A DNA stretch of 64,000 nucleotides from Bacillota bacterium. GTDB taxonomy: Bacteria; Bacillota; Limnochordia; DTU080. Numbering within the stretch: position 1 is the stretch's first letter; the number at the start of each line of letters is the position of its first letter. Position numbers and translations under genes: made by a program. Below the pieces are notes generated by a model. It did no database searches. It was not told the DNA's origin and was given only the letters and a program-made list of their open reading frames with translations. Positions 1 through 64,000 of this stretch are shown here, piece after piece. Where the stretch lies: NCBI GenBank assembly GCA_012840225.1, contig DULU01000089.1, positions 14,089 through 78,088 on the forward strand, given 5' to 3'.

Positions 1-74
1 CGGGGGCGGAGGTGATCGCTCCTCCGCCCGCTACAGAATGACTTTGTGTTTCAGCCACACCATTGCTCCTTTTT

Positions 75-1355
75 TTATTTATTGGCATAATACTCATCCA
101 GCAAAACTTGCACATTCTGATGAGCCAGCATGGCCGCTTCGTAAACATTCACCCTGCCGTAGAAAGCATTGTTCAGCGCACTGGACACGGCGCTCTGCCA
201 TTTGCTCCAGATGGGGCTCGGGCTGATGGGCACGGCGTGCTCTAGACTGTTGACGAAAACCATACGGTTTTTCGGCGGTACGTCCATCTGCATGAAGGTG
301 GTGACGGCAACTTTACGGTTGATCGGCACGGCCTCTCCCAAAAGGGTCCATTCTCTTTGGGCATATTCGCTGGAGAAAAACATGATCCAGTCCCAGGCCG
401 CCTGCTGCTTGGCCGGGCTGGTTTGGGCATTGATCACCCAGGAGTTGACGATCACCGGGTTGAAACGGCCGCCCGGGCCTATCGGTACCAAGGTGATGTC
501 ATAATCGAAACCCCGCTCGTTGGCCGGGAAAGTCCTGATATATAAACCATATTGCATGGACACCAACTGTTGCGGGAACCAGTCGAAGACATTGGTTCCC
601 GGCGGCGGTGAACTGCGATCGACATGTACCATTTCCACCATGTAGCGCAAGGCGTCGATGGTGCGGCTGTCGCTGATCATGGATTTCCGGCCGCTTTTGT
701 CCAGGATGTCGCCGCCGAAAGCCCGGATGATGGGATACCAGCCTTCGGTGACATGGTTGATGGAGCGGAAGCCATATTGATTGGGTGTGCCGTCGTTGTC
801 CGGATCGAGGGTCAGTTTTCTGGCCACCATGCGCACATCGTCCAGGGTCCAGTTTTCCGTGGGAAATGCTAGCCCGCCCTTTTGGAAATGCTCTTTATTA
901 TAGAAGAAGGCGGACACCTGCAACCCTTGCGGAAACGCCCAGATGTGCCCTTCATTGTCACGATTGGTGTCGATGCCGAAGTAATCTCCGATGTTGGGCA
1001 AGCCATTCACCCTGGTGGTCAGATCCAGGGCAAAGCCGTTGTCCTTATATTGGGCGACCAGCACCCCGTCGCAGAGCCAGACATCGGGGCCCACACCCGA
1101 CACCAGGTGCACCGGCAACTGGTTGAAGAAGGCCGAGTAACCCGCAGATGAATATGTGACTTTATATTGTGGATTGGCTTTGGCAAATTCCTCTATCAGC
1201 TCAATCATCTTTTTACCGGTCTGCCCGAAACCGGCTGAAGCCTCGTAGAAACCGATATGCAATTCCACCTGCTCGGCACAAAAGGCACCGACAGCATAGC
1301 CGGCCCACATACAGGCGCACAACAACATGGCCACCATATACTTGATGCTTTTCAT
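75..1355 (-). CDS. ABC transporter sugar-binding protein (extracellular solute-binding family 1)
   Basis: 426 aa with an N-terminal signal peptide; GPDVW, FFYNKEHF..GL..P..WT.DD and AAWDWIMF motifs typical of CUT1 binding proteins. Confidence 0.9.
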   Translation of the reverse strand: MKSIKYMVAMLLCACMWAGYAVGAFCAEQVELHIGFYEASAGFGQTGKKMIELIEEFAKANPQYKVTYSSAGYSAFFNQLPVHLVSGVGPDVWLCDGVLVAQYKDNGFALDLTTRVNGLPNIGDYFGIDTNRDNEGHIWAFPQGLQVSAFFYNKEHFQKGGLAFPTENWTLDDVRMVARKLTLDPDNDGTPNQYGFRSINHVTEGWYPIIRAFGGDILDKSGRKSMISDSRTIDALRYMVEMVHVDRSSPPPGTNVFDWFPQQLVSMQYGLYIRTFPANERGFDYDITLVPIGPGGRFNPVIVNSWVINAQTSPAKQQAAWDWIMFFSSEYAQREWTLLGEAVPINRKVAVTTFMQMDVPPKNRMVFVNSLEHAVPISPSPIWSKWQSAVSSALNNAFYGRVNVYEAAMLAHQNVQVLLDEYYANK

Positions 1356-1487
1356 ATTAGGACCTCCTTGATAAGTTGTTTTTTCATCCGGTTACCTACA
1401 GAGTCGAACAACCTAAGCCGAAATTAAACACAAAATACTAAATATCCCGGTTTCACTACACCTCCTCACAGCGTCTCAAGCGCGGTG

Positions 1488-3461
1488 CTATGCCGGGCTG
1501 CACAGTTCCGCCACCATATCCCAGACAATATTGCCCTCGGCATCCTTCGGGCAGGGAATGCCGAGCAGGTAGGCCAAAGTGGGGGCAATGTCGATGATCT
1601 GCAAGGGATGACGGCGCCTGGTGCAAGGCACGCCCGGCCCGGCCACAATCAGGGCGGCGTGCATCTCCGCTATGGTGGGCAATGTGAGATGAGCGCCGGT
1701 GAAATTGCGGGTGAGCGCCGACCTCTCAAATAGCTCGGGGTTCGGCATAAAGCGTTCGGTGTGGTCGCGATATTTAACCACCGCCCGGTAGATATAGGGG
1801 TTGGCCATATATCCCGGTTTGAGAGCAAAAAGCACATCTCCCACCCGGTCAAAACCTCTCCCCTGATAAACCCCTAAAGTCAGTGCTTCCTCTTTGGTGA
1901 GCGCCGCCGTCACCACCCTCTCCCCGGTGTCCGGATCTCTGATGTTGAGCAGGGCGGTGATGATCTCTTGCTGTACCAGGCCATAATCTTCCGGCGGGAC
2001 GGCGCCATGGGGATCCCGTCCCTTCAGGTTGATGAAGATGTGCGCATGACAGGGCTCCAGAGGATGGCACTTAGTACGCAGCCAGTCGATATGCATCTCC
2101 CCAGTGCGCTCGTCGAGAGTGTAGGCGAGCAACCCGGCGTCGGCCAGCGCCTTTTTCAGAAAGAGGAACTGATCGAGATGGGTGAAGCCATGATCGGAAA
2201 CCACCACCACTAAAGTGCGCTCCAGATCCACCTGCTGTAAGATCTCGCCGATGCCCTGATCGACGTGATGATAAACCTGCCGCAGGGCATCCAGCCAATA
2301 TGAGGCCCCTTCGGCATCATACATCCTGGATCTGGGCTCGATGCCGCCATAGACCACGTGCTGCAGGTGATCGATGGTACCCACCCAGCTGAAAGCCATG
2401 TCCCACTCCTGGGTCTTCAGTATGTATGAAGTGGCTTTAACCCACCAGTCGTTGTGCGCCGCCAGCTGCTCCATATAGAAGGAAAAAGGAAGCCACCCAT
2501 CCATAAAAGCCCAGGGATCGTCCACTTCCATATAGGGACCGGCGGTGGCCTCAATGGCGGCGGTCAGGGAAGGAGGATTGGTGTAGGTCTCGGCGGTGTT
2601 GATGGCGGAAACATAAAGATCGAGCTCCGTGCCGTCAGGGCTGAGCTTGATCAGCTGGAAGCGAAACCGGCCGCGGCGCTTTCCCTCCGGGGTGGTAAAG
2701 GTCTCCACCAGCCAAGCGCTGGTCTCCCCCACCGAGAGCCGCACCGCCACTTCCCGGCCTTCCCTGTTCCGGCTGATCAGCACCTGATCATAACCCCGGC
2801 CGCAGCTGTCGATGATGAAGACTTTATATTCATGGCCCGGAACATAGGTGGGGGGAATTTTCATGGTGAAGGTCAAGGGCGGACGGCGAGAATCCGCACC
2901 CGTGCCCGAACCCGGCGGCCCCCATCCGGCCAGAACCGGTTCCGGCCGCACCACCACCGCCCGGCCGGGAATCTGGTTGCACGCCCGGGGTTTAGTGGAA
3001 AAGAACGAACTGGAAGCGATATCCCACAAAGGCATGTAGAAAAAGCGGAAAGGAGGATTGAGCGCAGCCGCTACCTGGGTGACTTCATTGTTTGACATGG
3101 GCCAGATGACCGGCCAGTTGATCAAAGCCGTCCGCTTGCCAACCGACCCGCCCGCCTCCCACAAGGTCTGCGCCTGCAACAGACGCCGGTCGAAGGAGGT
3201 GTGCCACTGGTCCAGGTCCTCGCCCGGCAGGTGGACCATCAGGCTGGGTATGCCGGCGGTGCCGGGGCCGGCGCCGGTGGTGATCGCCGCCCAGGCGGCC
3301 GCCGTGAGAGGGGGAAAAGTGGGGATCACCCTGGAGAAGATGCCATTGCCCATCAACCCGGTAATATTTGGCAGAATTCCTTCGTCAGAGAACTTTTGCA
3401 ACAAATCAGGCAAGGCGGCATCGATGCCAAGAACAAGAAGCTTGTCAGGTCTTGTCGACAT
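1488..3461 (-). CDS. Alkaline phosphatase superfamily protein (type I nucleotide pyrophosphatase/phosphodiesterase)
   Basis: LVLGIDAA, PPLTAAAW..ITTG, DHLQH, VVSDHGF and DIAPTL motifs. Confidence 0.85.
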   Translation of the reverse strand: MSTRPDKLLVLGIDAALPDLLQKFSDEGILPNITGLMGNGIFSRVIPTFPPLTAAAWAAITTGAGPGTAGIPSLMVHLPGEDLDQWHTSFDRRLLQAQTLWEAGGSVGKRTALINWPVIWPMSNNEVTQVAAALNPPFRFFYMPLWDIASSSFFSTKPRACNQIPGRAVVVRPEPVLAGWGPPGSGTGADSRRPPLTFTMKIPPTYVPGHEYKVFIIDSCGRGYDQVLISRNREGREVAVRLSVGETSAWLVETFTTPEGKRRGRFRFQLIKLSPDGTELDLYVSAINTAETYTNPPSLTAAIEATAGPYMEVDDPWAFMDGWLPFSFYMEQLAAHNDWWVKATSYILKTQEWDMAFSWVGTIDHLQHVVYGGIEPRSRMYDAEGASYWLDALRQVYHHVDQGIGEILQQVDLERTLVVVVSDHGFTHLDQFLFLKKALADAGLLAYTLDERTGEMHIDWLRTKCHPLEPCHAHIFINLKGRDPHGAVPPEDYGLVQQEIITALLNIRDPDTGERVVTAALTKEEALTLGVYQGRGFDRVGDVLFALKPGYMANPYIYRAVVKYRDHTERFMPNPELFERSALTRNFTGAHLTLPTIAEMHAALIVAGPGVPCTRRRHPLQIIDIAPTLAYLLGIPCPKDAEGNIVWDMVAELCSPA

Positions 3462-3576
3462 GTGCCTACCTCCGTGAATAGCAACTATGAAATAAACTTG
3501 TATTTAATAAGAACCTTTTTGTCCTCCCACAGCGATTTTCCTGCCTGCCGCCGGCGCGGAGTTTGCGGGAAAAGCA

Positions 3577-4869
3577 TCAACATGAATGGCTATCAGCCGG
3601 TCCCACCCAGAATCTGCCGCCGAATCTGCCGGCTGCCGGGCGCCATCCTTCCAGGTTGGCCTGGATGGGTAGACGGGCCCAGTTGCCAGCTAAACGCTCC
3701 TCAATCACCTCCCGCCGGGGAATGCCTGAAGTGGCGTCGATGGCTTCAACACTGCAGGCCCCCACCGCCACAGCCCACTCCATGGCTGCCTCCGGCGGGC
3801 GGCCTTCCAGATAGGCGGCAAGAAAACCGGCCACTGTGGCATCGCCGGCTCCGGTGGCGCCGGCCACTTGCACCGCAAAGCATGGTGTCCACAGCTCCCG
3901 ATGCGCCCATATTTCCTGCCCGCTCTCACCGGTGCGGAGGTAGAAACCTTGATCGCCGAGTTTCAGCCCGACCACTTTGGCTCCCATGGCGATCAGCTCC
4001 GCCCCCAGGCGGCCAACTATCTCCGCATCCAAAAAGGAAGCAAAACTTCCCGGCTTTTTCCCGGCCGCCCGCTCTGCCGACGCCGCCTTTTGCTCCTTGG
4101 CCGCCACTTCGGCATATAGGGCGGGATGAAGCATCAAGAGCATCTCTTCGGCGCTGGGTAAAAACACATCCACAAATGGTAGGGTTTTTTGCAAAATAGC
4201 CCGCCAGTCGGCCTTACCGGCCGCCGAGTCGGGATCGGGCATGGCCATATCCAGGGAGGTAGACAAACCTTGCTCTTTGGCCTGGGAAAAAAGGGTCACA
4301 AGCTCCCTGCCGCCGTCGGCATACATGCCGGCCATGATCGGCGGGTAACCGAAATGAAGATGGCGCACTCTGCCTCCCGCCGCCTCCCTGGCTTGAGTCA
4401 AACCGGTCAAGGCCTGGAAGAGGTCTGCTGCAGAGAAGGTATTGTTAGCTCCCGGAGCATGCAGGAAGATGCGATCCTGGCGCGGCGGGTTGATGACGAT
4501 GGTGTATGAGGTGTGGGTATCGCCGCTCGTGATAATGTTCTCACTCAAGGCCGGATGTCGCTCAGAGAGCAGCTCTCTCACCATGGAGCCGAAAATATCT
4601 GCGCCCACCTTGCCGATGAGGTGCACCTTTACCCCGATATTATGCAACGCCAGGCCGGTATTGGAGACTACGCCGCCCAAGGACACCGTCGGTTCCTCCA
4701 CCTGGATGAGCGTGCCGGGGATGAACATCTCCTGCAGCGATCGCTCACCGGCCGGAAAACGCGGGATGATGTCAAGGCAGATATGCCCGGCCACCACCAC
4801 TTCACCGACCTCATAGTGATCGTTGGCATTCATATTTAATACCGCATTGGTATTGGTTTTTACTACCAT
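3577..4869 (-). CDS. PfkB family carbohydrate kinase
   Basis: GG..SNTG.AL and VG.D.FG motifs; C-terminal GATGAGD..VAGFL signature. Confidence 0.9.
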   Translation of the reverse strand: MVVKTNTNAVLNMNANDHYEVGEVVVAGHICLDIIPRFPAGERSLQEMFIPGTLIQVEEPTVSLGGVVSNTGLALHNIGVKVHLIGKVGADIFGSMVRELLSERHPALSENIITSGDTHTSYTIVINPPRQDRIFLHAPGANNTFSAADLFQALTGLTQAREAAGGRVRHLHFGYPPIMAGMYADGGRELVTLFSQAKEQGLSTSLDMAMPDPDSAAGKADWRAILQKTLPFVDVFLPSAEEMLLMLHPALYAEVAAKEQKAASAERAAGKKPGSFASFLDAEIVGRLGAELIAMGAKVVGLKLGDQGFYLRTGESGQEIWAHRELWTPCFAVQVAGATGAGDATVAGFLAAYLEGRPPEAAMEWAVAVGACSVEAIDATSGIPRREVIEERLAGNWARLPIQANLEGWRPAAGRFGGRFWVGPADSHSC

Positions 4870-4969
4870 TCTAATCCTCCCCAGGCACTTTATGGCGTAA
4901 CTGCTCGTTCAAATGATATACTATAAAGGTTGAATACAGCAACAGCCTAGCGAGGAAAGAGGTGTCCCC

Positions 4970-5392
4970 GTGGCCGGATGGGTAATTGATGCGCTCTTGG
5001 CGGCGTTTTTCGGCGGCCTGGTCGCTATCTTCGGCAAAATCGGCGTGAAAGGCATCGACTCGCTGACCGCCACCATGGTGCGCAGCTTGGTGATGGCCGG
5101 GATGATGGTGCTGGTGGCCCTCTCCGCCAGAAGGCTCAATTTCCAGGGCATCGAGGGCAAGCCGCTCCTCTTCATCATCCTGGCGGGGGCAGCAGGCGCA
5201 GCTTCATGGATCTTCTACTTCCGTGCCCTCCAAACAGGGCCGGTAAGCCGCATCGCTCCCATAGACAGGCTGAGCGTGGTGGTGGCTATCGTCCTCTCCA
5301 TGCTTTTGCTCGGCGAGCGGCCCGGACCCATGGGCTTGCTCGGTGCCGCCCTGGTAGTGGCCGGTACGCTGGTGTTGGTCTTGGCGCCATAA
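4970..5392 (+). CDS. EamA/DMT family small transporter
   Basis: 140 aa hydrophobic protein; AIFGKIG, SWIFYFRALQ.GPVS..APIDRLS and LLGE motifs. Confidence 0.88.
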   Translation: MAGWVIDALLAAFFGGLVAIFGKIGVKGIDSLTATMVRSLVMAGMMVLVALSARRLNFQGIEGKPLLFIILAGAAGAASWIFYFRALQTGPVSRIAPIDRLSVVVAIVLSMLLLGERPGPMGLLGAALVVAGTLVLVLAP

Positions 5393-5417
5393 CAGCCGAT
5401 AAGTCTAATAACAAAGC

Positions 5418-6506
5418 CTAATAACCCAGAAAAGCCCTCTTCTCCCGGTGGTAATAAAGGTAAGTGTCCAGAGGAACGTCGGCCGGCACCCGGTGGTCGA
5501 CATGCGGAATAAACCCACCTTCCGCTATGACGGGCTCCAGCCGCCGCAACTCGGCCAGCACCGCCTCCTTTCCCTGCAGGAGGCACATTTTGTCGAAGCC
5601 GCCGAGAAGGAGGATCTGCCGGCCATATTCCCGGCGCAAAGCCACAGGATCGGAGCCGGCCCTCACCTCGATGGGGAACATACAATTATAGCCGGCCTCC
5701 AGCCAGATGGGCACCAGGGCGTTGATGTTGCCGTCGCAATCGGTGAAGATGACGTCCACCCCATATTGATGCAGGAGGTCGGCAATCGCCTTATACCTGG
5801 GCAAAAGCAATTCCCGCAGCATAGCGGGGCTGATCAGCGGGCCATTGTTGAAGCAGATGTCTTCCCACCCGTGTGCATAATCGAATCTGATAAGTTCCAG
5901 ATAGGGCTTGATGCCCTGGATGATCAGCTGGAACTGGGTCTCCACGATCTCCTCCACCAACTCCGGATCATCATATAAAAGATAGGCCAGGTTCTCCACA
6001 CCTATGCGGTTGCGGGGCGTGCCGATCAGGGAACCGATACTTATCCCCACAGGATAATCGGCCTGATTATACTTCTCCGCCAACTGCTGCAGGTGCTCCG
6101 GTGCAGGCCGGCGCCCGGGGGTCGCCGGATTAAGTCTTTCTTTATATTCCTCCCAGCTGGCCTTGTCTTTGATGGGGTAGGAAAGATAATGCGGGATGGT
6201 AGCCTCTCCGCTTCGCGGTTGGGCATATATGATGCCTTCACCATCCTGCACAATTTCCACATCATCCCTTCTCTCCAGCACTTTTGGCTGAAAAGGCGGC
6301 AGCAGTCCCAGCGGCGGTCCAATGGCCACCCGCTTGTCCAGCCCGAAAAAGGCATCGGCTTCCCGCTCGCTGTTGATATGCTCCGGCAATCCCTGCTTGT
6401 GCCACACTTCATAGCATTGCTTCCAATAGCCGAATTCGTAGTTGGGCACCCTGTCCACCGGCTGAAAATGAAAGGTGCGCTGCCAGCGCTCCCTGGCATT
6501 CATCAA
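5418..6506 (-). CDS. Uroporphyrinogen decarboxylase (URO-D/MtaA-like) family protein
   Basis: F..VDRVP, WEDICFNNGPLISP, DCDGNI, GGFDK and GGFIPHVDH motifs. Confidence 0.85.
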   Translation of the reverse strand: MMNARERWQRTFHFQPVDRVPNYEFGYWKQCYEVWHKQGLPEHINSEREADAFFGLDKRVAIGPPLGLLPPFQPKVLERRDDVEIVQDGEGIIYAQPRSGEATIPHYLSYPIKDKASWEEYKERLNPATPGRRPAPEHLQQLAEKYNQADYPVGISIGSLIGTPRNRIGVENLAYLLYDDPELVEEIVETQFQLIIQGIKPYLELIRFDYAHGWEDICFNNGPLISPAMLRELLLPRYKAIADLLHQYGVDVIFTDCDGNINALVPIWLEAGYNCMFPIEVRAGSDPVALRREYGRQILLLGGFDKMCLLQGKEAVLAELRRLEPVIAEGGFIPHVDHRVPADVPLDTYLYYHREKRAFLGY

Positions 6507-6848
6507 CGATCATTCTCCCTTCGCTGCCTGCGTCGCAATTCGTTCCAGCCCAAACATCACCATCATCTTATTTAACACCATCTTATTTACCACCGCTCAT
6601 CTCTTTCCTTCGTTTTTCTGCGAACGCCACGAAAACTATATGAAAGTTTATGGGCGTATAGATAGTATTAAAGTCCTATTAGGTCCCGGTGTCGTTTTTA
6701 TTTAACCTATAAAAAGTATGCCTATAGATAGAAGGAACATAGCACCAGCAATAAGAATAGCGATTTAAACTCCGCAAAATATCGATTGTAACTTACAGCA
6801 ACTATCTTCCTACTTTGTTAAGGTAGAGGCGTAGGAGTTGGTTCCTAG

Positions 6849-7454
6849 ATGGAACGTCTGGCGGGTGCAGTGGGGGCATTCCTGGCCGAACAGCTAAATT
6901 TGGACAATGATCGCCGCGAACAGCTTTCTTATGGAGCGTTCATCGCATTGCAGAGTGTCCTGGTGTTCGTTATTCTGCTGGCTATCGCCCTCCTCTTCGA
7001 CATCTGGCGCCAGGCGTTGGTTATCGCCTTCACGGCCGCCTCATTACGGTGGAAAGCAGGTGGCTCACATTTAGGGAGCGCCACCGTTTGCACCGTTCTT
7101 TCCATTGCTGTTTTCACCGGCAGCAGCCTCCTGGTAAAAAGCGGGACCGCTTATCTGGCCGCCGCTTCGCCCTGGACACTGTTGCTCCTGGTTTTGGCCT
7201 CAACTTTGGTCGCTTCCGTGTGCGTCTTTATGTATGCCCCGGTGGAAGCCGCCACCCGCCCCTTGCGCCCTGAACACAAGGAGAGGTTAAAAGCAGCGAG
7301 TCGAAAGCTGGTGTTGGCATACTCGTTATGTGCCCTTGTAGCTGTACCATTTTACAGATGGCTCGGATTGAGTATCGCAATGGGTTTATTGCTGCAAAGC
7401 TTCACTTTGACACCGGCCGGGATCAAAATAGCGCACATCCTGGATAAAAAATAA
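6849..7454 (+). CDS. agrB: Accessory gene regulator B (AIP-processing membrane peptidase)
   Basis: LR..AGGSH......C catalytic His/Cys motif, YAPV...RP motif, multiple TM helices; directly upstream of an AgrD-like ORF. Confidence 0.92.
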   Translation: MERLAGAVGAFLAEQLNLDNDRREQLSYGAFIALQSVLVFVILLAIALLFDIWRQALVIAFTAASLRWKAGGSHLGSATVCTVLSIAVFTGSSLLVKSGTAYLAAASPWTLLLLVLASTLVASVCVFMYAPVEAATRPLRPEHKERLKAASRKLVLAYSLCALVAVPFYRWLGLSIAMGLLLQSFTLTPAGIKIAHILDKK

Positions 7455-7484
7455 TACCTACATAAGTAGATAGGAGGTGAAAAC

Positions 7485-7604
7485 ATGAAGAAGATGCTGC
7501 TGGGGGTCATTACCACCCTGTTGACCACCCTTGCGGTTACCAGCGTTGCTGGTGCCTGCATGTGGTTTTGGTATCAACCGCCGGTTCCCAAATCTCTGGA
7601 GTAG
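7485..7604 (+). CDS. agrD: AgrD-like cyclic (thio)lactone autoinducer precursor, 39 aa: MKKMLLGVITTLLTTLAVTSVAGACMWFWYQPPVPKSLE
   Basis: Translated by hand (absent from the ORF track). AGGAGGTG RBS, amphipathic leader, Cys-x4 core CMWFW, and the YQP.xP..L tail typical of clostridial AgrD. Confidence 0.92.
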   Translation: MKKMLLGVITTLLTTLAVTSVAGACMWFWYQPPVPKSLE

Positions 7605-7658
7605 TATCAACCTAATCCCAGATCCCGGCCGGCTTCCCTAAACAGGTGGTAATGCGGT

Positions 7659-8123
7659 TTGTCCACAACAATTGTACTCTTAGCACTATTGCTGTATATA
7701 CCTACTTCGATTTTATGCCTTTATGTAGGCTTGCGTGTTATCGGATATGTGCCGAAAGCAAAGCCATTATTGATTTTCGGTGCGCTGCACGGAATATTAT
7801 TAACAATATTCCACAATACGCCACGCCTCTTCGGTTTGCACATTCCTTTAAATACGTTAACCATGATATTAATAATATATTACCTAGCCAGATGCAGATT
7901 GGGAATGGCGGTATTAGCCGGACTGGTGGCGGTTCTTCTAACCGCTATCGGCGAGGGTCTATTCACAGCCCCTCTATTTTTATTAATGGGGGTCTCATTG
8001 GAAGAATCAATTAAAACTTTTGGATATAGAATGCTTGGCGGCTGGTTTGGAAATATATTATTATTGCTTATAAGCTTGGTTTTATACTTCCAAGGCAGGC
8101 ATAAAGGAGCTTCAAAAGCATGA
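7659..8123 (+). CDS. Polytopic membrane protein resembling a stand-alone AgrC-type sensor (input) domain
   Basis: 154 aa with about 5 hydrophobic segments and no kinase domain; lies right after agrD; stop overlaps the next start (ATGA at 8120-8123). Confidence 0.65.
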   Translation: MSTTIVLLALLLYIPTSILCLYVGLRVIGYVPKAKPLLIFGALHGILLTIFHNTPRLFGLHIPLNTLTMILIIYYLARCRLGMAVLAGLVAVLLTAIGEGLFTAPLFLLMGVSLEESIKTFGYRMLGGWFGNILLLLISLVLYFQGRHKGASKA

Positions 8124-9610
8124 ACTCCACCAAAGACCGCTTAGTCTGGCTGGCTTGCGGCGTATTGCTCATCGCCTGGGTGATTGCCGCAGCGGCGAAC
8201 CTCGGACTGCGGCATATATGGATAAACATCGATGAAGCAGAGGAGTTGTTTCATTGGAACTACACTCCTCTGCTTTTAGGTGCTGCCTTGGTCTTGGCCG
8301 GCGGCGTGCTGGCTTGGCTTTTCTATTCTCTCGGCACTCAGGAGCTCAGAGAGAAAGCCGCCATGGAAAAGCGCTTCCGCCAGATCCTGGAGGAAGCCTG
8401 TCGGGGTACCATGCACACTTTAAGCAGCGCCTTGGATTTGCGCGACGACGGTACTTATGGCCACAGCCAGCGGGTGACCGGTTATAGCGTGGCCATCGGC
8501 AAGCGCATGGGCCTGGATCACAATGAGCTGCAAATCCTGGCATGGGGTTCTCTCCTCCATGACTTGGGCAAGATCGGCATTCGCGACGAGATTCTGCTCA
8601 AGGCCGGACCGTTGGACGAAAATGAAAGAATGCAGATCAACAAGCACGCCATCATCGGTTGGCAGTTAGTGAAAGGTATTCCCTTTCTGGCAAAAACCGC
8701 CGATTTAATCAGACACCATCACGAGCGCTGGGACGGCACAGGTTATCCCGACCGCTTAAAGGGCAACGAAATCCCTCTTTTGGCTCGCATATTTACCGTG
8801 GCCGATGCTTTTGACGCTATGACTTCGCTCCGGCCTTATCGTTCCGTCCCATTTGATATCGACGAGGCCCGCGCCGTGATCAAGGCGGAGTCAGGGAAGC
8901 AGTTTTGCCCTCAGGTGGTGGAAGCTTTCCTCTCCATTTCCGATCTGGAACTGGAAGAAGTGCGCAACCACAGCATCATGCCCCTCTCCGACCCCAGGGT
9001 TCTATACCTTTTGGACATTGCATCGGAAGATATAAGCGATGCTTATTATCAGGATATCCTCACCGGTACCCGCAACAGATCAGCTTGGGAAATGAAGCGG
9101 GCGCAGATGATTTTGAAACGCGGTCAGGATTTGGGTATTCTGGTGTTTATAGATCTGGACGGCTTTAAAGATGTGAACGACATCCACGGGCATCCGGCCG
9201 GCGACCGGGTTTTGGCGGATTTAGGAGCGCGCCTGCTCCAGATCGGCTGTGAAAGCTATCGCCTGGGTGGCGACGAATTCATCCTCTGGTTCCCCAAGGA
9301 GACCACGCTGGCCGATGTGAGCAAACGGATGGAAAGCATTGCCGCCAATTTCGTCACCGACTGGAAACACTTAAAATGCGGGCTCACGGTCAGCTGGGGA
9401 GTGGCGATGGCCACCGAAGCCACCGAGTCTTTGGATCAACTTTTATATGAAGCAGACCGTGCTATGTATGGCCGGAAACGATCGAACCGCGCCGGCTATT
9501 ATACCCCCATCTACCCGGTAGGCAGCAATTATCCCATCATGGAGAACGACCAGGTCAAACTGGCTAAAAAAAAGATCAAGCCACAAACCGTGCACCGCAA
9601 CGGCACATAA
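8120..9610 (+). CDS. Membrane-anchored HD-GYP phosphodiesterase / GGDEF diguanylate cyclase
   Basis: Two N-terminal TM helices. HD-GYP motifs GHSQRV, LLHDLGK, HHHERWDGTGYP, VADAFDAMTS.RPY; GGDEF motifs DILTG..NR, FIDLDGFK.VND..GH..GD, YRLGGDEF. Confidence 0.93.
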   Translation: MNSTKDRLVWLACGVLLIAWVIAAAANLGLRHIWINIDEAEELFHWNYTPLLLGAALVLAGGVLAWLFYSLGTQELREKAAMEKRFRQILEEACRGTMHTLSSALDLRDDGTYGHSQRVTGYSVAIGKRMGLDHNELQILAWGSLLHDLGKIGIRDEILLKAGPLDENERMQINKHAIIGWQLVKGIPFLAKTADLIRHHHERWDGTGYPDRLKGNEIPLLARIFTVADAFDAMTSLRPYRSVPFDIDEARAVIKAESGKQFCPQVVEAFLSISDLELEEVRNHSIMPLSDPRVLYLLDIASEDISDAYYQDILTGTRNRSAWEMKRAQMILKRGQDLGILVFIDLDGFKDVNDIHGHPAGDRVLADLGARLLQIGCESYRLGGDEFILWFPKETTLADVSKRMESIAANFVTDWKHLKCGLTVSWGVAMATEATESLDQLLYEADRAMYGRKRSNRAGYYTPIYPVGSNYPIMENDQVKLAKKKIKPQTVHRNGT

Positions 9611-9633
9611 GGCAGATAAATATGAGAACAAAG

Positions 9634-9689
9634 AAAACGGGCGGAGCGCTTTACGGCTATATAGCCAAGGAGAACTCCGCCCGCTTTTA
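9634..9689. terminator. Probable bidirectional terminator between convergent genes
   Basis: aaaa-cgggcggag ... ctccgcccg-ctttt inverted repeat. Confidence 0.6.
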
Positions 9690-9745
9690 CTTTCAGGCTT
9701 GCCTATTCAACCGGCTCGCCTTACACCGTCGCCGGTGCTTTATTG

Positions 9746-11014
9746 CTAATTATCCGTACCTATTTCATACGCCGCATCCAAAACCAGGTCGATTTGATGC
9801 TTGGCCTCCAGCAGGCCGTCCATCACCGATTTCTCACCCGTCATCACCGGGGTGAGGGCGGTGCGTTTGGCGGTCTGCCAAGTCGCCCAGTCCGGGCTCC
9901 AGTCGGCATCGGTCATGAAGGCCACCGACTCCATCAGCACCTGCTGAATTTGGCTGGGCCTTCTCATCTGACTAGCGAGGGCGCGCACGGAAGGCAGGCT
10001 GTAGGGAACGGCATATGAGGTCCAGAAGGCCTCCAGGGTCTCCAGGGTGATGAGCTCGCGCATAATGGTCATGATGGCCGCCATATCCTGATTGGGCCGG
10101 CGCACTACTTCCCACATGTTGGAGCCGCCGTAGGCATTCCAGGTCACCGGACCTCTCGGCATGGGCGCCACATCCCAATGCAATTCCGGTTTGGCCCGCA
10201 CATTGTTTATATAATGGCTGCCGTGGATCTGGAAACCGGCTTTGCTGTCGAGGAAATAAGAACCGCCAAACGCCGCCGCCCGGTCCTGCAGCACCAGATC
10301 GGCCAAGAAGCGGGTAGCGGCGGCAGCTTCGGGAGAATCCAGCCCGGATGATTTGCGGTCGGGCATGAGGACGTTACCGCCATAGGCTTTGACCAGCGGA
10401 TCGAAGACCAGATGGGTGAGGTCTACCACCATGCCCCAGATATCGATGACACCGTCGCCGTTCTGGTCCTGAGTGATCTTCCGCGCCGCCGTGCGCAGAG
10501 TATCCAGATTCCAGGCGGCGGTGGGCGAGTTCACCCCGGCGTTGGCCAGAATAGTCGGGTTATACCAGAGCATCGAACCTACCGTGTCGTAGGGCAGGCC
10601 GTAAATGCCGGCTCCGTCCGGCTGGGGCCATCTGACCTCGTTCCAGGGCCCCGGCCAGAAGAGGTTTTCGCTCAAATAATCGTCTTTGGCCAGATAAGGA
10701 GCCAGGTCTACGGCACCGTTCCTGATCACATGGCCGAACAAGTATGTACCTGCCGTGTCGATGATGTCGGGAGCCATTTCGGTGCCCATGAGGATCAACA
10801 TTTTATTCCAGAAATCCGGGAAAATAATCACTTCCAACTCGATGTCGGGATGCTTGGCCTGCCACTTCGGTACCAGGACGTCGCGCATGATTTCATACCT
10901 TGGGTTGGAATAGGTGGCAATGGTCACTTTTGGTCTTGCCGCCAGGGCGGCTGCGCCGGAAACCAGAACCAATACCATTACCATTACCAGGATGCCTATT
11001 ACCGGTCTTCTCAT
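9746..11014 (-). CDS. ABC transporter sugar-binding protein
   Basis: Signal peptide; HPDIEL, APDII, YGLPY, WYNPTIL..AG and WDVAPMP.GP motifs. Confidence 0.9.
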   Translation of the reverse strand: MRRPVIGILVMVMVLVLVSGAAALAARPKVTIATYSNPRYEIMRDVLVPKWQAKHPDIELEVIIFPDFWNKMLILMGTEMAPDIIDTAGTYLFGHVIRNGAVDLAPYLAKDDYLSENLFWPGPWNEVRWPQPDGAGIYGLPYDTVGSMLWYNPTILANAGVNSPTAAWNLDTLRTAARKITQDQNGDGVIDIWGMVVDLTHLVFDPLVKAYGGNVLMPDRKSSGLDSPEAAAATRFLADLVLQDRAAAFGGSYFLDSKAGFQIHGSHYINNVRAKPELHWDVAPMPRGPVTWNAYGGSNMWEVVRRPNQDMAAIMTIMRELITLETLEAFWTSYAVPYSLPSVRALASQMRRPSQIQQVLMESVAFMTDADWSPDWATWQTAKRTALTPVMTGEKSVMDGLLEAKHQIDLVLDAAYEIGTDN

Positions 11015-11223
11015 ATTATCCTCCCTTTCTTTTGGTGTAGTTTAATTCTTTATACATTCATTGTATAACACATTTACTATCGGGTTACAATTATTCTCAC
11101 TGCAAAAATGCGGTTTTGGCGCAATAGCAGCATAGCAGCCTTATTACTTTTCATACAAAATGAGTTCTGTTCTCGGAAGGATTTATCGGAGGCTTATTTA
11201 ACCAAAAAACAAAAAGCAGAGGG

Positions 11224-14200
11224 GTGTTCTCCATACGCAGGACGGAAATTCATATCGGTGCCCGCCGGGGCTTATTCCATCTCTGGGCCACAGAAGGTGC
11301 CGCCTCTGCCGCCAGATCCTTCAGGGCAGCCGGTACCTATTTTCCTGGGGCACTTTCATATGATGAGTTAAAAAGTATCATAAAATCTATCGTCGGAGGT
11401 TCACACAGCATCGGCTATCCTGTCAAAGCGTACATCTGGCTCCCGGAAGAGCTTACGGCGCGCTCCAGAACCGCCGGCAGCCGGGGAAGGCTTTTGCCTT
11501 ACGCCATTCCCACCATCGGCCTTGATGAAGAAACCGCTGTGGCCATACTTCACGCCTGCCTCTCCAGGCAAGCTTTTGCCGGGAACATCTTCCCGGCAGC
11601 CGATCTCCTCTATTGGACTTATGCGCTCAGACTGGCCATCATCTTAATCGTCAAGCAGCAATACCTGCCGGGCCTGGTTTCCACCGATTTTGTTGGCTGG
11701 CGGGCGGTCTGGGAGCCGGTTTACAGCGATGAGACGGCTGAATTTTGCAACCGGCTGGCGCAGTCCATGCCAGGAGCAGCGCGGGCCATCACTATGGATG
11801 ATCATGAGCCGCCGGGCCAATCAGCGTCCGATTGTATGTGGGCGGTGGTCCGCACCTTGGTGGATTACCTGGTGCGGGCGGCTCAGGACCAGTCATTATC
11901 GCGCCTGCGCCAATTATCTGCCGATAGCCTGCATGATGATTGGATAGCCGCCTTAATGAACATCTATGGCTATCTGGATGATAAGTATAAAGATGCGCCT
12001 AAATGGCAGCAGCAGCTACAGGCCTGGCAGCGCCCCATCAAGCTGGTCGCCGGGGCGCCTTTCCGACTGTGCCTGCGCCTGGAGGAGCCGGTGCCGCCGA
12101 CCGAGGACTGGCACCTGCGCTTCCTGGCCCAATCCCGCCATGATCCCAGCCTGCTCATCCCGGCTGCCGATATCTTCTCCAACAGGAAGATATCGCCCTA
12201 CCTCCCCAAATCCGAGATCCGGGAAGCCTTGCTGATGTCCCTGGCGCTTGCCGCCAACATCTCCAAGGCGGTGGAAAAAGGCCTGCAGCAAAAGGTACCG
12301 GACGGCTCCACCCTTGACGGCGATGCCGCTTTCCATTTCCTCACCGAGGAAGCGCCCCGGCTGGAAGAGGCCGGTTTCAGCATCATGCTGCCGGCCTGGT
12401 GGGTGAAGGGCACAGACTCTCAGCTCAAAGTGAAAGCCGAAGTGAAAAGTCCACCCATGAAGACCAAAGGGCGCCTGTCCCTGGATGCCCTGGTGTCGAT
12501 AGATTGGCATCTGCTGCTGGACGGCGAAGAAGTGGCCGTTGAGGAAATCAAAGCATTGGCCAAGCTGAAAACTCCCCTGGTGCAGATGCGCGGCCGATGG
12601 GTAATGCTTAAGCCTGAAGACATGGAGGCCATAGCCGCCTATTGGCGGCAAAAGGAGAAAAAAATAACCGCCAGGCAGTTTATCAATATGGCCTTGACCG
12701 GTCAATCGCCCATTTCCGGGCTGGCTCTCGCCGATTATAAAGCGGACGGCTGGCTGGGACAAACCCTCACCCGGCTGGAAAACAAGAGCAGCATCTCAGA
12801 CTGTCCACTGCCCAAAGGATTGAACGGCGTGCTCCGGCCATATCAAAAAAGAGGTTATGACTGGCTGCAATTTCTCTGCCGCGCCGGCTTGGGCGCCTGC
12901 CTGGCAGACGATATGGGTTTAGGAAAAACCATCCAGACTCTGGCTTCCATCCTGAAAGACAAGGAAGACGGCGAGCAGAAACCTGTATTGATCGTCTGCC
13001 CCACCTCCGTGCTCAACAACTGGCTGTTGGAGGCCCGGAAATTCACTCCCGAACTGAAGGTGATGGTGTATCATGGCTCCGGGCGGCTGAAAGAGGACCA
13101 GTTCAGCGAGGAGGCCGGTGCCCATGATCTGGTGCTCACCACTTATTCCTTGCTGCATAGGGATGTGAAGAGTATGGCGCGGCTCCGCTGGGCCGGTGTG
13201 GTGCTGGACGAAGCCCAAAATATTAAAAATCCGGAGACCAAGCAAGCCCGGGCGGCGCGCACCCTGGCTGCCGCCGCCGACTACAGGATTGCCCTCACCG
13301 GTACACCGGTAGAGAATCATGTCGGCGATCTCTGGTCCATTATGGAATTTCTCAATCCCGGCATGCTGGGGACGGCGGCGGATTACCGCCGGCGCTTCTT
13401 CCTCCCTATACATCACTATAACCAGGAAGAGGCCGCCGCAGAGCTAAAGAAGCTCACCGGGCCGTTTATCCTGCGCCGGGTGAAGACGGATAAAGCCATC
13501 ATCGCCGATCTGCCGGAGAAGATAGAGAGCAAGGCTTATTGCGGGCTTACCAAGGAACAGGCTTCGCTGTACCAGGCCGTGGCCAATGATCTTCTGGAAC
13601 AAGCCGACGCCGCTGAAGGCATGGCCCGCCGGGGGTTGATCCTTTCGGCTTTGACCCGCCTAAAGCAGGTCTGCAACCATCCGGCTCTGTTTCTCGGCGA
13701 CCATTCTGCGCTGACTGACCGTTCCGGCAAGCTGAACCGGCTGACGGAGCTATTGGAGGAAACGCTCAGTGCCGGCGACCGCAGCCTGATCTTCACCCAA
13801 TTTGCGCAGATGGGCGAGCTGTTGCAAGATTACCTGCAGGAGAGATTCGGCCAGGAGGTGCTGTTCCTGCACGGCGGGGTACCGAGGAAAGAACGGGATG
13901 AGATGGTGACGTGCTTCCAGCAAACCGCAAACGGCACAAGTGGCCCCCGGGCACCGCAGATATTTATTCTCTCCCTGAAAGCCGGCGGAACCGGTCTCAA
14001 CCTGACGGCGGCCAATCACGTCTTTCATTTCGACCGCTGGTGGAATCCGGCGGTGGAAAACCAGGCCACAGACCGGGCCTTCCGCATCGGTCAGAAAAAA
14101 GGCGTCCAGGTCCACAAATTTATCTGCCGGGGTACCCTGGAGGAGCGCATTGACGAAATCATTGAGCAGAAGCGGGGCATGGCGGAAATGGTGGTCGGCA

Positions 14201-14283
14201 GCGGCGAGCAATGGCTGACGGAGTTGACCACCTCCCAGCTGCGGGAGCTGATCATGCTGGCCGGCGACGTCACGGCCGAATGA
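11224..14283 (+). CDS. SNF2-family (SWI2/SNF2) helicase/ATPase
   Basis: LRPYQ, LADDMGLGKT, LDEAQNIKN, ALTGTPVEN, KAGGTGLNL and WWNPAVENQATDRAFRIGQ motifs. Confidence 0.95.
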   Translation: MFSIRRTEIHIGARRGLFHLWATEGAASAARSFRAAGTYFPGALSYDELKSIIKSIVGGSHSIGYPVKAYIWLPEELTARSRTAGSRGRLLPYAIPTIGLDEETAVAILHACLSRQAFAGNIFPAADLLYWTYALRLAIILIVKQQYLPGLVSTDFVGWRAVWEPVYSDETAEFCNRLAQSMPGAARAITMDDHEPPGQSASDCMWAVVRTLVDYLVRAAQDQSLSRLRQLSADSLHDDWIAALMNIYGYLDDKYKDAPKWQQQLQAWQRPIKLVAGAPFRLCLRLEEPVPPTEDWHLRFLAQSRHDPSLLIPAADIFSNRKISPYLPKSEIREALLMSLALAANISKAVEKGLQQKVPDGSTLDGDAAFHFLTEEAPRLEEAGFSIMLPAWWVKGTDSQLKVKAEVKSPPMKTKGRLSLDALVSIDWHLLLDGEEVAVEEIKALAKLKTPLVQMRGRWVMLKPEDMEAIAAYWRQKEKKITARQFINMALTGQSPISGLALADYKADGWLGQTLTRLENKSSISDCPLPKGLNGVLRPYQKRGYDWLQFLCRAGLGACLADDMGLGKTIQTLASILKDKEDGEQKPVLIVCPTSVLNNWLLEARKFTPELKVMVYHGSGRLKEDQFSEEAGAHDLVLTTYSLLHRDVKSMARLRWAGVVLDEAQNIKNPETKQARAARTLAAAADYRIALTGTPVENHVGDLWSIMEFLNPGMLGTAADYRRRFFLPIHHYNQEEAAAELKKLTGPFILRRVKTDKAIIADLPEKIESKAYCGLTKEQASLYQAVANDLLEQADAAEGMARRGLILSALTRLKQVCNHPALFLGDHSALTDRSGKLNRLTELLEETLSAGDRSLIFTQFAQMGELLQDYLQERFGQEVLFLHGGVPRKERDEMVTCFQQTANGTSGPRAPQIFILSLKAGGTGLNLTAANHVFHFDRWWNPAVENQATDRAFRIGQKKGVQVHKFICRGTLEERIDEIIEQKRGMAEMVVGSGEQWLTELTTSQLRELIMLAGDVTAE

Positions 14284-14297
14284 AAGGTGAATGATCA

Positions 14298-15284
14298 TTG
14301 GCGCGCAAAGATAGGTTCTCCGACTATAATTCCAGGTTTATGCATTATTCCTCTGAACCCAGAAAGGTCAAAGGCGGCATCAAAGCGCAGACGCAGCGGG
14401 GGGAATTTGCCGCCAACTGGTGGGCCCAAAAATGGCTGAGCGCCATTGCCGGTAAGGCAGCCCACTCCAGACTGCAAAGGGGTAAGACCTATGCCCGTAA
14501 GGGCCAGGTAGTCGATCTGGATATCAAAAAGGGGAAAATCAGCTCGCTGGTACAAGGCAGCCGGGCTATTCCCTATAAAGTGACCATCACCCTCCCGACC
14601 TTCTCCGCCGCCGAGTGGCGGCATATGGTGGAACTGGTCAAAGAAAGCGCCATGTGGCAAGCCCAGCTGTCGGCCGGACAAATGCCGGCGGAGATGATCA
14701 CCGCCATCTGGGAGAAAGCCGGACTCTCTCTTTTCCCCACTCCGAAGAGCCCCTGCCATACCGATTGCTCTTGCCCCGACTGGGAAAACCCCTGCAAGCA
14801 CCTGGCCGCCGTCATCTACCTGGTGGGAGAAGAACTCGATCATGATCCCTTCCTGCTTTTTACCTTGCGCGGCATGACCAGGGAAGAGTTTTTCTCCGCC
14901 TTGCATGACGAGGAAAAAAGCGGCACAGAGGCCATGAAAGATGGGGCGAAGATAAAAGCCGGCACAGAGGTCCGGAAAAAGGCCGGAACAGGAGCCAAAG
15001 CGAAAGCTAAGGAGCCGGCGCCGGCACCTATGGAGCCAGAACCTCTTCTCCCCCAGCAATACTGGCAAATGGGCAAATTACCCGAGCGGTGGCCCACAGA
15101 CCGCAAACCACCAGCGCAGAATGCCCCTCTCCTCATGCGCCTCGGACCGCCGCCCTTCTGGCGCGGCGAGAAACCCATCCTGGAGCTCTTGGCGCCGGTC
15201 TATGCCCAGGCTACGGCGGCAGTAATAAAAATGATCGACGAGCAGTCTCTCACTTCAGAGCAGTCTCTCACTTCAATAGAATAG
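14298..15284 (+). CDS. SWIM zinc-finger protein (SNF2 partner)
   Basis: RLQRGKTYAR, VQGS...PY and CSCPD...PCKH SWIM motif; adjacent to the SNF2 gene. Confidence 0.92.
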   Translation: MARKDRFSDYNSRFMHYSSEPRKVKGGIKAQTQRGEFAANWWAQKWLSAIAGKAAHSRLQRGKTYARKGQVVDLDIKKGKISSLVQGSRAIPYKVTITLPTFSAAEWRHMVELVKESAMWQAQLSAGQMPAEMITAIWEKAGLSLFPTPKSPCHTDCSCPDWENPCKHLAAVIYLVGEELDHDPFLLFTLRGMTREEFFSALHDEEKSGTEAMKDGAKIKAGTEVRKKAGTGAKAKAKEPAPAPMEPEPLLPQQYWQMGKLPERWPTDRKPPAQNAPLLMRLGPPPFWRGEKPILELLAPVYAQATAAVIKMIDEQSLTSEQSLTSIE

Positions 15285-15360
15285 TACAAAAGGCATCTCA
15301 TACCGTTGCAAGAAATCACCTCCCCGCCGCCTTTAATATAAAATCACTCTAGCGAACGAG

Positions 15361-16755
15361 GTGATCAGCATGCATCGTTATGATACTTTAGCCATCTCTA
15401 GCCCGGATGATCTGCTTTATGGCCGCGCTCCCCGCCCGCTGAAGGTGAAGGAGGGCTTGGTCATCGGCGGCGGTACGGTGTATCCCGAGGTTAATTTTAC
15501 CCTGCCGCCGATGAATATCTCGGCTGAGGTCATGCCGGCCATCTACCGCCAGTATGAGGAGATGATCGAAGGGATCTGCAAACGGGCGGTGGAACTGGAA
15601 CTGCCCGGCCTGGTGGTGGAATTTGAACTGCTCCCGCCCATGACCATGGAGCCGCAGTGGGGGGCCGGGATCACGGAGGTGCTGCGCCGCACCCTGGATA
15701 AATATGCAGCGGAAGCAGGCCTGAAAAGCGCCTTGCGGGTGACGCCCAACGACATCCGGGAACATGAACGCCCACCTCTGTTGCGCACAGGATATTTATG
15801 GGAAAAAATGGTGGAAAGTTTCCGTCTGAATGCCGCCGCCGGCGCCGATCTTATGGCCATAGAATCCACGGGAGGGAAAGAGCTGCACGACGATGCCATC
15901 ATCATGGCCGACCTGCCGCTCGCACTCTTTGCGCTCGGGGTGTTGGGTTGCCGGGATATGGACTTTCTCTGGGATAACATCGTGCAGACCTGCCAAGGCA
16001 CTACCTGCCATCCGGCGGGCGATTCGGCCTGCGGTTTCGGTAATTCGGCGATGGTGTTGGCCGAAAAGGGCTATATACCCAAGGTATGGTCGGCCCTGAT
16101 CAGGGTGATGACCGTCCCCCGCAGCCTGGTGGCTCACGAGAAAGGAGCCGTAGGCCCCGGCAAGGACTGCGCTTATGAAAATCCATATCTGAAAGCCATC
16201 ACGGGACTACCGATGTCCGGGGAGGGCTCCGAGGCGGCTTGCGCCCATCTTTCGCCGGTAGGCAACATTGCCAGGGCCGCCGCCGACCTCTGGAGTAATG
16301 AATCCGTGCAGAATGTCCGCCTCCTGGGCGGCATGGCTCCCGTCGTCTCCCTTGAACAGCTGGCCTATGCCACCCGCTTGCTGAACACCGCCGCCGCCCA
16401 TGGTCCGGCTGGGGCCCGGCAGCTCCGCAACTGGTATGTGGAAAGCGATGCCAATAGGGATCCCCAGGCTTATATCCTCCGCCCGGATGTGGTGATCGCG
16501 ATTGCCAAGCAGATAGTGGCGGCACCCACGCCATATCTGAGAACGCGCACCGCCGCTTTGGCCACCCTGGCAGCCTTGCGGTCGGCGGTAGCCGAGGGCG
16601 AGCTGGCCCTGCCGGAGAGAGAGTTGACATATCTTGACCTGCTCTCCAGCCAAGCCGACAGCCTCCCGGAAGACGAAGCCGATCTGATTGGGATGGTGAG
16701 CGGCTCTTTCGACCGGGAAAAGATAAGGCTCGATCAATACGAGCTGGATATCTAA
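15361..16755 (+). CDS. mtaB: Methanol:corrinoid methyltransferase MtaB family
   Basis: GGG.VYPEVNF, IESTGGKELHD, GDSACGFGN, GPGKDCAYE and DLWSNESVQ motifs. Confidence 0.88.
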   Translation: MISMHRYDTLAISSPDDLLYGRAPRPLKVKEGLVIGGGTVYPEVNFTLPPMNISAEVMPAIYRQYEEMIEGICKRAVELELPGLVVEFELLPPMTMEPQWGAGITEVLRRTLDKYAAEAGLKSALRVTPNDIREHERPPLLRTGYLWEKMVESFRLNAAAGADLMAIESTGGKELHDDAIIMADLPLALFALGVLGCRDMDFLWDNIVQTCQGTTCHPAGDSACGFGNSAMVLAEKGYIPKVWSALIRVMTVPRSLVAHEKGAVGPGKDCAYENPYLKAITGLPMSGEGSEAACAHLSPVGNIARAAADLWSNESVQNVRLLGGMAPVVSLEQLAYATRLLNTAAAHGPAGARQLRNWYVESDANRDPQAYILRPDVVIAIAKQIVAAPTPYLRTRTAALATLAALRSAVAEGELALPERELTYLDLLSSQADSLPEDEADLIGMVSGSFDREKIRLDQYELDI

Positions 16756-16795
16756 GCTTTCACCGACACCTGACTAACCGAATATAGTACATGTG

Positions 16796-16845
16796 AAACC
16801 AGGAGCGGATCTCCCATACCGGCTGAGATCCGCTCCTGGTTTATT
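16796..16845. terminator. Bidirectional intrinsic terminator
   Basis: Perfect 18-bp stem aaaccaggagcggatctc/gagatccgctcctggttt between the convergent mtaB and FNOR genes. Confidence 0.85.
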
Positions 16846-16968
16846 TGAGTTAATCAACGGACCTTGTTTACCTTCCTTGGAAAGCTACTGTCCCTATTTG
16901 AACACCCCCCACAGCCCTCCTCCACGTTTGGAGTAAGAATTGGACACTCCGGCGGTATTCATAACGCA

Positions 16969-18456
16969 TCACAACGACCTAAGGTGGCCGCAATTGAAAT
17001 TGTCGTTCATGATGGTATCGGCGAAACGAGAGACATCTGTCTTTTTGCGCAAGAGCGCACCATATACCCCCGCCTGGGATATATCTCCCACCAAAACCAT
17101 GCCTACCAGTGCATTTTTATACAAAACCAGCTTCTTATATCTGCGCTGTTCAGGCTCGGCTTTCACCAACACCATATAGGCGCTTTCGCCGCTCTCACCT
17201 TTCGCCGGCACCGGCGGCTCCACCAACCCCATGGCGATGGCCGGCACCTCCCGGAACTCGACGGCATTTTGCAGGCCGATTAAGCCGCGACAAGCTCTTC
17301 TCCGGCTGGCCATATTGTAAGCGGCTATACGCCCCTGCGCCGAAGCATTAGGCCAGATAGGCGTCCAGGTGGGCAAGGCTCCGGCGCGCTCCGGGGAAAG
17401 GGTGCGGAATTCGGCCACGTCCCCGGCGGCATAAATGCCGGGCACACTGGTTTCCAGGTAATCATCGATCAAAATGCCCCGGCGGACGGCCGGACCGGCG
17501 GACGCTGCCCATGCCGTATTGGGAGTGATGCCCGCAGCCACAATAATCAGATCAGCCGGCAAGCTTTCCTCTCCGCTGTCACCTGCCGTCCCGCTGCCGG
17601 TCAACACCACCCGACATCGATCCCCGACTTCTCGTCCTGCCTCATGGTCAGGCCTTTCCTGACCAACGATCTCCCCAACCTGCCGACCCAAAATAAAGCG
17701 GATCCCTTCTTTCTCCATCTCCCTCTGCAGCATCCCCGCCGCATATGCATCAAATTGCGCCGGCAGGATCTGCGCTTCCTTCTCCACGACGGTCACCTCA
17801 AGCTGAGCGCCCCACCTTCTTATCAGGGCATAGGCGGCTTCCACGCCCACAAAACCGCCGCCGATCACCACGACGGAGCGGGTTTGGGCAACCAGCCGAG
17901 AATCGGAATCAGGTTGGGCGCCGGCGTGGGCACCGGCGTGGGCACCGGGCCGGGTGCACATTTGAACACAGGCTTGTTCTATCGCCCGAGCATCCGCCAG
18001 ATGGCGCAAACCGAATACCTGCGGGCGGTCTATCCCCGGTATAGGCGGAAAACGGGAGGCGGCGCCGGTAGCGATGAGCAGGCGATCATATGGCAACTCC
18101 TCACCATCTGCCAGCTTCACCACCTTTTTGCCTGGGTCAACGGCCAAAGCCTCCCGCCCCAGGAGCAGGTTGATGCCCAGCTTCCGAAAAAAATCCCTCG
18201 GCCTGATGGTGAGGTCTTCCTCCCGGCAACGCCCGGCCAGGTAAGCCGGCAAGAGGCAGCGGGAATAGGGAGGAAAATCTTCGGCGGATACCAAAGTAAC
18301 GGTCACCTGGCCATCCTCCGGCCGGCCGTCCACCTGTACCCCGCTGTCTTCGAAACTATTGCCGCTTCTCCGAGCCTCCCCGGAGGGGAAAATCTGCCTG
18401 AGCGTCTCAGCGGCTCTCACCCCTGCCGCGCCGCTACCAATGATGACAAAGCGCAT
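16969..18456 (-). CDS. FAD/NAD(P)-dependent oxidoreductase (FNOR, CODH-associated)
   Basis: GSGAAG, LLIATGA, GGGFVG.E and TS.PGIYAAGD motifs. Confidence 0.9.
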   Translation of the reverse strand: MRFVIIGSGAAGVRAAETLRQIFPSGEARRSGNSFEDSGVQVDGRPEDGQVTVTLVSAEDFPPYSRCLLPAYLAGRCREEDLTIRPRDFFRKLGINLLLGREALAVDPGKKVVKLADGEELPYDRLLIATGAASRFPPIPGIDRPQVFGLRHLADARAIEQACVQMCTRPGAHAGAHAGAQPDSDSRLVAQTRSVVVIGGGFVGVEAAYALIRRWGAQLEVTVVEKEAQILPAQFDAYAAGMLQREMEKEGIRFILGRQVGEIVGQERPDHEAGREVGDRCRVVLTGSGTAGDSGEESLPADLIIVAAGITPNTAWAASAGPAVRRGILIDDYLETSVPGIYAAGDVAEFRTLSPERAGALPTWTPIWPNASAQGRIAAYNMASRRRACRGLIGLQNAVEFREVPAIAMGLVEPPVPAKGESGESAYMVLVKAEPEQRRYKKLVLYKNALVGMVLVGDISQAGVYGALLRKKTDVSRFADTIMNDNFNCGHLRSL

Positions 18457-18481
18457 CCAGACTCACCTCACCACTTCAACC

Positions 18482-19018
18482 TCAAGCTCCCTCCAGCAGA
18501 GCCAGAGCTGTTTTCATGGCTCGTCCGGCAGCGAAATCATCCACTTCGCCCCAAATCAGGGCATCCATGGGACAGGCGGCGGCACAGGCCGGCACTTCCC
18601 GGTCGGGACAGCCGTCGCATTTCAGCGCCACTTTCTTGTCAGGATGCTGCCGCACGGCTCCATAAGGGCAGGCCATGATGCACATCCAACAGCCCACACA
18701 GGCCTGCTCGCCCCCTTCATTCGAGACCAAACCGCTTTTGGGGTCCTTACGCATCGCCCCGGTCATGCAGGCATCCACGCAGGCAGGTTCCTCGCAGTGC
18801 AGGCAAAGCAGCGGCACGGCCCGCCCCTTCACCGGTAACACCTGTATACGGGGCGGCGTCTTTTCCATCATGCCTCCTATGATGGATTTATCATTGGCCG
18901 CATGTGCTCCCGCACAAGCCAGGACACAGGTCATGCAGCCGTTGCACTTCCCGGCATCGATCATCACTCTTCTCATACCCAAAAGGCACCCCGCTTTCAG
19001 CTCCCGCGCCGGTTTCAC
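18482..19018 (-). CDS. cooF: 4Fe-4S ferredoxin-like electron-transfer subunit (CooF/HydN-like)
   Basis: Four Cys clusters (CNGC..C..AC, CLHC..PAC..AC, CVGCWMC..ACP, KCDGC....PAC...CP); overlaps the cooS stop. Confidence 0.85.
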   Translation of the reverse strand: MKPARELKAGCLLGMRRVMIDAGKCNGCMTCVLACAGAHAANDKSIIGGMMEKTPPRIQVLPVKGRAVPLLCLHCEEPACVDACMTGAMRKDPKSGLVSNEGGEQACVGCWMCIMACPYGAVRQHPDKKVALKCDGCPDREVPACAAACPMDALIWGEVDDFAAGRAMKTALALLEGA

Positions 19019-20973
19019 AAGCCCAAAGCTTCCCTTTTCGCTTCGATGTGTTCGATCATGGCCGCGGCGGCGGCTTTCGGCTCCTGCTCCAGGAGCACCT
19101 TCCCGCCAAGAAGCCCTTCAATGTCTTCCGTCAGCACCCGGGTGACCAGGCTGCTCCCGGCTACAGGGGGCACAGGGCCAAGGTGTGTCAACAACCCAAA
19201 GGCCACGGCAAAGATACCGTCGGCTACCGCCTTTTGCTCCAGGTATTCCGGAGCGGAGACCGCTACCGGCAGCCGACTGGGATCCACATTGAGCAGTGCC
19301 GCCAGCCGGGTGACGGCCAGCACAATGCGGCCAATATCCACACAGGAACCGAAGTTGAGCACCGGCGGAATGCCCGCCTCCCGGCAAAAGCGGCTCAGGC
19401 CGGCTCCGCACCGGGCCTCTGCCGCCGGATCCATTAAGCTCTCGATCTCCGCCGCGCTGCTCATGCAGCCGGCGCTTATCACTAAGACATTGTTTTTGAT
19501 CAACTCCTGCATGATGGCCAAACCGGTGGTATCGTGACCATTGCGATTGTTGGTACAGCCCACCACGGCCACCACCCCGCGGATGGTGCCGTCGGCGATG
19601 GCCGCCAAGAGCGGCTCCAGGCTGCCGCCGAAGGCCCGGCTGATGCTTTCCAGGCCGAAGCCGGCCAGCACTTTGGCTTTATAGGGCGGGAGATAAGGAG
19701 CCGGCCTGCCGTTCCCATGGTGATTTCCCTGGCTTCCCAGTCCCCGATAGCCGTTTTGCCGGCGGCGGTAGGCTTCTATGGCCATGCGGATCAATTCCCT
19801 GGCTTGGGCGGCCACCTGCTCCGGGGCATAGTCCACATGTTCAGAAACTCCCGGCAGGCGCACCACTTTGTCCACCGAGACCAATCTGGTAGGGAAGTGC
19901 TCGGCTATGGTGGACAAGGCCGGAATGGAGCAGTTCATATCCATCATCACCAGATCCACAGCCCCGGTGGCGATGATATATTCCTGGGCTATCCAGTTGG
20001 CCAACTGCCCGGCAAAACCACCGGCACTGGCGGCGGAACGCTGCATCAGCTCCTGCCCGGTGCACATGGATCCATATACATTGATCCCCTTGGCTCCTGC
20101 TTCTTTGGCCCAGGACAATATTTCCGGATCGCGGCTCGCTTGGATGACGGCCGTGCCGACAAAAGGCACGTGACCATGCGCCACAATATTCACTTTTTCC
20201 GGATCGATCACGCCCAGATCTGCCCAGCTTTCGGTCAGGGCCGGCGAGCCGAGAACGATATCCTGCACAGTGATGGTGCCCATCAAGCCCAGGTAACCAG
20301 TGGCGAGGGCTAATCGCACGGCAGTCAAAAGCAGATCCACCGGATCGGTATTGATGCTGGTCATGGATTTGGTTAAGGCATCTCTGATCTCAGAGAGGAT
20401 CCCGCCGGGAATGACGCCCAGCTTAGCCCACACCTCGCGGCGGGAAGGCGGGGCGAGGAGAGAGAGACTGGTGAGCGGCTCACGGCTCGCTTTGTGCATG
20501 TCGGCCAAAAGCCGGTCTGCAAGCTGCAGGGCGAGCTCCCTCTCGCTTTGCCCGGCGACGTTGATGCCGAAACCCATGGCCACCTCCTGGAGCTTCTGGG
20601 AATCGCCGATGCGGAAAGGCGTGCTTCCCAAAGCCGTGGCTTTGAGGGTGTCGATGGCCTCTTCCAGGTGGTGGGAATAGGCGGCCGCCCCATGAACAGC
20701 CAGTCTTAAGAGGTTACGGGCCGCAATGGTGTCGGCGGTGGCTCCGCAGATGCCGCGCTCGGCGCGGTGGGTGATGCGGCATGGTCCATGGCTGCACAGC
20801 TGGCAACATATCCCCTGCATGCCGAACCCGCATTGCGGTTGCTGCGATTGATAGCGATCGAAAATGGTCGGGATACCCTGGCTTCGACAGTACTCATACA
20901 TTTCGTTCGTGCTTCGATGCGCCGACGGACACCTGTCGACCGCATGGCATGTGCGGCAAATGCTCATCTTCAT
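19015..20973 (-). CDS. cooS: Anaerobic Ni,Fe carbon-monoxide dehydrogenase family catalytic subunit (atypical)
   Basis: QCGFG..GICC..C..GPC, HGH, MCT, DMNC, GCTN, GC, GSCVD and EQKA motifs. Confidence 0.92.
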   Translation of the reverse strand: MKMSICRTCHAVDRCPSAHRSTNEMYEYCRSQGIPTIFDRYQSQQPQCGFGMQGICCQLCSHGPCRITHRAERGICGATADTIAARNLLRLAVHGAAAYSHHLEEAIDTLKATALGSTPFRIGDSQKLQEVAMGFGINVAGQSERELALQLADRLLADMHKASREPLTSLSLLAPPSRREVWAKLGVIPGGILSEIRDALTKSMTSINTDPVDLLLTAVRLALATGYLGLMGTITVQDIVLGSPALTESWADLGVIDPEKVNIVAHGHVPFVGTAVIQASRDPEILSWAKEAGAKGINVYGSMCTGQELMQRSAASAGGFAGQLANWIAQEYIIATGAVDLVMMDMNCSIPALSTIAEHFPTRLVSVDKVVRLPGVSEHVDYAPEQVAAQARELIRMAIEAYRRRQNGYRGLGSQGNHHGNGRPAPYLPPYKAKVLAGFGLESISRAFGGSLEPLLAAIADGTIRGVVAVVGCTNNRNGHDTTGLAIMQELIKNNVLVISAGCMSSAAEIESLMDPAAEARCGAGLSRFCREAGIPPVLNFGSCVDIGRIVLAVTRLAALLNVDPSRLPVAVSAPEYLEQKAVADGIFAVAFGLLTHLGPVPPVAGSSLVTRVLTEDIEGLLGGKVLLEQEPKAAAAAMIEHIEAKREALGL

Positions 20974-21048
20974 CCGACCTCCCAGTCAATTTTCAACTTC
21001 TCTACTCTCCCTCGCCTTCGCCATCTCTCCGGCCCAGAGCGACGGAGA

Positions 21049-22383
21049 TCAGGCAGTCCTGACCTTTTGACCACCCAGCATGGCGGCCAGATCTTCCCGC
21101 GGCTCGCCGGTCTGGCGCAAGTCGAACTCTTTCTGCAGCACGGCCAGCACCGCCGGGGTGATCCAGGCCGGAAGCTTGGGCCCCAGATAGATCCCTTTTA
21201 TCCCCAGGGAAAAGAGACTCATCAGGATAGCCGCCGCCTTCTGCTCCATCCAGGAGAGCACCAAGGTGAGGGGCAGATCGTTCACCGGGCAACCTAAAGC
21301 TTCGGATAAGGCCACGGCGATGTCGATGGCGTGAATGGCGTCGTTGCACTGCCCCAGATCGATCAGTCTGGGGATGCCGTCGATGGTGCCCAGATCGAGA
21401 TCGTTGAAGCGGAATTTACCGCAAGCCAAGGTGAGGATGACCACATCGGGCCTCTCCGCCGCAGCCTGCACAAATTCCCGGTAATATTGATGACCCTTGC
21501 CCGGTGCATCGCAACCGCCCACCAGGAAGAAGTGACTGATCTTGCCCTGCTCTACCGCTTCTATGATCTTCCCGGCCAGCGGCAGCACATTGCCGGCGCT
21601 GAAGCCGGTGGTCAACACCGTTTTCCCGGGAGCCTCAGGCAACGGTGGTAGCTTCTTGGCCAGCTCGATCACGGGAGTGAAATCGTAGCCCTCAATGTGG
21701 CGCACTCCGGGCAGACCGGTGATACCGCAGGTGAACATGCGCTCCTTGTAGCTCTCCCTCGGCAGCACTACACAGTTGGTGGTACCTAAGATCGCCCCGC
21801 TGAACTCGCTGAACAGCTGCCGCTGGTCGATCCAGGACCCGCCCAGGTTCCCCCGCAGGTGGGAGAAGGCCCGCAGGCGTGGATAGCCATGAGCCGGAAG
21901 CATCTCGGAATGAGTATATATATTAACTCCTTGGCCTTCACTTTGCCTCAACAGCTCATACAGCGCTTTCATGTTGTGCCCGGTGACCAAAATGCCGGGA
22001 CCGGCCACCGTGCCGGTCTCCACCTGCGCCGGCTCATGAGCGCCGAAAGCATCGATATGTGCCTGGCGCAGGTTGCGCATCGCCCGCACATTGATTTCCC
22101 CGGCTTTCAGATTGAGCTTGATAAACCTCTCCAGATCGAAATCCACATTGGTCAGGGTGCTGTAGAGACCTTCCGCCAGGAAAGCGTCCACCTCTTCATC
22201 GGCCTTGCCGAGCTCGCGGGCATGATAGACATAGGCGCTGATGCCCTTCAGAGCATACAAGAGGTTCTCCTGCAAGCTTTGGATGTCGGCATCTTTACCG
22301 CACACCCCCACCTTCGTGCAGGCTGCCCCGGCTACCATTGAACACTGATTGCAATACATCAAGTTATTCCTCCGTTTGCCCAT
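21049..22383 (-). CDS. hcp: Hybrid cluster protein / hydroxylamine reductase (short form)
   Basis: MYCNQC-x7-C-x5-CGK, YTHSEMLPAHGYP, TTNC, GGCD, LACGKFRFN, GQCND and SWMEQKA motifs. Confidence 0.93.
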   Translation of the reverse strand: MGKRRNNLMYCNQCSMVAGAACTKVGVCGKDADIQSLQENLLYALKGISAYVYHARELGKADEEVDAFLAEGLYSTLTNVDFDLERFIKLNLKAGEINVRAMRNLRQAHIDAFGAHEPAQVETGTVAGPGILVTGHNMKALYELLRQSEGQGVNIYTHSEMLPAHGYPRLRAFSHLRGNLGGSWIDQRQLFSEFSGAILGTTNCVVLPRESYKERMFTCGITGLPGVRHIEGYDFTPVIELAKKLPPLPEAPGKTVLTTGFSAGNVLPLAGKIIEAVEQGKISHFFLVGGCDAPGKGHQYYREFVQAAAERPDVVILTLACGKFRFNDLDLGTIDGIPRLIDLGQCNDAIHAIDIAVALSEALGCPVNDLPLTLVLSWMEQKAAAILMSLFSLGIKGIYLGPKLPAWITPAVLAVLQKEFDLRQTGEPREDLAAMLGGQKVRTA

Positions 22384-22946
22384 TATTTATCTTGGTCTTC
22401 TTCCCCATATGCTTCCATTTTTCTTTTTCTCACCTGTGCCAAAATGCAGCTCTCGGTGTGGTGCAGGCCGCATTGCAGGCAGAATTGTTGTTCATCAACC
22501 GCCCGGCCGGCTACCCGCAACATCCCGGTCACACCCAGATGCAGATGCTGCAGTTCCTCATCGCTCATCTGATCCAGAAAAGCCTCCAGGGCGCGCCGGT
22601 AAGCTTTTTCCACCTTATCCAGCACCCGCTTTCCTTCAGCGGTTAATGACAGCGTCACTCCCCGCTGGTCATCGGCAGACTCTTTTTTCACCAACCAGCC
22701 GCTTTTCACCAGGCGGTTTATCAGATTGGTCATGGACGGGGCACTGATGCCCAAAGCTTGAGCAGCCTGCCCCGGAGCAGCACCCGGATGGTTAGACACA
22801 AAACGCATGGCCGCCAGCCGGGCTTTGGACATGAAGTCCCGGCCGCCCGATCCGGCAGCCAAAGCCTCCGGCATGATGACCTCCTCAAGCAAGAGTTGCA
22901 AAAGGCTGAGATTGTGCTTCAGCTCATTGAAGTTTAAGGCCGGCAT
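22383..22946 (-). CDS. MarR family transcriptional regulator with a Cys-rich C-terminus
   Basis: wHTH with L..L...G.....DQR...LT..G motif; C-terminal CLQC-x6-C; heads the hcp-cooS operon. Confidence 0.88.
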   Translation of the reverse strand: MPALNFNELKHNLSLLQLLLEEVIMPEALAAGSGGRDFMSKARLAAMRFVSNHPGAAPGQAAQALGISAPSMTNLINRLVKSGWLVKKESADDQRGVTLSLTAEGKRVLDKVEKAYRRALEAFLDQMSDEELQHLHLGVTGMLRVAGRAVDEQQFCLQCGLHHTESCILAQVRKRKMEAYGEEDQDK

Positions 22947-23016
22947 CGGACACCTCCCTTCCCGGATCTCCGGTCATCCCTGGCGGCGCAGTTGCTCGGG
23001 GAGAACCGCCTAACGT

Positions 23017-23062
23017 TTAGTTAGCATAACTAATTATTATCATAAAGAAGAACCCCCGTCAA
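23017..23062 (-). promoter_or_regulatory. Sigma-A-like promoter with a palindromic operator for the marR-hcp-cooS operon
   Basis: TTGACG-17 nt-TAATAA (with TG extension) on the minus strand, followed by the perfect inverted repeat TTAGTTA-N3-TAACTAA at 23017-23033. Confidence 0.65.
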
Positions 23063-23167
23063 CCACTTTTCTTACTTTGGCCATGTAAAAAAGACTCCTT
23101 GTTCATCTCGGCAGGCTACCGGAACCACTGCCGCCAGCTGCACCGCCAACAGCCGCTTTAACCCCTC

Positions 23168-23758
23168 TCAGACCTCCGGCTTAAGCATACCGAACAAGAT
23201 GTGCCTGGTTTTTTCCACATCGCCGGTGTGATGAATGGCTCTGATGCCCAGGGCAGCGGCAGCCGCCACATATTCCGGTATATCGTCTATGTAAGCCGTC
23301 TCCTCCGGCGCCAGATCCAATAGCCGCAGGGCATACTGGTATATTTCCCGCTCGGGCTTGCAGCTCCCCACCTCATACGACAAGACTACCGGATCAAAAT
23401 GGGTGAACAAACCCATGTCCTTCATCAACCGGGCATGGTTGAAGGTAGTGTTGGAAAGGATGCCCGTACGCAACCCTCCGGCTCTCACCTCTGCGGCCAA
23501 CGCCTGCATCTCGGGAAGATGGCGATAATATTCCAGCCATATATCGTCGAAGGCGTCGCCGGCTACCGGCCGGCCGGCGAGACTCTGCCAGAAATCGGTC
23601 TCCAAAAGCTCGCCTTTTTGCAACTGCGGCGTCACTTCCTCATAGCGAGGTGGGATATCGGGCAAAACCAGGCGGCGTACCAAATCCCGGCGGTACTCCG
23701 CTTCCCCAAGCCGCAAGAGGACGCCTCCCACATCGAAAAGAACCGCTTTAATCACCAC
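23168..23758 (-). CDS. HAD family phosphatase (YihX-like)
   Basis: FDVGGVL, LSNT, KP..EIY and IDD motifs. Confidence 0.9.
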   Translation of the reverse strand: MVIKAVLFDVGGVLLRLGEAEYRRDLVRRLVLPDIPPRYEEVTPQLQKGELLETDFWQSLAGRPVAGDAFDDIWLEYYRHLPEMQALAAEVRAGGLRTGILSNTTFNHARLMKDMGLFTHFDPVVLSYEVGSCKPEREIYQYALRLLDLAPEETAYIDDIPEYVAAAAALGIRAIHHTGDVEKTRHILFGMLKPEV

Positions 23759-23930
23759 AATCCCCCCAACTCCTTATAAATCCGCTTCCCCCCGGATATT
23801 TCTTTAACCAGGCGCCAAACGCCTGCCTCCCTTCCGGGAAGGAAACTCCGCACCGTTATATAAACAGTAAACAGTAAGCTAGAGCGTCCACACACCGGCA
23901 TACATAATGATACGTTTTGAGGTGAAACAG

Positions 23931-25310
23931 ATGAACAAGCAAAACCAAAGCCGCGGGAAAGGTGGCGAGCGGCCCAACATCGTGTTGATAGTGGCCGACG
24001 ACCACGGGCGGGAAGCGCTAGGTTGCTACGGCAACCCGGTTATAAAAACGCCGCACCTGGATCAGTTGGCCGCCGAAGGGGTGCGCTTCACCCACAGCTT
24101 CTGCACCACCGCCTCCTGCGCCGCCAGCCGCTCCGTCATCATGACCGGCTTATATAACCACAGCAACGGGACTTACGGGCATACCCACGCCCACCATCAT
24201 TTCTCTTGCTTTGAACATGTGCGCACTTTGCCGGCTCTTTTGGGAGAGGGCGGCTACCGCACCGGCCGCGTAGGCAAAAAGCATTATGCTCCGGATCATC
24301 TCTTCCCCTTCCACTGGGGCATCAAAGATAATGCCTTCGGCCGCGACGACGTGCGCATGGCCGAGAGCTGCCGGTCTTTCATCAGGGAGGCGGAGCCTTT
24401 CTTTTTATACTATTGCTCGCACAACCCGCACCGGGAGCGGGTGGTAAAATCACATCCCCTGCAGCCGAACAATTTCGGCAACCCGGAAACATCATTCCCC
24501 GGCGATCAGGAACAAACCTATGCCGAGGACGAAGTGATTATTCCCCCGTTTCTGGCGGATATCCCCGAGTCCCGCGCCGAGCTGGCGCAATATTATCAAT
24601 CCATATCCCGCCTGGACCGGGGGGTAGGGCGCCTGATAAAGATCCTCAAAGAAGAAGGTAAATACGACAACACGGTCATCATCTATATTTCCGACAACGG
24701 AGCGGCCTTCCCGCAGGCCAAAACCACCCTCTATGAACCGGGCACCAATCTCCCTTGCATTGTGCGCAGCCCGCTGCACCACAAGCGCGGCACCACCTGC
24801 AGCGCCTTGATCACCTGGGCGGACATCACCCCCACGGTGCTGGACTTTGCCGGTCTCTACCATGACCCGGCCGCCTTTCACGGCCGCTCGTTCAAAGAGG
24901 TGATCGACGAGGAGGATCCGCCCAACTGGCGCGCAGAGGTCTTTACCGCCCACACTTTCCATGAGATCACCAACTACTATCCAATGCGGGCGATACGGAC
25001 AAAAAAATATAAATTCATCTGGAACATCGCCTGGAAGCTGGATTATTCCTTTGCCAGCGATCTGTGGGCGGCACCGTCATGGCAGGGCGCGCTGCGGCGC
25101 CGGCTGGATCAGGTAGGCATGCGCAAAGTGGCGGCCTATATTCACCGTCCCCGCTTTGAGCTTTATGATCTGGAGAATGATCCCCATGAGACGGTGAACC
25201 TGGCGGAAGATCCGGCATATGGGCAACTGGTGGCCGAATTCTGCGCCAAACTGCAGCAGTTCCAGAAGGAGACCAAAGACCCCTGGCTGCATAAATGGGA
25301 ATATGAATAA
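23931..25310 (+). CDS. Sulfatase (N-sulfoglucosamine sulfohydrolase-like)
   Basis: PNIVLIVADD, TPHLD.LA.EG, CAASRS..TG (CxAxR variant), GKKH and SDNG motifs; start set at the ATG after a GAGGTG RBS. Confidence 0.9.
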   Translation: MNKQNQSRGKGGERPNIVLIVADDHGREALGCYGNPVIKTPHLDQLAAEGVRFTHSFCTTASCAASRSVIMTGLYNHSNGTYGHTHAHHHFSCFEHVRTLPALLGEGGYRTGRVGKKHYAPDHLFPFHWGIKDNAFGRDDVRMAESCRSFIREAEPFFLYYCSHNPHRERVVKSHPLQPNNFGNPETSFPGDQEQTYAEDEVIIPPFLADIPESRAELAQYYQSISRLDRGVGRLIKILKEEGKYDNTVIIYISDNGAAFPQAKTTLYEPGTNLPCIVRSPLHHKRGTTCSALITWADITPTVLDFAGLYHDPAAFHGRSFKEVIDEEDPPNWRAEVFTAHTFHEITNYYPMRAIRTKKYKFIWNIAWKLDYSFASDLWAAPSWQGALRRRLDQVGMRKVAAYIHRPRFELYDLENDPHETVNLAEDPAYGQLVAEFCAKLQQFQKETKDPWLHKWEYE

Positions 25311-25408
25311 CCGCCGGGAATAGGCATAACCGGCATGAGGCCATTGGCCTTTTGGCCGGGCGCTCCGGCTGCCCATGCGCCCGGCTGCCGTCTTCCTCAG
25401 CTTCTTCC

Positions 25409-26188
25409 TCAGGTCAGGTGAGGCGGAAGCCGCAACCGGTTCACCGCTGCCAGTGCCGCTTCCAGGTGCCTTTTTCCCCGCCTGAGGCTAAAGGTGAGGT
25501 GTCCGGGCAGCAAGGCGGAGAAATCGGCGGCCTGCATCTTTCTGATGCTCTCAATATGCTCCGTTATGGAACAATCATATATGGCCTGCCAAGCCACCCG
25601 CCCGCCGCAGAAGATGCTGTCCCCCGAGAAAAGCATCCGGTAGCCGTACCCGTCGACCAGGAAGGACAGGTGCCCGTCACAGTGCCCCGGGGTGGACAAA
25701 GCCTTGATGGTGAGGACTCCCTCCTCGCCGCCTATCCGCACCTCGTCCCCGTCATTTAATATATGGTCGATGCTGCAGGCTTGAAACTCCATGTCCGGAG
25801 GATAAAGCCCGGCCGCGATAGCTTCATCCAGGCAAATCAGCCGGCGGTCGGCGTTGACCACAGCTTCGGCTGTGTGTGCGGAAGCCCATATTTCCAGGCC
25901 GTACCTTTCCTTCAACACGGCCGCCCCACCGCTGTGATCGACATGCTTGTGCGTGAGAAAGAGCCTGGTCGGTGCACCGCCGCCCAGGGTCTCATCGATA
26001 TTCGCCAATAGCTGGGTCGTGTCATAGCCGGCTCCGGCATCAATCAAAATCCGTTCTTCTCCGGCAGCAAGCAAATAGACATGGCAGTCCAGCGGGTCGG
26101 ATAGATCAAAACCCATCCGCCCGCTGCCGACCAGCCATAGGTGTCCAGTGATCTGCACCAGCCACCCCTTCTTTCCACCGTTTTTCAC
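25409..26188 (-). CDS. MBL-fold metallo-hydrolase
   Basis: THKHVDHSGG, TPGH, FSGD and LPGH motifs. Confidence 0.9.
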   Translation of the reverse strand: MKNGGKKGWLVQITGHLWLVGSGRMGFDLSDPLDCHVYLLAAGEERILIDAGAGYDTTQLLANIDETLGGGAPTRLFLTHKHVDHSGGAAVLKERYGLEIWASAHTAEAVVNADRRLICLDEAIAAGLYPPDMEFQACSIDHILNDGDEVRIGGEEGVLTIKALSTPGHCDGHLSFLVDGYGYRMLFSGDSIFCGGRVAWQAIYDCSITEHIESIRKMQAADFSALLPGHLTFSLRRGKRHLEAALAAVNRLRLPPHLT

Positions 26189-26218
26189 ATGCGATCTAAT
26201 CAGGAGATGAACTCCGTG

Positions 26219-27397
26219 CTATTCGGCGGCCAACTCCAAAATGCGGCGCAGATCGTCCCGGGTCAGCCGGACAAATTTGCCGAGCGTATCATCGTTCGGC
26301 ATTCTGCACTTGGCCACCAGCTCATCGAATTTCTCCCGGCCGATTTTCAGCTCAGCCAAGGAGACAGGCAAGCCAATCGACCTGATGAACTGCCGCAGCC
26401 GCGCGATGCCGGCGAGGGCGATCTCTTCCGGATGGCGAAAATCGGGCTCGACATCCCAGACGCGCACGGCAAATTGAGCAAAGCGGTAGACATCATGGCG
26501 ATAGACGTAGGTCATCCAGGCCGGGAAGAGAGCTGCCAGGCCGGCTCCATGGGCCACATCATACATACCGCTCAATTCATGCTCCAGGATGTGGGTGGCC
26601 CAATCCCCGATCCGCCCCGTGCCCACCAGGTCATTGTGCGCCAGCGTTCCCGCCCACATGATTTCGGCCCTGGCGTCGTAGTTCTCCGGTTCGCGCAGAA
26701 CCACAGGCGTATGCTTAATGACGGTTTTCATCACAGCTTCGCCCAGGCGATCCGTCAAGTCGACATGAGGGGTATTGGTAAAATAGCGCTCAAAAACATG
26801 GGCTAATATGTCCATGGCGCCGCAAGCCGTCTGATAGGGCGGCAAGGTGAACGTCAGCTCAGGGTTTAAAATGGCGAAGACAGGCCGGTTGATGTTATTG
26901 TTATAGCTCCGCTTCAGCCAGCCGTCCTCATTGGTGATGACGCAGCTCCAGCTGGCTTCACTCCCTGCCGCGGCGATGGTCGGAATCGCTCCCACCGGCA
27001 GAGAGGTTTGCGCTTCGGCTTTGCCGCTGAAGAAGTCCCACACGTCCCCTTGATACGGCACGCCCAAAGCGATGGCTTTGGCCGAATCGATGACGCTTCC
27101 GCCGCCGACGGCCAGAACGAAATTAATCCCTTCCTTCCGGCACAGCTCTATGCCTTTATATACCAGGCTTAACCTGGGATTGGGGGCGACTCCGCCCAGT
27201 TCGACGTACTCTACCCCGGCTTCTTGCAGGGAGGCCGTCACCTGGTCGAACAAACCGCTCTTTTTGATGCTCCCACCGCCATAATGTAACAACACCTTGC
27301 GGCTGTATTTTCCGGTCTCCGGACCCACTTCATGGTGGCTCCCCCGGCCGAATATGATCTGAGTCGAACTGAGAAAGCGGAAGTTTTCCATATGCAT
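26219..27397 (-). CDS. Iron-containing alcohol (butanol) dehydrogenase
   Basis: YGGGSIKKSGL, AVGGGSVIDSAK, AGSE and H..EH.LS..YDVAHGAGLA motifs; start at the ATG after an AAGGAG RBS. Confidence 0.92.
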   Translation of the reverse strand: MHMENFRFLSSTQIIFGRGSHHEVGPETGKYSRKVLLHYGGGSIKKSGLFDQVTASLQEAGVEYVELGGVAPNPRLSLVYKGIELCRKEGINFVLAVGGGSVIDSAKAIALGVPYQGDVWDFFSGKAEAQTSLPVGAIPTIAAAGSEASWSCVITNEDGWLKRSYNNNINRPVFAILNPELTFTLPPYQTACGAMDILAHVFERYFTNTPHVDLTDRLGEAVMKTVIKHTPVVLREPENYDARAEIMWAGTLAHNDLVGTGRIGDWATHILEHELSGMYDVAHGAGLAALFPAWMTYVYRHDVYRFAQFAVRVWDVEPDFRHPEEIALAGIARLRQFIRSIGLPVSLAELKIGREKFDELVAKCRMPNDDTLGKFVRLTRDDLRRILELAAE

Positions 27398-27636
27398 CGC
27401 TGCTCCTTTGGCCAAGATATATGAGACGGGCAACCGCCGGGTTGCCCTCCTCGCCGCGGCGATATGAATTACTTCATTGATGAGCCGGAGACAACCTGCT
27501 TTTTTGTTCATTTAGCGGAGCAGGCAGGGCATCTTTTTCGGCTGTTGAATTCAGAGCTTTATTGAACAAAACGTCTCCGGTTCCGGAGGAGCCGGACGGC
27601 GTTTTTTCAGGTTTCGGGGAAAGGTTTGGTTGTTTT

Positions 27637-29109
27637 ATGATAGGCGCCTGGGCCCAAGATGAGCGCAAACGCTGGGCTATACTCATGACGGTCGGCATCG
27701 GCAGCATCATGTCCCCTCTCGACAGCAGCGTGGTCAACATTGCCCTGCCGGTGATCACGGCCGATCTGAACACGACAATTACCGTGGCCGAATGGGTGGC
27801 GGCGGCCTACCTGCTCACCATCAGCAGCTTGCTTTTGACCTACGGCCGGGCCGGCGACCTCTGGGGCCACCGCCATATTTATGTCACCGGTTTTGCCGTC
27901 TTCACCGCCGGATCGCTATTGTGCAGCTTATCTTCCAACATCGGTTTATTGATCGCTTTCCGGGTGGTGCAGGCCATAGGTGCCGGCATGATGATGGCTG
28001 CCGGACCGGCTCTGATCACCGCCGCCTTTCCGGCCAACGAGAGAGGGCGGGCTTTAGGCCTCAACGGCATGATGGTCGGCGTCGGCCTCGCTGCCGGTCC
28101 CGTCCTGGGCGGCCTCCTGGTGCAGCTCAGCGGCTGGCGCTCCATCTTCCTCATCAATTTGCCGATCGGCTTGGCCGGCATCTGGCTGGCTCACCGGATC
28201 CTCCCCTATCCAGCTCCCGACAGGCGCCGGCGCCGCTTTGATGTATCCGGAGCGGCCACTTTTTTCATCGCCCTATTGTCTCTTCTATTAGCCTTGAGCA
28301 GGGGCGACACCTGGGGTTGGCGCTCGGCGCCTATAACGGTGCTGTGGATAATCGGCCTTCTTGCCTTTGTCTCCTTTTTCCACATCGAGCGGCGGGTCGC
28401 AGATCCCATGGTCGACCTGCACCTCTTCAGGATCAGGCTTTTTGCCGCCGCCAACGGCAGCGCTCTGCTCAATTATATGGCCCAGTTCACGGTGACCTTT
28501 CTGATGCCTTTTTACCTGCAACAAGCGTTGGGCTTACCACCACAGCAAGCCGGCCTCATCCTTTTGGCTTTCCCGGTCTTCATGCTTCTCATGGCTCCCT
28601 TCAGCGGCGCCTTGTCCGACCGGTTGGGTTCCTATATCCTAAGCCCGTTGGGGATGCTCATCATCACCGTGGGATTGTGGCTCTTGAGCCGCCTGACCGG
28701 CACCACAGACCCGGGCAGCATATTCTGGCGCCTGGCTATCGTAGGATTAGGTTCAGGCCTTTTTCAGGCCCCCAATAACAGCGCCATCATGGGCAGCGTA
28801 CCCAAAGACCGGCTGGGCCTGGCGAGCGGTATGCTGGCCACCATGCGCAATGTAGGCATGGTGCTGGGAGTGGCCGTCAGCGCCGCCGTTTTCAGTTCCA
28901 GACATGACTTTTACCTTTACCAGGAGATGACGGGGAGAATGTTTGCTTACGATGCAGGTTTGACTCCGTATGTGGCGGCTGTCAGGGATACCTTCCTCGT
29001 CGGTTCAGGCTTTGCCTTGTTGGGTGTCGTCACCGCTATGGTGAGAGGCCGACCGGGCACCGGCACCGGCAGTCAAAACCGGCAGGCCCAGCAGGGCGAA
29101 GCCGATTGA
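27637..29109 (+). CDS. MFS transporter, DHA2 (14-TM) family
   Basis: LDSSVVNIALP, G..GD.WG.R, RVVQAIG and WRSIFLINLPIG motifs. Confidence 0.92.
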   Translation: MIGAWAQDERKRWAILMTVGIGSIMSPLDSSVVNIALPVITADLNTTITVAEWVAAAYLLTISSLLLTYGRAGDLWGHRHIYVTGFAVFTAGSLLCSLSSNIGLLIAFRVVQAIGAGMMMAAGPALITAAFPANERGRALGLNGMMVGVGLAAGPVLGGLLVQLSGWRSIFLINLPIGLAGIWLAHRILPYPAPDRRRRRFDVSGAATFFIALLSLLLALSRGDTWGWRSAPITVLWIIGLLAFVSFFHIERRVADPMVDLHLFRIRLFAAANGSALLNYMAQFTVTFLMPFYLQQALGLPPQQAGLILLAFPVFMLLMAPFSGALSDRLGSYILSPLGMLIITVGLWLLSRLTGTTDPGSIFWRLAIVGLGSGLFQAPNNSAIMGSVPKDRLGLASGMLATMRNVGMVLGVAVSAAVFSSRHDFYLYQEMTGRMFAYDAGLTPYVAAVRDTFLVGSGFALLGVVTAMVRGRPGTGTGSQNRQAQQGEAD

Positions 29110-29142
29110 CCGCCTGCCGGCACCCGGTTCCTCCGGTCTTAC

Positions 29143-29583
29143 CTACCTATCAAAAATTTCATCCAACACCACGTCGGCCAATCCGGCCAAAGAGCCGACA
29201 TGAGCCGAGGTCCACACACCCCACCCCAACCCGGACCAGGAAAATCCGGTGTTGCCGGTGACAAATCCGCTCAAGCCGCCACTTACAGCGCCGATCACCG
29301 CTCCCGTGATCACTGCTTCCGCGGCCTCTTCTACCGTGGGAGTATCATCAGAGATAATATACTCGAAAAACGAACCGACAGCTCCGGAGATAGCCCCAGT
29401 AACAATGCAGAGCCATTCGCCGTCCACAGTTGCCATCTCTTCTGCAGAAAGAGGACGGCCATATGCGGACCAGTCGACGGCAGGCGGTTCTGCAGCGAAC
29501 GCCGCCGGAGCGGCCATTGATTGCAGCCCGAAGACCAAAGACAAAGCTACCACCATGATCAAAGAAAACCAACGTTTTTTCAT
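29143..29583 (-). CDS. Secreted bacteriocin-like / glycine-zipper precursor (146 aa)
   Basis: Sec signal (MKKRWFSL...AFA), LSAEEMATVDGE resembling a double-glycine leader, and a GAxxGA-rich hydrophobic core; GAGGAGG RBS. Confidence 0.55.
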   Translation of the reverse strand: MKKRWFSLIMVVALSLVFGLQSMAAPAAFAAEPPAVDWSAYGRPLSAEEMATVDGEWLCIVTGAISGAVGSFFEYIISDDTPTVEEAAEAVITGAVIGAVSGGLSGFVTGNTGFSWSGLGWGVWTSAHVGSLAGLADVVLDEIFDR

Positions 29584-29738
29584 TTCTGCCTTCCTCCTCA
29601 AGTCTCACAGGCGGCTGGACGGTTTTCAAACTAACATAAAGTTCTCCACCCGGGCAAAGACCGTATAGGGTGATGAAAGGAAATTAGCCAAGCCTTCCCT
29701 GTATGGCCATCTCTTTAAAGCTCTGCCGTTCTCAGGAA
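29532..29738. repeat. Imperfect direct repeat, copy 1 (~205 bp; upstream region plus first ~17 codons of the precursor gene)
   Basis: Aligns by eye with 30155-30358. Confidence 0.9.
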
Positions 29739-29908
29739 ATCACAGACGGAAAAATGTTGATAGAATTGAAATTGGCGAAAGGCGGATCGGCCTTCATTTC
29801 TCCCCAACAGACACCAGGGCACACAAAAGAAAAAGGCGCCCTGTTCAGGCGCCAGGAAACGGCAGGCGGCCGACCGGGTGCCCGCACCCGGTTAACCTCT
29901 GCTTTGCT

Positions 29909-30118
29909 TTATTTTAATAAGCCATGTTTGACAAAATACCACAGAAAAAAGCTCATGGAAAACCAGTATAAATTAATACGCAACAGGCCTAGACCGCTTT
30001 TTTGTTCAGGCGACAACTTTTTTCTTTCCGTTATGTTCATAGCTGTAGTAAAGAGAGTGGCAAACATGATGGATGAACCTAACCGGGTGCCAAAAAACTC
30101 GATGTCTATGGCGCTCAC
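29909..30118 (-). CDS. Small AT-rich membrane protein (possible immunity protein)
   Basis: 69 aa with two hydrophobic segments; GTG start after GGAG; lies between the two repeat copies. Confidence 0.4.
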   Translation of the reverse strand: MSAIDIEFFGTRLGSSIMFATLFTTAMNITERKKLSPEQKSGLGLLRINLYWFSMSFFLWYFVKHGLLK

Positions 30119-30149
30119 CTTCCGTTCTCCGCTTTCGTCGGTTAAAGCG

Positions 30150-30206
30150 TCAATAGACCAGAGACAAAGCTACCATCATGATCAGGGAAAACCAACGTTT
30201 TTTCAT
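30150..30206 (-). pseudogene. Truncated paralog of the bacteriocin-like precursor (MKKRWFSLIMMVALSLVY*)
   Basis: Near-identical to the first 17 aa of 29143-29583, then a TGA stop. Confidence 0.7.
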
Positions 30207-30358
30207 TCCGTCTTCCTCCCCAAGCTCACAGGCGGCTGGACGGTTTCCAAACTAACAGAAGACCTCCGTCCGGGCAAAGACCGTATGGGGTGAAGAAAGG
30301 AGATTAGCTAAGCTCTCCCTGTATGGCGATCTCTCTCAATCTCAGCCGTTCACAGGAA
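30155..30358. repeat. Imperfect direct repeat, copy 2
   Basis: Aligns by eye with 29532-29738. Confidence 0.9.
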
Positions 30359-30390
30359 TGCGCCGGCTTGATACTGTTAAATAACGAATT

Positions 30391-32805
30391 CTAGATAACG
30401 AATTCGCCTTCAATATCGGCTTTGCTGCGCAAGACGCTCTTCGCCCGGAAAATGCGTTCCAACGGCGAGAGCTGCGACAGGAGGTCTTCATCGACCACTT
30501 CATGGGTTTTTCCCGCTTTGACGGCCGCATGCGTGGACCACTGGCTTTGCTGCTTTTCTATATCTTGGATATGCACCACCGCCAAGGCCGTCACATCGAT
30601 GATATCGGACACATCGTCCGAATTGCGCAGAACATATACGGGACGTTCCGTGCCCAGGAGGATCGGCCCCATCACTTCCGCGCCGCCTAATGACTGCAAA
30701 AGCCGCACGGCAATATTGGCTGCTTCCAGGCCGGGGAAGACCAGGATGTTCGCCGCATCGGTCAGGTCGCTGAAGGGATGCCGCTCATCCAGCAATTCAT
30801 GATTGACGGCCAGGTGAGCCTGAATTTCCCCGTCGCAAACCACCTCGGGACGCAACACTTTCACCAGTTCGGCGGCTTCGCTCATTTTCACCGCTGCCGG
30901 GTGGCGGCTGGAACCGAAGCTGGAGAAGCTGAGCATGGCGATGCGCGGCTCCACGCCCATCGCCCTGACCCGCTCTTCAGCCATCAACGCGATATGGGCC
31001 AGATCCTCGGCGCTGGGATTTACATTCACCGTGGGATCGGTGAGGAAGAAGATACGGCCGGCAATAGCGGTTATATATAGCCCGGCCACGATGTTATAAC
31101 CGTTGTTGGGCCTGATCACCTGCAGGGCGGGACGCATCACATCGGCGGGATGCAAAGCCGGGCCGCCGACCAAAGCCTCGGCTTCCCCTTTGGTCACCAG
31201 CATGGCACCGAAATAGATAGGCCGGCGCACCATGATGGAAGCCTCGGTGCGGGTCACTCCTTTCCGCTGCCTCATCAGATAGAGTTCCCGGGCAAATTCT
31301 TTCAGGCGCTTGTCCGTATTGGGATCTATGATTTCCGGCAACTGCCGGATGCCGAGGCGCTCCGCTTTCTCCTTGATCACCTCTTCCCGCCCCAGCAATA
31401 TCGGGGTGGCGATATGCTCTTTCGTCATGACGGCGGCCGCTTTCAGCACCTTCTCATTTTCCCCTTCGCTGAAGACCACGCGCCTTTTGTCCCTCTTCAC
31501 CCGCGTCATGAGATTCAGCTTGATCTCTTTGGTCGGTCCCAGGCGGGATTGCAGGCCGACTTCATATTCCTCTATATCGATGATCTTGCCGGCTACTCCG
31601 GAGGCCATGGCCGCTCTGGCCACCGCCGGGGCTACTCTGGTGAGCACTCTGGGGTCCAAGGGTTTGGGAATAATGTAATCGGGTCCGAAGGAGAGATGAT
31701 CGACGCCATATAGATGAGCAATGGAAGCGGTCACCGGCTCCCTGGCCAATGCGGCCAAGGCCCGGGCGGCCGCCAGTTTCATCTCCTCGTTGATCTGCCT
31801 GGCGCTTACATCGAGCGCTCCCCGGAAGATGAAGGGAAAGCCCAACACATTGTTCACCTGATTGGGTTTGTCGCTTCTTCCTGTGGCTACAATGGCCTCG
31901 GGACGCAGAGCTTTGATATCTTCATATGCCATTTCCGGATCTGGATTGGCCAGGGCGAAAACGATAGGCTTTTCCGCCATGGCGCCGACCATCTCCGGAG
32001 TCAGCGCCCCCTTGACCGAGAGGCCGATAAAGACATCGGCGCCAGCGACGGCCTCAGCCAGCGTGGCGACATCCACATCGCGAGCAAATTTGGCTTTATA
32101 TGGATTCAGGGAATCCAGGCGGCGTTTTGTGATCACACCTTTGGAATCGCAAAGGAGGAGATGATCGGCGGATACTCCCAGCTGCAGGAGAAAATTGGCG
32201 CAGGCGATGCCGGCGGCGCCAGCACCGTTGATCACCACCTGCACCTGCCCGATCTCCTTGCCCACTATTTCCAGAGCGTTGAGCAGTGCCGCACCTACAA
32301 TGATCGCCGTGCCGTGCTGATCGTCGTGAAACACCGGGATGTGCAGTTCTTTTTTCAGCTGCTCTTCAATGACGAAGCAGTCCGGGGCTTTGATATCCTC
32401 CAGGTTGATGCCGCCGAAAGAAGGAGCGATGGCCTTCACGATGCTTACCACCTGGGCGGGATCCCCGGCGTCGATTTCCAGATCGAAGGCATCGATATCG
32501 GCAAACCGTTTAAACAGGACACACTTGCCTTCCATTACCGGTTTGGCAGCCAGTGGTCCCACATCACCGATCCCCAACACCGCCGTGCCGTTGGAGACCA
32601 CGGCCACCATGTTGCCCTTGCTGGTATAATCATACGCTTTTTCCGGACTGGCGGCGATCTCCCACACCGGTTCAGCCACACCAGGGGTATAAGCGAGCGA
32701 TAAATCACGCTGGGTGACCACCGGTTTGGTGAGGCTCAAGCCTATTTTCCCGGGGCGTCCTCCGCAGCTGTGATAATTCAAGGCTTCTTCTTTGGTTATT
32801 CTCAT
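30391..32805 (-). CDS. maeB: NADP-dependent malic enzyme with a C-terminal phosphotransacetylase-like domain
   Basis: [32 protein letters not shown] and [10 protein letters not shown] motifs; PTA-like AMLSFS..GS and DGEIQ. Confidence 0.95.
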
Positions 32806-32905
32806 CTTTACCCCTCCTGGACCGCACTCTATCTAGTTTAAAATTCATCCCGCACTGCCGGACTCCTGTGCCGGGCGGCTGATATCGCCGCTTTATTGCG
32901 TCTGA

Positions 32906-34162
32906 TTATGTACCGGCCTGGTAACTCCGCAAATAAGCCACCTGCTCCGGGGTCAAGGTTTCCAGCTTGATCCCCATGGAGGCCAGCTTCAACGCCGCCA
33001 CTTTCCTGTCGATCTCTGTGGGCACCGGATAGACCCGGCATTCCAGGCGCCCTTGGTTTTTGAATATATACTCGGCGCACAAAGCCTGATTGGCAAAGCT
33101 CATGTCCATGACCTGGGCGGGGTGTCCTTCCGCAGCCGCCAAGTTGAGCAGCCGGCCTTTTGCCAAAAGGCGCAGGCGGCGGCCGTCCGCCATTATAAAC
33201 TCATCGACACCCGGGCGCACCTCTCTAATCTCCACGGCCATCTCTTTCAGGGCGGCGAGATCCACCTCCACATCGAAGTGACCCGAATTGGCCACAACGG
33301 CACCGTCTTTCATCAGCGCAAAATGCCGGCCGGCCAGCACATGCTTGTTGCCCGTCACCGTCACAAAGACATCGCCTAGCGGCGCCGCTTCCAGCATCGG
33401 CATCACCCGGTAGCCTTCCATCACCGCCTCAAGCGCCCGCAGGGGATCGACTTCCACCACGATGACGTTGGCGCCCATGCCTTTGGCCCTCATAGCCAAC
33501 CCCCGGCCGCACCAACCATAGCCGATCACCACAAAGGTGGTGCCGGCGATCAGCATATTGGTGGCCCGCAGCAGCCCGTCGATGGTCGATTGCCCCGTGC
33601 CGTAACGATTGTCGAACATATGCTTGGTTAAGGCATCGTTGACGGCGATCACGGGAAACGGCAGCTGCTTGTCGGCCTCCATGGCTCTAAGCCTGATGAC
33701 GCCGGTGGTGGTCTCCTCCAGGCTGCCCATGATATGAGGGATCAATTCCCGCCTTTGCCCGACGATGGTGTTCACCAGATCGGCCCCGTCGTCCATAGTG
33801 ATCTGTGGCTCGGTGTCCAGCACCTGGTTTATGTGCCGGTAATAAGTGGCGGTGTCTTCCCCCTTCACCGCATAAGTAGGTATACTGTATACCTCATTCA
33901 ACGCCGCCGCCACATCATCCTGTGTAGACAGCGGATTTGAGGCGCATAGCGCCACTTTGGCCCCACCGGCCGCCAGGGTGCGCATCAGATTGGCCGTCTC
34001 GGTGGTGACATGCAGGCAAGCCCCGATGGTCAGGCCGCTGAGCGGCCTGGTTTTCAACCATTCATTTCTGATGCTGGAAAGGACCGGCATGGCAGCTTCT
34101 GCCCATTCTATCCTCCGCCGGCCAAGAGGGGCGAGCGTTCTATCCCGGCAATCTCCCGGCAT
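32906..34162 (-). CDS. ahcY: Adenosylhomocysteinase (SAH hydrolase)
   Basis: [37 protein letters not shown] and [12 protein letters not shown] motifs; start at the ATG after AGGAGG. Confidence 0.96.
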
Positions 34163-35075
34163 TCTGTGTCCTCCTATAACCGGCCAGGCGCTCTTCCGCC
34201 AGCCGGCAGTAATTCTCCTCAATATCGTACCCTACATAGTGCCTGCCGTTCATCAGAGCGGCGAGGCAGGTGGTCCCCGAACCGTTGAAGGGGTCAAGCA
34301 CCACATCGCCGACATAGGAATATAAGCGGATCACCCTGGCGGCCAGCTCTACCGGAAACGGGGCCGGATGGCCGATCTTGCGCGCCGACTCCGGCGCAAT
34401 CTCCCAGACCGACAGGGTGGCGGCCATGAATTCCTCCCGCGAGATGTCGCTTTCTCCCTTGTCGGGGCGACCAAAGCTCTCTTTCACCAAGACCAGCAGG
34501 TATTCGTGGATATCCCGCAGCCTGGGCGCCTTGGCCGAACACCAGCTGCCCCAGGCGCAACTGCTGTTCATCCCCTTGCCCTTCTGCCAGATGATCTCGC
34601 CGGCGGTCTTGAAGCCGATGGCCATATGCCTGGCGTAAAAGTAGGCATGGAGGGGGATATATGGCGCTCGCCCGATATTGGCGATATTGATCACATACCG
34701 GCCGCCCGGCCGCAGCACCCGGTATACTTCCGCCCCCACCCTGGCGATCAGATCCAGATATTCCCGGAGGGAGAGGTCTTCATCATAGGTTTTCCCTGTG
34801 TTGTAGGGTGGTGAAGTGAAGGCTAAGGCCACCGATTCATCAGGGATATGATGCATGTCTTCCGCAGTGTGGCAATAGACGCGGTTCGCCCATTCCTCAA
34901 GCGGCCGGTATGGGACCGTCCTCGCTGCGGCTTCCCGGTCAGGTGGGGGAGCGGCATAAAGCGCCGCTCCCATGAGCCCCGGATCGTCCTGATATAAACT
35001 GCGCCGGTAAAATTCGCCGGCATCATGCGCCTCGCGTTTTCCCGCTCCAAAAGAATAAGTTTTTGTTCTGCCCAT
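34140..35075 (-). CDS. Site-specific DNA methyltransferase (N4-C/N6-A, beta class), orphan
   Basis: FTSPPY catalytic motif precedes HPAPFP and [11 protein letters not shown] (SAM binding). Confidence 0.9.
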
Positions 35076-35152
35076 TCCTTCAGACCTACCTAGTTATTTA
35101 CATAACCTATTGGCAACAGAGGCCTCCGGCACCTTCATTCTTTGGGATATTT

Positions 35153-37033
35153 TTATTCTACGGTGACGCTTTTGGCCAGATTGCGCGGGTGATCGACATC
35201 GCAACCCCGGTTCACCGCCGCATAATAGGCCAAAAGCTGCAGGGGAACAGCGGCAATGATCGGCATGAGATCCGGATCCACCTCCGGCAGGTAGATGACC
35301 TTATCGGCCACATCCACGAGCGGCCGGTGCCGGTTGTTCTCCCCGGTCAAAAGCAACACCTCGGCGCCGCGGGCTTTCACTTCCTTGATGTTGCTGACCA
35401 TTTTGTCGAAAAGCTGCGGCTGGGTAGCCAGCGCCACCACCGGCGTACCTTCGGTGATCAGTGCCAGGGTACCGTGCTTCAACTCCCCCGCCGCCAGGGC
35501 CTCGGCGTGGATATAGGATATCTCCTTCAGTTTCAGCTGACCTTCCATGGCCAGCGGATAATCCAGACCCCGGCCGATATAATACACATCGGCGGTGCGT
35601 CCCCACTCCACAGCCACCTCCCGCACCTCCGGCTCAAGGCGCGGTATCATCTCCCTCATCACCCCGTTGAGCGCCAAGAGCTCCCCAAGAAGGGCCGCCG
35701 CTCGGTTTTGGTCCATCTCTCCCCTGGTCGAGGCTATATATATCCCCGTCAAAGCCAAACAGGCCAACTGGGAAGTGTAGGCTTTGGTGGAGGCCACGGC
35801 AATCTCCGGACCGGCCTGGGTATAAAGTACATAATCGGCTTCCCGGGCCACAGAGCTACCCACCACATTGGTAACCGCCAGAGTGACGGCTCCCCGGCGC
35901 TTGGCTTCCCGCAAAGCGGCCAAGGTGTCGGCCGTCTCTCCCGACTGGCTGACGATGACCACCAAGCTGTGCCGGTCCAGATGAGGGTGATGATAGCGGA
36001 ATTCGCTGGCCAACTCGGCCTGGACCGGCAGGTCCGTCCACCGCCGCCACCATTCCCGGCCAAGATACCCAGCGTGATAAGCCGTCCCGGCCGCCACGAA
36101 CACCGCCTCCCGGCACGCTGCGGCCACGGAGGCCGGCAGCACCTGCTCCAATTTGGGCAGGTGCTTGCCGCCGGTATCAAACCCCACCCGGCCGGCCAGG
36201 GCGGCTCGCAAAGCCGCCGGCTGCTCATGGATCTCTTTGAGCATGAAGTGGTCGTAGCCTTCCTTCTCCGTGCGGCCCGGATCCCAGTCGACGATGAAGA
36301 GGTGCCGCTCCACCGGCAGGCCGTCCAGCTTCTGCACCATCACCTTCTCCCTGCCCACCACGGCCACATCGCCGTCCTCCAGCACCATCATCCGGCGGGT
36401 GTATTTGATGATGGCCGGCATATCCGAGGCCAGGAAATTTTCTCCTTCGCCCAACCCGATGATCAAGGGGCTGTCCTGGCGGGCGGCGAGCAACAAATCG
36501 GGCTGATGTTGATCGAGAACCACCAAAGCATATGATCCGCTCACCACCGACAGCGCCTTGGTCAGGGCCTTATAAAGCCTCGCACCGTGAGCATCGCCCG
36601 AACCTCCGCCGACAGAGGAAACGGCAAATTCCTCGATTAAGTGAGCCAATATTTCACTGTCGGTTTCCGAACTAAATTTGTGTCCTTTCTCGATCAGCCA
36701 AGCTTTCAGTTCCAGATAATTTTCGATAATGCCGTTGTGCACCACACCGATCGTCCCGGTACAGTCGGTATGGGGATGGGCATTGATATCCGTTGGAGCG
36801 CCGTGGGTAGCCCATCTGGTATGAGCAATGCCACTTTGCCCTTCCAGGGGCCTTTTGGCCAACTCCTTCACCAGATTGTCCAGGCGCCCGGCACTCTTGG
36901 CTACCTCCAGTCTGATGTTATTGGTGCAGGCCACTCCCGCAGAGTCATAGCCTCTATATTCCAGCCGGCGCAGTCCGTCCACGAGCACCTCTGCCGCCGG
37001 TCGGTAACCAATGTAACCTACAATACCGCACAT
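35153..37033 (-). CDS. glmS: Glutamine--fructose-6-phosphate aminotransferase
   Basis: MCGIVGY start after GGAGG, LEYRGYDSAG, HTRWATHG, SQSGETADT, GELKHG and PRNLAKSVTVE motifs. Confidence 0.97.
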   Translation of the reverse strand: MCGIVGYIGYRPAAEVLVDGLRRLEYRGYDSAGVACTNNIRLEVAKSAGRLDNLVKELAKRPLEGQSGIAHTRWATHGAPTDINAHPHTDCTGTIGVVHNGIIENYLELKAWLIEKGHKFSSETDSEILAHLIEEFAVSSVGGGSGDAHGARLYKALTKALSVVSGSYALVVLDQHQPDLLLAARQDSPLIIGLGEGENFLASDMPAIIKYTRRMMVLEDGDVAVVGREKVMVQKLDGLPVERHLFIVDWDPGRTEKEGYDHFMLKEIHEQPAALRAALAGRVGFDTGGKHLPKLEQVLPASVAAACREAVFVAAGTAYHAGYLGREWWRRWTDLPVQAELASEFRYHHPHLDRHSLVVIVSQSGETADTLAALREAKRRGAVTLAVTNVVGSSVAREADYVLYTQAGPEIAVASTKAYTSQLACLALTGIYIASTRGEMDQNRAAALLGELLALNGVMREMIPRLEPEVREVAVEWGRTADVYYIGRGLDYPLAMEGQLKLKEISYIHAEALAAGELKHGTLALITEGTPVVALATQPQLFDKMVSNIKEVKARGAEVLLLTGENNRHRPLVDVADKVIYLPEVDPDLMPIIAAVPLQLLAYYAAVNRGCDVDHPRNLAKSVTVE

Positions 37034-37214
37034 GATGAATGACCTCCCGTAATAATCTTGCCAATTTGCACCCCTCGCCGACGCACTATTTCCCAATGCA
37101 CCGACAAAAGGGCAAAAAGCGCGGCCCAAAGGGAGGAGAAAATGGGATTTTCTGCTCACATTGCTGTTTTTTTGATTGGAAGGGAGAAGGAAGGCAAAAA
37201 GGGATCAACCCGTC

Positions 37215-37370
37215 GCCTGGGTGATATCACCGGAGCGCTTTGTCGCCGGAATCGCTTCCGGGTTTTGTCGCCCGCTTGCGGCCGTGATCAGCCGAGTGGT
37301 ATCCGCCGAATCTTTCGATGAACCACTGCCTCGTCAACTTGCCCAATAGGGTAAGTCCCGGCGCTGAAAG
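37215..37370 (-). ncRNA. glmS riboswitch-ribozyme
   Basis: Minus strand reads AGCGCCGGGACU...AGUUGACGAGG..GGUUCAUCGAA..UUCGGCGGAUACC...ACAAAAC...ACAAAG, the glmS ribozyme core, upstream of glmS. Confidence 0.93.
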
Positions 37371-37662
37371 TCAAACTAAACCTCCATCTCCGCCTTGCCG
37401 CTCATCAACCTACCGTGTCACACCTCCTCTCCAGTTTGGCAGTCTCCTCTCCTCAGGCCATGTGCATGAGATAGATTATGACATAATCCGGAGGACGGCG
37501 CAAGAACGACGGCTAGGGGGTCCGCGGGAAAAAAATGCTTGATGATAAGCTTTTCATGACTTTTGGCATAGTCTGTTAGGTTGACATAATCCCGTCATGA
37601 TCGTTATTCTTGGTTTGTATACTTTTACTTTCACTTTTTGCTTATAGATAGGGGGCTTATTA

Positions 37663-38406
37663 GTGTTACTGGGTATTTTCGGCGATATCCATGGTAATCT
37701 CGCCGCCCTGTCGGCGGTGATCGACGACGGGCGCAAAAATGGTGTGGAGCGGTGGATTTGTCTGGGGGACATCTGTTTCCGTGGGCCGCAGCCGGTGGAA
37801 TGCCTGGAACTGTTGGCAGGGATGGACACCCTCACCTGCATTGCCGGCAACACCGATCAATGGCTCTTCCGCGGCTTTCCCGCCATGGCTCATTTCCCTC
37901 CGGAGCGCCGGCGACAGCTGGAAGCGTTCAGAAAATGGGCTCTGAGCCGCATGTCGAAAGATCACTTAAAGTGGTTGGAGGCCGCACCGTTTTGCCACTC
38001 CCTGGCTCACGGCGAAGAGAACCTGCTCTTTGTGCATGCCTCACCTTATTCCACCGAAGACTGGCTGCCGCCTTCGGCGGCCGATGAGTCGTTTCGCCCG
38101 ATGATCACCGGTCACAATGCCACCATCGTAGTCTCCGGACACGTGCATGTGCCGTATCTGCGGCGCATATCAGGCAGGTATGTGCTCAACGCCGGCAGTA
38201 CCGGCCATCCAACCGACAACAATAACCGCGCTTCCTATCTCCTCCTTGAATTAGCCGATTACCAAACAGACGGCGGTTCCTGCCTGGGCATCACGTTCCG
38301 CCGGGTGCCGTATAATCTGGAACTCACGGCGGAAGCCGCCAGGCTGACCGGTATGCCCATGGCTGAAGAATATATCAGCGCGCTGCGCACAGGCGTGCCC
38401 CTCTAA
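37663..38406 (+). CDS. Metallophosphoesterase (YfcE/calcineurin-like)
   Basis: DIHGN, LGD, GNTD, HASP, GHVH and NAGS motifs. Confidence 0.9.
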   Translation: MLLGIFGDIHGNLAALSAVIDDGRKNGVERWICLGDICFRGPQPVECLELLAGMDTLTCIAGNTDQWLFRGFPAMAHFPPERRRQLEAFRKWALSRMSKDHLKWLEAAPFCHSLAHGEENLLFVHASPYSTEDWLPPSAADESFRPMITGHNATIVVSGHVHVPYLRRISGRYVLNAGSTGHPTDNNNRASYLLLELADYQTDGGSCLGITFRRVPYNLELTAEAARLTGMPMAEEYISALRTGVPL

Positions 38407-38441
38407 ACGGGCCCGCCCGGCGCAGGGCGCCGGTACCCAGT

Positions 38442-38717
38442 TCATTCGCCTATATAGATCACCTTTTCCACATAATCCGCAGCCAGCGGCCAGGTATGGG
38501 GTAATCCGTATTTAACACAAATAGTCTCCCACCAGGTGGCTTTTTTCTCAGCCAACTCTTTAGCCAAAGTGAGGGTGATATGCGTCATGCGTATGGCATC
38601 GTAAAGAATGACTATCTCCCGCAGAGAGGCAGCTTCTTCATCAGTAATTGTGGCGACTACAGTGCCCCTTGTCGGCTTCTCCGCCTCGACATTATCTTTA
38701 ACCTGCATAATCGCCAT
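38442..38717 (-). CDS. Hypothetical protein (91 aa)
   Basis: ORF with GAAGGGGG RBS and an upstream extended -10 (TGcTATAAT). Confidence 0.65.
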   Translation of the reverse strand: MAIMQVKDNVEAEKPTRGTVVATITDEEAASLREIVILYDAIRMTHITLTLAKELAEKKATWWETICVKYGLPHTWPLAADYVEKVIYIGE

Positions 38718-38810
38718 CGCAGGATCCCCCCTTCAGAGACACATTCAGCTTATCTAATTTATTATAGCATGAATCGGCTTGTATGGAGCAGGCCTGGAGG
38801 GCAACCTCTG

Positions 38811-39785
38811 TCAAGAGATGTTTTTCTTTTTCTTTTGCTTTTTGTTGGGATGGTGTTTTACCTGTGGAGGAAGTGGTTGTTTATCAGCATTTTTGATTAT
38901 ATGGTCTACTGTTTGATCCAACATCGTGCGTATTTGCTGCAAGTGATCCAGGATGCGCTGGCGCTCATGGGCCGGCAGGTAAAAAGGGGCAATGCGCCGC
39001 AGCTGGGTGAGGGTCTCCTCCGATCTTTCCAGGACGGACACCCAGCGGTCGATATTCCTCTGCACCGCCATCCTTTCATCTTCCGCCTCTTTGGGCAACG
39101 GCTGCACATCGGCGGGACGCCGCACCAGTTTGACGGCTTCCTCCACCGACACGTCGGAGTTGGAGCGCACCAGAGCGCACACTTCTCTCGTCTCCACTTT
39201 GCTCAGCTTATATTCCAGTACGGCATCGAGAACGACATTGCATATGGCAGGGCTGCGCAGCTTATTGGCCAGGGCGCGAGCCTCGGATATATGTGAAAGG
39301 GTAAGAGGGGAATTGCCACCGTTAAAATTGTCTATCAATGCTCTCTGATACCGCTCCTCCACTTCCAGCACATCAAGCCAATCCGTGATGGTGGTGCGGG
39401 GAATGCCCAACCTTTTGGCGGTGACCACTTTGTTCAGCTTTTCCATGGTCATGAATTCATGCACGGCCAGAGCCCGTTCCACGGGATTTAAGTCTTCCCG
39501 CTGCAGGTTTTCGATCAGCTGCAGTTGCTTCACCGGCACGCCTGGTTTGAGGATGATGGCGGCAATAGTTTCTTTGCCGTTCATGATGGCCGCCCGCAGG
39601 CGCCGCTCGCCGGCGATCAGCTGATACCCCCCCTCCACCTCTTTTACCAGTATCGGGTGCAGCAGACCCACTTCTTCCATGGATTTAGCCAGTCCGACCA
39701 GGCTTTCTTTATTGAAAATTTTGCGCACTTGGTTTGGATCTCGTCGTACCAATTTTATAGGCACTTCGATAATTTCCAAAGGCAT
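38811..39785 (-). CDS. ParB/RepB/Spo0J family protein (orphan)
   Basis: PNQVRK.F, GLLHPI, LIAGERRLRA and IENLQREDLNPVE motifs plus an HTH; no parA adjacent. Confidence 0.88.
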   Translation of the reverse strand: MPLEIIEVPIKLVRRDPNQVRKIFNKESLVGLAKSMEEVGLLHPILVKEVEGGYQLIAGERRLRAAIMNGKETIAAIILKPGVPVKQLQLIENLQREDLNPVERALAVHEFMTMEKLNKVVTAKRLGIPRTTITDWLDVLEVEERYQRALIDNFNGGNSPLTLSHISEARALANKLRSPAICNVVLDAVLEYKLSKVETREVCALVRSNSDVSVEEAVKLVRRPADVQPLPKEAEDERMAVQRNIDRWVSVLERSEETLTQLRRIAPFYLPAHERQRILDHLQQIRTMLDQTVDHIIKNADKQPLPPQVKHHPNKKQKKKKNIS

Positions 39786-39976
39786 TCACCCCAATAGCGG
39801 ATGTTGGTGGTAACATTTGTAAGTATATTCGACAGAGGATATGGACAACCTTCATCTATCTTCATGTCCATATCTGGAAAAAATAATAATCACGCCGGAT
39901 TGCCACCCTAGAGTAGGCAACCCGACGTGATTATATCATGGACTAAGGCATCGGCTTTGTGATGCCGGTCAACTTT

Positions 39977-40906
39977 TTATCTGCTGGGTGTCAACGACAA
40001 GCCTACAACCGAGACTTGTTCGGCGGTAGTTAAGCTGATTTCATATCCCGCCGAGACGATCAGCTCTTCGCCTCTCACCAGCACGCCGCCCAACAATCCG
40101 GCCGGTCCTAATGCCACCAATCCCAACAGGCTGGCCCCCGCCGCCAACTCTGAGGTAGAGGGCTTTTCACCCGGCCGGGCGCTGCTCATCCTGATCGCCG
40201 TGCCGTCCAGAGCATAAACGGTGCCGAAATCGACGGTCACATCCGCATCCCGACCGAAGCTTCCGGCCGACCTCACTCCGGTCACCCGCCCGACGCCCTC
40301 GGCCCCGGCCGGAATGATCACCTTGGAATCGATAGTGATGTTCTGCAGCACCACATACTTGATTAGGTCGCCGGTCTTGGCCGTGCGGGAGCTGATTTCA
40401 TTCATGAGCTTTACCCGCACCTGAGTGCCTGCCGGCAGGCTCACCTTTCCGGTCTCCAGGTTGCCGCTGGGCCACACCAGACCGACCAGGCCGGCAATGC
40501 GGGTGTCGACGGGGCCGGTCTGGGCCGAGCCATAAACTTCCCGCTCTATCTGCTGCAGCCGGTTCACCAGGGGACCTCCCGGCGTCATGCGGCCGAAGAT
40601 CATCCACTCGGCACAGTTCAGCTTCATGATCAATGAGGAACCGCCGGTGCCCACGGTAGCTAAAGCTTTCAGATTATCGACCCGGGAGATGAGGCTTCCG
40701 GTCTGCGGATTGCCGAACAGATCCTTCTCAATGCGCTCGATGCGGGCCAGGAGACCGGCTTCCAAGGGCGTCACTTGCCCATATAAGCTTTGCTCAATAT
40801 CATTTAACGCCAATGCCGGTATGGCAACCTGGGCCGATGCCGCCGAGGCGATCATCATAACAATATTCATCACCAGTATAATGCCGAATAATGCCTTTCC
40901 CTTCAT
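39977..40906 (-). CDS. Secreted/periplasmic hypothetical protein
   Basis: Signal peptide, repeated IE..LYG/L..R helical motifs, and a beta-rich C-terminal domain (LPAGT.V.V.L...ISS). Confidence 0.7.
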   Translation of the reverse strand: MKGKALFGIILVMNIVMMIASAASAQVAIPALALNDIEQSLYGQVTPLEAGLLARIERIEKDLFGNPQTGSLISRVDNLKALATVGTGGSSLIMKLNCAEWMIFGRMTPGGPLVNRLQQIEREVYGSAQTGPVDTRIAGLVGLVWPSGNLETGKVSLPAGTQVRVKLMNEISSRTAKTGDLIKYVVLQNITIDSKVIIPAGAEGVGRVTGVRSAGSFGRDADVTVDFGTVYALDGTAIRMSSARPGEKPSTSELAAGASLLGLVALGPAGLLGGVLVRGEELIVSAGYEISLTTAEQVSVVGLSLTPSR

Positions 40907-40945
40907 TAAAATGGCTCCCCTTTCCTGTTGTTATTTGTTTATAGG

Positions 40946-42295
40946 TTAAAACCTGATGGAAAATTCGGCTATGGCCATATTGCCGCCGCTAGTTTCGGCG
41001 GCGTCTTCATCGGCCAGTGGGCTGCTCAATCTGTAGCCTAGCTTGATGGAAGCCCCGTTCACCGAGTACCGCAATCCAAAGTCGGCTATCTTCTCATTGC
41101 TTTTTTCATTGCCGATGATGGTTATACCGGCACTGGCTTCCGTTTCCGGCGTCAACCGAAAGCCCAAACCGGCACTGGTGGTATGCCTCCGCCACGGATC
41201 ACCTCCGGTCATCTTGTCTGTTGACAGCTCCTGCAAAGAGTAATGCAGGTTCAGATTCCATCTGTCCAATTCCACACCCAAGCCAACGGCAGTTGAAGAT
41301 GGAGAAGACAAAACCCCCCACATATTATCCGCCGCCTGCACCGCGGCCAAGTTGGCGCTCACACTTCTTCTTTCGCCGAAAGGATACCTCACCCCGAAGG
41401 AGGTGACGGCTTCCACACTATCGCTCTCGCCACCGAAGACGATATGCGAACGGCCGGCGGTCACCTGCACTTCGCCGACATCCACCGACAAACCGAACCC
41501 GGCCTGCTCCAGTTGCCCCTTGTCGCTCAAAAAAGCGTCGCCGGAGCCACCGAGGAAAGAGGCAGGTCTGTAGAGGCTGTAGTAATCATGGTTGGGGTAT
41601 AACAATTCCATTCCAGGTCCGGGCATGGAGCCTTGGGCGGAATTGATCACAGGCAACAGCCACTCATTGACCCGCTCGCCCAGCATGGCACTGAATGACG
41701 GGCGTTCGGCGACGGAGGCGCCATATCCCAGCTGTTCCATCTCAGGCCGGACAAAGGCCACCAGCCTGCGTATCTCCTCCATTTCTTCAGAAGTGAGGGT
41801 GGGCGTCAGGCCGGCATCGGCATATTGTTTCAGCAAGATATCAACCTGCCGGACTTTTTTCCGGACATCGGCAAAAGCCCTGCTTTCGCCGGGAGAGATA
41901 TGTTTTTCCAGCTGTATTTCCATAGTCTCGAGGGCGCTTATCACCCACAGTGCCGCCTCATAACGGCACATGCTGACCACCTGTGGGGAATCAACATCGG
42001 CAGTCGAATCAATGAACCCCAGGGTGAAAAGGCGGTTGATGATGCCATAGCTCCAATGCCCCTCGGGCAGCTCGGCAAAGGGGCTTTCCTCGGCAACCAC
42101 CTGAGCCGAGGCGGCGGCAGGGGCGAAAAACAGACAGTCCGATCCTATCGGCACAAGCAGATGCACTGCCACGAGCCAATATAGTAAAAACAGACTAAAT
42201 ACAGGTAGGCAATGGCGCATCGCCGCGATGCGATTTATGAACTTGTTGCCTGCCACCCTGGCTATCACCCCACAGCCTACGGTAATATTCTCCAT
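40946..42295 (-). CDS. SLH-domain outer-membrane beta-barrel protein (OmpM-like)
   Basis: PFAELPEGHWSY...RYEAA SLH-like motif; amphipathic beta-strand C-terminus ending AEFSIRF. Confidence 0.75.
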   Translation of the reverse strand: MENITVGCGVIARVAGNKFINRIAAMRHCLPVFSLFLLYWLVAVHLLVPIGSDCLFFAPAAASAQVVAEESPFAELPEGHWSYGIINRLFTLGFIDSTADVDSPQVVSMCRYEAALWVISALETMEIQLEKHISPGESRAFADVRKKVRQVDILLKQYADAGLTPTLTSEEMEEIRRLVAFVRPEMEQLGYGASVAERPSFSAMLGERVNEWLLPVINSAQGSMPGPGMELLYPNHDYYSLYRPASFLGGSGDAFLSDKGQLEQAGFGLSVDVGEVQVTAGRSHIVFGGESDSVEAVTSFGVRYPFGERRSVSANLAAVQAADNMWGVLSSPSSTAVGLGVELDRWNLNLHYSLQELSTDKMTGGDPWRRHTTSAGLGFRLTPETEASAGITIIGNEKSNEKIADFGLRYSVNGASIKLGYRLSSPLADEDAAETSGGNMAIAEFSIRF

Positions 42296-42426
42296 TCACT
42301 CCCAGTTACCTTTATATTTACTTACAATGTCTTCCTCTGCAAGCAGAAAATAGTCGAAAGACCTAAGGTATTTAGGACTTCGGTCACAGGCAAAGTGCCT
42401 AACTTTGACCGCCACTTTTTCCCGGG

Positions 42427-42930
42427 TCACGGTTGCTCTATCATTTGCAGATACCTCCGGGCCAAAACCTCCGCCACGAAATGATCGTAAGGCTCAGGCG
42501 GCGTCTGCAAGCCTAGAGGAACAAAGCGGCGCCAGCCTTTCCTGTTGGTCAAAAGATAAAGACGTCTCCCTTCCATGCTGGATTGATGTTCATCCACCTG
42601 GGCGATGGCCACCACCGGCTGCTTTGCTGCTGCACCTTCCTCAACGGCAGCCGTGGTCCCTGAGGAGAAAACCTGGCTGGTCATCGCTTCCAAACGCCGC
42701 CGCACCGCCCCGGAGCCGGTGCGATCGCCGAGGATCAATAAACAAGGATGATACTTGGCCACCAAATCCGCCAAAGCCGTCTCCAGCTGCCCGACATCCA
42801 CCACCTGCCGGTATAGGCAAAGGCCTTCGGCCGTCAGGACGGCAAAGCCGCATTTGGCCGTTCCCGGATCAATACCAATGTAATATGGCGCTGTATGATA
42901 CCGAGACGCCACACCGCCCCTCCTCGTCAT
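42427..42930 (-). CDS. YqgF/RuvX-like RNase H-fold nuclease
   Basis: IGIDPGTAKCG, LGDRT, VDE..SS.EGR..Y and D.FVA.VLA motifs. Confidence 0.82.
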   Translation of the reverse strand: MTRRGGVASRYHTAPYYIGIDPGTAKCGFAVLTAEGLCLYRQVVDVGQLETALADLVAKYHPCLLILGDRTGSGAVRRRLEAMTSQVFSSGTTAAVEEGAAAKQPVVAIAQVDEHQSSMEGRRLYLLTNRKGWRRFVPLGLQTPPEPYDHFVAEVLARRYLQMIEQP

Positions 42931-42933
42931 ATG

Positions 42934-42979
42934 AACGGCAGCGGACCTTTCCCTTTCACAGGTAAGGTCCGCTGCCGTT
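42934..42979 (-). terminator. Stem-loop downstream of the giant ompM-like gene
   Basis: aacggcagcggacctt/aaggtccgctgccgtt perfect 16-bp inverted repeat. Confidence 0.7.
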
Positions 42980-43028
42980 ATCTATCCGTTTTGGTCACGC
43001 CTGTTTACCGGCTTTGGCCGGCGCTTTT

Positions 43029-46000
43029 TTAGAACCGGATCACCACGCCGGTGTTCAGCTGCACAGCGGAGAAGCTGTTGACGGCGTTAGTTTTGTCCAC
43101 ATAGTTGATGTAATCCGCCTTGAGCTGGAATCCGGCAGCTTCATAGATCGGCAGATCCACCAGCAATTCCGCCGTGGAGTCGTCGACCTGGTTCTGTTCG
43201 TCGCCGACGCCGCTGCGCAGATTAACCTTACCGCTCACGGAACCTCCGGCCAGCGGACCGGCAAATTTCAGCTCCAGGGACTGCTTGGCCAAAGCCGGTA
43301 TGCCGGTGTTGATGGTTCTCCGCCAATCCAGAACGGATTCGAAGCGGATATTCTTGATGATAAACCCAGCTTTGAGGCCGGCTATCACCAACTCTTCATC
43401 AGCCGTCAGCCCGCCGACGGCCGTGGGTTTGTCCACCAGCTTGTTCAGCCCTGTATAAATGCCGGTGGTGAAGGTGCCGTTTTGCGCTTTGATCAGTTGC
43501 CAGTTCACCATCACCTGCGTCAGGCTGCGGTCGGTATAGGCGATCCAGTTCTGCCGCGGTTTGGTCGGATCGGCATTGGTATTGCGCCAACGCAGATCCC
43601 ACTCTTCTATCATCAACGGCGTATTCTCTTTCCGGTAGCCGGCCGATATGCGGAAGTTCTCGGTGAAGACCGGAAAGTCTTCTATCGCCAACCCCAGGAG
43701 AGAATGATTGAGATTGACGTCCGGTGTACCCTCCAGGCTATTGTTGCCCACCTCTACCGTGGCCCGCAGCGGCAGGAGAACCTTCATGTTGCGCTCGGCT
43801 CTGATCATGGACAAGGTGCGCTCGCCCTCGGAATTGCTCGTCACCCGGTGCACGATAGTGGTGTCGAAGTCCAGCGGGCGCAAGCCGCTGATCTCCAGAC
43901 TGGTATACTGTTCCTCCCCATAGAGGGCTCTATCCAGATTGGGCGCTGCGTATGGCTGCACCCACGAGTTGTGCATATAGCCATGCTCCAGGCTGGCCCA
44001 GATGCCTCTCATCCGGCCATGCTCATCGAGAGCCGGATTGCCGAAGAACCGGCTGACATACATCTGCAGCACCTGGCCCTGATTGACGTCGTTGTTGGCA
44101 CCGGTAATGCCATAGGACCAGAGCGGTGCCTTACCGCTGATCTCCAGCGTCGCCACCTTAGCCGCCGCATTGGTCAGCGGCCCGGCGTTGGTCCCGCCAA
44201 GATTCAGCCAGTTGGCCCGCACGACAAAGAGATCATGCAGCAGGGCCGAGGCGGAAATGGCCGTCACATGCGCCGGATCGTCGCCTGCGACGAATCCGCC
44301 GGCCGCATTAAGCCGTCTCGCCGTTCCCTGGCCGAAGAGCAAGTTGGCCTGCACTTTACGGCCGGCGAGATCGGCTTGCACCCCTCTGGTGCGCCACAGC
44401 ATGGCTTCCCATTTCTCAGCCGACAGGACGTATTCATTGTAGGAAGTGAAATCGACGCTTCTTTCCCCGAAGGGCTGGAGGCTGCCGATGCGCAGCGACT
44501 TCAGCGCGGAGGCGGTCGTCAGGTCGATTTCAAATCCCACGTCGGCCAGGCTGCCCTGGTCGTTCAGGTTTCTGGTGGCATAAATCTCGGCATCAAGTTT
44601 GGCCTGAGGAACCGGTTCCGTCTTCAGTATGATGCTGTAACGGGAGACCGCTTCATCTTTCAGGAACCGGGAGTTTTGGTACCAGTCGCCGCTCGCCGCC
44701 TGCTCCGCGTATGGCAAATTGCGCTCCCGCGGATCGCGGTAGATGGTCAAGCCGTCGGCGGCGGTATAGGAAACCGCTGACGCCAGGCTGATCTCGGTAT
44801 TCTCGAATTTCTTCTTCAGCGGCGCCAGGTCGTCGGCCACCTGATCGACAGCTTCGGACAGCTCGGCTATATTGCCGTGCATTCTTTCATCCAAAGCGAC
44901 CAGGTCGTTGCCGAGCCCTTCTATCTTGGCGGCGTTTTCGGCGATGGCCTGTTGATTGTCGCCAATCAACCCGGCATTCTGTTTTATCGCCGCCTCGTGC
45001 TCATCCAGACGGGCGATATTCTCCTCTACTTTTTCCTCCAGTCTCCGCTCCGCCTCTTCCAAGGCTGCCAGTCTGGCCTCGATCAACGCGGCTCTCTCTT
45101 CCAGGGCGGCCGCCCTTCTCTGCAGAGCCACCACATCTTCCGCCAGCAGCACTAAAGCATCGCTCAGCAGGTCGTCTACCGCCTTACCTTCTTCCATATC
45201 CTTCAGCAACTGCTCCAAGGTCTGCTGATGCGCCGCCACCTCGCTCCGGCAATCGGCCAGATCGGCCGCCAGTTGGTCGATGTTGGCTTTGGCTTCGGCG
45301 GCATCTTCCTGAAGGCCGGCGATCTCCCCCTGCATGGCGGTGATATTCTCCGCGGCGGCTTCGACTTTTTCGGCCGTCTGTTCCAGTTTTTCGTCGGTCT
45401 GCTTCAGCTGCTCTTCCATCTGCCCGACCCAGCCGGTCAGCTGTTCTATCTTGAGATTGTGGTCGAGAAGGCCGGCGGTCAGATCCATGATCATCGCTTT
45501 GTTCTCATTGATCAGGGCATCATGCTCCAGCAGTTGAGATGTCAGCCTGGAAATCATGGACGAATTGATCAGGAGCTGCTCGCTGTTTCTCTCAATCTGC
45601 TCGGCATTGCGGTTGATCCGCTCCAGGAGGGTGTCTTTCACCTCACCGACCTCGGCACCCAGCTTGACAAGGGCGAGCCGCTGCTGCTCCTGTTCGTCGG
45701 CCAAGGCCATCTGCTGCACTTCCAGGAGATAAATCTGCTCGGCGCTGAGCGCCACTCCGCTGATCAGACCTTCCTGTATCTCCTCCAGCTCGGCCAGTTT
45801 GCCGGCCTGAGCCTCTTGCTCCCCTGCCAGCATCTCCTGTGAGGCCGTCAAAGCAGCTTGTCCGGCAGCCAACTCATCGATGCGACCGGCATTAAGCATG
45901 ATCCCTTCGGACAGAGCATCCTGGCCGGCCTGCAGCACATCCTGGCCCGCTGCCAGGGCTTCAAGGCTTTCGCCGTGGGCGGCCTGGACGGAGGCCAACT

Positions 46001-48533
46001 CCTCGATTTTGTCTACCTGCCCGGCGACACTAGCTGCCAAAGCTCCCTGCTCTTCGGTCAGCCGGTCGATCCTTTCGGCATTGAACAGCACACCCTCGGC
46101 GAGAGCCTCCTGGCCCGCCGCCAGCTCATCCAGTTTTTGACCTTGCGCAGCCTGCCCGGTGATCAATTCATCTATCCTGCCTCCCTGCTCGGTAACTACA
46201 GCGGTCAAAGCCTCCTGCTTCTCCGTCAACTCATCGATCCTACCGGCGTTTAACTGTACGCCCTCGGCCAGAGCATCCTGGCCTGCCGTCAACTCCTCAA
46301 GGCGCCGGCTGTGCGTATCCTGAACGGCGGCGAGCTCGGTGGTCAGTGTTTCAATTTGGCTGCCTTGCCCGTCCACCACTTTCGCCAACTCCGCCTGCTC
46401 TCCGGCCAATTCTTCTATTTTACCGGTGTTGGCGGCTACATCCTGCGCCAGGGCAGCTTGATCTGCTGCCAGTTTATCCAGGCGCTCGCCCTGCGCCGCC
46501 TGCCCGGCCGCCAGATCACTTATCTGTTTGCCCTGATCGGCTTGGATCCCGGCCAGCTCCTCCATTTTGCCGGCATTGGCAGCCACATTTTCCGCCAGAG
46601 CGGCCTGATCCCCAGCCAGCCGGTCCAGGCGCTCGCCCTGCACTGCCTGCCCGGCCGCCAGATCACTTATCTGTTTGCCCTGATCGGCCTGATCCCAAGC
46701 CAGCTTATCCAGACGCTCACCCTGCACTGCCTGCCCGGCCGCCAACTTATCTATCTCGCCTCTCTGCTCATCCACCCGAACGGTCAAAGCATCCTGCTTC
46801 TCCGTCAAGGCATCTATCCTCTCGGCATTGAACAGCACGCCCTCGGAAAGCGCATCCTGTCCCGCCTCAAGCGCCTTCAGGCTATCTCCCTGGGCCGCCT
46901 GAGCCCCAGCCAACTCGTCCAGCTTGGCTGCCTGTTCGGCCTGGGTTTTCTCGATTGCTTCCACGCGTTGATACAAAGCAGCCTGAGCCTCTTTCAAACC
47001 GGCAACTTCCCGGCTCAAGAGGTCCAGCTCCACCCGGAACTCCTGACCTAAGGCTTCGATCTTGGCGGCTAAGTCGGCCACCCGCTCGGCCACTAAAGCC
47101 CGCAATTCTTCGACATCGCCTTTGACGGCGGCGAGGATCCTATCCATGTCGGCTACTTGATTCGCCAACTCATCAATCCGTTCCAAAGCCTTACCGATCT
47201 CTCGGGCCACTACAGCTTCCGCGATGTCGTTGGCGATTTTTTCGGCAGTTTTTCTGTCAATAAAATTCCCTATCGGCTGAGCCAACTCGTCGACCTTGGC
47301 TTCCATTTGCTTCAACCTATCAGCGATATCCTCATACACATGTTTCTGCAAAGCACTGATAGCCTGCTCATTAAGGGCAACTCCCTTTGCTAAGCCAGCA
47401 ATTTTTTCCAGAGCTTCCTCTGCCTTGCTGTCGGCCTTCTGCGCCAGATCTTTCGCCTCTTCGGCCAAGCCGGCCACTTTAGCCAGATCAGCCAGGGTGG
47501 CAAAGTTATCTGCCATCCTCTTTACTTCTTCCGCGAGCTTTTTGGCCTCTTCGGCCGTCGTCTGAGCCGCAGCTGCCAGATCCTGGGCTTTGGCCGCCAC
47601 CGCAAGAGCCTGTGCGGCATCGGTGGCCGCTCCCAAAGCTATCTCCCTCGTTTCCGCCAAGAGCCTCTCAACTTCTTCGGCAAGCTGTTGGGCCTGCGCA
47701 ATAGCTTCCTCCAGCTGTTGGAAACGCTGCGGCAATTCCTGTTCTATAGCTTCGACTTTAGCTAAAGACTCCTTAGCCGCAGCCAAGGACTCCTCCGCTT
47801 TGTCCAATGCCTTCTGCGCCAGGGCCAGCGCCTCCTGGGCGGCGGCTTGAGCCTCAAGCGCCTCATCTTTGGCATCCAAGGCCGTGTTATGAGCGTTGTC
47901 GGCGCTCTTCTGGGCAATATCCGCCCGCACCGCCGCTTCCTCCGCCCGCTTCAGAGCTTCCCCGGCCAAAGCCCCGGCCTCCTCGGCCAATTTACCCGCC
48001 CGGTCGGCTTTGCCGTCGATTTCCTGCACGGCCGCCTCCAGCTTCCCGGCTAACTCCTCGACCATTTTGGCGAGCTCATATGCGCTGTCGGCCCGCTCCT
48101 GGGCGCCGGCGGCCTTGGTGTAGGCTTCATCGGCACGGCTTTGCGCTTTGATGGCCTCCGCCAGAGCTTTTTTGGTCTCATCTATGTTTGACGCCAGATT
48201 CTTCTCCAGCTCCCCAATCCGACTATCCAAAGGCGCCACTTTATTCTCAATGCGGATATCGATTTCCCGTAACAGCAAGGACTCCATTCTCACCAAGATG
48301 CGGCTGAATACCATAGCCATCTCATACCTGGTAAACATGCGGTCCCCGCCGAAGGTACCGTCCGGATAGCCCTCGACCAGACCGGCGACGGCCAGGCTGG
48401 TTACGGCATCATAAGCCCAGTGATCCCTGGGCACGTCCGGAAACGGATTGGCGGCGGCCAATGTACCCTGCGTCAACAGCAAAAATATGAGTGCGAACAG
48501 GAAACCAGAAAGCCGTTTTTTTTGCATGCACAT
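43029..48533 (-). CDS. Giant OmpM/Omp-alpha-like envelope protein: SLH domain + ~1150-aa coiled coil + C-terminal beta-barrel
   Basis: Signal peptide; NPFPDVPRDHWAYDAV..L...GLVEGYPDGTF.G...TRYEMA SLH motif; heptad-rich A/E/Q/L stalk; beta-rich C-terminus ending GVVIRF. Confidence 0.88.
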   Translation of the reverse strand: MCMQKKRLSGFLFALIFLLLTQGTLAAANPFPDVPRDHWAYDAVTSLAVAGLVEGYPDGTFGGDRMFTRYEMAMVFSRILVRMESLLLREIDIRIENKVAPLDSRIGELEKNLASNIDETKKALAEAIKAQSRADEAYTKAAGAQERADSAYELAKMVEELAGKLEAAVQEIDGKADRAGKLAEEAGALAGEALKRAEEAAVRADIAQKSADNAHNTALDAKDEALEAQAAAQEALALAQKALDKAEESLAAAKESLAKVEAIEQELPQRFQQLEEAIAQAQQLAEEVERLLAETREIALGAATDAAQALAVAAKAQDLAAAAQTTAEEAKKLAEEVKRMADNFATLADLAKVAGLAEEAKDLAQKADSKAEEALEKIAGLAKGVALNEQAISALQKHVYEDIADRLKQMEAKVDELAQPIGNFIDRKTAEKIANDIAEAVVAREIGKALERIDELANQVADMDRILAAVKGDVEELRALVAERVADLAAKIEALGQEFRVELDLLSREVAGLKEAQAALYQRVEAIEKTQAEQAAKLDELAGAQAAQGDSLKALEAGQDALSEGVLFNAERIDALTEKQDALTVRVDEQRGEIDKLAAGQAVQGERLDKLAWDQADQGKQISDLAAGQAVQGERLDRLAGDQAALAENVAANAGKMEELAGIQADQGKQISDLAAGQAAQGERLDKLAADQAALAQDVAANTGKIEELAGEQAELAKVVDGQGSQIETLTTELAAVQDTHSRRLEELTAGQDALAEGVQLNAGRIDELTEKQEALTAVVTEQGGRIDELITGQAAQGQKLDELAAGQEALAEGVLFNAERIDRLTEEQGALAASVAGQVDKIEELASVQAAHGESLEALAAGQDVLQAGQDALSEGIMLNAGRIDELAAGQAALTASQEMLAGEQEAQAGKLAELEEIQEGLISGVALSAEQIYLLEVQQMALADEQEQQRLALVKLGAEVGEVKDTLLERINRNAEQIERNSEQLLINSSMISRLTSQLLEHDALINENKAMIMDLTAGLLDHNLKIEQLTGWVGQMEEQLKQTDEKLEQTAEKVEAAAENITAMQGEIAGLQEDAAEAKANIDQLAADLADCRSEVAAHQQTLEQLLKDMEEGKAVDDLLSDALVLLAEDVVALQRRAAALEERAALIEARLAALEEAERRLEEKVEENIARLDEHEAAIKQNAGLIGDNQQAIAENAAKIEGLGNDLVALDERMHGNIAELSEAVDQVADDLAPLKKKFENTEISLASAVSYTAADGLTIYRDPRERNLPYAEQAASGDWYQNSRFLKDEAVSRYSIILKTEPVPQAKLDAEIYATRNLNDQGSLADVGFEIDLTTASALKSLRIGSLQPFGERSVDFTSYNEYVLSAEKWEAMLWRTRGVQADLAGRKVQANLLFGQGTARRLNAAGGFVAGDDPAHVTAISASALLHDLFVVRANWLNLGGTNAGPLTNAAAKVATLEISGKAPLWSYGITGANNDVNQGQVLQMYVSRFFGNPALDEHGRMRGIWASLEHGYMHNSWVQPYAAPNLDRALYGEEQYTSLEISGLRPLDFDTTIVHRVTSNSEGERTLSMIRAERNMKVLLPLRATVEVGNNSLEGTPDVNLNHSLLGLAIEDFPVFTENFRISAGYRKENTPLMIEEWDLRWRNTNADPTKPRQNWIAYTDRSLTQVMVNWQLIKAQNGTFTTGIYTGLNKLVDKPTAVGGLTADEELVIAGLKAGFIIKNIRFESVLDWRRTINTGIPALAKQSLELKFAGPLAGGSVSGKVNLRSGVGDEQNQVDDSTAELLVDLPIYEAAGFQLKADYINYVDKTNAVNSFSAVQLNTGVVIRF
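45860..46900. repeat. Internal tandem repeats in the coiled-coil stalk
   Basis: GQ(D/E)AL(S/A)EG...NA.RID.L repeated four times; QADQGKQISDLAAGQA.QGERLD repeated with near-identical DNA at ~46480-46541 and ~46628-46689. Confidence 0.8.
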
Positions 48534-48860
48534 CTTCCCCTTTCATGTCGGCTTTGTACCAATACCAAATATCATATTTTGCGCTTCAATCAACAAATCC
48601 GGACATTGCAGATCGCTTTATACCTCTGAACCACACCAAGCGGATATTAATGAGATCAATTACGGCGAACAGGCGAAAACAGGCTGGTCAACATTTCTTA
48701 AATAATCAACAAAGTAGTATTCTAAACATGATTGGGAATCCCTTCCTGAAGTAATATTTTCCTGGGGTGATAATTCCCCGCATTTCCTCGTCCGGGCAGG
48801 TTATCGCCAGGCATTCGGTGAACCAAGATGCATAGGCATATAAAGAGCGGAGGTAAGTAA

Positions 48861-49307
48861 ATGACCGGCGACATGACCGTCCCGGCCTCACCCCAAGGCC
48901 GCATCAAGCGCATCATCGCTTTCCTGTTTCCCGTATCGGCCTATAAGCAAAGTCTGGTCTTACTAATAAGTCTGGTTATTGTTATTATCGGCTCGTTCCT
49001 GGGCAATGCTTTACCCGTCGATAATGCTAATTTAATCGCACCTATCATAGTTGGTTATTTTTTCGGAGGCCGGATCCATCCGCTCATCTTCATGGGAGCC
49101 GGAGCCACAGCCGCCTGCATCGCCGGTATCACCTGGTCGCTGGCCATTCTGAGCGGTGACAGCTGGGATATAACCTATGCCCTGGCCATCGCCAGCACCA
49201 GTTTCAATGTATTCGTCACCATGAGCCTGGGAGATCTGGCCCGCCGCGCTTACCTTCACCTGCGCCGGTTCAGGGAAAAAGGACGGGACAAAGCCAACAA
49301 TTCATAA
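48861..49307 (+). CDS. Hypothetical membrane protein
   Basis: 148 aa with about 4 TM segments; GGAGG RBS. Confidence 0.65.
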   Translation: MTGDMTVPASPQGRIKRIIAFLFPVSAYKQSLVLLISLVIVIIGSFLGNALPVDNANLIAPIIVGYFFGGRIHPLIFMGAGATAACIAGITWSLAILSGDSWDITYALAIASTSFNVFVTMSLGDLARRAYLHLRRFREKGRDKANNS

Positions 49308-51305
49308 CAACGTCCCCCGGCTTTCCCGGTACCAGTCCCGGATGATGGCCATCTCTTCCCGGCCCAGCCTGAACATGGTTCCCACCGCCTGATCGATGCG
49401 CTGCAGTCCGGCCAGTATCTCCTCGTCCCCGGACAACTCCTTATGGGCACTGGCGGCAGCTGAAACCAGCAGAGCTTCCTCAGCCACCGTCTGCCAAAGC
49501 GCCGAAGCGGCGGCCGCAGCCTGGTCCGATACGTCGAAAGCTTGAGAGACCAAGCCCGGCAAACCGGATATCGCTAAAGTGGGAGCCGGCATGGTGGGAG
49601 CCGGCATGGCGGGAACTGGCAGGTCGAGGAGATGGGCCAGCACCACATTGGTGGTGAGCCTGGCCCGGTCGTTATATCTGTGTTCGTAATAATAAGCTAC
49701 GACGGAGCTGTTCAGATATCCCAGCAGGGCGGCCTCGCTTAAGTTGGAATCGGCGGCCCTCAGGATATATACCCCTTGAGTGACATAGGCCTCCGAATCG
49801 TCCAACGCCGCCCTGATCTCGGGAGCGACCTTGGCTACCAGAACTTTTCTCCCCCGGAAATAATGCGGCTTTTTATAATCCACTCCCGGAAGGCCCGGTT
49901 CCAGCCAAAGCGGCTCGGCCAGGCGATATTTACGCACCTGCGCCCCGCCGTACACCGGCACGGTATGCCTGGTATCACGCTCCACTGTGATAAAGCGGTA
50001 GTCGGCCGCCGTCCCCCGCAATAGAAACCGGCAATTACGGCAAGGCTTTTCAGCCCTTTTCTTCTTAGGTATGGAGTTGTATTGCCCACAGCTGGGGCAT
50101 CGGACCAAGGCCCCATCTTTTCCATATTCCAGGCCACGGTGCCATCTGACATAGCGTCCCAGAACATGTCCCCCGGCAGCCTTTTCCATATGCTGCAATA
50201 AAGCCTGAGTTCTCTCCCCGGTATGTATCAAAATAGTAGCCCGACTGTGCAGGCGAAAAAGGCTCTGTTTCACCTCTCCGATACCGGAGATGACGACCTG
50301 CGGCTTCAACCCGACAGGAATGATCGTGGCGGCGGCTGTTTTTACCTTGGCCGCCGCTGAGGGCTTGTCGGTGCGGGTGGCCACCACCAACGCCACTTCC
50401 TGCAGTACACCCGGAAAAAGGGTGCCGGCATCTATGATCCATTCCAGTTCCGCCATATCCAGGAGCCGGCGCCGCACGGCACTGTAGTCGTGACCTTTGA
50501 AAAAGTTGCGCGGCAACACCAGGCCCATGCGGCCGCCGGGGGCCAGATGCTGTAAAATATTGACCACAAATATACTGAAGATATTTATATTATCCCCCGG
50601 CAGACCCAAAGCTCTGGCCTGCTCGACACCGGCTCCCTCGGCTCCCCACGGGGGATTGCTGAGAATGACGTCGGCATGCTTCAGAACCTGCCAGGGGTCA
50701 TCCCCCGCCCCTGCAGCGGATTTTTCAACCGCCGGCGCCACCGCATTGGATAATCTTAAGGTAAAACCGCCTGTGCCCCCGCCGGCGATGGTCAATATTC
50801 GCGCAGCGCACTTTAGGGCCTCTTCATCCACATCCATGCCGTAAAGGGAAGCCAATGCTCCCGCAGCCCCCTCCATCCGCTTCGGGAAGAGCCTGTGCTG
50901 CCGCTCCATGCGGTTGCGCAGGCCGGCCAGCACATAATGCAGCGTCTGCAAGCGGCGGAAGGCTGCCAGAAGAAAGCGCCCGCTGCCGCAGGCCGGATCC
51001 CCCACCACCAGGGTGGAAGTGCGCCGGCAGCAAGCCGTCAAAGCCCGCAGATCGTTATGTGCCAGCGCCGTCCGGGCTTCCCGGATGATGCCCCGCACCA
51101 ATGGATCCAAAGTAAGGTGAACAAGATACTCGACAACAGGTTTCGGCGTATAAAAGGCGCCCTTTTGCCGGCGCCTGTTGCCGACAAAGGGTTGCCTGGC
51201 CGCCTTCTGCCGCTCCAGAACCTCTTTCACCCATTTTTCTTCCGCCAGCCAAGCAGAGCGATATAACGCGCCCGCCGTCAAACCGGTAGGGCTATCCGGT
51301 ACCAA
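49302..51305 (-). CDS. N6-adenine DNA methyltransferase (gamma class, Eco57I/TaqI-like), orphan
   Basis: GAFYTP, DPACGSGRFL and ILSNPPW motifs in gamma order; TaqI_C-like LLGYLNSS; CxxC...CxxC insertion. Confidence 0.85.
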   Translation of the reverse strand: MVPDSPTGLTAGALYRSAWLAEEKWVKEVLERQKAARQPFVGNRRRQKGAFYTPKPVVEYLVHLTLDPLVRGIIREARTALAHNDLRALTACCRRTSTLVVGDPACGSGRFLLAAFRRLQTLHYVLAGLRNRMERQHRLFPKRMEGAAGALASLYGMDVDEEALKCAARILTIAGGGTGGFTLRLSNAVAPAVEKSAAGAGDDPWQVLKHADVILSNPPWGAEGAGVEQARALGLPGDNINIFSIFVVNILQHLAPGGRMGLVLPRNFFKGHDYSAVRRRLLDMAELEWIIDAGTLFPGVLQEVALVVATRTDKPSAAAKVKTAAATIIPVGLKPQVVISGIGEVKQSLFRLHSRATILIHTGERTQALLQHMEKAAGGHVLGRYVRWHRGLEYGKDGALVRCPSCGQYNSIPKKKRAEKPCRNCRFLLRGTAADYRFITVERDTRHTVPVYGGAQVRKYRLAEPLWLEPGLPGVDYKKPHYFRGRKVLVAKVAPEIRAALDDSEAYVTQGVYILRAADSNLSEAALLGYLNSSVVAYYYEHRYNDRARLTTNVVLAHLLDLPVPAMPAPTMPAPTLAISGLPGLVSQAFDVSDQAAAAASALWQTVAEEALLVSAAASAHKELSGDEEILAGLQRIDQAVGTMFRLGREEMAIIRDWYRESRGTLL

Positions 51306-51340
51306 AACCTGCCGACCTGCCTTTTCAGTGCGTGGTGAGG

Positions 51341-51631
51341 TTACTGGTCTTTATGTTCGCTCTTCTCCTCCCTCTCACCTTTATCTCCATCCTGTTCGTG
51401 CGTTTTGTGGAGCACCCAATGGTGCAGCACGGAAGCATCGATCCCGATAGCTCCCAAACCTTCAGCCATACCTAAACGAAAGGCTTCAAGGTTTTGCGCC
51501 GACGCATCTTCAATGGCATTCTCCAGCGCCGCCTTTATCATATTGGCCACCATGGCGCCCATCTGGTATGCTCCATCCGGGGAAATATCCTTCATTTTCC
51601 AAATGGTGGGCTTTTCTGCCGACATCTCCAC
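51341..51631 (-). CDS. Hypothetical protein
   Basis: ORF with an AAAGGAGG RBS before the GTG start. Confidence 0.6.
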   Translation of the reverse strand: MEMSAEKPTIWKMKDISPDGAYQMGAMVANMIKAALENAIEDASAQNLEAFRLGMAEGLGAIGIDASVLHHWVLHKTHEQDGDKGEREEKSEHKDQ

Positions 51632-51727
51632 CAATAACCCTCCTTTCGGCGCCAAGCGCAAAAAGGACCCGTCGCTTTCCGGGCAGGACGAGTCCTTTCT
51701 TCCATCTTGGTCGCAGTCGGCGCTTTG

Positions 51728-52144
51728 TCACATCGTGCTTTGACTTTGGCTGCTCAGCCCGCTATAGTTTGACCCGCCAAACTGGCTGCTGCCGAACTGG
51801 TTGCCGAACTGACTGCCGCTTTGTCCGCTATATGACGGCATATTCTGGTAGCTCTGCTGCTGGGAGGGGCCGTATTGTCCGGATCCGGTCGAAAAAAACG
51901 ACGGCTGCTGGTAGCTGCCGGCCTGAGAGCTGCCGAACTGGCCGCCGCTTGGCAACTGCTGCTGCGAATAAGATTGCGCCAAGGTGGAGGCATATTGATT
52001 GAGCTGATTGATGAGTTGCTGGAGGCGGGAGGAAGCCTGGCTCTCTTCCTGGGCCAGCGCATTCAACTGCTGGGCGTGGCGCAATTCCGCCTGGCTCAAC
52101 TCTTGAGCGATTTGTTGGATCTGCTGAAAAGTAAACTGATGCAT
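51728..52144 (-). CDS. Gln/Ser/Gly-rich low-complexity protein
   Basis: GAGGGG RBS; helical Q-rich N-terminus; uncharged Q/S/G/Y/F C-terminal region. Confidence 0.7.
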   Translation of the reverse strand: MHQFTFQQIQQIAQELSQAELRHAQQLNALAQEESQASSRLQQLINQLNQYASTLAQSYSQQQLPSGGQFGSSQAGSYQQPSFFSTGSGQYGPSQQQSYQNMPSYSGQSGSQFGNQFGSSQFGGSNYSGLSSQSQSTM

Positions 52145-52398
52145 AGCTTTTCCCCTCTCTTGATTCCCCATTTTTGCCAGGGGTATATCGCAATTTAGCT
52201 TGCACCTCGCCGGTCCGGACTATAACCGCAAAAAGCTGCTGGCAACAATTGCCTGCCCTGGCGCCATCTCTCATCACCGGCAGTAGACCGGTGGGCAACA
52301 AAAAATACAGCCGGCCCGTACCGCCCTGCCCAACCAGGGCAAAGTCGATACGGCCGGCTGCCTCGCCTTTACAAAGCCCGTATGATAAAGCTATCAGG

Positions 52399-52635
52399 TT
52401 AGGACTTTTGCTCAACCTTGTCCGAACTGTCTTCCGACATCCGGTAAAAGGTGAAGGCATAGAGACCTGACAATCCCACGAGCAAATACACGATTCTTGA
52501 TGCCAGACTGGGGCTGTAGGTTGTCGTCCCGCCGAATATGGCCTGCACCAGGTCGATATTGAACAACCCGATTAGACCCCAATTTATAGCACCGATGATC
52601 AAGATGGTTAGCGCAATGGCCCTCAGTGTATCCAC
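52399..52635 (-). CDS. DUF378 family small membrane protein (YuzA-like)
   Basis: L.IIGAINWGLIGLF..DLV..IFG...RIVY.LVGLSGLY signature. Confidence 0.9.
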   Translation of the reverse strand: MDTLRAIALTILIIGAINWGLIGLFNIDLVQAIFGGTTTYSPSLASRIVYLLVGLSGLYAFTFYRMSEDSSDKVEQKS

Positions 52636-52755
52636 GACGTGCCACCCTCCTTTAACTTGCCGGCAAGAGATGCGGCTTTTCTGCCCCTATTCTGTACCAA
52701 TTCATGCGTTTCATATGCATGCCGCCGCCCCGTCGGGCGCCTGAACAAGGGTTAA

Positions 52756-53376
52756 TTATAATACCTGCTGCAAAACAGCTTGGCTCGACGCGTCCATCTG
52801 CCGCAAATCGCTGATAGCAAAGCGGTTGCCGTCCACATCTATCAAGAGCACCCGCTCTCCGTCAAGCCCGATCACCGTCTCCCGGTTGGCCCGGACCACA
52901 AATTCCCGCCGGCCCCGGCTGGTTTCCACATCGAAATATAAGGTGTCACTCTCGGCGCGGAGCGCATTGATCCGCTTCACTTCATTGACCAGATACCGGC
53001 GTCTGATCTCCTCTTCCACCAGAGCGCGCTGGGAAGGAGAAAGCTCAGCCAGGCTGCGTATCGTGCCGATCTCCTCATTCTTGCGATTCAAAAACACAAT
53101 ATAACTGTCGGCCATCGTCAAAGGAAAGGAGCGGACGATGCGCACACCTAGCCAGGTGCGCACATTTTCCATGGTGAGGCATAGCCCCCAACTGCGACTG
53201 GTACCGAAGGACAGCTTTGCCGTATCCAGCCAGCCCGGCTCCCAGCAATCCCGGGCATATTCGGCCGTGGTGTAGTGAGCCAAACCGTTGGCGAAACAGT
53301 CAAGCAGCTGAGACTCTGGCTCTTGAACCATAATATTGTCGGCAGCCATATGGGTTGAACATCCTTTCCGAACCAA
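52756..53376 (-). CDS. DUF1854 domain protein
   Basis: R.FPL, EIG.I..L.EL, E..RRY, VETSRG.REF and DVDGNRF motifs; follows an ABC transporter gene. Confidence 0.8.
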   Translation of the reverse strand: MVRKGCSTHMAADNIMVQEPESQLLDCFANGLAHYTTAEYARDCWEPGWLDTAKLSFGTSRSWGLCLTMENVRTWLGVRIVRSFPLTMADSYIVFLNRKNEEIGTIRSLAELSPSQRALVEEEIRRRYLVNEVKRINALRAESDTLYFDVETSRGRREFVVRANRETVIGLDGERVLLIDVDGNRFAISDLRQMDASSQAVLQQVL

Positions 53377-53405
53377 TGCTTAGCTTATGCTCAAATGTAA
53401 CGACA

Positions 53406-55619
53406 TCATCCGTCAATGGCCCTGGTTTTGTTGATCTCCGCTTGCATATTGACCAGGCGGTAATAGATGCCTTTCTTCACCAGCAATTCATCATGGGTGC
53501 CTATTTCGGCGATCTTGCCGTCGTCCAACACCACCAGCCTGTCGGCGTTGCGCAGGGTGGAGAGCCGGTGGGCGATGGCGAAGGTGGTGCGGCCTTTAAC
53601 CAGTCTGGCAATAGCCTCCTGGATCTGCCGTTCGGTTTCGGTGTCGACCGAGGCGGTGGCTTCATCCATGATCAATATTTTGGGATCATGCAAAATAGCC
53701 CGGGCAATGGAGATTCTCTGCCGCTCGCCAACCGACAGCTTGGTGCCTCGCTCTCCCACCTGGGTATCATAGCCGTCCGGCTTGTTGACGATGAAGTTGT
53801 GAGCGTTGGCCGCCCTGGCCGCCCGCACGATCTCCTCGCGGGTGGCGTCTGGTTTGCCGTAGGCGATGTTTTCAGCGATGGTGCCGTTGAAGAGGAACGG
53901 CTCCTGCAGCACCATACCGATGCGGCTGCGCAGGCTGTCCAGCCTGATCTCCTTCAGGTTCACGCCGTCCAGGAGGATCTCCCCTTCGTCGGGATCATAT
54001 AAGCGGCACAGGAGATTGATGAGGGTGCTCTTCCCCACTCCCGAGCGGCCGACCAAGCCGATCATCTCCCCGGGTTTGACGTTCAGGTTGATGTTTTTCA
54101 GTACCGGCTTGTAACGCTCATAACCGAAGATCACCCCGCGAAACTCCACCTTGCCGGCGATATCCTCCAGGTGGCGGGCTTTGGGATCCTGATAGGGCTC
54201 GGGTTGGGAGTCGATCACCTCGAAAATGCGCTCGGCTCCGGCCAAAGCCCTGGTCATCCAGTTGTTCAGCTGGGAGATCCACTGCAGCGGCCCATACAAT
54301 ATAGTCTGATACATGGTGAACATGATCAGCTCACCGGCGGTGATCTCCCCGGCCAGCACCCGGCGGGCGCCGAAGAAGTAGACCAAGAGAAAGCCGATGC
54401 CGGCCGTGAAGTTCATGGTGGTGAAGAAGGTGAACCAGAGCCGGTCGGCCCGGGTGCCGATCTGGCAGACCGCCTCATTGCGCTGGTCGAGGCGGCTTAT
54501 TTCCCGCACTTCCTGGGCAAAGGCTTTGACCACCTTAATGCCGGTGATCGACTCATTCAGGTACGCTGAAAAATTAGACCATTTTTGACTCCAGGTGTAC
54601 CAAGACTGGCGCAGGTGCTTCCAGAAGGCGGCTCCTCCCAACACCAGGAGAGGCGCCGGCACCAAAGCCAACAGAGCCAGCCACCAGTCATGGATCAACA
54701 GCACCACCGCCACGCCCACAATCAACACGATGTTGGAGAGCAGGTAGGGCAAGCCGTCCACCAGCAACCCTTGCAGGCGGTCGGAGTCGGTGGTGACGCG
54801 GGACATGATGGCACCGATCTGGCGTTTGTCATAAAAGCGCAAGGTCAGCCGCTCCAGGGTGCGGTAAATATGCGCCCTGATGTCCCTGGTCACCTTGGCG
54901 CTCAAGGCGGCCACAATCCAGCTGTGCGTCAGTCCGGCCAAGGCCTCGGCCACATATACGCCGAGCAGGGCCAAGATCAGCCATATCAGAAGACCGGTTT
55001 CCTGGCCCAGCAATACCCGGTCGATCAGCATCCTGGTCACCCGGGGCGGCACCAGCCGGGCACCTGTGCTGGCTAAAGCCACTACGGCCAAAGCCAGGGC
55101 GCTCGGCCAATAGGGTTTCATGTAGCCGGCGATGCGCATGAAGACGGCCACTTTGCGCACACAAGCCGGGCACAGCCCGCCGGGCTCCGGCAAGAGGCGG
55201 CGGCATTTGGAGCAGCGCTTGGCTTCCTCCGCTGCCGGTACACCCGGGTCCTCGCCCTTGGCCAGTTTCTCGATCATCCTGGCTGCCTCGGCAAAGCGTT
55301 CCGTGAGGGAACTGGAGAAATATAACGCCTCAATCAGCTTCAGCCCCACCAGGAACTGCAGCCGGCCGCCGCCGACCAGCGGGTCCACCTTGGCCCACTT
55401 CACGTCCCGGATGGGATATTCGGCAATATGCCAGGCCTCCGAGGTCTGCTGCGGACGGAATACCATTATTCTCTCATGGGTGGCCACCAGCCACCCGGTC
55501 ACATATTGGTCGGGTATGGCCATGTCGGTAGCCAGGCTGATGATTATTTCCTCACCATGCGGCAGGCGCTCGGCCACCAGGCAGGCTATTGTTTCCGGTA
55601 ACGGCCATTTGACTTGCAT
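53406..55619 (-). CDS. ABC exporter, fused permease/ATP-binding, with an N-terminal CxxC..CPxC extension
   Basis: GRSGVGKST, LSVGERQR, ILIMDEATAS and IAHRLST motifs; TM domain; start MQVKWP after GGAGG. Confidence 0.92.
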   Translation of the reverse strand: MQVKWPLPETIACLVAERLPHGEEIIISLATDMAIPDQYVTGWLVATHERIMVFRPQQTSEAWHIAEYPIRDVKWAKVDPLVGGGRLQFLVGLKLIEALYFSSSLTERFAEAARMIEKLAKGEDPGVPAAEEAKRCSKCRRLLPEPGGLCPACVRKVAVFMRIAGYMKPYWPSALALAVVALASTGARLVPPRVTRMLIDRVLLGQETGLLIWLILALLGVYVAEALAGLTHSWIVAALSAKVTRDIRAHIYRTLERLTLRFYDKRQIGAIMSRVTTDSDRLQGLLVDGLPYLLSNIVLIVGVAVVLLIHDWWLALLALVPAPLLVLGGAAFWKHLRQSWYTWSQKWSNFSAYLNESITGIKVVKAFAQEVREISRLDQRNEAVCQIGTRADRLWFTFFTTMNFTAGIGFLLVYFFGARRVLAGEITAGELIMFTMYQTILYGPLQWISQLNNWMTRALAGAERIFEVIDSQPEPYQDPKARHLEDIAGKVEFRGVIFGYERYKPVLKNINLNVKPGEMIGLVGRSGVGKSTLINLLCRLYDPDEGEILLDGVNLKEIRLDSLRSRIGMVLQEPFLFNGTIAENIAYGKPDATREEIVRAARAANAHNFIVNKPDGYDTQVGERGTKLSVGERQRISIARAILHDPKILIMDEATASVDTETERQIQEAIARLVKGRTTFAIAHRLSTLRNADRLVVLDDGKIAEIGTHDELLVKKGIYYRLVNMQAEINKTRAIDG

Positions 55620-55660
55620 AAAATACCTCCCAGAGCCTCTTTTTCCCTGAAAATGAGGAC

Positions 55661-55688
55661 AAAAAAACCACGGCAACGGACGCCGTGG
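55661..55688 (-). terminator. Intrinsic terminator (attenuator) in the ABC exporter leader
   Basis: ccacggc..gccgtgg stem followed by U7 on the minus strand, ~40 nt before the ABC start codon. Confidence 0.75.
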
Positions 55689-55717
55689 CTCAGGAGGCAG
55701 GTATAGCACCGGATGAC

Positions 55718-55801
55718 TCACGGTGACAAAATACCTGTTCGAGCACACGGACGTACAAGGATACCAACTACTGGATGGATAACGGCATATCCACTGATCA
55801 C
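55718..55801 (-). CDS. Putative leader peptide MISGYAVIHPVVGILVRPCARTGILSP
   Basis: Translated by hand; AGGGGGT RBS; ends 30 nt before the terminator. Confidence 0.5.
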   Translation of the reverse strand: MISGYAVIHPVVGILVRPCARTGILSP

Positions 55802-55947
55802 TTTGTGCACACCCCCTATTTCCCGATACTTAATGATACAGCTACCTTCCACATTTTATACTCCCATACAATAGATAGCAACATTTAATTGATTAATTTT
55901 ATTTATTGACCGGTCATGCTGAAAAATGGGGCGGGCGAGAGACGGAA

Positions 55948-56196
55948 ATGGAGGTTAACGGCTGCATGATGAGGGAAATCACCTATGAGGCGGGCGGCAG
56001 AGTGAGCGGTGAGCCGGCGACAGAGGCCGCGTATATAGCAGCGGCAGCTCCGGTTTCCTCACAGCTCATGGCCATCCTGGATCAACAAGTAGCCCTGAAA
56101 AACGCCTTGTTGAACACACCGACATCCCGCAGATTTCAGGCCACCGTGCTGGGTCTGGCGACCCTGCAGATGCTCAACCAGGTGCGGCGCTCCTAA
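55948..56196 (+). CDS. Hypothetical protein
   Basis: Short ORF divergent from the ABC gene; start uncertain. Confidence 0.4.
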   Translation: MEVNGCMMREITYEAGGRVSGEPATEAAYIAAAAPVSSQLMAILDQQVALKNALLNTPTSRRFQATVLGLATLQMLNQVRRS

Positions 56197-56398
56197 CGCC
56201 GCATCCGCCTGCCCCACTCTCCTCCCCTCACCTCCGGGTACAAAGGCTGCCGCCACAATACCGGCAGCGGTCGCAGTGCGGGCTGCTGCCGGGATACACA
56301 AAAAAGCACCGCTTCTCTCCTCAAAGGCGCAGGAGAAAAGCGGCGCCAATTTTCACCGGTCGCAGCCAAAACCAGCACAGTCCGGCTGTTCCCGGAGC

Positions 56399-57385
56399 TT
56401 AGAATTTGAAGGAACCCTGTATCATGGCCGTGTTGATGTTGCTCTTGAACATATCGGTCGAACCGGCCGCCATATCCAGGCGCAGCGGTCCAAGATAGAT
56501 GCCCAATCCGGCCGTGGTGAGCGGCTCGTCGACGTCAGGACGCTTGACCTGCCCGACGCGGAACTTGAAGATCAAAAGGCCGGCTTCGGCACCAATATGG
56601 GTGGTACCGTCCTCTTCCATGTCGGCCGCCAGCACCAGGCCCAACACCGGCAGCTTCAGAGCGGCGCCATAGCGGATCACCATGTCGGGCTTGATCTTTT
56701 CCGTGCCGAGAGCAGTCTCCATCTTCACGGTACCATAAACATTGCGGGCTGAAATCCCTACAGACAAGGGCCCGCCTTCAGCAATCAACCCGGCATTCAG
56801 GAGAATACCGCTTACCGGCTGGGTGGATTGGGAGTCTACCATGTTTCCGTCTTCATCAAAAGTAGCCGTCGTCAGCCCCTCAACGAGGCGATCGGCGCTC
56901 AGGCCGAAGCGCAGGCGCAAAAGTCCCAGATTGAGGACCTGGCCGCCTATGCCGGCGGAAATCCGGCCGCTGTAATACACCGTCCCATCACCGGTATCCT
57001 CATCTTTCATAGCCAGGCCGTTGACAAAGGCGCCTAACCCCAGGCTGCCCAGGCTGAACCCGGCCAGCCCGTTGATATCCAGTTGCTCCACCTCTTCCAG
57101 CGCCTCGTCGATCCTGCTGATGTCGGACAAAAGATCCGCATTGGAGCTGTCAAGGCCGACGGTCAACTCAACAAAGGATCTTCCTAAGCCGGCCGGGTTA
57201 TACTGCAAAGCGGATATGTCTCCGGCTACGGCAGTATAGGCTCCTCCCATGGCGTAGGCGCGGGCGCTGGGATACTCCGCGGAAAAACTGCTGTTATATC
57301 CTTCGGCAGCAGCCGGGATAGCAACAAGTGTTGCCGCCAACGCTAACGCCAGGATGATCGATATACCTCTCATGCGGTTGATCAT
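56399..57385 (-). CDS. Outer-membrane beta-barrel protein (PorV/FadL-like)
   Basis: Signal peptide, ARAYAMGGAYTAVA.D..AL.YNPAGL motif, terminal GSFKF. Confidence 0.8.
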   Translation of the reverse strand: MINRMRGISIILALALAATLVAIPAAAEGYNSSFSAEYPSARAYAMGGAYTAVAGDISALQYNPAGLGRSFVELTVGLDSSNADLLSDISRIDEALEEVEQLDINGLAGFSLGSLGLGAFVNGLAMKDEDTGDGTVYYSGRISAGIGGQVLNLGLLRLRFGLSADRLVEGLTTATFDEDGNMVDSQSTQPVSGILLNAGLIAEGGPLSVGISARNVYGTVKMETALGTEKIKPDMVIRYGAALKLPVLGLVLAADMEEDGTTHIGAEAGLLIFKFRVGQVKRPDVDEPLTTAGLGIYLGPLRLDMAAGSTDMFKSNINTAMIQGSFKF

Positions 57386-57687
57386 TTACCTCCTCCTTCT
57401 CATATACACACATTGTTTGCTTAATTTTCCACATCGGGAAGATCATTACCTGCAGGTTTAATGAAAGAGTTGCCTTCCGGGTGGAATTTCTTTTGTTAAA
57501 TTTATGATATTCATCTTTCTGTGATTTGCCAGTGACTCTTATCACAAGAAGGCGGCCATTTTCTTCATCCCGGCCAAACCGTTATGAAAATATACCGGCC
57601 TGGTGCAGGAATATCTTTCCCCTTTGTTGTAATTGTACTTATAAACCCAATACATGTTATATTTCCGAGGAAAGGACGGTGTTGTCA

Positions 57688-59010
57688 ATGTTGTTTAGGT
57701 TTGAGAAGTTAATGTCGTCGTTCATGGTCACCATTCTTCTTCTGGCCGCCCTTGGCCTGACCTGTGCGGCTGCCCCCGCCCAGGAGATCAGGCTGTCGCT
57801 GATGATGTATGGCGACGATTCGCAGAAATACTTCTTCGATCTGATTAAGGAAGGTTTCGAGCGGGACAATCCGGGATACAAGCTTGATTACGAAATAGTT
57901 GCCTACGCTCAGTACATAGAAAAAATCCAGGTGCTCTTCGCCACCGGCACAGCCCCGGATGTCTTTCTCACCTGGGCACAGTACAAACCACTCTTCGTGG
58001 AAAGCGGCATGCTTCTCGATGTCACCGAGCGCATCAACCGCAGTGAAGTGGTGAAGCTGGACCAATTTTTCCCGGTGATCAAGGACAACATCTCCTACCA
58101 GGGCCGCATGTGGGGAACACCCTGGGGATTCAACTCCACTGTCTGGATCGCCAACCTTGATCTGCTCAACGAGGCCGGCATAGCTTTCCCCGGATATGAT
58201 TGGACGGTGGACGACCTGCGGGAAATTTCACGCAAAATAGCCCGTCCGGAGCAGAAGATATTCGGTACGGTAAACCCGATCACTTCCGGTGACGGTCATA
58301 CCATTCAATGGTTCATTAACTGGGCCGGTCATGGCTATGTCGACGAAACCGGACGCAAAGTGCTGGTCAATTCCAACAAGGCGGTGGAAATGGTGGATTA
58401 CTGGCGGGAGCTGGCGCTGGACCTCGCCGTTATCCCCTCCAGCAGATACCCCCGCACTTCCGGCGCCACCTTCCTCGGCACCGGCGACCTGGCTTTCTGG
58501 CAGTGCTGGACGACGGAAACCCAGAGGCTGATCACTTTCAGGCAGCAGGGCATCGAGCCGGTGCGCTGGCGTTTCACCACCTATCCGAAAGCTGCGAACG
58601 GGCAGGGGCATTTTGCCCAGGGACACCTCTGGAGCATCCCGGCCAACAGCAAACGTCCGGATGATGCCTGGAAACTGCTGGAATGGCTGGGCAGCGAAGC
58701 CTGTGATTACATCTGGGCCTCCTCGCAGCGCACCCCGCCGGTAATGCCCAACGTCAGGCACTGGAATGCCTATAACCAGCTCCTGAGCGAGCGGGATCGC
58801 CAGGAAGTGCTCAACTTCATAGTCAATGTGGTGTATGGACAGGGTTATGCTCAGGATCTCTCCTACTGGCCGACCTACGGCGAGATGTCCACCATCATAA
58901 AAGCGCAATTGGGCCAGGTATATGCCGGCAATATCTCCGCCAAAATGGCCATGGATCAGGCGGCGGCGCAGATGCAGATAGTCTTGGACGAATACTGGAG
59001 CAAGAAGTGA
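57688..59010 (+). CDS. ABC transporter sugar-binding protein
   Basis: FE..NP, GTAPDVF, N.DLL.EAGI..P..DWT.DD and AWKLLEWL motifs. Confidence 0.9.
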   Translation: MLFRFEKLMSSFMVTILLLAALGLTCAAAPAQEIRLSLMMYGDDSQKYFFDLIKEGFERDNPGYKLDYEIVAYAQYIEKIQVLFATGTAPDVFLTWAQYKPLFVESGMLLDVTERINRSEVVKLDQFFPVIKDNISYQGRMWGTPWGFNSTVWIANLDLLNEAGIAFPGYDWTVDDLREISRKIARPEQKIFGTVNPITSGDGHTIQWFINWAGHGYVDETGRKVLVNSNKAVEMVDYWRELALDLAVIPSSRYPRTSGATFLGTGDLAFWQCWTTETQRLITFRQQGIEPVRWRFTTYPKAANGQGHFAQGHLWSIPANSKRPDDAWKLLEWLGSEACDYIWASSQRTPPVMPNVRHWNAYNQLLSERDRQEVLNFIVNVVYGQGYAQDLSYWPTYGEMSTIIKAQLGQVYAGNISAKMAMDQAAAQMQIVLDEYWSKK

Positions 59011-59260
59011 GCCTGACCGGTCTCGCCCCCTATTGATGATGGAGAGCAAAAAAATGTGAACAAAGATGGCCCGGAGCTCGGCTCTCTGAGCCGGCCGCCG
59101 GTTGGCGGTGCGGATACTGACGGAGAGCAACTCCGGGCCTCTTCATGCTTTCATGCCGCTGCAGAACAAAAGTGGCGGCGCAGTCCGGCCATCGCCGGGG
59201 TGATCCAGGTATATTCCGCCTCATTATATAGCCAAAAGTGCTGATGGGCATCGATCTTGA

Positions 59261-60307
59261 TCATGCCCCATCCTCCGCATAAAGGACCACTTTCAGCGCC
59301 ACACCCGGTTGGCTGTGCATCAGCTCCAACGCCTCCGCCGCCCGCCGCAGAGGAAAGCGGTGCGTGATCATGGTACGAGTGGCGATATGCCCTCCGGCCA
59401 GGATAGAGATAGCTCTGGGAAACATGCGGCAGCTGTTGCGGGAGCCGAAGACATCCAGCTCTTTGCGCATCAGCTGTACGGTATCCACAGTGATGGGCCC
59501 TTTGTTCCAGCCGACCAAAGAGAGCCGACCGGCATGCCCCAGGCAGTCGATGGCGGCGGCAGTCGAGGCCGGATGGCCTGTGGCTTCAATGGCTACTGTG
59601 GCCAGATCGCCTTTGGTCCATTCTTTTACAGCTTCGAGCAAAACCGGCGCCGTGCCGGGTCCCGTCCAGCCGGCCACATTGATGGTAGCGGCCGCCCCGA
59701 GCTTCTCTGCCAATCTCAGGCGCTCAGGGAGCACATCGACCACCAAGGCGGCGGCGCCTAGATAGGAGGTGACCACCTGCAGGGCCAAAAGGCCAATTGT
59801 ACCGGCGCCGAAGATGATCACCTGGTCTGCTGCCGACACCCCGGCACGAAACACCGCCTGGCAGGCGATGGTGAGCGGCTCGACCAGCACCGCCGTATCC
59901 AGATCCATCTCCTCCGGGACGCGATATAGGTTCAGGGTGGGAACGACGAAATAATCCTGAAAACCGCCGTCCACATGCACACCCATCACCTGCAGGTGCA
60001 CACAGGTGTTATAGCGCCCCTTGCGGCAGGCTATACAGCTGCCGCAGGGGAGCAGAGGTTCTATCACCACTCTGGCGCCGAGCAGGCTGTCGTCGCCCGA
60101 GCCGCATTGCACCACCTCGCCCACCATCTCGTGCCCGATGACCCGGGGATAGACCACCAAAGGAGAGACGCCCTGGTAAGCGGCCAGATCCGAACCGCAT
60201 ATCCCGCCTTGCAAAAAACGCAGCAGCACTTCACCGCGAGTGGGTGCAGCTACCGGCCGCTCAACCAGAGCCGCTTCATACGGTTTTTTCACCATTACTG
60301 CATGCAA
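59261..60307 (-). CDS. Zn-dependent sugar-acid/alcohol dehydrogenase (L-galactonate/L-gulonate dehydrogenase-like)
   Basis: GICGSD, GHE, CGSCIAC......C, GAGTIG and GSRN motifs. Confidence 0.88.
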   Translation of the reverse strand: MHAVMVKKPYEAALVERPVAAPTRGEVLLRFLQGGICGSDLAAYQGVSPLVVYPRVIGHEMVGEVVQCGSGDDSLLGARVVIEPLLPCGSCIACRKGRYNTCVHLQVMGVHVDGGFQDYFVVPTLNLYRVPEEMDLDTAVLVEPLTIACQAVFRAGVSAADQVIIFGAGTIGLLALQVVTSYLGAAALVVDVLPERLRLAEKLGAAATINVAGWTGPGTAPVLLEAVKEWTKGDLATVAIEATGHPASTAAAIDCLGHAGRLSLVGWNKGPITVDTVQLMRKELDVFGSRNSCRMFPRAISILAGGHIATRTMITHRFPLRRAAEALELMHSQPGVALKVVLYAEDGA

Positions 60308-60313
60308 TTTTCT

Positions 60314-61315
60314 CTACCCCCTATAATAAGCCGCGGCCGGCCACTCAGCCTCCCGGCCGCTCGGCCAGACCTGATCGCGCCCCGGCTGCAAAATCCTCTG
60401 CACGGCTGCCAGTATCTCCTCATCAGGTTCTTGCTCGATAGCCGCTATATTGCTCTCGACGTGCCTGACTTTGGACATACCCACCAGCATGGTATCGATT
60501 CCCTCCTGCCGGTAGGCAAATTGCAAGCTCAATGCGGCGATATCCACACCCCGCTCCCGGCAATAGGCGGCGGCTTGGCGGCAACACTCCCGAAGTATGG
60601 GCGGAGCCGGATGCCATGGCGGCGGTCCTTTCTGCGTCAGGAGTCCCATGGCGGTTACAGAGGCGTTTATCATGCCGGTGCCTTTCTCCGCCGCCACCGG
60701 CAGGAGCCAGGTCTTCAGCAAGGTATTGGTCAGGTTGCAGTGACAATATGACAAGACCACATCCAGGCGGCACTGCTCAAGAGCATGGCGCAGCACGGAA
60801 AGCGGATAGCCTGTCATGCCGACAAAGCGGCACTTACCCTGCACCTTTAGCTCCAGCAAAGTCTGGTAAGCTTCGCCCAGTACCTCGTCAGGGGTGCCGA
60901 ATTCTATATCGTGGAGCTGCAGGATATCCACATAATCGGTGCGCAGCCGGCGGAGGCTTTCCTCCACACTGCGCATCAATCCGCGGCGGCTGAAATCAAA
61001 ACGATCCTCGGTGAGGCGGCCGGCTTTGGTGGCCAGGATCACCTGCGACCTCAATCCCAAAAGCGCCTCTCCCAACACTTCTTCCGCTCTGGTTAAGCCG
61101 TAATAGGGACTGACGTCGAAAAAATTGATACCCAGATCCACGGCCTTATGCACAGCCTGGAGGCATTCGGCCGTGTCCACCGGCCCGAAGACTCCCCCCA
61201 ACGGGGAGGCGCCAAAAGACAGGGCGCTGACACGCAAGCCGGTTTGGCCCAACATTCTGTATTCCAACTGCTTCACCCCACAATGGTATGGATACCATTT
61301 TCGGGAAGAAACCAT
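60314..61315 (-). CDS. Aldo/keto reductase (L-galactose dehydrogenase-like)
   Basis: LSFGASPLGGVFG, GINFFDVSPYYG, TKAGR, SLRRLRTDYVD and HDIEF motifs. Confidence 0.88.
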   Translation of the reverse strand: MVSSRKWYPYHCGVKQLEYRMLGQTGLRVSALSFGASPLGGVFGPVDTAECLQAVHKAVDLGINFFDVSPYYGLTRAEEVLGEALLGLRSQVILATKAGRLTEDRFDFSRRGLMRSVEESLRRLRTDYVDILQLHDIEFGTPDEVLGEAYQTLLELKVQGKCRFVGMTGYPLSVLRHALEQCRLDVVLSYCHCNLTNTLLKTWLLPVAAEKGTGMINASVTAMGLLTQKGPPPWHPAPPILRECCRQAAAYCRERGVDIAALSLQFAYRQEGIDTMLVGMSKVRHVESNIAAIEQEPDEEILAAVQRILQPGRDQVWPSGREAEWPAAAYYRG

Positions 61316-61370
61316 TTATTCCTCTTTCCGTACCGGGACAAACGGCGGATTAAAATCAGGGCGGCACATT

Positions 61371-62399
61371 TCAGGCCGGCAGACGGCAGCCGCAGGAGCG
61401 GCGGATGATCAAGCGCGGCTGGAAAACCACCTGCCGCTCGGTGGCCGGCCCCCGATCGCACAGGCGCTCGTGCAGCATCTCCATAGCCGTCACCCCCATG
61501 TTGTAGGCATCCTGCGCCATGACGGTGAGAAAAGGATCGATGGCGGCCGCCATTTCAATATCGTCGAAAGATACCAAAGCCATCTGCTCCGGAACCTTGA
61601 TGCCCCGCTCCCGCAAAGCCGACATGGCTCCGGCGGCGAGAAAGTTATTGGTGGCATATATGGCCGTGGGCGGTGCACCAAGACTCAACAAGGTCTGCAC
61701 GGCGGCGCGCCCCCCGGCCATGGTGAGAGGTACATGGCAGATAAGCTGATCGTCTATTGGCAAGCCCTGCTGCCGCAAAGCCTCTTCATAGCCCGCCAGG
61801 CGTTCGGCGGCCACGCTCACCTTCGACAAACCGAGCAGCAGGGCAATGCGGGTGTGGCCATGCCCCAGGAGGTGCTCGGTCAGCTCCTTGCTGCCGAGGC
61901 GATTGTTGCTGACCACCGTATCTTTGGCCAACCCGCCTTCCAGGCGGCGGTCGACGGCCACGATCGGCGGGACCAAAGCGGGATTCAAACCGTCGAACAC
62001 ATGGATCAAATGTTTCCCCGAGCTGTCGGCCGAAACCAGGATGATCCCGTCGATCCGCTGCTGCAGCAGGGTGACCAGGTAGTCCTGCTCCTTGGCGGTG
62101 TTCTCATCGGTGTTGCACAGGATCACCCGCAGTTTCCGCTGGTGGGCGATATCCTCCACTCCCCGGACCACGGTGGTGAAAAAGGGATTGGTGACATCAG
62201 TTACCAGCACGGCAACGGAACCGCTGGTGCCTGAGCGCAAGGTGCGGGCCGCCAGGTTGGGCACAAACCCCAACTCCTTAATGGCCTGCTCCACCCGCCT
62301 CTTCGTATCGGGACGCACCTTGCTGCTGCCGTTGATCACCCGCGACACCGTCACAGGAGCCACCCCGGCTCTCTCCGCCACTTCGCGTACAGTAACCAC
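61371..62399 (-). CDS. LacI family transcriptional regulator
   Basis: TVREVA..AGV...TVSRVIN, PNLAARTL, NPFF and RRSCG motifs. Confidence 0.93.
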   Translation of the reverse strand: MVTVREVAERAGVAPVTVSRVINGSSKVRPDTKRRVEQAIKELGFVPNLAARTLRSGTSGSVAVLVTDVTNPFFTTVVRGVEDIAHQRKLRVILCNTDENTAKEQDYLVTLLQQRIDGIILVSADSSGKHLIHVFDGLNPALVPPIVAVDRRLEGGLAKDTVVSNNRLGSKELTEHLLGHGHTRIALLLGLSKVSVAAERLAGYEEALRQQGLPIDDQLICHVPLTMAGGRAAVQTLLSLGAPPTAIYATNNFLAAGAMSALRERGIKVPEQMALVSFDDIEMAAAIDPFLTVMAQDAYNMGVTAMEMLHERLCDRGPATERQVVFQPRLIIRRSCGCRLPA

Positions 62400-62558
62400 C
62401 CCATCACCCTCTCGCCTCCAGCCGGCCGGCCGTCAGGCAATATTTAAAACTCTTGCCCTTGCCGGCCGGCTTTCCTTGTGGTAAGTGTGCAGAGAGATAC
62501 TTCGCTCCGACGGGCGGCAATCCTGTCAACAGCCTATATCCTGGACCGCCGGCCGCTT

Positions 62559-62852
62559 TCAGCAGGTTGAGCCATTTGGCGAGGTGATTATAAAACCTTC
62601 ATTCAGCCAACTTTTCCGGTAATCGATCACCGCCCCCTGCAAATAGGTCGAAGTCCGGCGATCGATCACAAACTTTAACCCTTCCGTTTCTTCCGTAATG
62701 TCGTCCGGACCGGCTGACTCTGCCAGAGTCAGTGCATATCTCGGCCCGCCTCAGCCGACGCCGGCAATATACACCCTGATGCCGGCGCCATTCCCCTGCT
62801 CTTTTAATATCTCGGCCAGTTTCTCCTGCGCCGCCTTCGTCACCTTAATCAA
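62559..62852 (-). CDS. HesB/IscA-like selenoprotein (in-frame UGA = Sec at 62751-62753)
   Basis: Hand translation MIKVTKAAQEKLAEIL...IRVYIAGVG-U-GGPRYALTLAE...IDY...GF...STC matches the HesB-like pattern through the UGA; alternative ATG at 62861. Confidence 0.85.
62714..62732 (-). promoter_or_regulatory. Putative bacterial SECIS hairpin
   Basis: CTGACTCT-GGC-AGAGTCAG perfect 8-bp stem starting 18 nt after the UGA, with a G-containing loop. Confidence 0.7.
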
Positions 62853-63063
62853 CCGGCTCATCCTTTCTACCCGGCCTCCTTGCCCTTGCTCGCCGGCCGC
62901 TCTTCACTGCCCAGCCGCCGACAAGTCCTTTCGCTGTTTACTATTTTATAATGTTATATATCACTGGTCAAGTGCAGCCATCCCGTTCATGCCTAATGGT
63001 TGACCATTATTTTGCCGTTTACTCCCGGAGCCCGCCGGGAATACTTTACTGCAGAAAGGGAGG

Positions 63064-63540
63064 ATGGATATGGCCGATATCACGCGCTGGAACCCTATCG
63101 ACGATATATCGCGCTGGCGTGATGATGTCAACCGCTTCTTTCAGGGACTTCTCCCCTGGGGAGACTATAGTTGGCCCCGCTCGCTCAGTCACTGGGGACC
63201 TTCGGTGGATGTGAAAGAAACTGATACCGATGTGCACATCATGGCGGAGGTGCCGGGGGTGGATCCCGGCGACATCGACATCACCGTGACTGAAGACAGC
63301 CTTACCATCAAAGGCGAGGTCAAGCACGAAGAGGACCAAAACCGGGAGGGCTACAGGCGCATTGAAAGGCGGTACGGCAGCTTCCACAGGGTGATTCCCT
63401 TCCCGGTCAAAGTGAAGCATGATCAGGCTACAGCCGACTACCGCAACGGCATTCTGGAGGTCAAAGTGCCGAAAGCCGAACCAGGGAAGATGAGAGCCTT
63501 CCGGTTGAAAGTGACGGATCAACCAAAACAGTTGCAATAA
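63064..63540 (+). CDS. Hsp20/alpha-crystallin small heat-shock protein
   Basis: PSVDVKET, AEVPGV, LTIKGE, ERRYGSF.R and A.Y.NGILEV..PK motifs. Confidence 0.95.
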   Translation: MDMADITRWNPIDDISRWRDDVNRFFQGLLPWGDYSWPRSLSHWGPSVDVKETDTDVHIMAEVPGVDPGDIDITVTEDSLTIKGEVKHEEDQNREGYRRIERRYGSFHRVIPFPVKVKHDQATADYRNGILEVKVPKAEPGKMRAFRLKVTDQPKQLQ

Positions 63541-63652
63541 AAAGCGGCCCATAAGCCCCGGCGGCCGCTGCCTCCTGAGAGCGGCCGCCCGCTACCTTCA
63601 CGAACCCGTCACCCTTGCCGACCCATCATCACACCGGCCGGCCCGTTCCACT

Positions 63653-64000
63653 TCAGCCGTTCACGACCACCCACCTGGAGCAGGCCAATACCAAAGCCAA
63701 GGCATATTGCGCTCCAGGCAAGACGGAATCTTCTTCCAGATATTCTTCCAGGGTATGAATACGACCGCCGGCCGTCACCCCCACCGTTACTGCCGGAATT
63801 CCTTGAGAAAGGGGTACATTGGCGTCGGTGCTGGCCGTCAGCATCTTGGTCTTGATGCGGTGGTGCTCGGCCACTTCCCGCACCGCCTGCACCAGCGAGT
63901 GGTCGTCCGGCATGCGGCCGCCCGGCCGGTCCCCGACCACCGCTACATTCATCTGCAAGGTCTCCTGGGGAGCGCCGCTGCCGGTCCCGCCGGCTCCGGC
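63653..64000 (-). CDS. M20/M28 family peptidase, C-terminal part (runs off the window)
   Basis: VGDRPGG, STDANVPLS.GIPAVTVG and HTLEE motifs. Confidence 0.75.
   Translation of the reverse strand, partial: AGAGGTGSGAPQETLQMNVAVVGDRPGGRMPDDHSLVQAVREVAEHHRIKTKMLTASTDANVPLSQGIPAVTVGVTAGGRIHTLEEYLEEDSVLPGAQYALALVLACSRWVVVNG

What the first reader, a model, noticed from the sequence alone, without database searches (positions are those of the whole stretch)
6849..9610. Agr-type peptide quorum sensing apparently wired directly to c-di-GMP instead of AgrC/AgrA
Seen in sequence: four co-oriented genes. They are agrB (intact GGxH..C catalytic motif), an unannotated 39-aa agrD, a 154-aa multi-TM protein, and a membrane-anchored HD-GYP+GGDEF enzyme coupled to it by an ATGA overlap, with both catalytic motifs intact. 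No histidine kinase or LytTR regulator occurs in the window. Established: canonical agr systems signal through the AgrC kinase, whose N-terminal membrane domain binds the cyclic peptide, and AgrA. Inference: the 154-aa protein is a detached AgrC-like AIP receptor that partners with the bifunctional enzyme, so cell density would set c-di-GMP levels without phosphorelay. This is my best candidate for an undescribed system.
Basis: partly seen in the sequence, partly recalled or inferred. Interest (0 to 1): 0.85.

Follow-up and report, generated by a model that had tools for sequence, protein, structure and literature searches.

The report
Peptide quorum sensor wired to c-di-GMP
A four-gene operon makes a cyclic signalling peptide and pairs a detached piece of the usual peptide receptor with an enzyme that makes and breaks the second messenger c-di-GMP, and similar cassettes occur in many other anaerobic Bacillota.

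Summary
Window 6849-9610 holds agrB, a 39-aa agrD, a 154-aa five-helix membrane protein ("M154") and a 2TM-HD-GYP-GGDEF enzyme joined to it by an ATGA overlap. M154 has no Pfam or NCBIfam family. It is homologous to the first five helices of full-length, agrBD-adjacent AgrC kinases that sit beside LytTR regulators (hhalign 98.1%, E 1.2e-13). Its key residues are kept in 15-16 of 16 such kinases. M154 is therefore a detached AgrC-type sensor half.

I examined 124 loci with a stand-alone M154 gene. A kinase is the output gene in 69. A GGDEF and/or HD-GYP enzyme is the output in 36 (19 families, 35 with agrB+agrD, none with LytTR). Both occur in 5. Eight loci, including the window, have a two-helix c-di-GMP enzyme directly downstream of M154, overlapping it in 7 of 8.

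The window's genome (96.6% complete) has no LytTR gene and no AgrC-type kinase. Metatranscriptome contigs bridge the gene junctions. The enzyme has 17 same-architecture relatives whose gene context I could not retrieve.

AIP binding and control of c-di-GMP are inferred, not shown. Eight literature searches found no description. Verdict: a new variant of agr signalling, well supported by comparative evidence.

The parts
6849..7454 (+). agrB, 201 aa: membrane peptidase that processes and cyclises AgrD
   Evidence: Pfam PF04647 E 1.9e-30. GGSH at 71-74 and Cys81. It is the only AgrB match in the genome.
7485..7604 (+). agrD, 39 aa: autoinducing-peptide precursor with a single Cys25. The predicted ring is C-M-W-F-W, followed by YQPPVP.
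   Evidence: NCBIfam TIGR04223 E 3.8e-13. Sequence. 72% identical to the agrD of relative G001. The ring assignment is inferred from the family pattern, not tested.
7659..8123 (+). M154, 154 aa: stand-alone five-helix membrane protein, homologue of helices 1-5 of AgrC-type sensor kinases (detached sensor half)
   Evidence: No Pfam or NCBIfam family. 44 representatives in the exhaustive search, nearly all 150-175 aa. AlphaFold2 pLDDT 95.6. hhalign against N-termini of fused kinases: 98.1%, E 1.2e-13, 143 columns. Atlas structure TM 0.76-0.77 to the N-termini of HATPase_c_5 kinase clusters. Family residues P15, G59, H61 and E99 are present; the window has His at the near-invariant Arg52 column.
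8120..9610 (+). 496-aa membrane-anchored HD-GYP + GGDEF enzyme (putative c-di-GMP phosphodiesterase and cyclase), the output module
   Evidence: Pfam HD_5 E 6.9e-35 and GGDEF E 1.6e-24. Motifs intact. 17 relatives at 48-61% identity with the same architecture.
8141..8326 (+). Two transmembrane helices of the enzyme (residues 8-26 and 51-69) with a ~24-residue outer loop. Proposed to complete the seven-helix sensor together with M154.
   Evidence: Hydropathy. Same topology as the two-helix N-termini of the split kinases. Conserved in the 18-sequence family. No sequence similarity to the kinases' helices could be shown.
8420..8914 (+). HD-GYP domain (residues 101-265)
   Evidence: HDLGK, HHE and GYP are present and invariant in 18 of 18 family members.
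9047..9490 (+). GGDEF domain (residues 310-457)
   Evidence: GGDEF at 383 and DLDGFKDVND at 345. The motif is degenerate in 2 of 18 family members.
8120..8123 (+). ATGA overlap of the M154 stop codon and the enzyme start codon (translational coupling)
   Evidence: The same kind of overlap occurs in 7 of 8 M154-to-c-di-GMP-enzyme junctions and 32 of 59 M154-to-kinase junctions.

Best explanation
This is an agr-type peptide quorum-sensing operon whose receptor has been rebuilt. AgrB processes the 39-aa AgrD into a secreted cyclic thiolactone peptide.

The receptor is split. M154 supplies the equivalent of helices 1-5 of an AgrC sensor. The two N-terminal helices of the downstream enzyme supply the equivalent of helices 6-7. 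Peptide binding to this composite seven-helix bundle is passed through the helix that runs from the second transmembrane segment into the HD-GYP domain. It changes c-di-GMP hydrolysis, and possibly synthesis by the GGDEF domain.

Cell density would thus be read out as a c-di-GMP level with no kinase, no phosphotransfer and no AgrA.

Shown here:
- the gene content and intact motifs;
- homology of M154 to AgrC-type sensor N-termini;
- recurrent synteny with c-di-GMP enzymes;
- no AgrC/AgrA found in the genome;
- RNA-library contigs that bridge the gene junctions.

Inferred:
- that M154 and the enzyme touch;
- that the peptide binds them;
- the sign and size of the effect on c-di-GMP.
For: 1. Identity of the parts.

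2. M154 is an AgrC sensor half.
- Its profile matches the first ~145 residues of 434-477-aa kinases (16 kinases in 15 loci). 10 of those 15 loci carry agrB+agrD beside the kinase. 12 of 15 carry a REC+LytTR gene (four confirmed by Pfam).
- hhalign gives 98.1%, E 1.2e-13 over 143 columns.
- One such kinase aligns end to end with NCBIfam's AgrC model: E 2.4e-19, residues 27-426 on model positions 16-398.
- P15, R52, G59, H61 and E99 are kept in 15-16 of 16 fused kinases and in the stand-alone forms.
- Structure: TM 0.76-0.77 to the N-termini of clusters that are 98-99% HATPase_c_5.

3. Modularity. In 57 loci the gene directly after M154 is a kinase, and those checked begin with two helices. 12 of 69 kinase-type loci also carry LytTR, so M154 plus a two-helix kinase works as a split AgrC.

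4. Output swap.
- 36 of 124 loci have only GGDEF and/or HD-GYP enzymes as the output gene (35 genomes, 19 families). 35 of these have agrB+agrD and none has LytTR. 5 more have both a c-di-GMP enzyme and a kinase.
- Eight loci including the window have a c-di-GMP enzyme directly after M154. Seven of them, the window included, begin with two helices and overlap M154 by 4-23 nt; two of these were checked by Pfam. The eighth lies 179 nt downstream behind agrD and has a five-helix N-terminus.
- These M154 proteins need at least 2 well-supported label changes on the family tree.

5. Control for chance. 0 of 60 lower-ranked GGDEF/HD-GYP loci (L231-L290) and 0 of 80 metagenome HD-GYP loci have agr genes. 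18 of the 20 best-ranked relatives of the commoner cassette enzyme do.

6. No alternative receptor in the genome.

7. The genome uses c-di-GMP: 8 GGDEF-domain matches, which fall in about 6 open frames by the coordinates listed, one PilZ and one c-di-GMP-I riboswitch.

8. Metatranscriptome contigs from an anaerobic digester study span 7244-8118 (agrB-agrD-M154) and 8071-9625 (M154-enzyme).
Against: - There is no direct evidence of binding or activity.
- M154 alone, and the N-terminal 205-210 residues of four fused kinases alone, do not hit the staphylococcal AgrC model or any NCBIfam model. The link to canonical AgrC therefore runs through clostridial-type kinases, whose cores score best against DcuS/MalK-type models.
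- The enzyme's two helices show no convincing sequence similarity to those of the split kinases.
- The window has His where 90% of the family has Arg52.
- In the commonest c-di-GMP cassette, M154 sits upstream of agrB. There the enzyme has its own 5-6-helix domain unrelated to M154, so M154 could serve AgrB rather than the enzyme.
- The nearest relative (G001) breaks off at a contig end after M154, so its partner is unknown.
- None of the listed matches in the other 94 genomes of the class covers both domains of the enzyme (150 of 493 matches listed).
- The gene context of the 17 enzyme relatives could not be retrieved.
- The assembly is 96.6% complete, so a kinase or AgrA on missing DNA cannot be excluded.
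- RNA-library contigs can contain DNA and do not prove a single transcript.
Confidence: 0.6

Rival explanations
1. M154 is an accessory of peptide production (maturation, export or self-protection alongside AgrB), not a receptor. The enzyme senses something else through its own two helices and is merely co-transcribed with the agr genes.
For: In 36 loci M154 lies directly upstream of agrB, often overlapping it (29 of 36), rather than next to the output gene. M154 keeps buried His and Glu residues that could be catalytic. Its Atlas model also resembles the membrane domain of SpoIIGA-type proteases at TM 0.69. From recall: Staphylococcus aureus needs a second membrane protease, MroQ, for peptide maturation; I saw only the title and abstract in the listing.
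Against: The same domain, with the same key residues, is the N-terminus of complete AgrC kinases. That placement is expected of a sensor, not of a processing enzyme. 13 M154+kinase loci show no agrB or agrD in the same-strand cluster. No protease family matches M154.
Confidence: 0.17
2. The peptide is sensed by a kinase or regulator encoded elsewhere, on unassembled DNA or of an unrelated family. The HD-GYP-GGDEF gene is only a cargo of the operon, so any link to c-di-GMP is transcriptional.
For: The assembly has 154 contigs and is 96.6% complete. In Clostridium perfringens the agr operon has no kinase, and a distant VirS is reported as the receptor (abstract of PMC7492741 in the listing; passages of PMC2706048). 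Several unrelated kinases exist in the genome.
Against: No LytTR, SPOB_a or HATPase_c_5 gene was found. The stop/start overlap of M154 and the enzyme recurs in independent lineages. None of the 41 loci with a c-di-GMP enzyme has LytTR, against 12 of 69 kinase loci.
Confidence: 0.13
3. The cassette is a decaying remnant. A split AgrC lost its kinase to an insertion of an unrelated c-di-GMP gene, and M154 no longer functions.
For: The other M154 loci in the class whose downstream gene could be read have a kinase there. The window's domain order, HD-GYP then GGDEF, is unique among the 124 loci. The window has His at the Arg52 column.
Against: All four frames are open with intact motifs. The enzyme family of 18 keeps its two-helix N-terminus. 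15 M154 relatives of 29-42% identity and the same length exist. RNA-library contigs cover all four genes.
Confidence: 0.05

Closest known systems
Canonical agrBDCA quorum sensing (AgrC kinase plus AgrA LytTR regulator), including the agrC-agrB-agrD-agrA loci found here in other Bacillota (L291, L299, L304, L305)
   Same: AgrB and AgrD are present. The sensor's first five helices are homologous, with the same conserved Pro, Arg, Gly, His and Glu.
   Different: There is no kinase domain, no AgrA and no phosphotransfer. The sensor is split into two polypeptides, and the output is an HD-GYP+GGDEF enzyme.
Split-AgrC cassettes in relatives (agrB-agrD-M154-[two-helix SPOB_a/HATPase_c kinase]). I found no paper describing them.
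   Same: Same gene order, same M154 family, same two-helix N-terminus on the downstream protein, and frequent stop/start overlap.
   Different: The downstream catalytic module is a kinase. 12 of 69 such loci keep a LytTR regulator.
M154-agrB-agrD-[5-6-helix GGDEF+HD-GYP] cassette. Seen in loci whose record titles name Thermanaeromonas, Syntrophaceticus schinkii, Desulfoscipio geothermicus, Ammonifex, Romboutsia maritimum, Proteiniclasticum ruminis and others; a Clostridium tarantellae contig starts at agrB, so M154 was not seen there.
   Same: agrBD plus M154 plus a c-di-GMP enzyme with intact GGDEF and HD-GYP motifs, and no LytTR.
   Different: Gene order and domain order differ. The enzyme has its own multi-helix domain unrelated to M154. 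It is not an orthologue of the window's enzyme.
RpfR of Burkholderia (fatty-acid signal BDSF bound directly by a PAS-GGDEF-EAL enzyme) and RpfC/RpfG of Xanthomonas (signal passes through a kinase to an HD-GYP regulator).
   Same: A quorum signal is converted into a c-di-GMP change. RpfR does so without phosphorelay, and RpfG uses HD-GYP as the output.
   Different: Those signals are fatty acids sensed in the cytoplasm or by a hybrid kinase. Here the signal is a cyclic peptide and the sensor is a membrane AgrC-type module. There is no sequence relationship in the sensor.
Clostridium perfringens agr operon (CPE1563-CPE1562-agrB-agrD) with VirS/VirR encoded elsewhere
   Same: agrBD without an adjacent AgrC/AgrA. 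Two co-transcribed upstream hypothetical genes recall the M154-...-agrB-agrD order (passages of PMC2706048).
   Different: I could not test whether either hypothetical gene is an M154 relative. The reported receptor is a conventional kinase (abstract of PMC7492741).

Membership tests
agr quorum-sensing locus (agrBDCA) | AgrB peptidase | tested here: met
   PF04647 E 1.9e-30. GGSH and Cys81 are present. That His and Cys are the catalytic pair is recalled from S. aureus AgrB.
agr quorum-sensing locus (agrBDCA) | AgrD precursor with a ring cysteine or serine | tested here: met
   TIGR04223 E 3.8e-13, above cut-off. Single Cys25.
agr quorum-sensing locus (agrBDCA) | AgrC histidine kinase (H-box plus GHKL ATPase) | tested here: not met
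   There is no kinase domain in the operon. No HATPase_c_5 match above cut-off and no SPOB_a match in the genome.
agr quorum-sensing locus (agrBDCA) | AgrA response regulator with a LytTR domain | tested here: not met
   0 LytTR matches in the 96.6%-complete genome.
AgrC-type membrane sensor domain | Homology to the membrane domain of agrBD-linked sensor kinases | tested here: met
   hhalign 98.1%, E 1.2e-13. Profile hits to the N-termini of 16 kinases, with agrB+agrD in 10 of their 15 loci. Structure TM 0.76-0.77. Shared key residues.
AgrC-type membrane sensor domain | Direct match to the curated staphylococcal AgrC model (NF046015) | tested here: not met
   M154 has no NCBIfam hit at E<=1. 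The N-terminal 205-210 residues of four fused kinases have no hit at E<=10. Only a whole fused kinase matches, at E 2.4e-19.
AgrC-type membrane sensor domain | Complete six- or seven-helix bundle in one chain | tested here: not met
   M154 has five membrane-spanning stretches. Two more helices lie on the enzyme.
AgrC-type membrane sensor domain | Binds the cognate autoinducing peptide | not testable with these tools
   This needs biochemistry.
HD-GYP c-di-GMP phosphodiesterase | HD_5 domain with HD and GYP motifs | tested here: met
   PF13487 E 6.9e-35. HDLGK, HHE and GYP are present and invariant in 18 of 18 family members.
GGDEF diguanylate cyclase | GGDEF domain with an intact active-site motif | tested here: met
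   PF00990 E 1.6e-24. GGDEF at 383 and DxDxFKxxND at 345. The only RxxD lies at 334, 49 residues before the motif; that an inhibitory-site RxxD lies a few residues before GGDEF is recalled. Activity was not tested.

The most novel reading that the evidence does not exclude
A widespread, undescribed class of Gram-positive peptide quorum sensing in which an AgrC-type sensor has become a free-standing five-helix module. That module docks onto interchangeable two-helix output proteins: a kinase, an HD-GYP enzyme, or a GGDEF+HD-GYP enzyme. In about a third of such loci, including this one, the cyclic peptide would directly set c-di-GMP turnover with no phosphorelay and no transcription factor.
Probability: 0.55. 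Interest if true: 0.85.

Novelty: new variant of a known kind. Interest (0 to 1): 0.8.

Why it matters
All characterised agr systems that I know of pass the peptide signal through a kinase to a DNA-binding regulator. Links between peptide quorum sensing and c-di-GMP in Firmicutes have been indirect.

A receptor that couples an autoinducing peptide straight to a c-di-GMP enzyme would be a new route from cell density to biofilm, motility or development decisions. It would explain many 'orphan' agrBD loci.

It would also give a natural example of a modular, split seven-helix receptor whose output domain has been exchanged several times. That is useful for understanding how AgrC transmits signals and for building synthetic peptide sensors.

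The cassettes occur in anaerobic-digester, thermophilic and gut Bacillota, where aggregation and syntrophy matter. Several named, cultivable carriers of sister cassettes make the idea directly testable.

Tried and rejected
- Word-seeded protein search with M154 found only itself.
- A genome-contig scan with M154 found no relative.
- Alignment-based scans with A1 and A2 were not run because the alignments lack a conserved 7-10-column stretch.
- A search for longer, fused forms with A1 found nothing. Whole-genome profile searches later showed that fused forms exist.
- The single-sequence AlphaFold model was poor (pLDDT 67.8) and was replaced by the alignment-based model.
- Foldseek of the M154 model against the PDB gave no match at E<=0.001. 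A profile search of PDB sequences gave 0 hits at E<=10. I found no solved structure to compare with.
- Complex prediction of M154 with enzyme residues 1-105 gave 'no answer' (scores 0.05 and 0.01 against a mark of 0.32; controls not run). This is neither for nor against binding.
- hhalign of the enzyme-type two-helix regions against the kinase-type ones gave only a short linker match (76.5% over 30 columns; the window alone 40%). I do not use it.
- hhalign of M154 against the N-terminal domain of the commoner cassette enzymes showed no relation.
- Partner of the nearest relative G001: the contig ends 3 nt after M154. Three HD-GYP genes elsewhere in G001 match only the HD-GYP domain at 40-48% identity. 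A SPOB_a hit in G001 is an unrelated multi-helix kinase.
0 of 80 loci carry agr genes.
- No Rfam element lies upstream of agrB.
- The promoter and terminator scan gave counts no higher than shuffles.
- Stretches at 6400-6750 and 9676-9792 had no cover in run X4. This is not used as evidence.
- Literature: eight searches and passage look-ups in four papers found no description of a split AgrC or of agr cassettes with GGDEF/HD-GYP enzymes. Subscription journals and supplementary files were not visible and could hold one.
- The script puts L102 under 'none', although one search shows a GGDEF+HD-GYP gene overlapping its M154. L109 and L161 likewise have kinase hits. The c-di-GMP and kinase counts are therefore slight undercounts.
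- The first tree used wrongly trimmed fused sequences and was replaced.

Full report
**What is in the window.** Between two genes on the opposite strand lie four co-oriented ORFs.
- agrB, 6849-7454: Pfam AgrB E 1.9e-30, with GGSH at 71-74 and Cys81.
- agrD, 7485-7604, 39 aa: NCBIfam AgrD family E 3.8e-13, above cut-off. It has one Cys at residue 25, followed by MWFW and then YQPPVP.
- M154, 7659-8123, 154 aa: a membrane protein with no Pfam or NCBIfam family.
- The enzyme, 8120-9610, 496 aa: two N-terminal hydrophobic helices (8-26 and 51-69), an HD-GYP domain (PF13487, E 6.9e-35) and a GGDEF domain (PF00990, E 1.6e-24). All checked motifs are intact.

The M154 stop and the enzyme start overlap as ATGA.

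**No canonical receptor in the genome.** The assembly has 154 contigs and is 96.6% complete. It has one AgrB, no LytTR domain, no HATPase_c_5 match above cut-off and no SPOB_a match at E<=0.1. Its matches to a relative's split kinase lie on other contigs and cover only the ATPase part or the kinase core. The genome does use c-di-GMP: it has 8 GGDEF-domain matches, which fall in about 6 open frames by the coordinates listed, one PilZ protein and one c-di-GMP-I riboswitch.

**What M154 is.**
- The word-seeded search found only the protein itself.
- The exhaustive search found 44 representatives, nearly all stand-alone proteins of 150-175 aa.
- An alignment of 39 of them (A1) shows near-invariant Pro15, Arg52 and His61. 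It gave a confident AlphaFold model of five membrane-spanning stretches, pLDDT 95.6.
- The profile matched 25 of 95 genomes of the window's class. The narrower profile A2 matched 97 of 401 sampled genomes of the phylum at E<=1e-8.
- Most matches are stand-alone ORFs. A minority are the first ~145 residues of 434-477-aa proteins.

I fetched 15 loci holding 16 of these longer proteins. All 16 are M154-like N-terminus plus kinase core. 10 of the 15 loci carry agrB and agrD beside the kinase. 12 of 15 carry a REC+LytTR gene, and four of these were confirmed by Pfam together with SPOB_a, HATPase_c and HATPase_c_5 in three kinases. These are ordinary four-gene agr loci.

Further links between M154 and these kinases:
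- hhalign of A1 against such N-termini gives 98.1%, E 1.2e-13 over 143 columns.
- One of the kinases aligns end to end with NCBIfam's AgrC model, E 2.4e-19.
- Pro15, Arg52, Gly59, His61 and Glu99 are kept in 15-16 of the 16 fused kinases, as in the stand-alone proteins.
- The ESM Atlas model of M154 superposes (TM 0.76-0.77 over 143-144 residues) on the N-termini of ~450-aa clusters of which 98-99% carry HATPase_c_5.

M154 is therefore a detached homologue of helices 1-5 of AgrC-type sensors. The limits are these. M154 alone, and the N-terminal 205-210 residues of four fused kinases alone, do not hit the staphylococcal AgrC model. No solved structure was found for comparison.

**The neighbourhood survey.** I fetched about 4 kb on each side of 123 further stand-alone M154 genes. 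I annotated all ORFs with profiles grown from the window's own proteins and from relatives' kinases. Pfam confirmed representatives.

Counting the window, the 124 loci fall as follows:

| Output gene(s) in the same-strand cluster | Loci | With agrB+agrD | With LytTR |
|---|---|---|---|
| Kinase only | 69 | 51 | 12 |
| GGDEF and/or HD-GYP only | 36 (35 genomes, 19 families) | 35 | 0 |
| Both kinds | 5 | 4 | 0 |
| No output gene detected | 11 | 7 | 0 |
| Only an M154 fragment | 3 | - | - |

Several of the 11 'no output' loci are contig ends or script misses such as L102.

The gene directly after M154 is a kinase in 57 loci, agrB in 36, a second M154 in 7 and a c-di-GMP enzyme in 8 including the window. 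The kinases that follow M154 are mostly 276-340 aa, and those checked begin with two helices. Five plus two gives the seven helices of the fused form. Because 12 kinase-type loci keep a LytTR regulator, M154 plus a two-helix kinase evidently acts as a split AgrC.

**The c-di-GMP variants.** Two designs recur.
- The commoner one is M154-agrB-agrD followed by a ~555-570-aa protein with 5-6 helices, GGDEF and HD-GYP. Its membrane domain is unrelated to M154. A scan of named genomes recovered agrB and agrD upstream of the enzyme in 18 of the 20 best-ranked loci, and M154 in 17 of them. The record titles name Thermanaeromonas, Syntrophaceticus schinkii, Desulfoscipio geothermicus, Ammonifex, Romboutsia maritimum, Proteiniclasticum ruminis, Clostridium tarantellae (contig starts at agrB, so no M154 seen) and others. 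None of the 60 lower-ranked generic GGDEF/HD-GYP loci, and none of the 80 metagenome HD-GYP loci, carries agr genes.
- The second design is the window's: agrB-agrD-M154 followed, with a 4-23-nt overlap in 7 of 8 cases, by a two-helix protein. Its cytoplasmic part is PAS-PAS-GGDEF-HD-GYP or PAS-GGDEF-HD-GYP (by Pfam in L096 and L105, and by my own domain profiles in L098 and L102), HD-GYP alone (L182, L199; helices at 13-31 and 51-69), or HD-GYP-GGDEF in the window alone.

HD-GYP is present in the enzyme that follows M154 or agrD in every one of these cassettes, while GGDEF is sometimes absent.

On a tree of 145 M154 sequences, the four PAS-type partners form one clade with full support. The window groups with G001 among kinase-type sequences. 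The label 'c-di-GMP enzyme directly downstream' needs four changes, at least two of them forced by well-supported branches. The output module has thus been exchanged more than once on the same sensor scaffold.

**The window's enzyme family.** 17 proteins of 448-478 aa share 48-61% identity and the same architecture with the window's enzyme. Sources name two of them as Bacillota and Symbiobacteriaceae MAG proteins. In the alignment, the two-helix N-terminus is conserved and the HD-GYP motifs are invariant. GGDEF is intact in 16 of 18 and degenerate in two. None of the listed matches in the other genomes of the window's class covers both domains (150 of 493 listed). I could not retrieve the gene context of these relatives. 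The closest genome, G001, ends its contig 3 nt after M154. Whether the M154-enzyme pairing is conserved in this particular subfamily is the main open computational question.

**Expression and habitat.** The stretch occurs in runs labelled biogas fermenter, anaerobic digester, sludge and biofilm metagenomes, in 20 runs of 14 studies. In two metatranscriptome runs of one study, contigs span 7244-8118 (end of agrB, agrD, M154), 7061-7891 and 8071-9625 (end of M154 through the enzyme). Two further RNA studies give shorter pieces inside the genes. Such contigs may contain DNA and do not prove one transcript, so this is supporting evidence only.

**Mechanism proposed.**
- AgrB cuts and cyclises AgrD. 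By analogy with the family, the ring is Cys25 to Trp29.
- The positive-inside pattern fits an N-out, C-in topology for M154, with basic residues in the 28-36 and 78-81 loops and in the C-terminal tail.
- It also fits an in-out-in hairpin for the enzyme's N-terminus. This is what is expected if an AgrC sensor were cut in the cytoplasmic loop between helices 5 and 6. This is my reading of the sequences.
- The conserved Arg/His52, Gly59-x-His61 and Glu99 would then lie towards the outer half of the bundle, where a peptide could bind.
- The signal would travel down the helix that continues from the second transmembrane segment (residues ~70-100) into the HD-GYP domain.
- I expect the primary regulated activity to be c-di-GMP hydrolysis. 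The GGDEF domain would act either as an opposing cyclase or as a regulatory domain.
- The direction of the response cannot be predicted.
- The complex prediction gave no verdict.

**Rivals.**
- M154 might instead help AgrB. It often sits directly before agrB, and it resembles the membrane part of SpoIIGA-type proteins at TM 0.69. However, its presence as the N-terminus of complete AgrC kinases argues for a sensor.
- A hidden kinase on unassembled DNA cannot be excluded at 96.6% completeness.
- A decayed remnant is unlikely given the intact frames and motifs, the conserved enzyme family and the RNA-library cover.

**Novelty.** Eight full-text searches and four passage look-ups found no account of a split AgrC or of agr cassettes with c-di-GMP enzymes. 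Supplements and subscription journals were not visible. The nearest hint is the C. perfringens agr operon, which includes two co-transcribed hypothetical genes upstream of agrB (PMC2706048, passages read). I could not test whether one of them is an M154 relative.

Direct coupling of a quorum signal to a c-di-GMP enzyme is known for fatty-acid signals (RpfR, recalled). I therefore rate this a new variant of a known kind, of high interest. Confidence in the full mechanism is moderate (0.6), and confidence in the comparative findings is high.

Noticed in passing
window 37221-37376 (- strand): A glmS ribozyme/riboswitch (Rfam RF00234, 89.1 bits, E 3.2e-19). It is the only Rfam match above gathering score in the window.
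   Followed up: no
G000:C59:4043-4133 (locus L306, outside the window): The genome's single c-di-GMP-I riboswitch (68.8 bits) lies upstream of a frame of at least 480 aa (open at its 3' end). That frame ends in an HD-GYP-like HHHENYDGSGFPDG stretch. Two GGDEF matches lie further down the same contig. This could be a c-di-GMP feedback unit.
   Followed up: partly
L137, L158, L206 (G064:C149, same class as the window): In three kinase-type cassettes, a separate HD-GYP gene sits directly upstream of agrB on the same strand. The link between agr and HD-GYP therefore also appears where a kinase is present.
   Followed up: partly
L097, L099, L132, L157, L177, L200 and others: Tandem duplicates of the M154 gene occur: 7 M154-to-M154 junctions, and three full-length copies plus a 40-aa fragment in L157 (G346:C38). 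This hints at several sensor specificities per locus.
   Followed up: no
L120, L107, L115 and the 24 sequences of alignment A3: The commoner GGDEF+HD-GYP cassette enzyme has a ~190-residue, 5-6-helix N-terminal domain. It has no Pfam family and no detectable relation to M154 or to AgrC-type N-termini. It is another uncharacterised membrane sensor domain.
   Followed up: partly
window 7659-8123 (M154): The Atlas model of M154 also superposes (TM 0.69 over 140 residues) on the membrane part of a SpoIIGA/Peptidase_U4 cluster. This suggests a shared five-helix fold between AgrC-type sensors and that sporulation protease.
   Followed up: no
L013-L018, L205-L209 (relatives in the window's class): None of these split-kinase cassettes has a LytTR or REC hit in the ~4 kb fetched on each side. 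Their kinase cores score best against DcuS/MalK-type models rather than AgrC. The phosphoacceptor of these kinases is unknown.
   Followed up: partly
window 11224-14283 (+ strand): A 1019-aa ORF whose translation looks like a SNF2-type helicase by eye. It was not scanned against any family.
   Followed up: no
window 7474-7494 and 8720-8738: Two ~20-nt stretches match long, more abundant RNA-library contigs of other organisms (records 2 and 12), which continue with unrelated sequence. They are probably chance or conserved-motif matches.
   Followed up: no

Follow-up and report, generated by a model that had tools for sequence, protein, structure and literature searches.

The gene P0001 (43029..48533, minus strand), located in a window of 64,000 nucleotides that comprises the whole stretch of DNA analyzed here, is supported as encoding an SLH / coiled-coil / outer-membrane (OM) beta-barrel connector with OmpM/SlpA architecture in a diderm Firmicute. 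It is an extreme variant of this known architecture, and the reading that we favor, with a probability of roughly 0.7, is that of an SlpA/OmpM-type connector between the cell wall and the OM whose stalk acts as a long leash and not as a rigid ruler. Domain architecture, heptad periodicity, a predicted barrel, a diderm host and the comparative lengths and repeats of the relatives are the observations on which this reading is built.

According to the ORF list and its translation, the gene is intact, starts with ATG and specifies 1834 aa, which are divided into a leader (~aa 1-27), an SLH domain (aa 30-73), a stalk of ~1150 aa and a C-terminal domain (aa 1240-1834); all features described below lie on the minus strand as well. 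The putative signal peptide (MCMQKKRLSGF...GTLAAA, 48453..48533), read from the sequence, is composed of a basic n-region, a hydrophobic core and an Ala-rich end directly before NPFPDVP. All complete relatives of P0001 share a leader with an Ala-rich end ahead of an NPF motif, so that the signal peptide claimed in the earlier note appears well founded. The single SLH domain that was claimed as well is confirmed by a match to Pfam PF00395 (48315..48446; E 2.2e-9, 37.6 bits vs a cut-off of 20.8). It contains the WAY and TRYE motifs in the wall-binding-type forms DHWAYDAV and FTRYEMA, the roles of which are treated in the accessible parts of PMC9388160 and bioRxiv 10.64898/2026.01.22.700529. The best matches of this domain among PDB sequences were the Veillonella OmpM1 chains 8bz2, 8bym and 8bys (E 1e-16 to 5e-16), followed by Deinococcus SlpA (7zgx, E 1.4e-11).

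The C-terminal domain (43032..44816) consists of 595 aa, is rich in aromatic residues, Gly and Pro, and terminates with ...VVIRF, in agreement with the ~590-aa, beta-rich domain ending in Phe that had been proposed. With an 18-sequence alignment as input, AF2 predicted an OM beta-barrel of ~28 strands (pLDDT 85.7, pTM 0.80, 28 strands assigned by DSSP). When this model was used as a Foldseek query, 48 of 50 rows were recognizable by name as OM barrels or barrel-containing complexes (two were not recognized), with SlpA chains at ranks 6, 9 and 13, so the membrane barrel envisaged for the C-terminus is also the predicted one. VIA comparisons gave Z 13.7 for both MtrB (rmsd 5.5, 452 aligned) and the FimD usher and Z 12 for LptD, and the likeness of the modeled fold is generic to large OM barrels. 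Sequence comparison lends no support to homology with an OmpM or SlpA barrel, because a profile of 18 C-domains yielded no match at E ≤ 1 among the PDB sequences and Pfam and NCBIfam returned no meaningful family for the C-domain. The terminal Phe is present in 16 of 17 connector frames, the exception (G011) being ended by a contig edge.

Three parts can be distinguished in the stalk: an Ala-rich N-arm (aa ~85-384, 47382..48281), delimited by register scan and composition, with helical segments that frequently shift register; a conserved module of ~175 aa (aa ~385-560, 46854..47381), delimited by blastp; and a C-arm of ~680 aa (aa ~561-1237, 44823..46853), in which autocorrelation and register scan revealed unbroken heptads built from degenerate 14-aa and 49-aa repeats around a Gln-rich core. 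Residue autocorrelation peaked at offsets that were mostly multiples of 7, both in aa 85-520 (7, 14, 28, 63 and 70) and in aa 520-1010 (from 14 to 119); the offsets for the C-arm were 14, 21, 35, 42, 49, 56, 63 and 70. In the scan for a/d cores, a single register was maintained over window starts 482-730 (249 starts), another one over 731-917 (187 starts), and a register was held again over 1003-1088. The earlier note had described continuous heptads from about aa 85 to 1245; this applies to the long unbroken part at ~aa 482-1235 and was too strong for aa 85-480, because that region is Ala-rich and changes register frequently. Only three of the 1153 stalk residues are Pro, all of them before aa 430 and two within the N-arm. 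The C-arm core has Q/L/V/I at position a and L/Q/N at position d, amounting to about one third Gln/Asn, and Gly occurs at e/f/g positions. At the DNA level, TRF detected a tandem repeat with periods of 147 and 84 bp and ~1.8 copies in the C-arm (46477..46756). By analogy, the stalk presumably forms a trimeric coiled coil; folding of aa 580-900 as three copies gave a score of 0.02, a value that speaks neither for nor against a trimer. Pfam matches of the stalk to SMC, Rad50 and ZapB were far below the cut-offs and reflect coiled-coil composition.

The barrel profile matched in 18 of 95 genomes of the class, including all five other genomes of the host's own family, and an exhaustive search of representatives with the C-domain found five proteins. 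Named relatives of the connector are Limnochordia or Clostridia MAGs, and a metagenome scan with a 4-row alignment added six short loci, all from lineages already represented. A frame longer than 1600 aa was present in only 2 of the 87 class genomes with a match. Across the relatives, the C-domain spans 545-632 aa and the stalk 177-1228 aa, which places the stalk of P0001 among the longest in the comparison across homologs that had been suggested. Within the family, stalks range from 586 to 1228 aa and contain strong internal repeats, with a repeat unit that differs by lineage. The conserved module was matched in 11 of 16 relatives (blastp, E 2e-5 to 5e-12) and directly precedes the barrel outside the family; the N-arm has no counterpart in short-stalk relatives, in which this arm measures ~0-300 aa. 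Expansion affected mainly the C-arm in P0001 (~300 aa in the N-arm vs ~680 aa in the C-arm) and mainly the N-arm in the relative G005 (~800 vs ~250 aa). In one sister lineage, three records with 99-100% identity differ solely in the number of copies of a 62-aa unit, resulting in frames of 1337, 1399 and 1523 aa. These patterns point to fast evolution of stalk length by tandem duplication of heptad-based units, independently in related genera. Both the two-fold range of stalk lengths inside a single family and the differences in repeat copies inside a single lineage would be unexpected if the stalk had to fix a critical distance.

Directly downstream of the connector lies a RuvX/RuvC-like gene (42427..42930, 167 aa; sub-threshold Pfam RuvC/RuvX matches), which adjoins the connector in 12 of the 17 relatives' loci by tblastn. 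It is followed by a short paralogue-like gene, two genes downstream of the connector (40946..42295), a 449-aa ORF with a leader, a degenerate SLH-like domain, helices and a small beta-barrel ending in IRF. The N-terminal domain of this protein matches the SLH region of the relatives' connectors (E 1e-4 to 9e-4), the synteny is conserved, AF2 predicted 11 strands from a 10-sequence alignment (pLDDT 64.4), and a Porin_4 match remained below threshold (E 0.0056). At the end of the cluster, a 309-aa secreted protein (39977..40906) belongs to no Pfam or NCBIfam family and has tblastn matches in 8 of 17 relatives' loci. Promoter and terminator scans of 39800-49000 did not exceed shuffled sequences (7 vs 4.0 ± 1.9 and 12 vs 8.9 ± 3.2).

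The host is an uncultured Limnochordia MAG from anaerobic digesters. Judged by its gene content, it is a diderm, LPS-bearing Firmicute equipped with BAM, because its genome encodes Omp85/BamA (158 bits) and LpxC (305 bits). LptD was not matched by Pfam in the host genome (96.6% complete), a search in which the control was positive in just 2 of 14 genomes, so that the missing match does not indicate absence. With regard to binding of a wall polymer, four genes of the pyruvyl-transferase family were found, a family that is unspecific (control positive in 9 of 14 genomes). The genome further encodes the flagellar P-ring (FlgI) and L-ring (FlgH) proteins. L and P rings are stacked compactly and depend on an OM that lies near the wall, and together with the short SLH-like paralogue with its small barrel, the ring proteins imply sites at which wall and OM are close together. 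Usual type II secretins contain only a few Secretin_N domains. The host secretin has at least 14 of them, 14 being contained in a contig-cut frame of ≥ 1723 aa, which argues for long periplasmic distances somewhere in the cell. Across the class, the longest secretin frame and connector length did not show a simple covariation by inspection, in a comparison that mixed secretin types and included many contig-cut frames: G005 combines a stalk of 1228 aa with listed secretins of at most 650 aa, and G027 a stalk of 578 aa with a secretin frame of 2097 aa.

For P0001, we infer the trimeric state, wall binding, tether function and geometry in vivo as follows. After export by Sec, the C-terminal ~28-stranded barrel would be inserted by BAM via the terminal-Phe beta-signal, and the single N-terminal SLH domain would bind peptidoglycan (PG) or a wall polymer, presumably in the trimeric form of the solved relatives. 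Acting as a leash, the stalk would keep the OM attached and may allow it to sit, or to balloon locally, up to ~110-170 nm off the wall. Such a wide gap may occur at the cell poles, in round bodies or within a shared sheath, with close contact elsewhere. Points against this reading are the flagellar rings and the short paralogue, the small cell width of cultured relatives (0.15-0.30 µm), the register breaks of the N-arm, which could instead be a compact bundle, and the variable stalk length.

Alternatively, the stalk might be compacted, either folded back, arranged in helical bundles or laid out as an in-plane periplasmic lattice, so that OM and PG retain their ordinary spacing and the extra length serves mechanics (elasticity or scaffolding) or partner binding. 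The frequent register breaks of the N-arm and the confinement of the stalk prolines to the region before aa 430 would suit a compact N-terminal bundle, and a C-arm core with about one third Gln/Asn and Gly at e/f/g points to a coiled coil that is only marginally stable and can be deformed. Both the flagellar rings and the short SLH-like paralogue would also need close apposition, and the available text of PMC10628300 describes compact and extended forms of the OmpM1 stalks in V. parvula. However, if the stalk formed one hairpin at the conserved module, the unequal arms of both P0001 and G005 would still produce a large offset, and the C-arm, being free of Pro and changing register only once or twice in ~700 aa, offers no obvious turn sites. 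We regard compaction of the stalk as unlikely.

An improbable alternative is that the stalk stands fully extended and perpendicular, as a rigid ruler whose repeat number sets the width of a toga-like periplasm of ~110-170 nm around the whole cell. This would agree with ~750 residues of unbroken, Pro-free heptads, with the host secretin and with the fact that stalks of ~1150-1230 aa were reached independently in two genera. Moreover, in D. radiodurans, the one case measured, the SlpA coiled coil of 28 nm matches the OM-to-PG distance of 30 ± 3 nm, as stated in the accessible part of PMC9388160. On the other hand, a uniformly wide gap around the cell is argued against by FlgH and FlgI in the host genome and by the short SLH-like barrel protein encoded in the same conserved cluster. 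Cells of cultured relatives measure just 0.15-0.30 µm in width (PMC11456536), and the lengths of secretins and stalks show no simple covariation. A bolder version of this idea, which we consider doubtful, is that in one family of digester Limnochordia the OM is held at least 100 nm off the wall, in a toga-like sheath or in large ballooned zones, by SlpA-like rods whose length is adjusted, even from strain to strain, as heptad-based repeats are gained and lost. Other trans-envelope machines, for instance the host secretin with its ≥ 14 N-domains, would then be stretched to match, yielding an envelope unlike that of any described Firmicute.

A surface fiber, for which the coiled coil would pass through its own large barrel or alongside it, like an autotransporter or S-layer protein, and project outward as an adhesin or hair, is very unlikely. 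In its favor, an N-terminal rod followed by a C-terminal barrel is the domain order known from classical autotransporters, barrels that enclose other chains (FimD usher, MtrB and LptD) are among the best structural matches, and the SLH protein of a relative has been discussed as an S-layer candidate (PMC11456536). Against it, the WAY/TRYE-bearing SLH domain most resembles the periplasmic SLH domains of OmpM1 and SlpA, and a wall-binding domain would make little sense at the tip of an external fiber. Pfam also detected neither a YadA-type anchor (PF03895), which contributes four strands per chain, nor a related autotransporter family in P0001, and the barrel comprises ~28 predicted strands per chain.

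That repeat mis-assembly or a chimeric join lengthened the ORF, as the earlier note had cautioned, is hardly credible despite the 147/84-bp tandem repeat in the C-arm, since contigs from four independent runs are collinear with the gene. These contigs contain no indels, are at least 99% identical over most of the gene and cover 27-29 of 30 bins, with most pieces at ≥ 99%; one independent contig of 3508 nt spans the barrel and ~560 aa of the stalk. Among the contigs listed, breaks occurred only within the tandem repeat of the C-arm (~46528-46684), and one contig from an RNA library contains a joint that goes back by 147 bp, which may represent an extra 49-aa unit; the uncertainty in the length of P0001 is at most ~±49 aa. 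Relatives from other assemblies also have connector frames of 1252-1878 aa, and the whole-unit differences among the sister-lineage records, of which the longest has 1523 aa, fit under-counting of repeats rather than inflation. The stretch is present in at least 20 runs from 11 studies, six being RNA libraries, and the gene is real and expressed-looking.

Attachment of the OM to the wall by OmpM/SlpA connectors is considered ancestral in Terrabacteria, and losing them may have been one way in which two-membraned bacteria became one-membraned, as put forward in the available portion of bioRxiv 10.1101/2021.05.31.446380. Against this background, the orthologue series of P0001, with stalks of ~180 to ~1230 residues and changes by whole repeat units within one class, represents a natural experiment by which it can be tested whether stalk length determines the width of the periplasm and in what way other machines of the envelope adjust to it. 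A stalk ~7 times as long as that of the best-studied relative hints at an unusual cell envelope in an uncultured diderm Firmicute, and abundant digester bacteria may have a structurally unusual envelope. For structural studies, P0001 provides a natural coiled coil of great length with a Gln-rich core.

Among known systems, Omp-alpha of Thermotoga maritima has a few hundred residues and ends in a transmembrane helix without a barrel, whereas P0001 ends in a predicted barrel. Lpp of E. coli, with 58 aa, is unrelated in sequence, lipid-anchored and covalently bound to PG. Like the stalk proposed here, it is a trimeric coiled coil between wall and OM, and its length has been related to periplasmic width (PMC8824477, in its accessible part). 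OmpM1 of Veillonella parvula (8bym, 8bys and 8bz2), a proven OM-PG tether according to the available text of bioRxiv 10.1101/2021.05.31.446380, shares the phylum and the three-part plan with P0001, and no SLH domain in the comparison is nearer in sequence (E 1e-16). It comprises ~430 aa, of which ~40 form the coiled coil, and its porin barrel has 16 strands (PMC10628300, as far as its text is accessible), so that the stalk of P0001 is ~25 times longer and its barrel nearly twice as large; the small gene at 40946-42295 comes closer to OmpM in size than P0001 does. SlpA of D. radiodurans and Thermus thermophilus (PDB 7zgx and 8ae1) has a similar SLH domain (E 1.4e-11 to 7zgx), and its 30-stranded barrel is nearer in size to the ~28 predicted strands of P0001 than the 16-stranded Veillonella porin, albeit with no detectable sequence similarity. 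In accordance with the expectation that known tethers have much shorter stalks, ~1150 aa in P0001 compare with ~40 aa in OmpM1 and with ~160 aa (28 nm) in D. radiodurans SlpA, a ~7-fold difference from the latter (accessible part of PMC9388160). P0001 further differs from SlpA in that its host is an LPS-bearing Firmicute and its stalk is composed of lineage-specific tandem repeats around a conserved module.

The stretch 43029..48533 (minus strand) is a single ATG-started open reading frame of 1834 codons, as judged from the ORF list and its translation, and the list holds no rival long ORF there except low-complexity shadows on the opposite strand. The encoded protein, P0001, starts with a leader pattern read from the sequence (KKR, a hydrophobic core and LAAA ahead of NPFPDVP), which is predicted to direct export. 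It is followed by one SLH domain at aa 30-73 (PF00395-type Pfam match, E 2.2e-9, 37.6 bits, cut-off 20.8), in agreement with the signal peptide and single SLH domain proposed in the earlier note. Both the WAY and the TRYE motif, which were named as wall-binding determinants (PMC9388160; bioRxiv 10.64898/2026.01.22.700529), are present in this domain.

At the other end, the protein terminates in ...VVIRF, and a terminal Phe was found in 16 of the 17 connector frames of relatives, the exception being the frame of genome G011, which ends at a contig edge. Folding of aa 1240-1834 on the basis of an alignment of relatives (18 sequences) gave a confident model (mean pLDDT 85.7, pTM 0.80, every segment at 50 or above) with 28 DSSP strands, so that the beta-rich C-terminal domain ending in Phe described before is borne out. 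With this model as query, Foldseek returned 353 or more PDB matches at E <= 0.001. Among the best 50, which include TonB-dependent transporters, ushers, LptD, MtrB, porins and SusC, with SlpA entries at ranks 6, 9 and 13, we take 48 by their names to be outer-membrane (OM) beta-barrels or complexes holding one; the other two are FemA entries, which were not recognised as OM barrels. In VIA re-alignments, MtrB (Z 13.7, rmsd 5.5 Å, 452 aligned), FimD (Z 13.7) and LptD (Z ~12) were recovered and, because no single family stands out, the model points to a large OM barrel of unspecified type. By sequence comparison the domain stands alone: the profile built from 18 C-domains matched no PDB chain at E <= 1, no named family was found in Pfam and NCBIfam, and an exhaustive phmmer search of 1,835,955,588 representative proteins yielded only five matches at E <= 0.001, one of them being a fragment of 259 aa with exactly the query's sequence. 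Of the five relatives from the genome collection, two are titled as Limnochordia, two as Clostridia and one as Kiritimatiellia MAGs. The last is a barrel homologue with 35% identity on a 4201-bp contig (L002/L048) binned as 'Kiritimatiellia bacterium', which looks like mis-binning and not a transfer, because every other relative belongs to Limnochordia or Clostridia.

Between these domains, the stalk spans aa ~85 to ~1237. The residues A/E/L/K/Q/R/D make up 63-83% of each 100-aa block between aa 101 and 1200, aromatics are almost absent and the only three prolines all lie before aa 430. The top offsets in identity autocorrelation are mostly multiples of 7 (7, 14, 28, 63 and 70 for aa 85-520; 14, 21, 35, 42, 49, 56, 63, 70, 112 and 119 for aa 520-1010). 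A simple custom scan for a/d cores, which is not a published predictor, detected a single register over window starts 482-730, a second over 731-917 and a third over most of 1003-1232, with Q, L, V or I at position a and L, Q or N at position d; about one third of the core positions in these long tracks are polar, and Gly is common at e, f and g. The claim of continuous heptads from aa 85 to 1245 thus holds for aa ~482-1235 but goes too far for the first, Ala-rich third, since the register shifts every 20-40 residues within aa 85-480. With the usual rise of ~0.148 nm per residue, the 1153 stalk residues would reach ~170 nm, and the uninterrupted part alone ~110 nm.

Mis-assembly, which the earlier note had named as a possible source of inflated length, is unlikely to account for this size. 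Among the public runs listed, 20 from 11 studies contain the connector stretch, every one of them from digesters, biogas plants or sludge; six of these runs are RNA libraries, whose contigs hint at transcription without proving it. In four runs other than the likely source, contigs were collinear over positions 42900-48700 without insertions or deletions, most pieces being at least 99% identical and 27-29 of 30 bins being filled, and one contig of 3508 nt takes in the barrel and ~560 stalk residues. The only weak point is a 147/84-bp DNA tandem repeat at 46477-46756. Because the listed contig pieces break there and one RNA-library contig has a joint that 'goes back 147', the length is uncertain by about ±49 aa, not by an order of magnitude.

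Within the class, the barrel profile matched 18 of 95 genomes, including all five other genomes of the own family. The C-domain measures 545-632 aa in 15 complete relatives and about 595-597 aa in P0001, while one more frame ends at a contig edge. Stalks, delimited by a composition heuristic good to ~30 aa, comprise 586, 642, 860, 1153 (P0001) and 1228 aa within the own family, whereas 12 proteins from other families have stalks of 177-578 aa. An SLH-region query matched 87 of the 95 genomes at E <= 1e-10, and frames above 1600 aa occurred in only two of them, namely the own genome (G000, 1837 aa) and G005 (1878 aa), followed by frames of 1521, 1386, 1322, 1301 and 1252 aa; three single-contig genomes contain only SLH frames of 352-549 aa, the ordinary OmpM size. 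In an index of 5.8 billion proteins, 50 of 181 candidates between 1008 and 3210 aa share the SLH domain at E <= 1e-8. Those without a recognisable extra domain other than coiled coil, as read from Pfam accessions, have 1017-1517 aa, and the 13 longer proteins carry the YadA-anchor family PF03895 (nine) or other families (four). P0001 and its G005 counterpart therefore appear to be the longest connectors found, the index search being word-limited and both proteins being absent from its matches.

A conserved stalk module (aa ~385-560 of P0001) was matched by blastp in 11 of 16 relatives and lies directly ahead of the barrel in five of the seven module-matching proteins outside the own family. 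P0001 and all four own-family members with the module aligned have an extra C-arm of ~210-680 aa between module and barrel (680 aa in P0001), and the N-arm between SLH domain and module amounts to ~0-300 aa outside the own family, ~300 aa in P0001 and ~800 aa in G005, all arm lengths being arithmetic on blastp coordinates. P0001 contains 49-aa units of 14-aa sub-repeats with 85% local identity; repeat units are 106 aa in G001, 83 aa in G003 and 14/28/56 aa in G005, with offsets of 77, 139, 146 and 216 aa in G004, and the same analysis detected no internal repeats in most short-stalk proteins. Given the lineage-specific repeats and differing arms, the two longest stalks were built largely independently. 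In one sister lineage, the connectors L050, L051 and P0005 (1523, 1337 and 1399 aa) are 99.2-100% identical over shared columns, the sole difference between them being three and two copies of a 62-aa unit. This difference represents either true strain polymorphism or assembly repeat collapse, and connector lengths are thus, if anything, under-estimates. The unit equals eight heptads plus six residues, so that each copy should hold one heptad discontinuity.

Both Omp85/BamA (158 bits) and LpxC (305 bits) are encoded in the own genome (3.55 Mb, 154 contigs, 96.6% complete), hence the host is an LPS diderm; Limnochordia are one of three diderm Firmicute lineages (PMC9388160). Despite the presence of LpxC and BamA, the LptD Pfam family had no match in this genome, which may reflect only divergence, because the family was also missed in 12 of 14 control genomes. 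Besides P0001, a protein with three SLH domains and without a barrel is the only Pfam-detectable SLH protein there.

Downstream of the connector, and like it on the minus strand, follow a RuvX/RuvC-like gene (42427-42930, 167 aa), a small SLH-like barrel gene (40946-42295, 449-aa ORF) and, at the end of the cluster, the gene for a secreted 309-aa protein of no known family (39977-40906). According to tblastn, this order is largely kept beside the connectors of relatives: the RuvX-like gene, an odd yet stable neighbour between two envelope genes, occurs in 12 and the 309-aa protein gene in 8 of 17 loci, several of which end at contig edges, and the small barrel gene in 11, eight of these beside the connector and outside its own SLH region. 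In the 449-aa ORF, a leader precedes a degenerate SLH-like domain (PEGHWSYG ... CRYE), after which come helices and a small beta domain with IRF as its last residues. Its N-domain matches the SLH region in the connectors of six relatives (tblastn, E 1e-4 to 9e-4), and in an AF2 model of only moderate quality (pLDDT 64.4) there are helices of SLH-like type, ~70 residues of disordered linker and 11 strands. This small barrel protein, which in the own family is shorter (349-423 aa versus 460-600 aa), may serve these bacteria as an OmpM of ordinary length. The 309-aa protein has three similar 'L..RI..IE..L(F/Y)G' segments, a beta-rich C-terminal half and a sub-threshold TrbI-like match (E 0.074); by analogy with the lipoprotein DR_0644 of SlpA, it could be a connector accessory. 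The surroundings further contain, on the same strand, an Eco57I/TaqI_C-type N6 DNA methylase (49302-51305, 667 aa), an N4/N6 methylase (34140-35075, 311 aa) and a ParB-like nuclease/HTH protein (38811-39785, 324 aa), and the closest relative (L028) likewise has methylase and ParB homologues flanking its connector.

With SLH domain, heptad stalk, predicted barrel and diderm host, P0001 has all the testable traits by which the OmpM/SlpA connector class is defined architecturally, and its OmpM-like architecture is supported. We assign a probability of about 0.7 to its function as a connector between OM and wall, in which trimer, wall binding and tethering are drawn from analogy. Like OmpM and SlpA, it would form a homotrimer whose SLH domains hold the wall and whose barrels sit in the OM, and the stalk would serve as a long, somewhat compliant leash that permits local or conditional OM separation and prevents OM loss. 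The leash is the best reading, yet any particular geometry is much less probable than the connector identity. An extended rod, itself far less certain than the connector function, would be consistent with the long Pro-free heptad run and with D. radiodurans, in which a 28-nm stalk matches an OM-peptidoglycan gap of 30 ± 3 nm within a 121-nm periplasm (PMC9388160). It would also fit an unusually large secretin of the own genome (L047, G000:C30:2-5170, plus strand, outside the window), whose open frame is truncated by the contig start, has at least 1723 aa and encodes 14 Secretin_N domains, then one Secretin domain, the first ~230 aa being repeated almost exactly; secretin frames listed across the class mostly have 400-1180 aa, with 2097 aa in one other genome (G027). 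A uniformly wide gap between wall and OM is doubtful, because the own genome encodes FlgI (382 bits) and FlgH (145 bits), the connector's own cluster includes the short SLH-like barrel gene, stalk length varies two-fold inside one family and cultured Limnochordia are only 0.15-0.30 µm wide (PMC11456536); round bodies reaching 1.5-2 µm do, however, occur in them (PMC11456536). Even with a single fold-back at the conserved module, an ordinary distance would not be restored, since the arms are unequal.

P0001 is not categorically new, as connectors of the OmpM/SlpA kind are already known. Limnochordia were listed with SlpA-like/OmpM proteins that have 'much shorter coiled-coil segments' than SlpA (PMC9388160). 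The consulted parts of the literature on OmpM, Limnochordia and SLH/coiled-coil connectors describe no stalk of such size, and the supplement of PMC9388160 may list Limnochordia examples; the three-part stalk anatomy and the repeat-driven length change were not found in the same passages. Comparison of aa 25-150 with all PDB sequences gave 14 sequences at E <= 1, led by three constructs of Veillonella parvula OmpM1 (8bz2, 8bym and 8bys; E 1.2e-16 to 5.2e-16) and followed by Deinococcus radiodurans SlpA (7zgx, E 1.4e-11), so that the SLH domains of OmpM1 and SlpA are the closest in the PDB to that of P0001.
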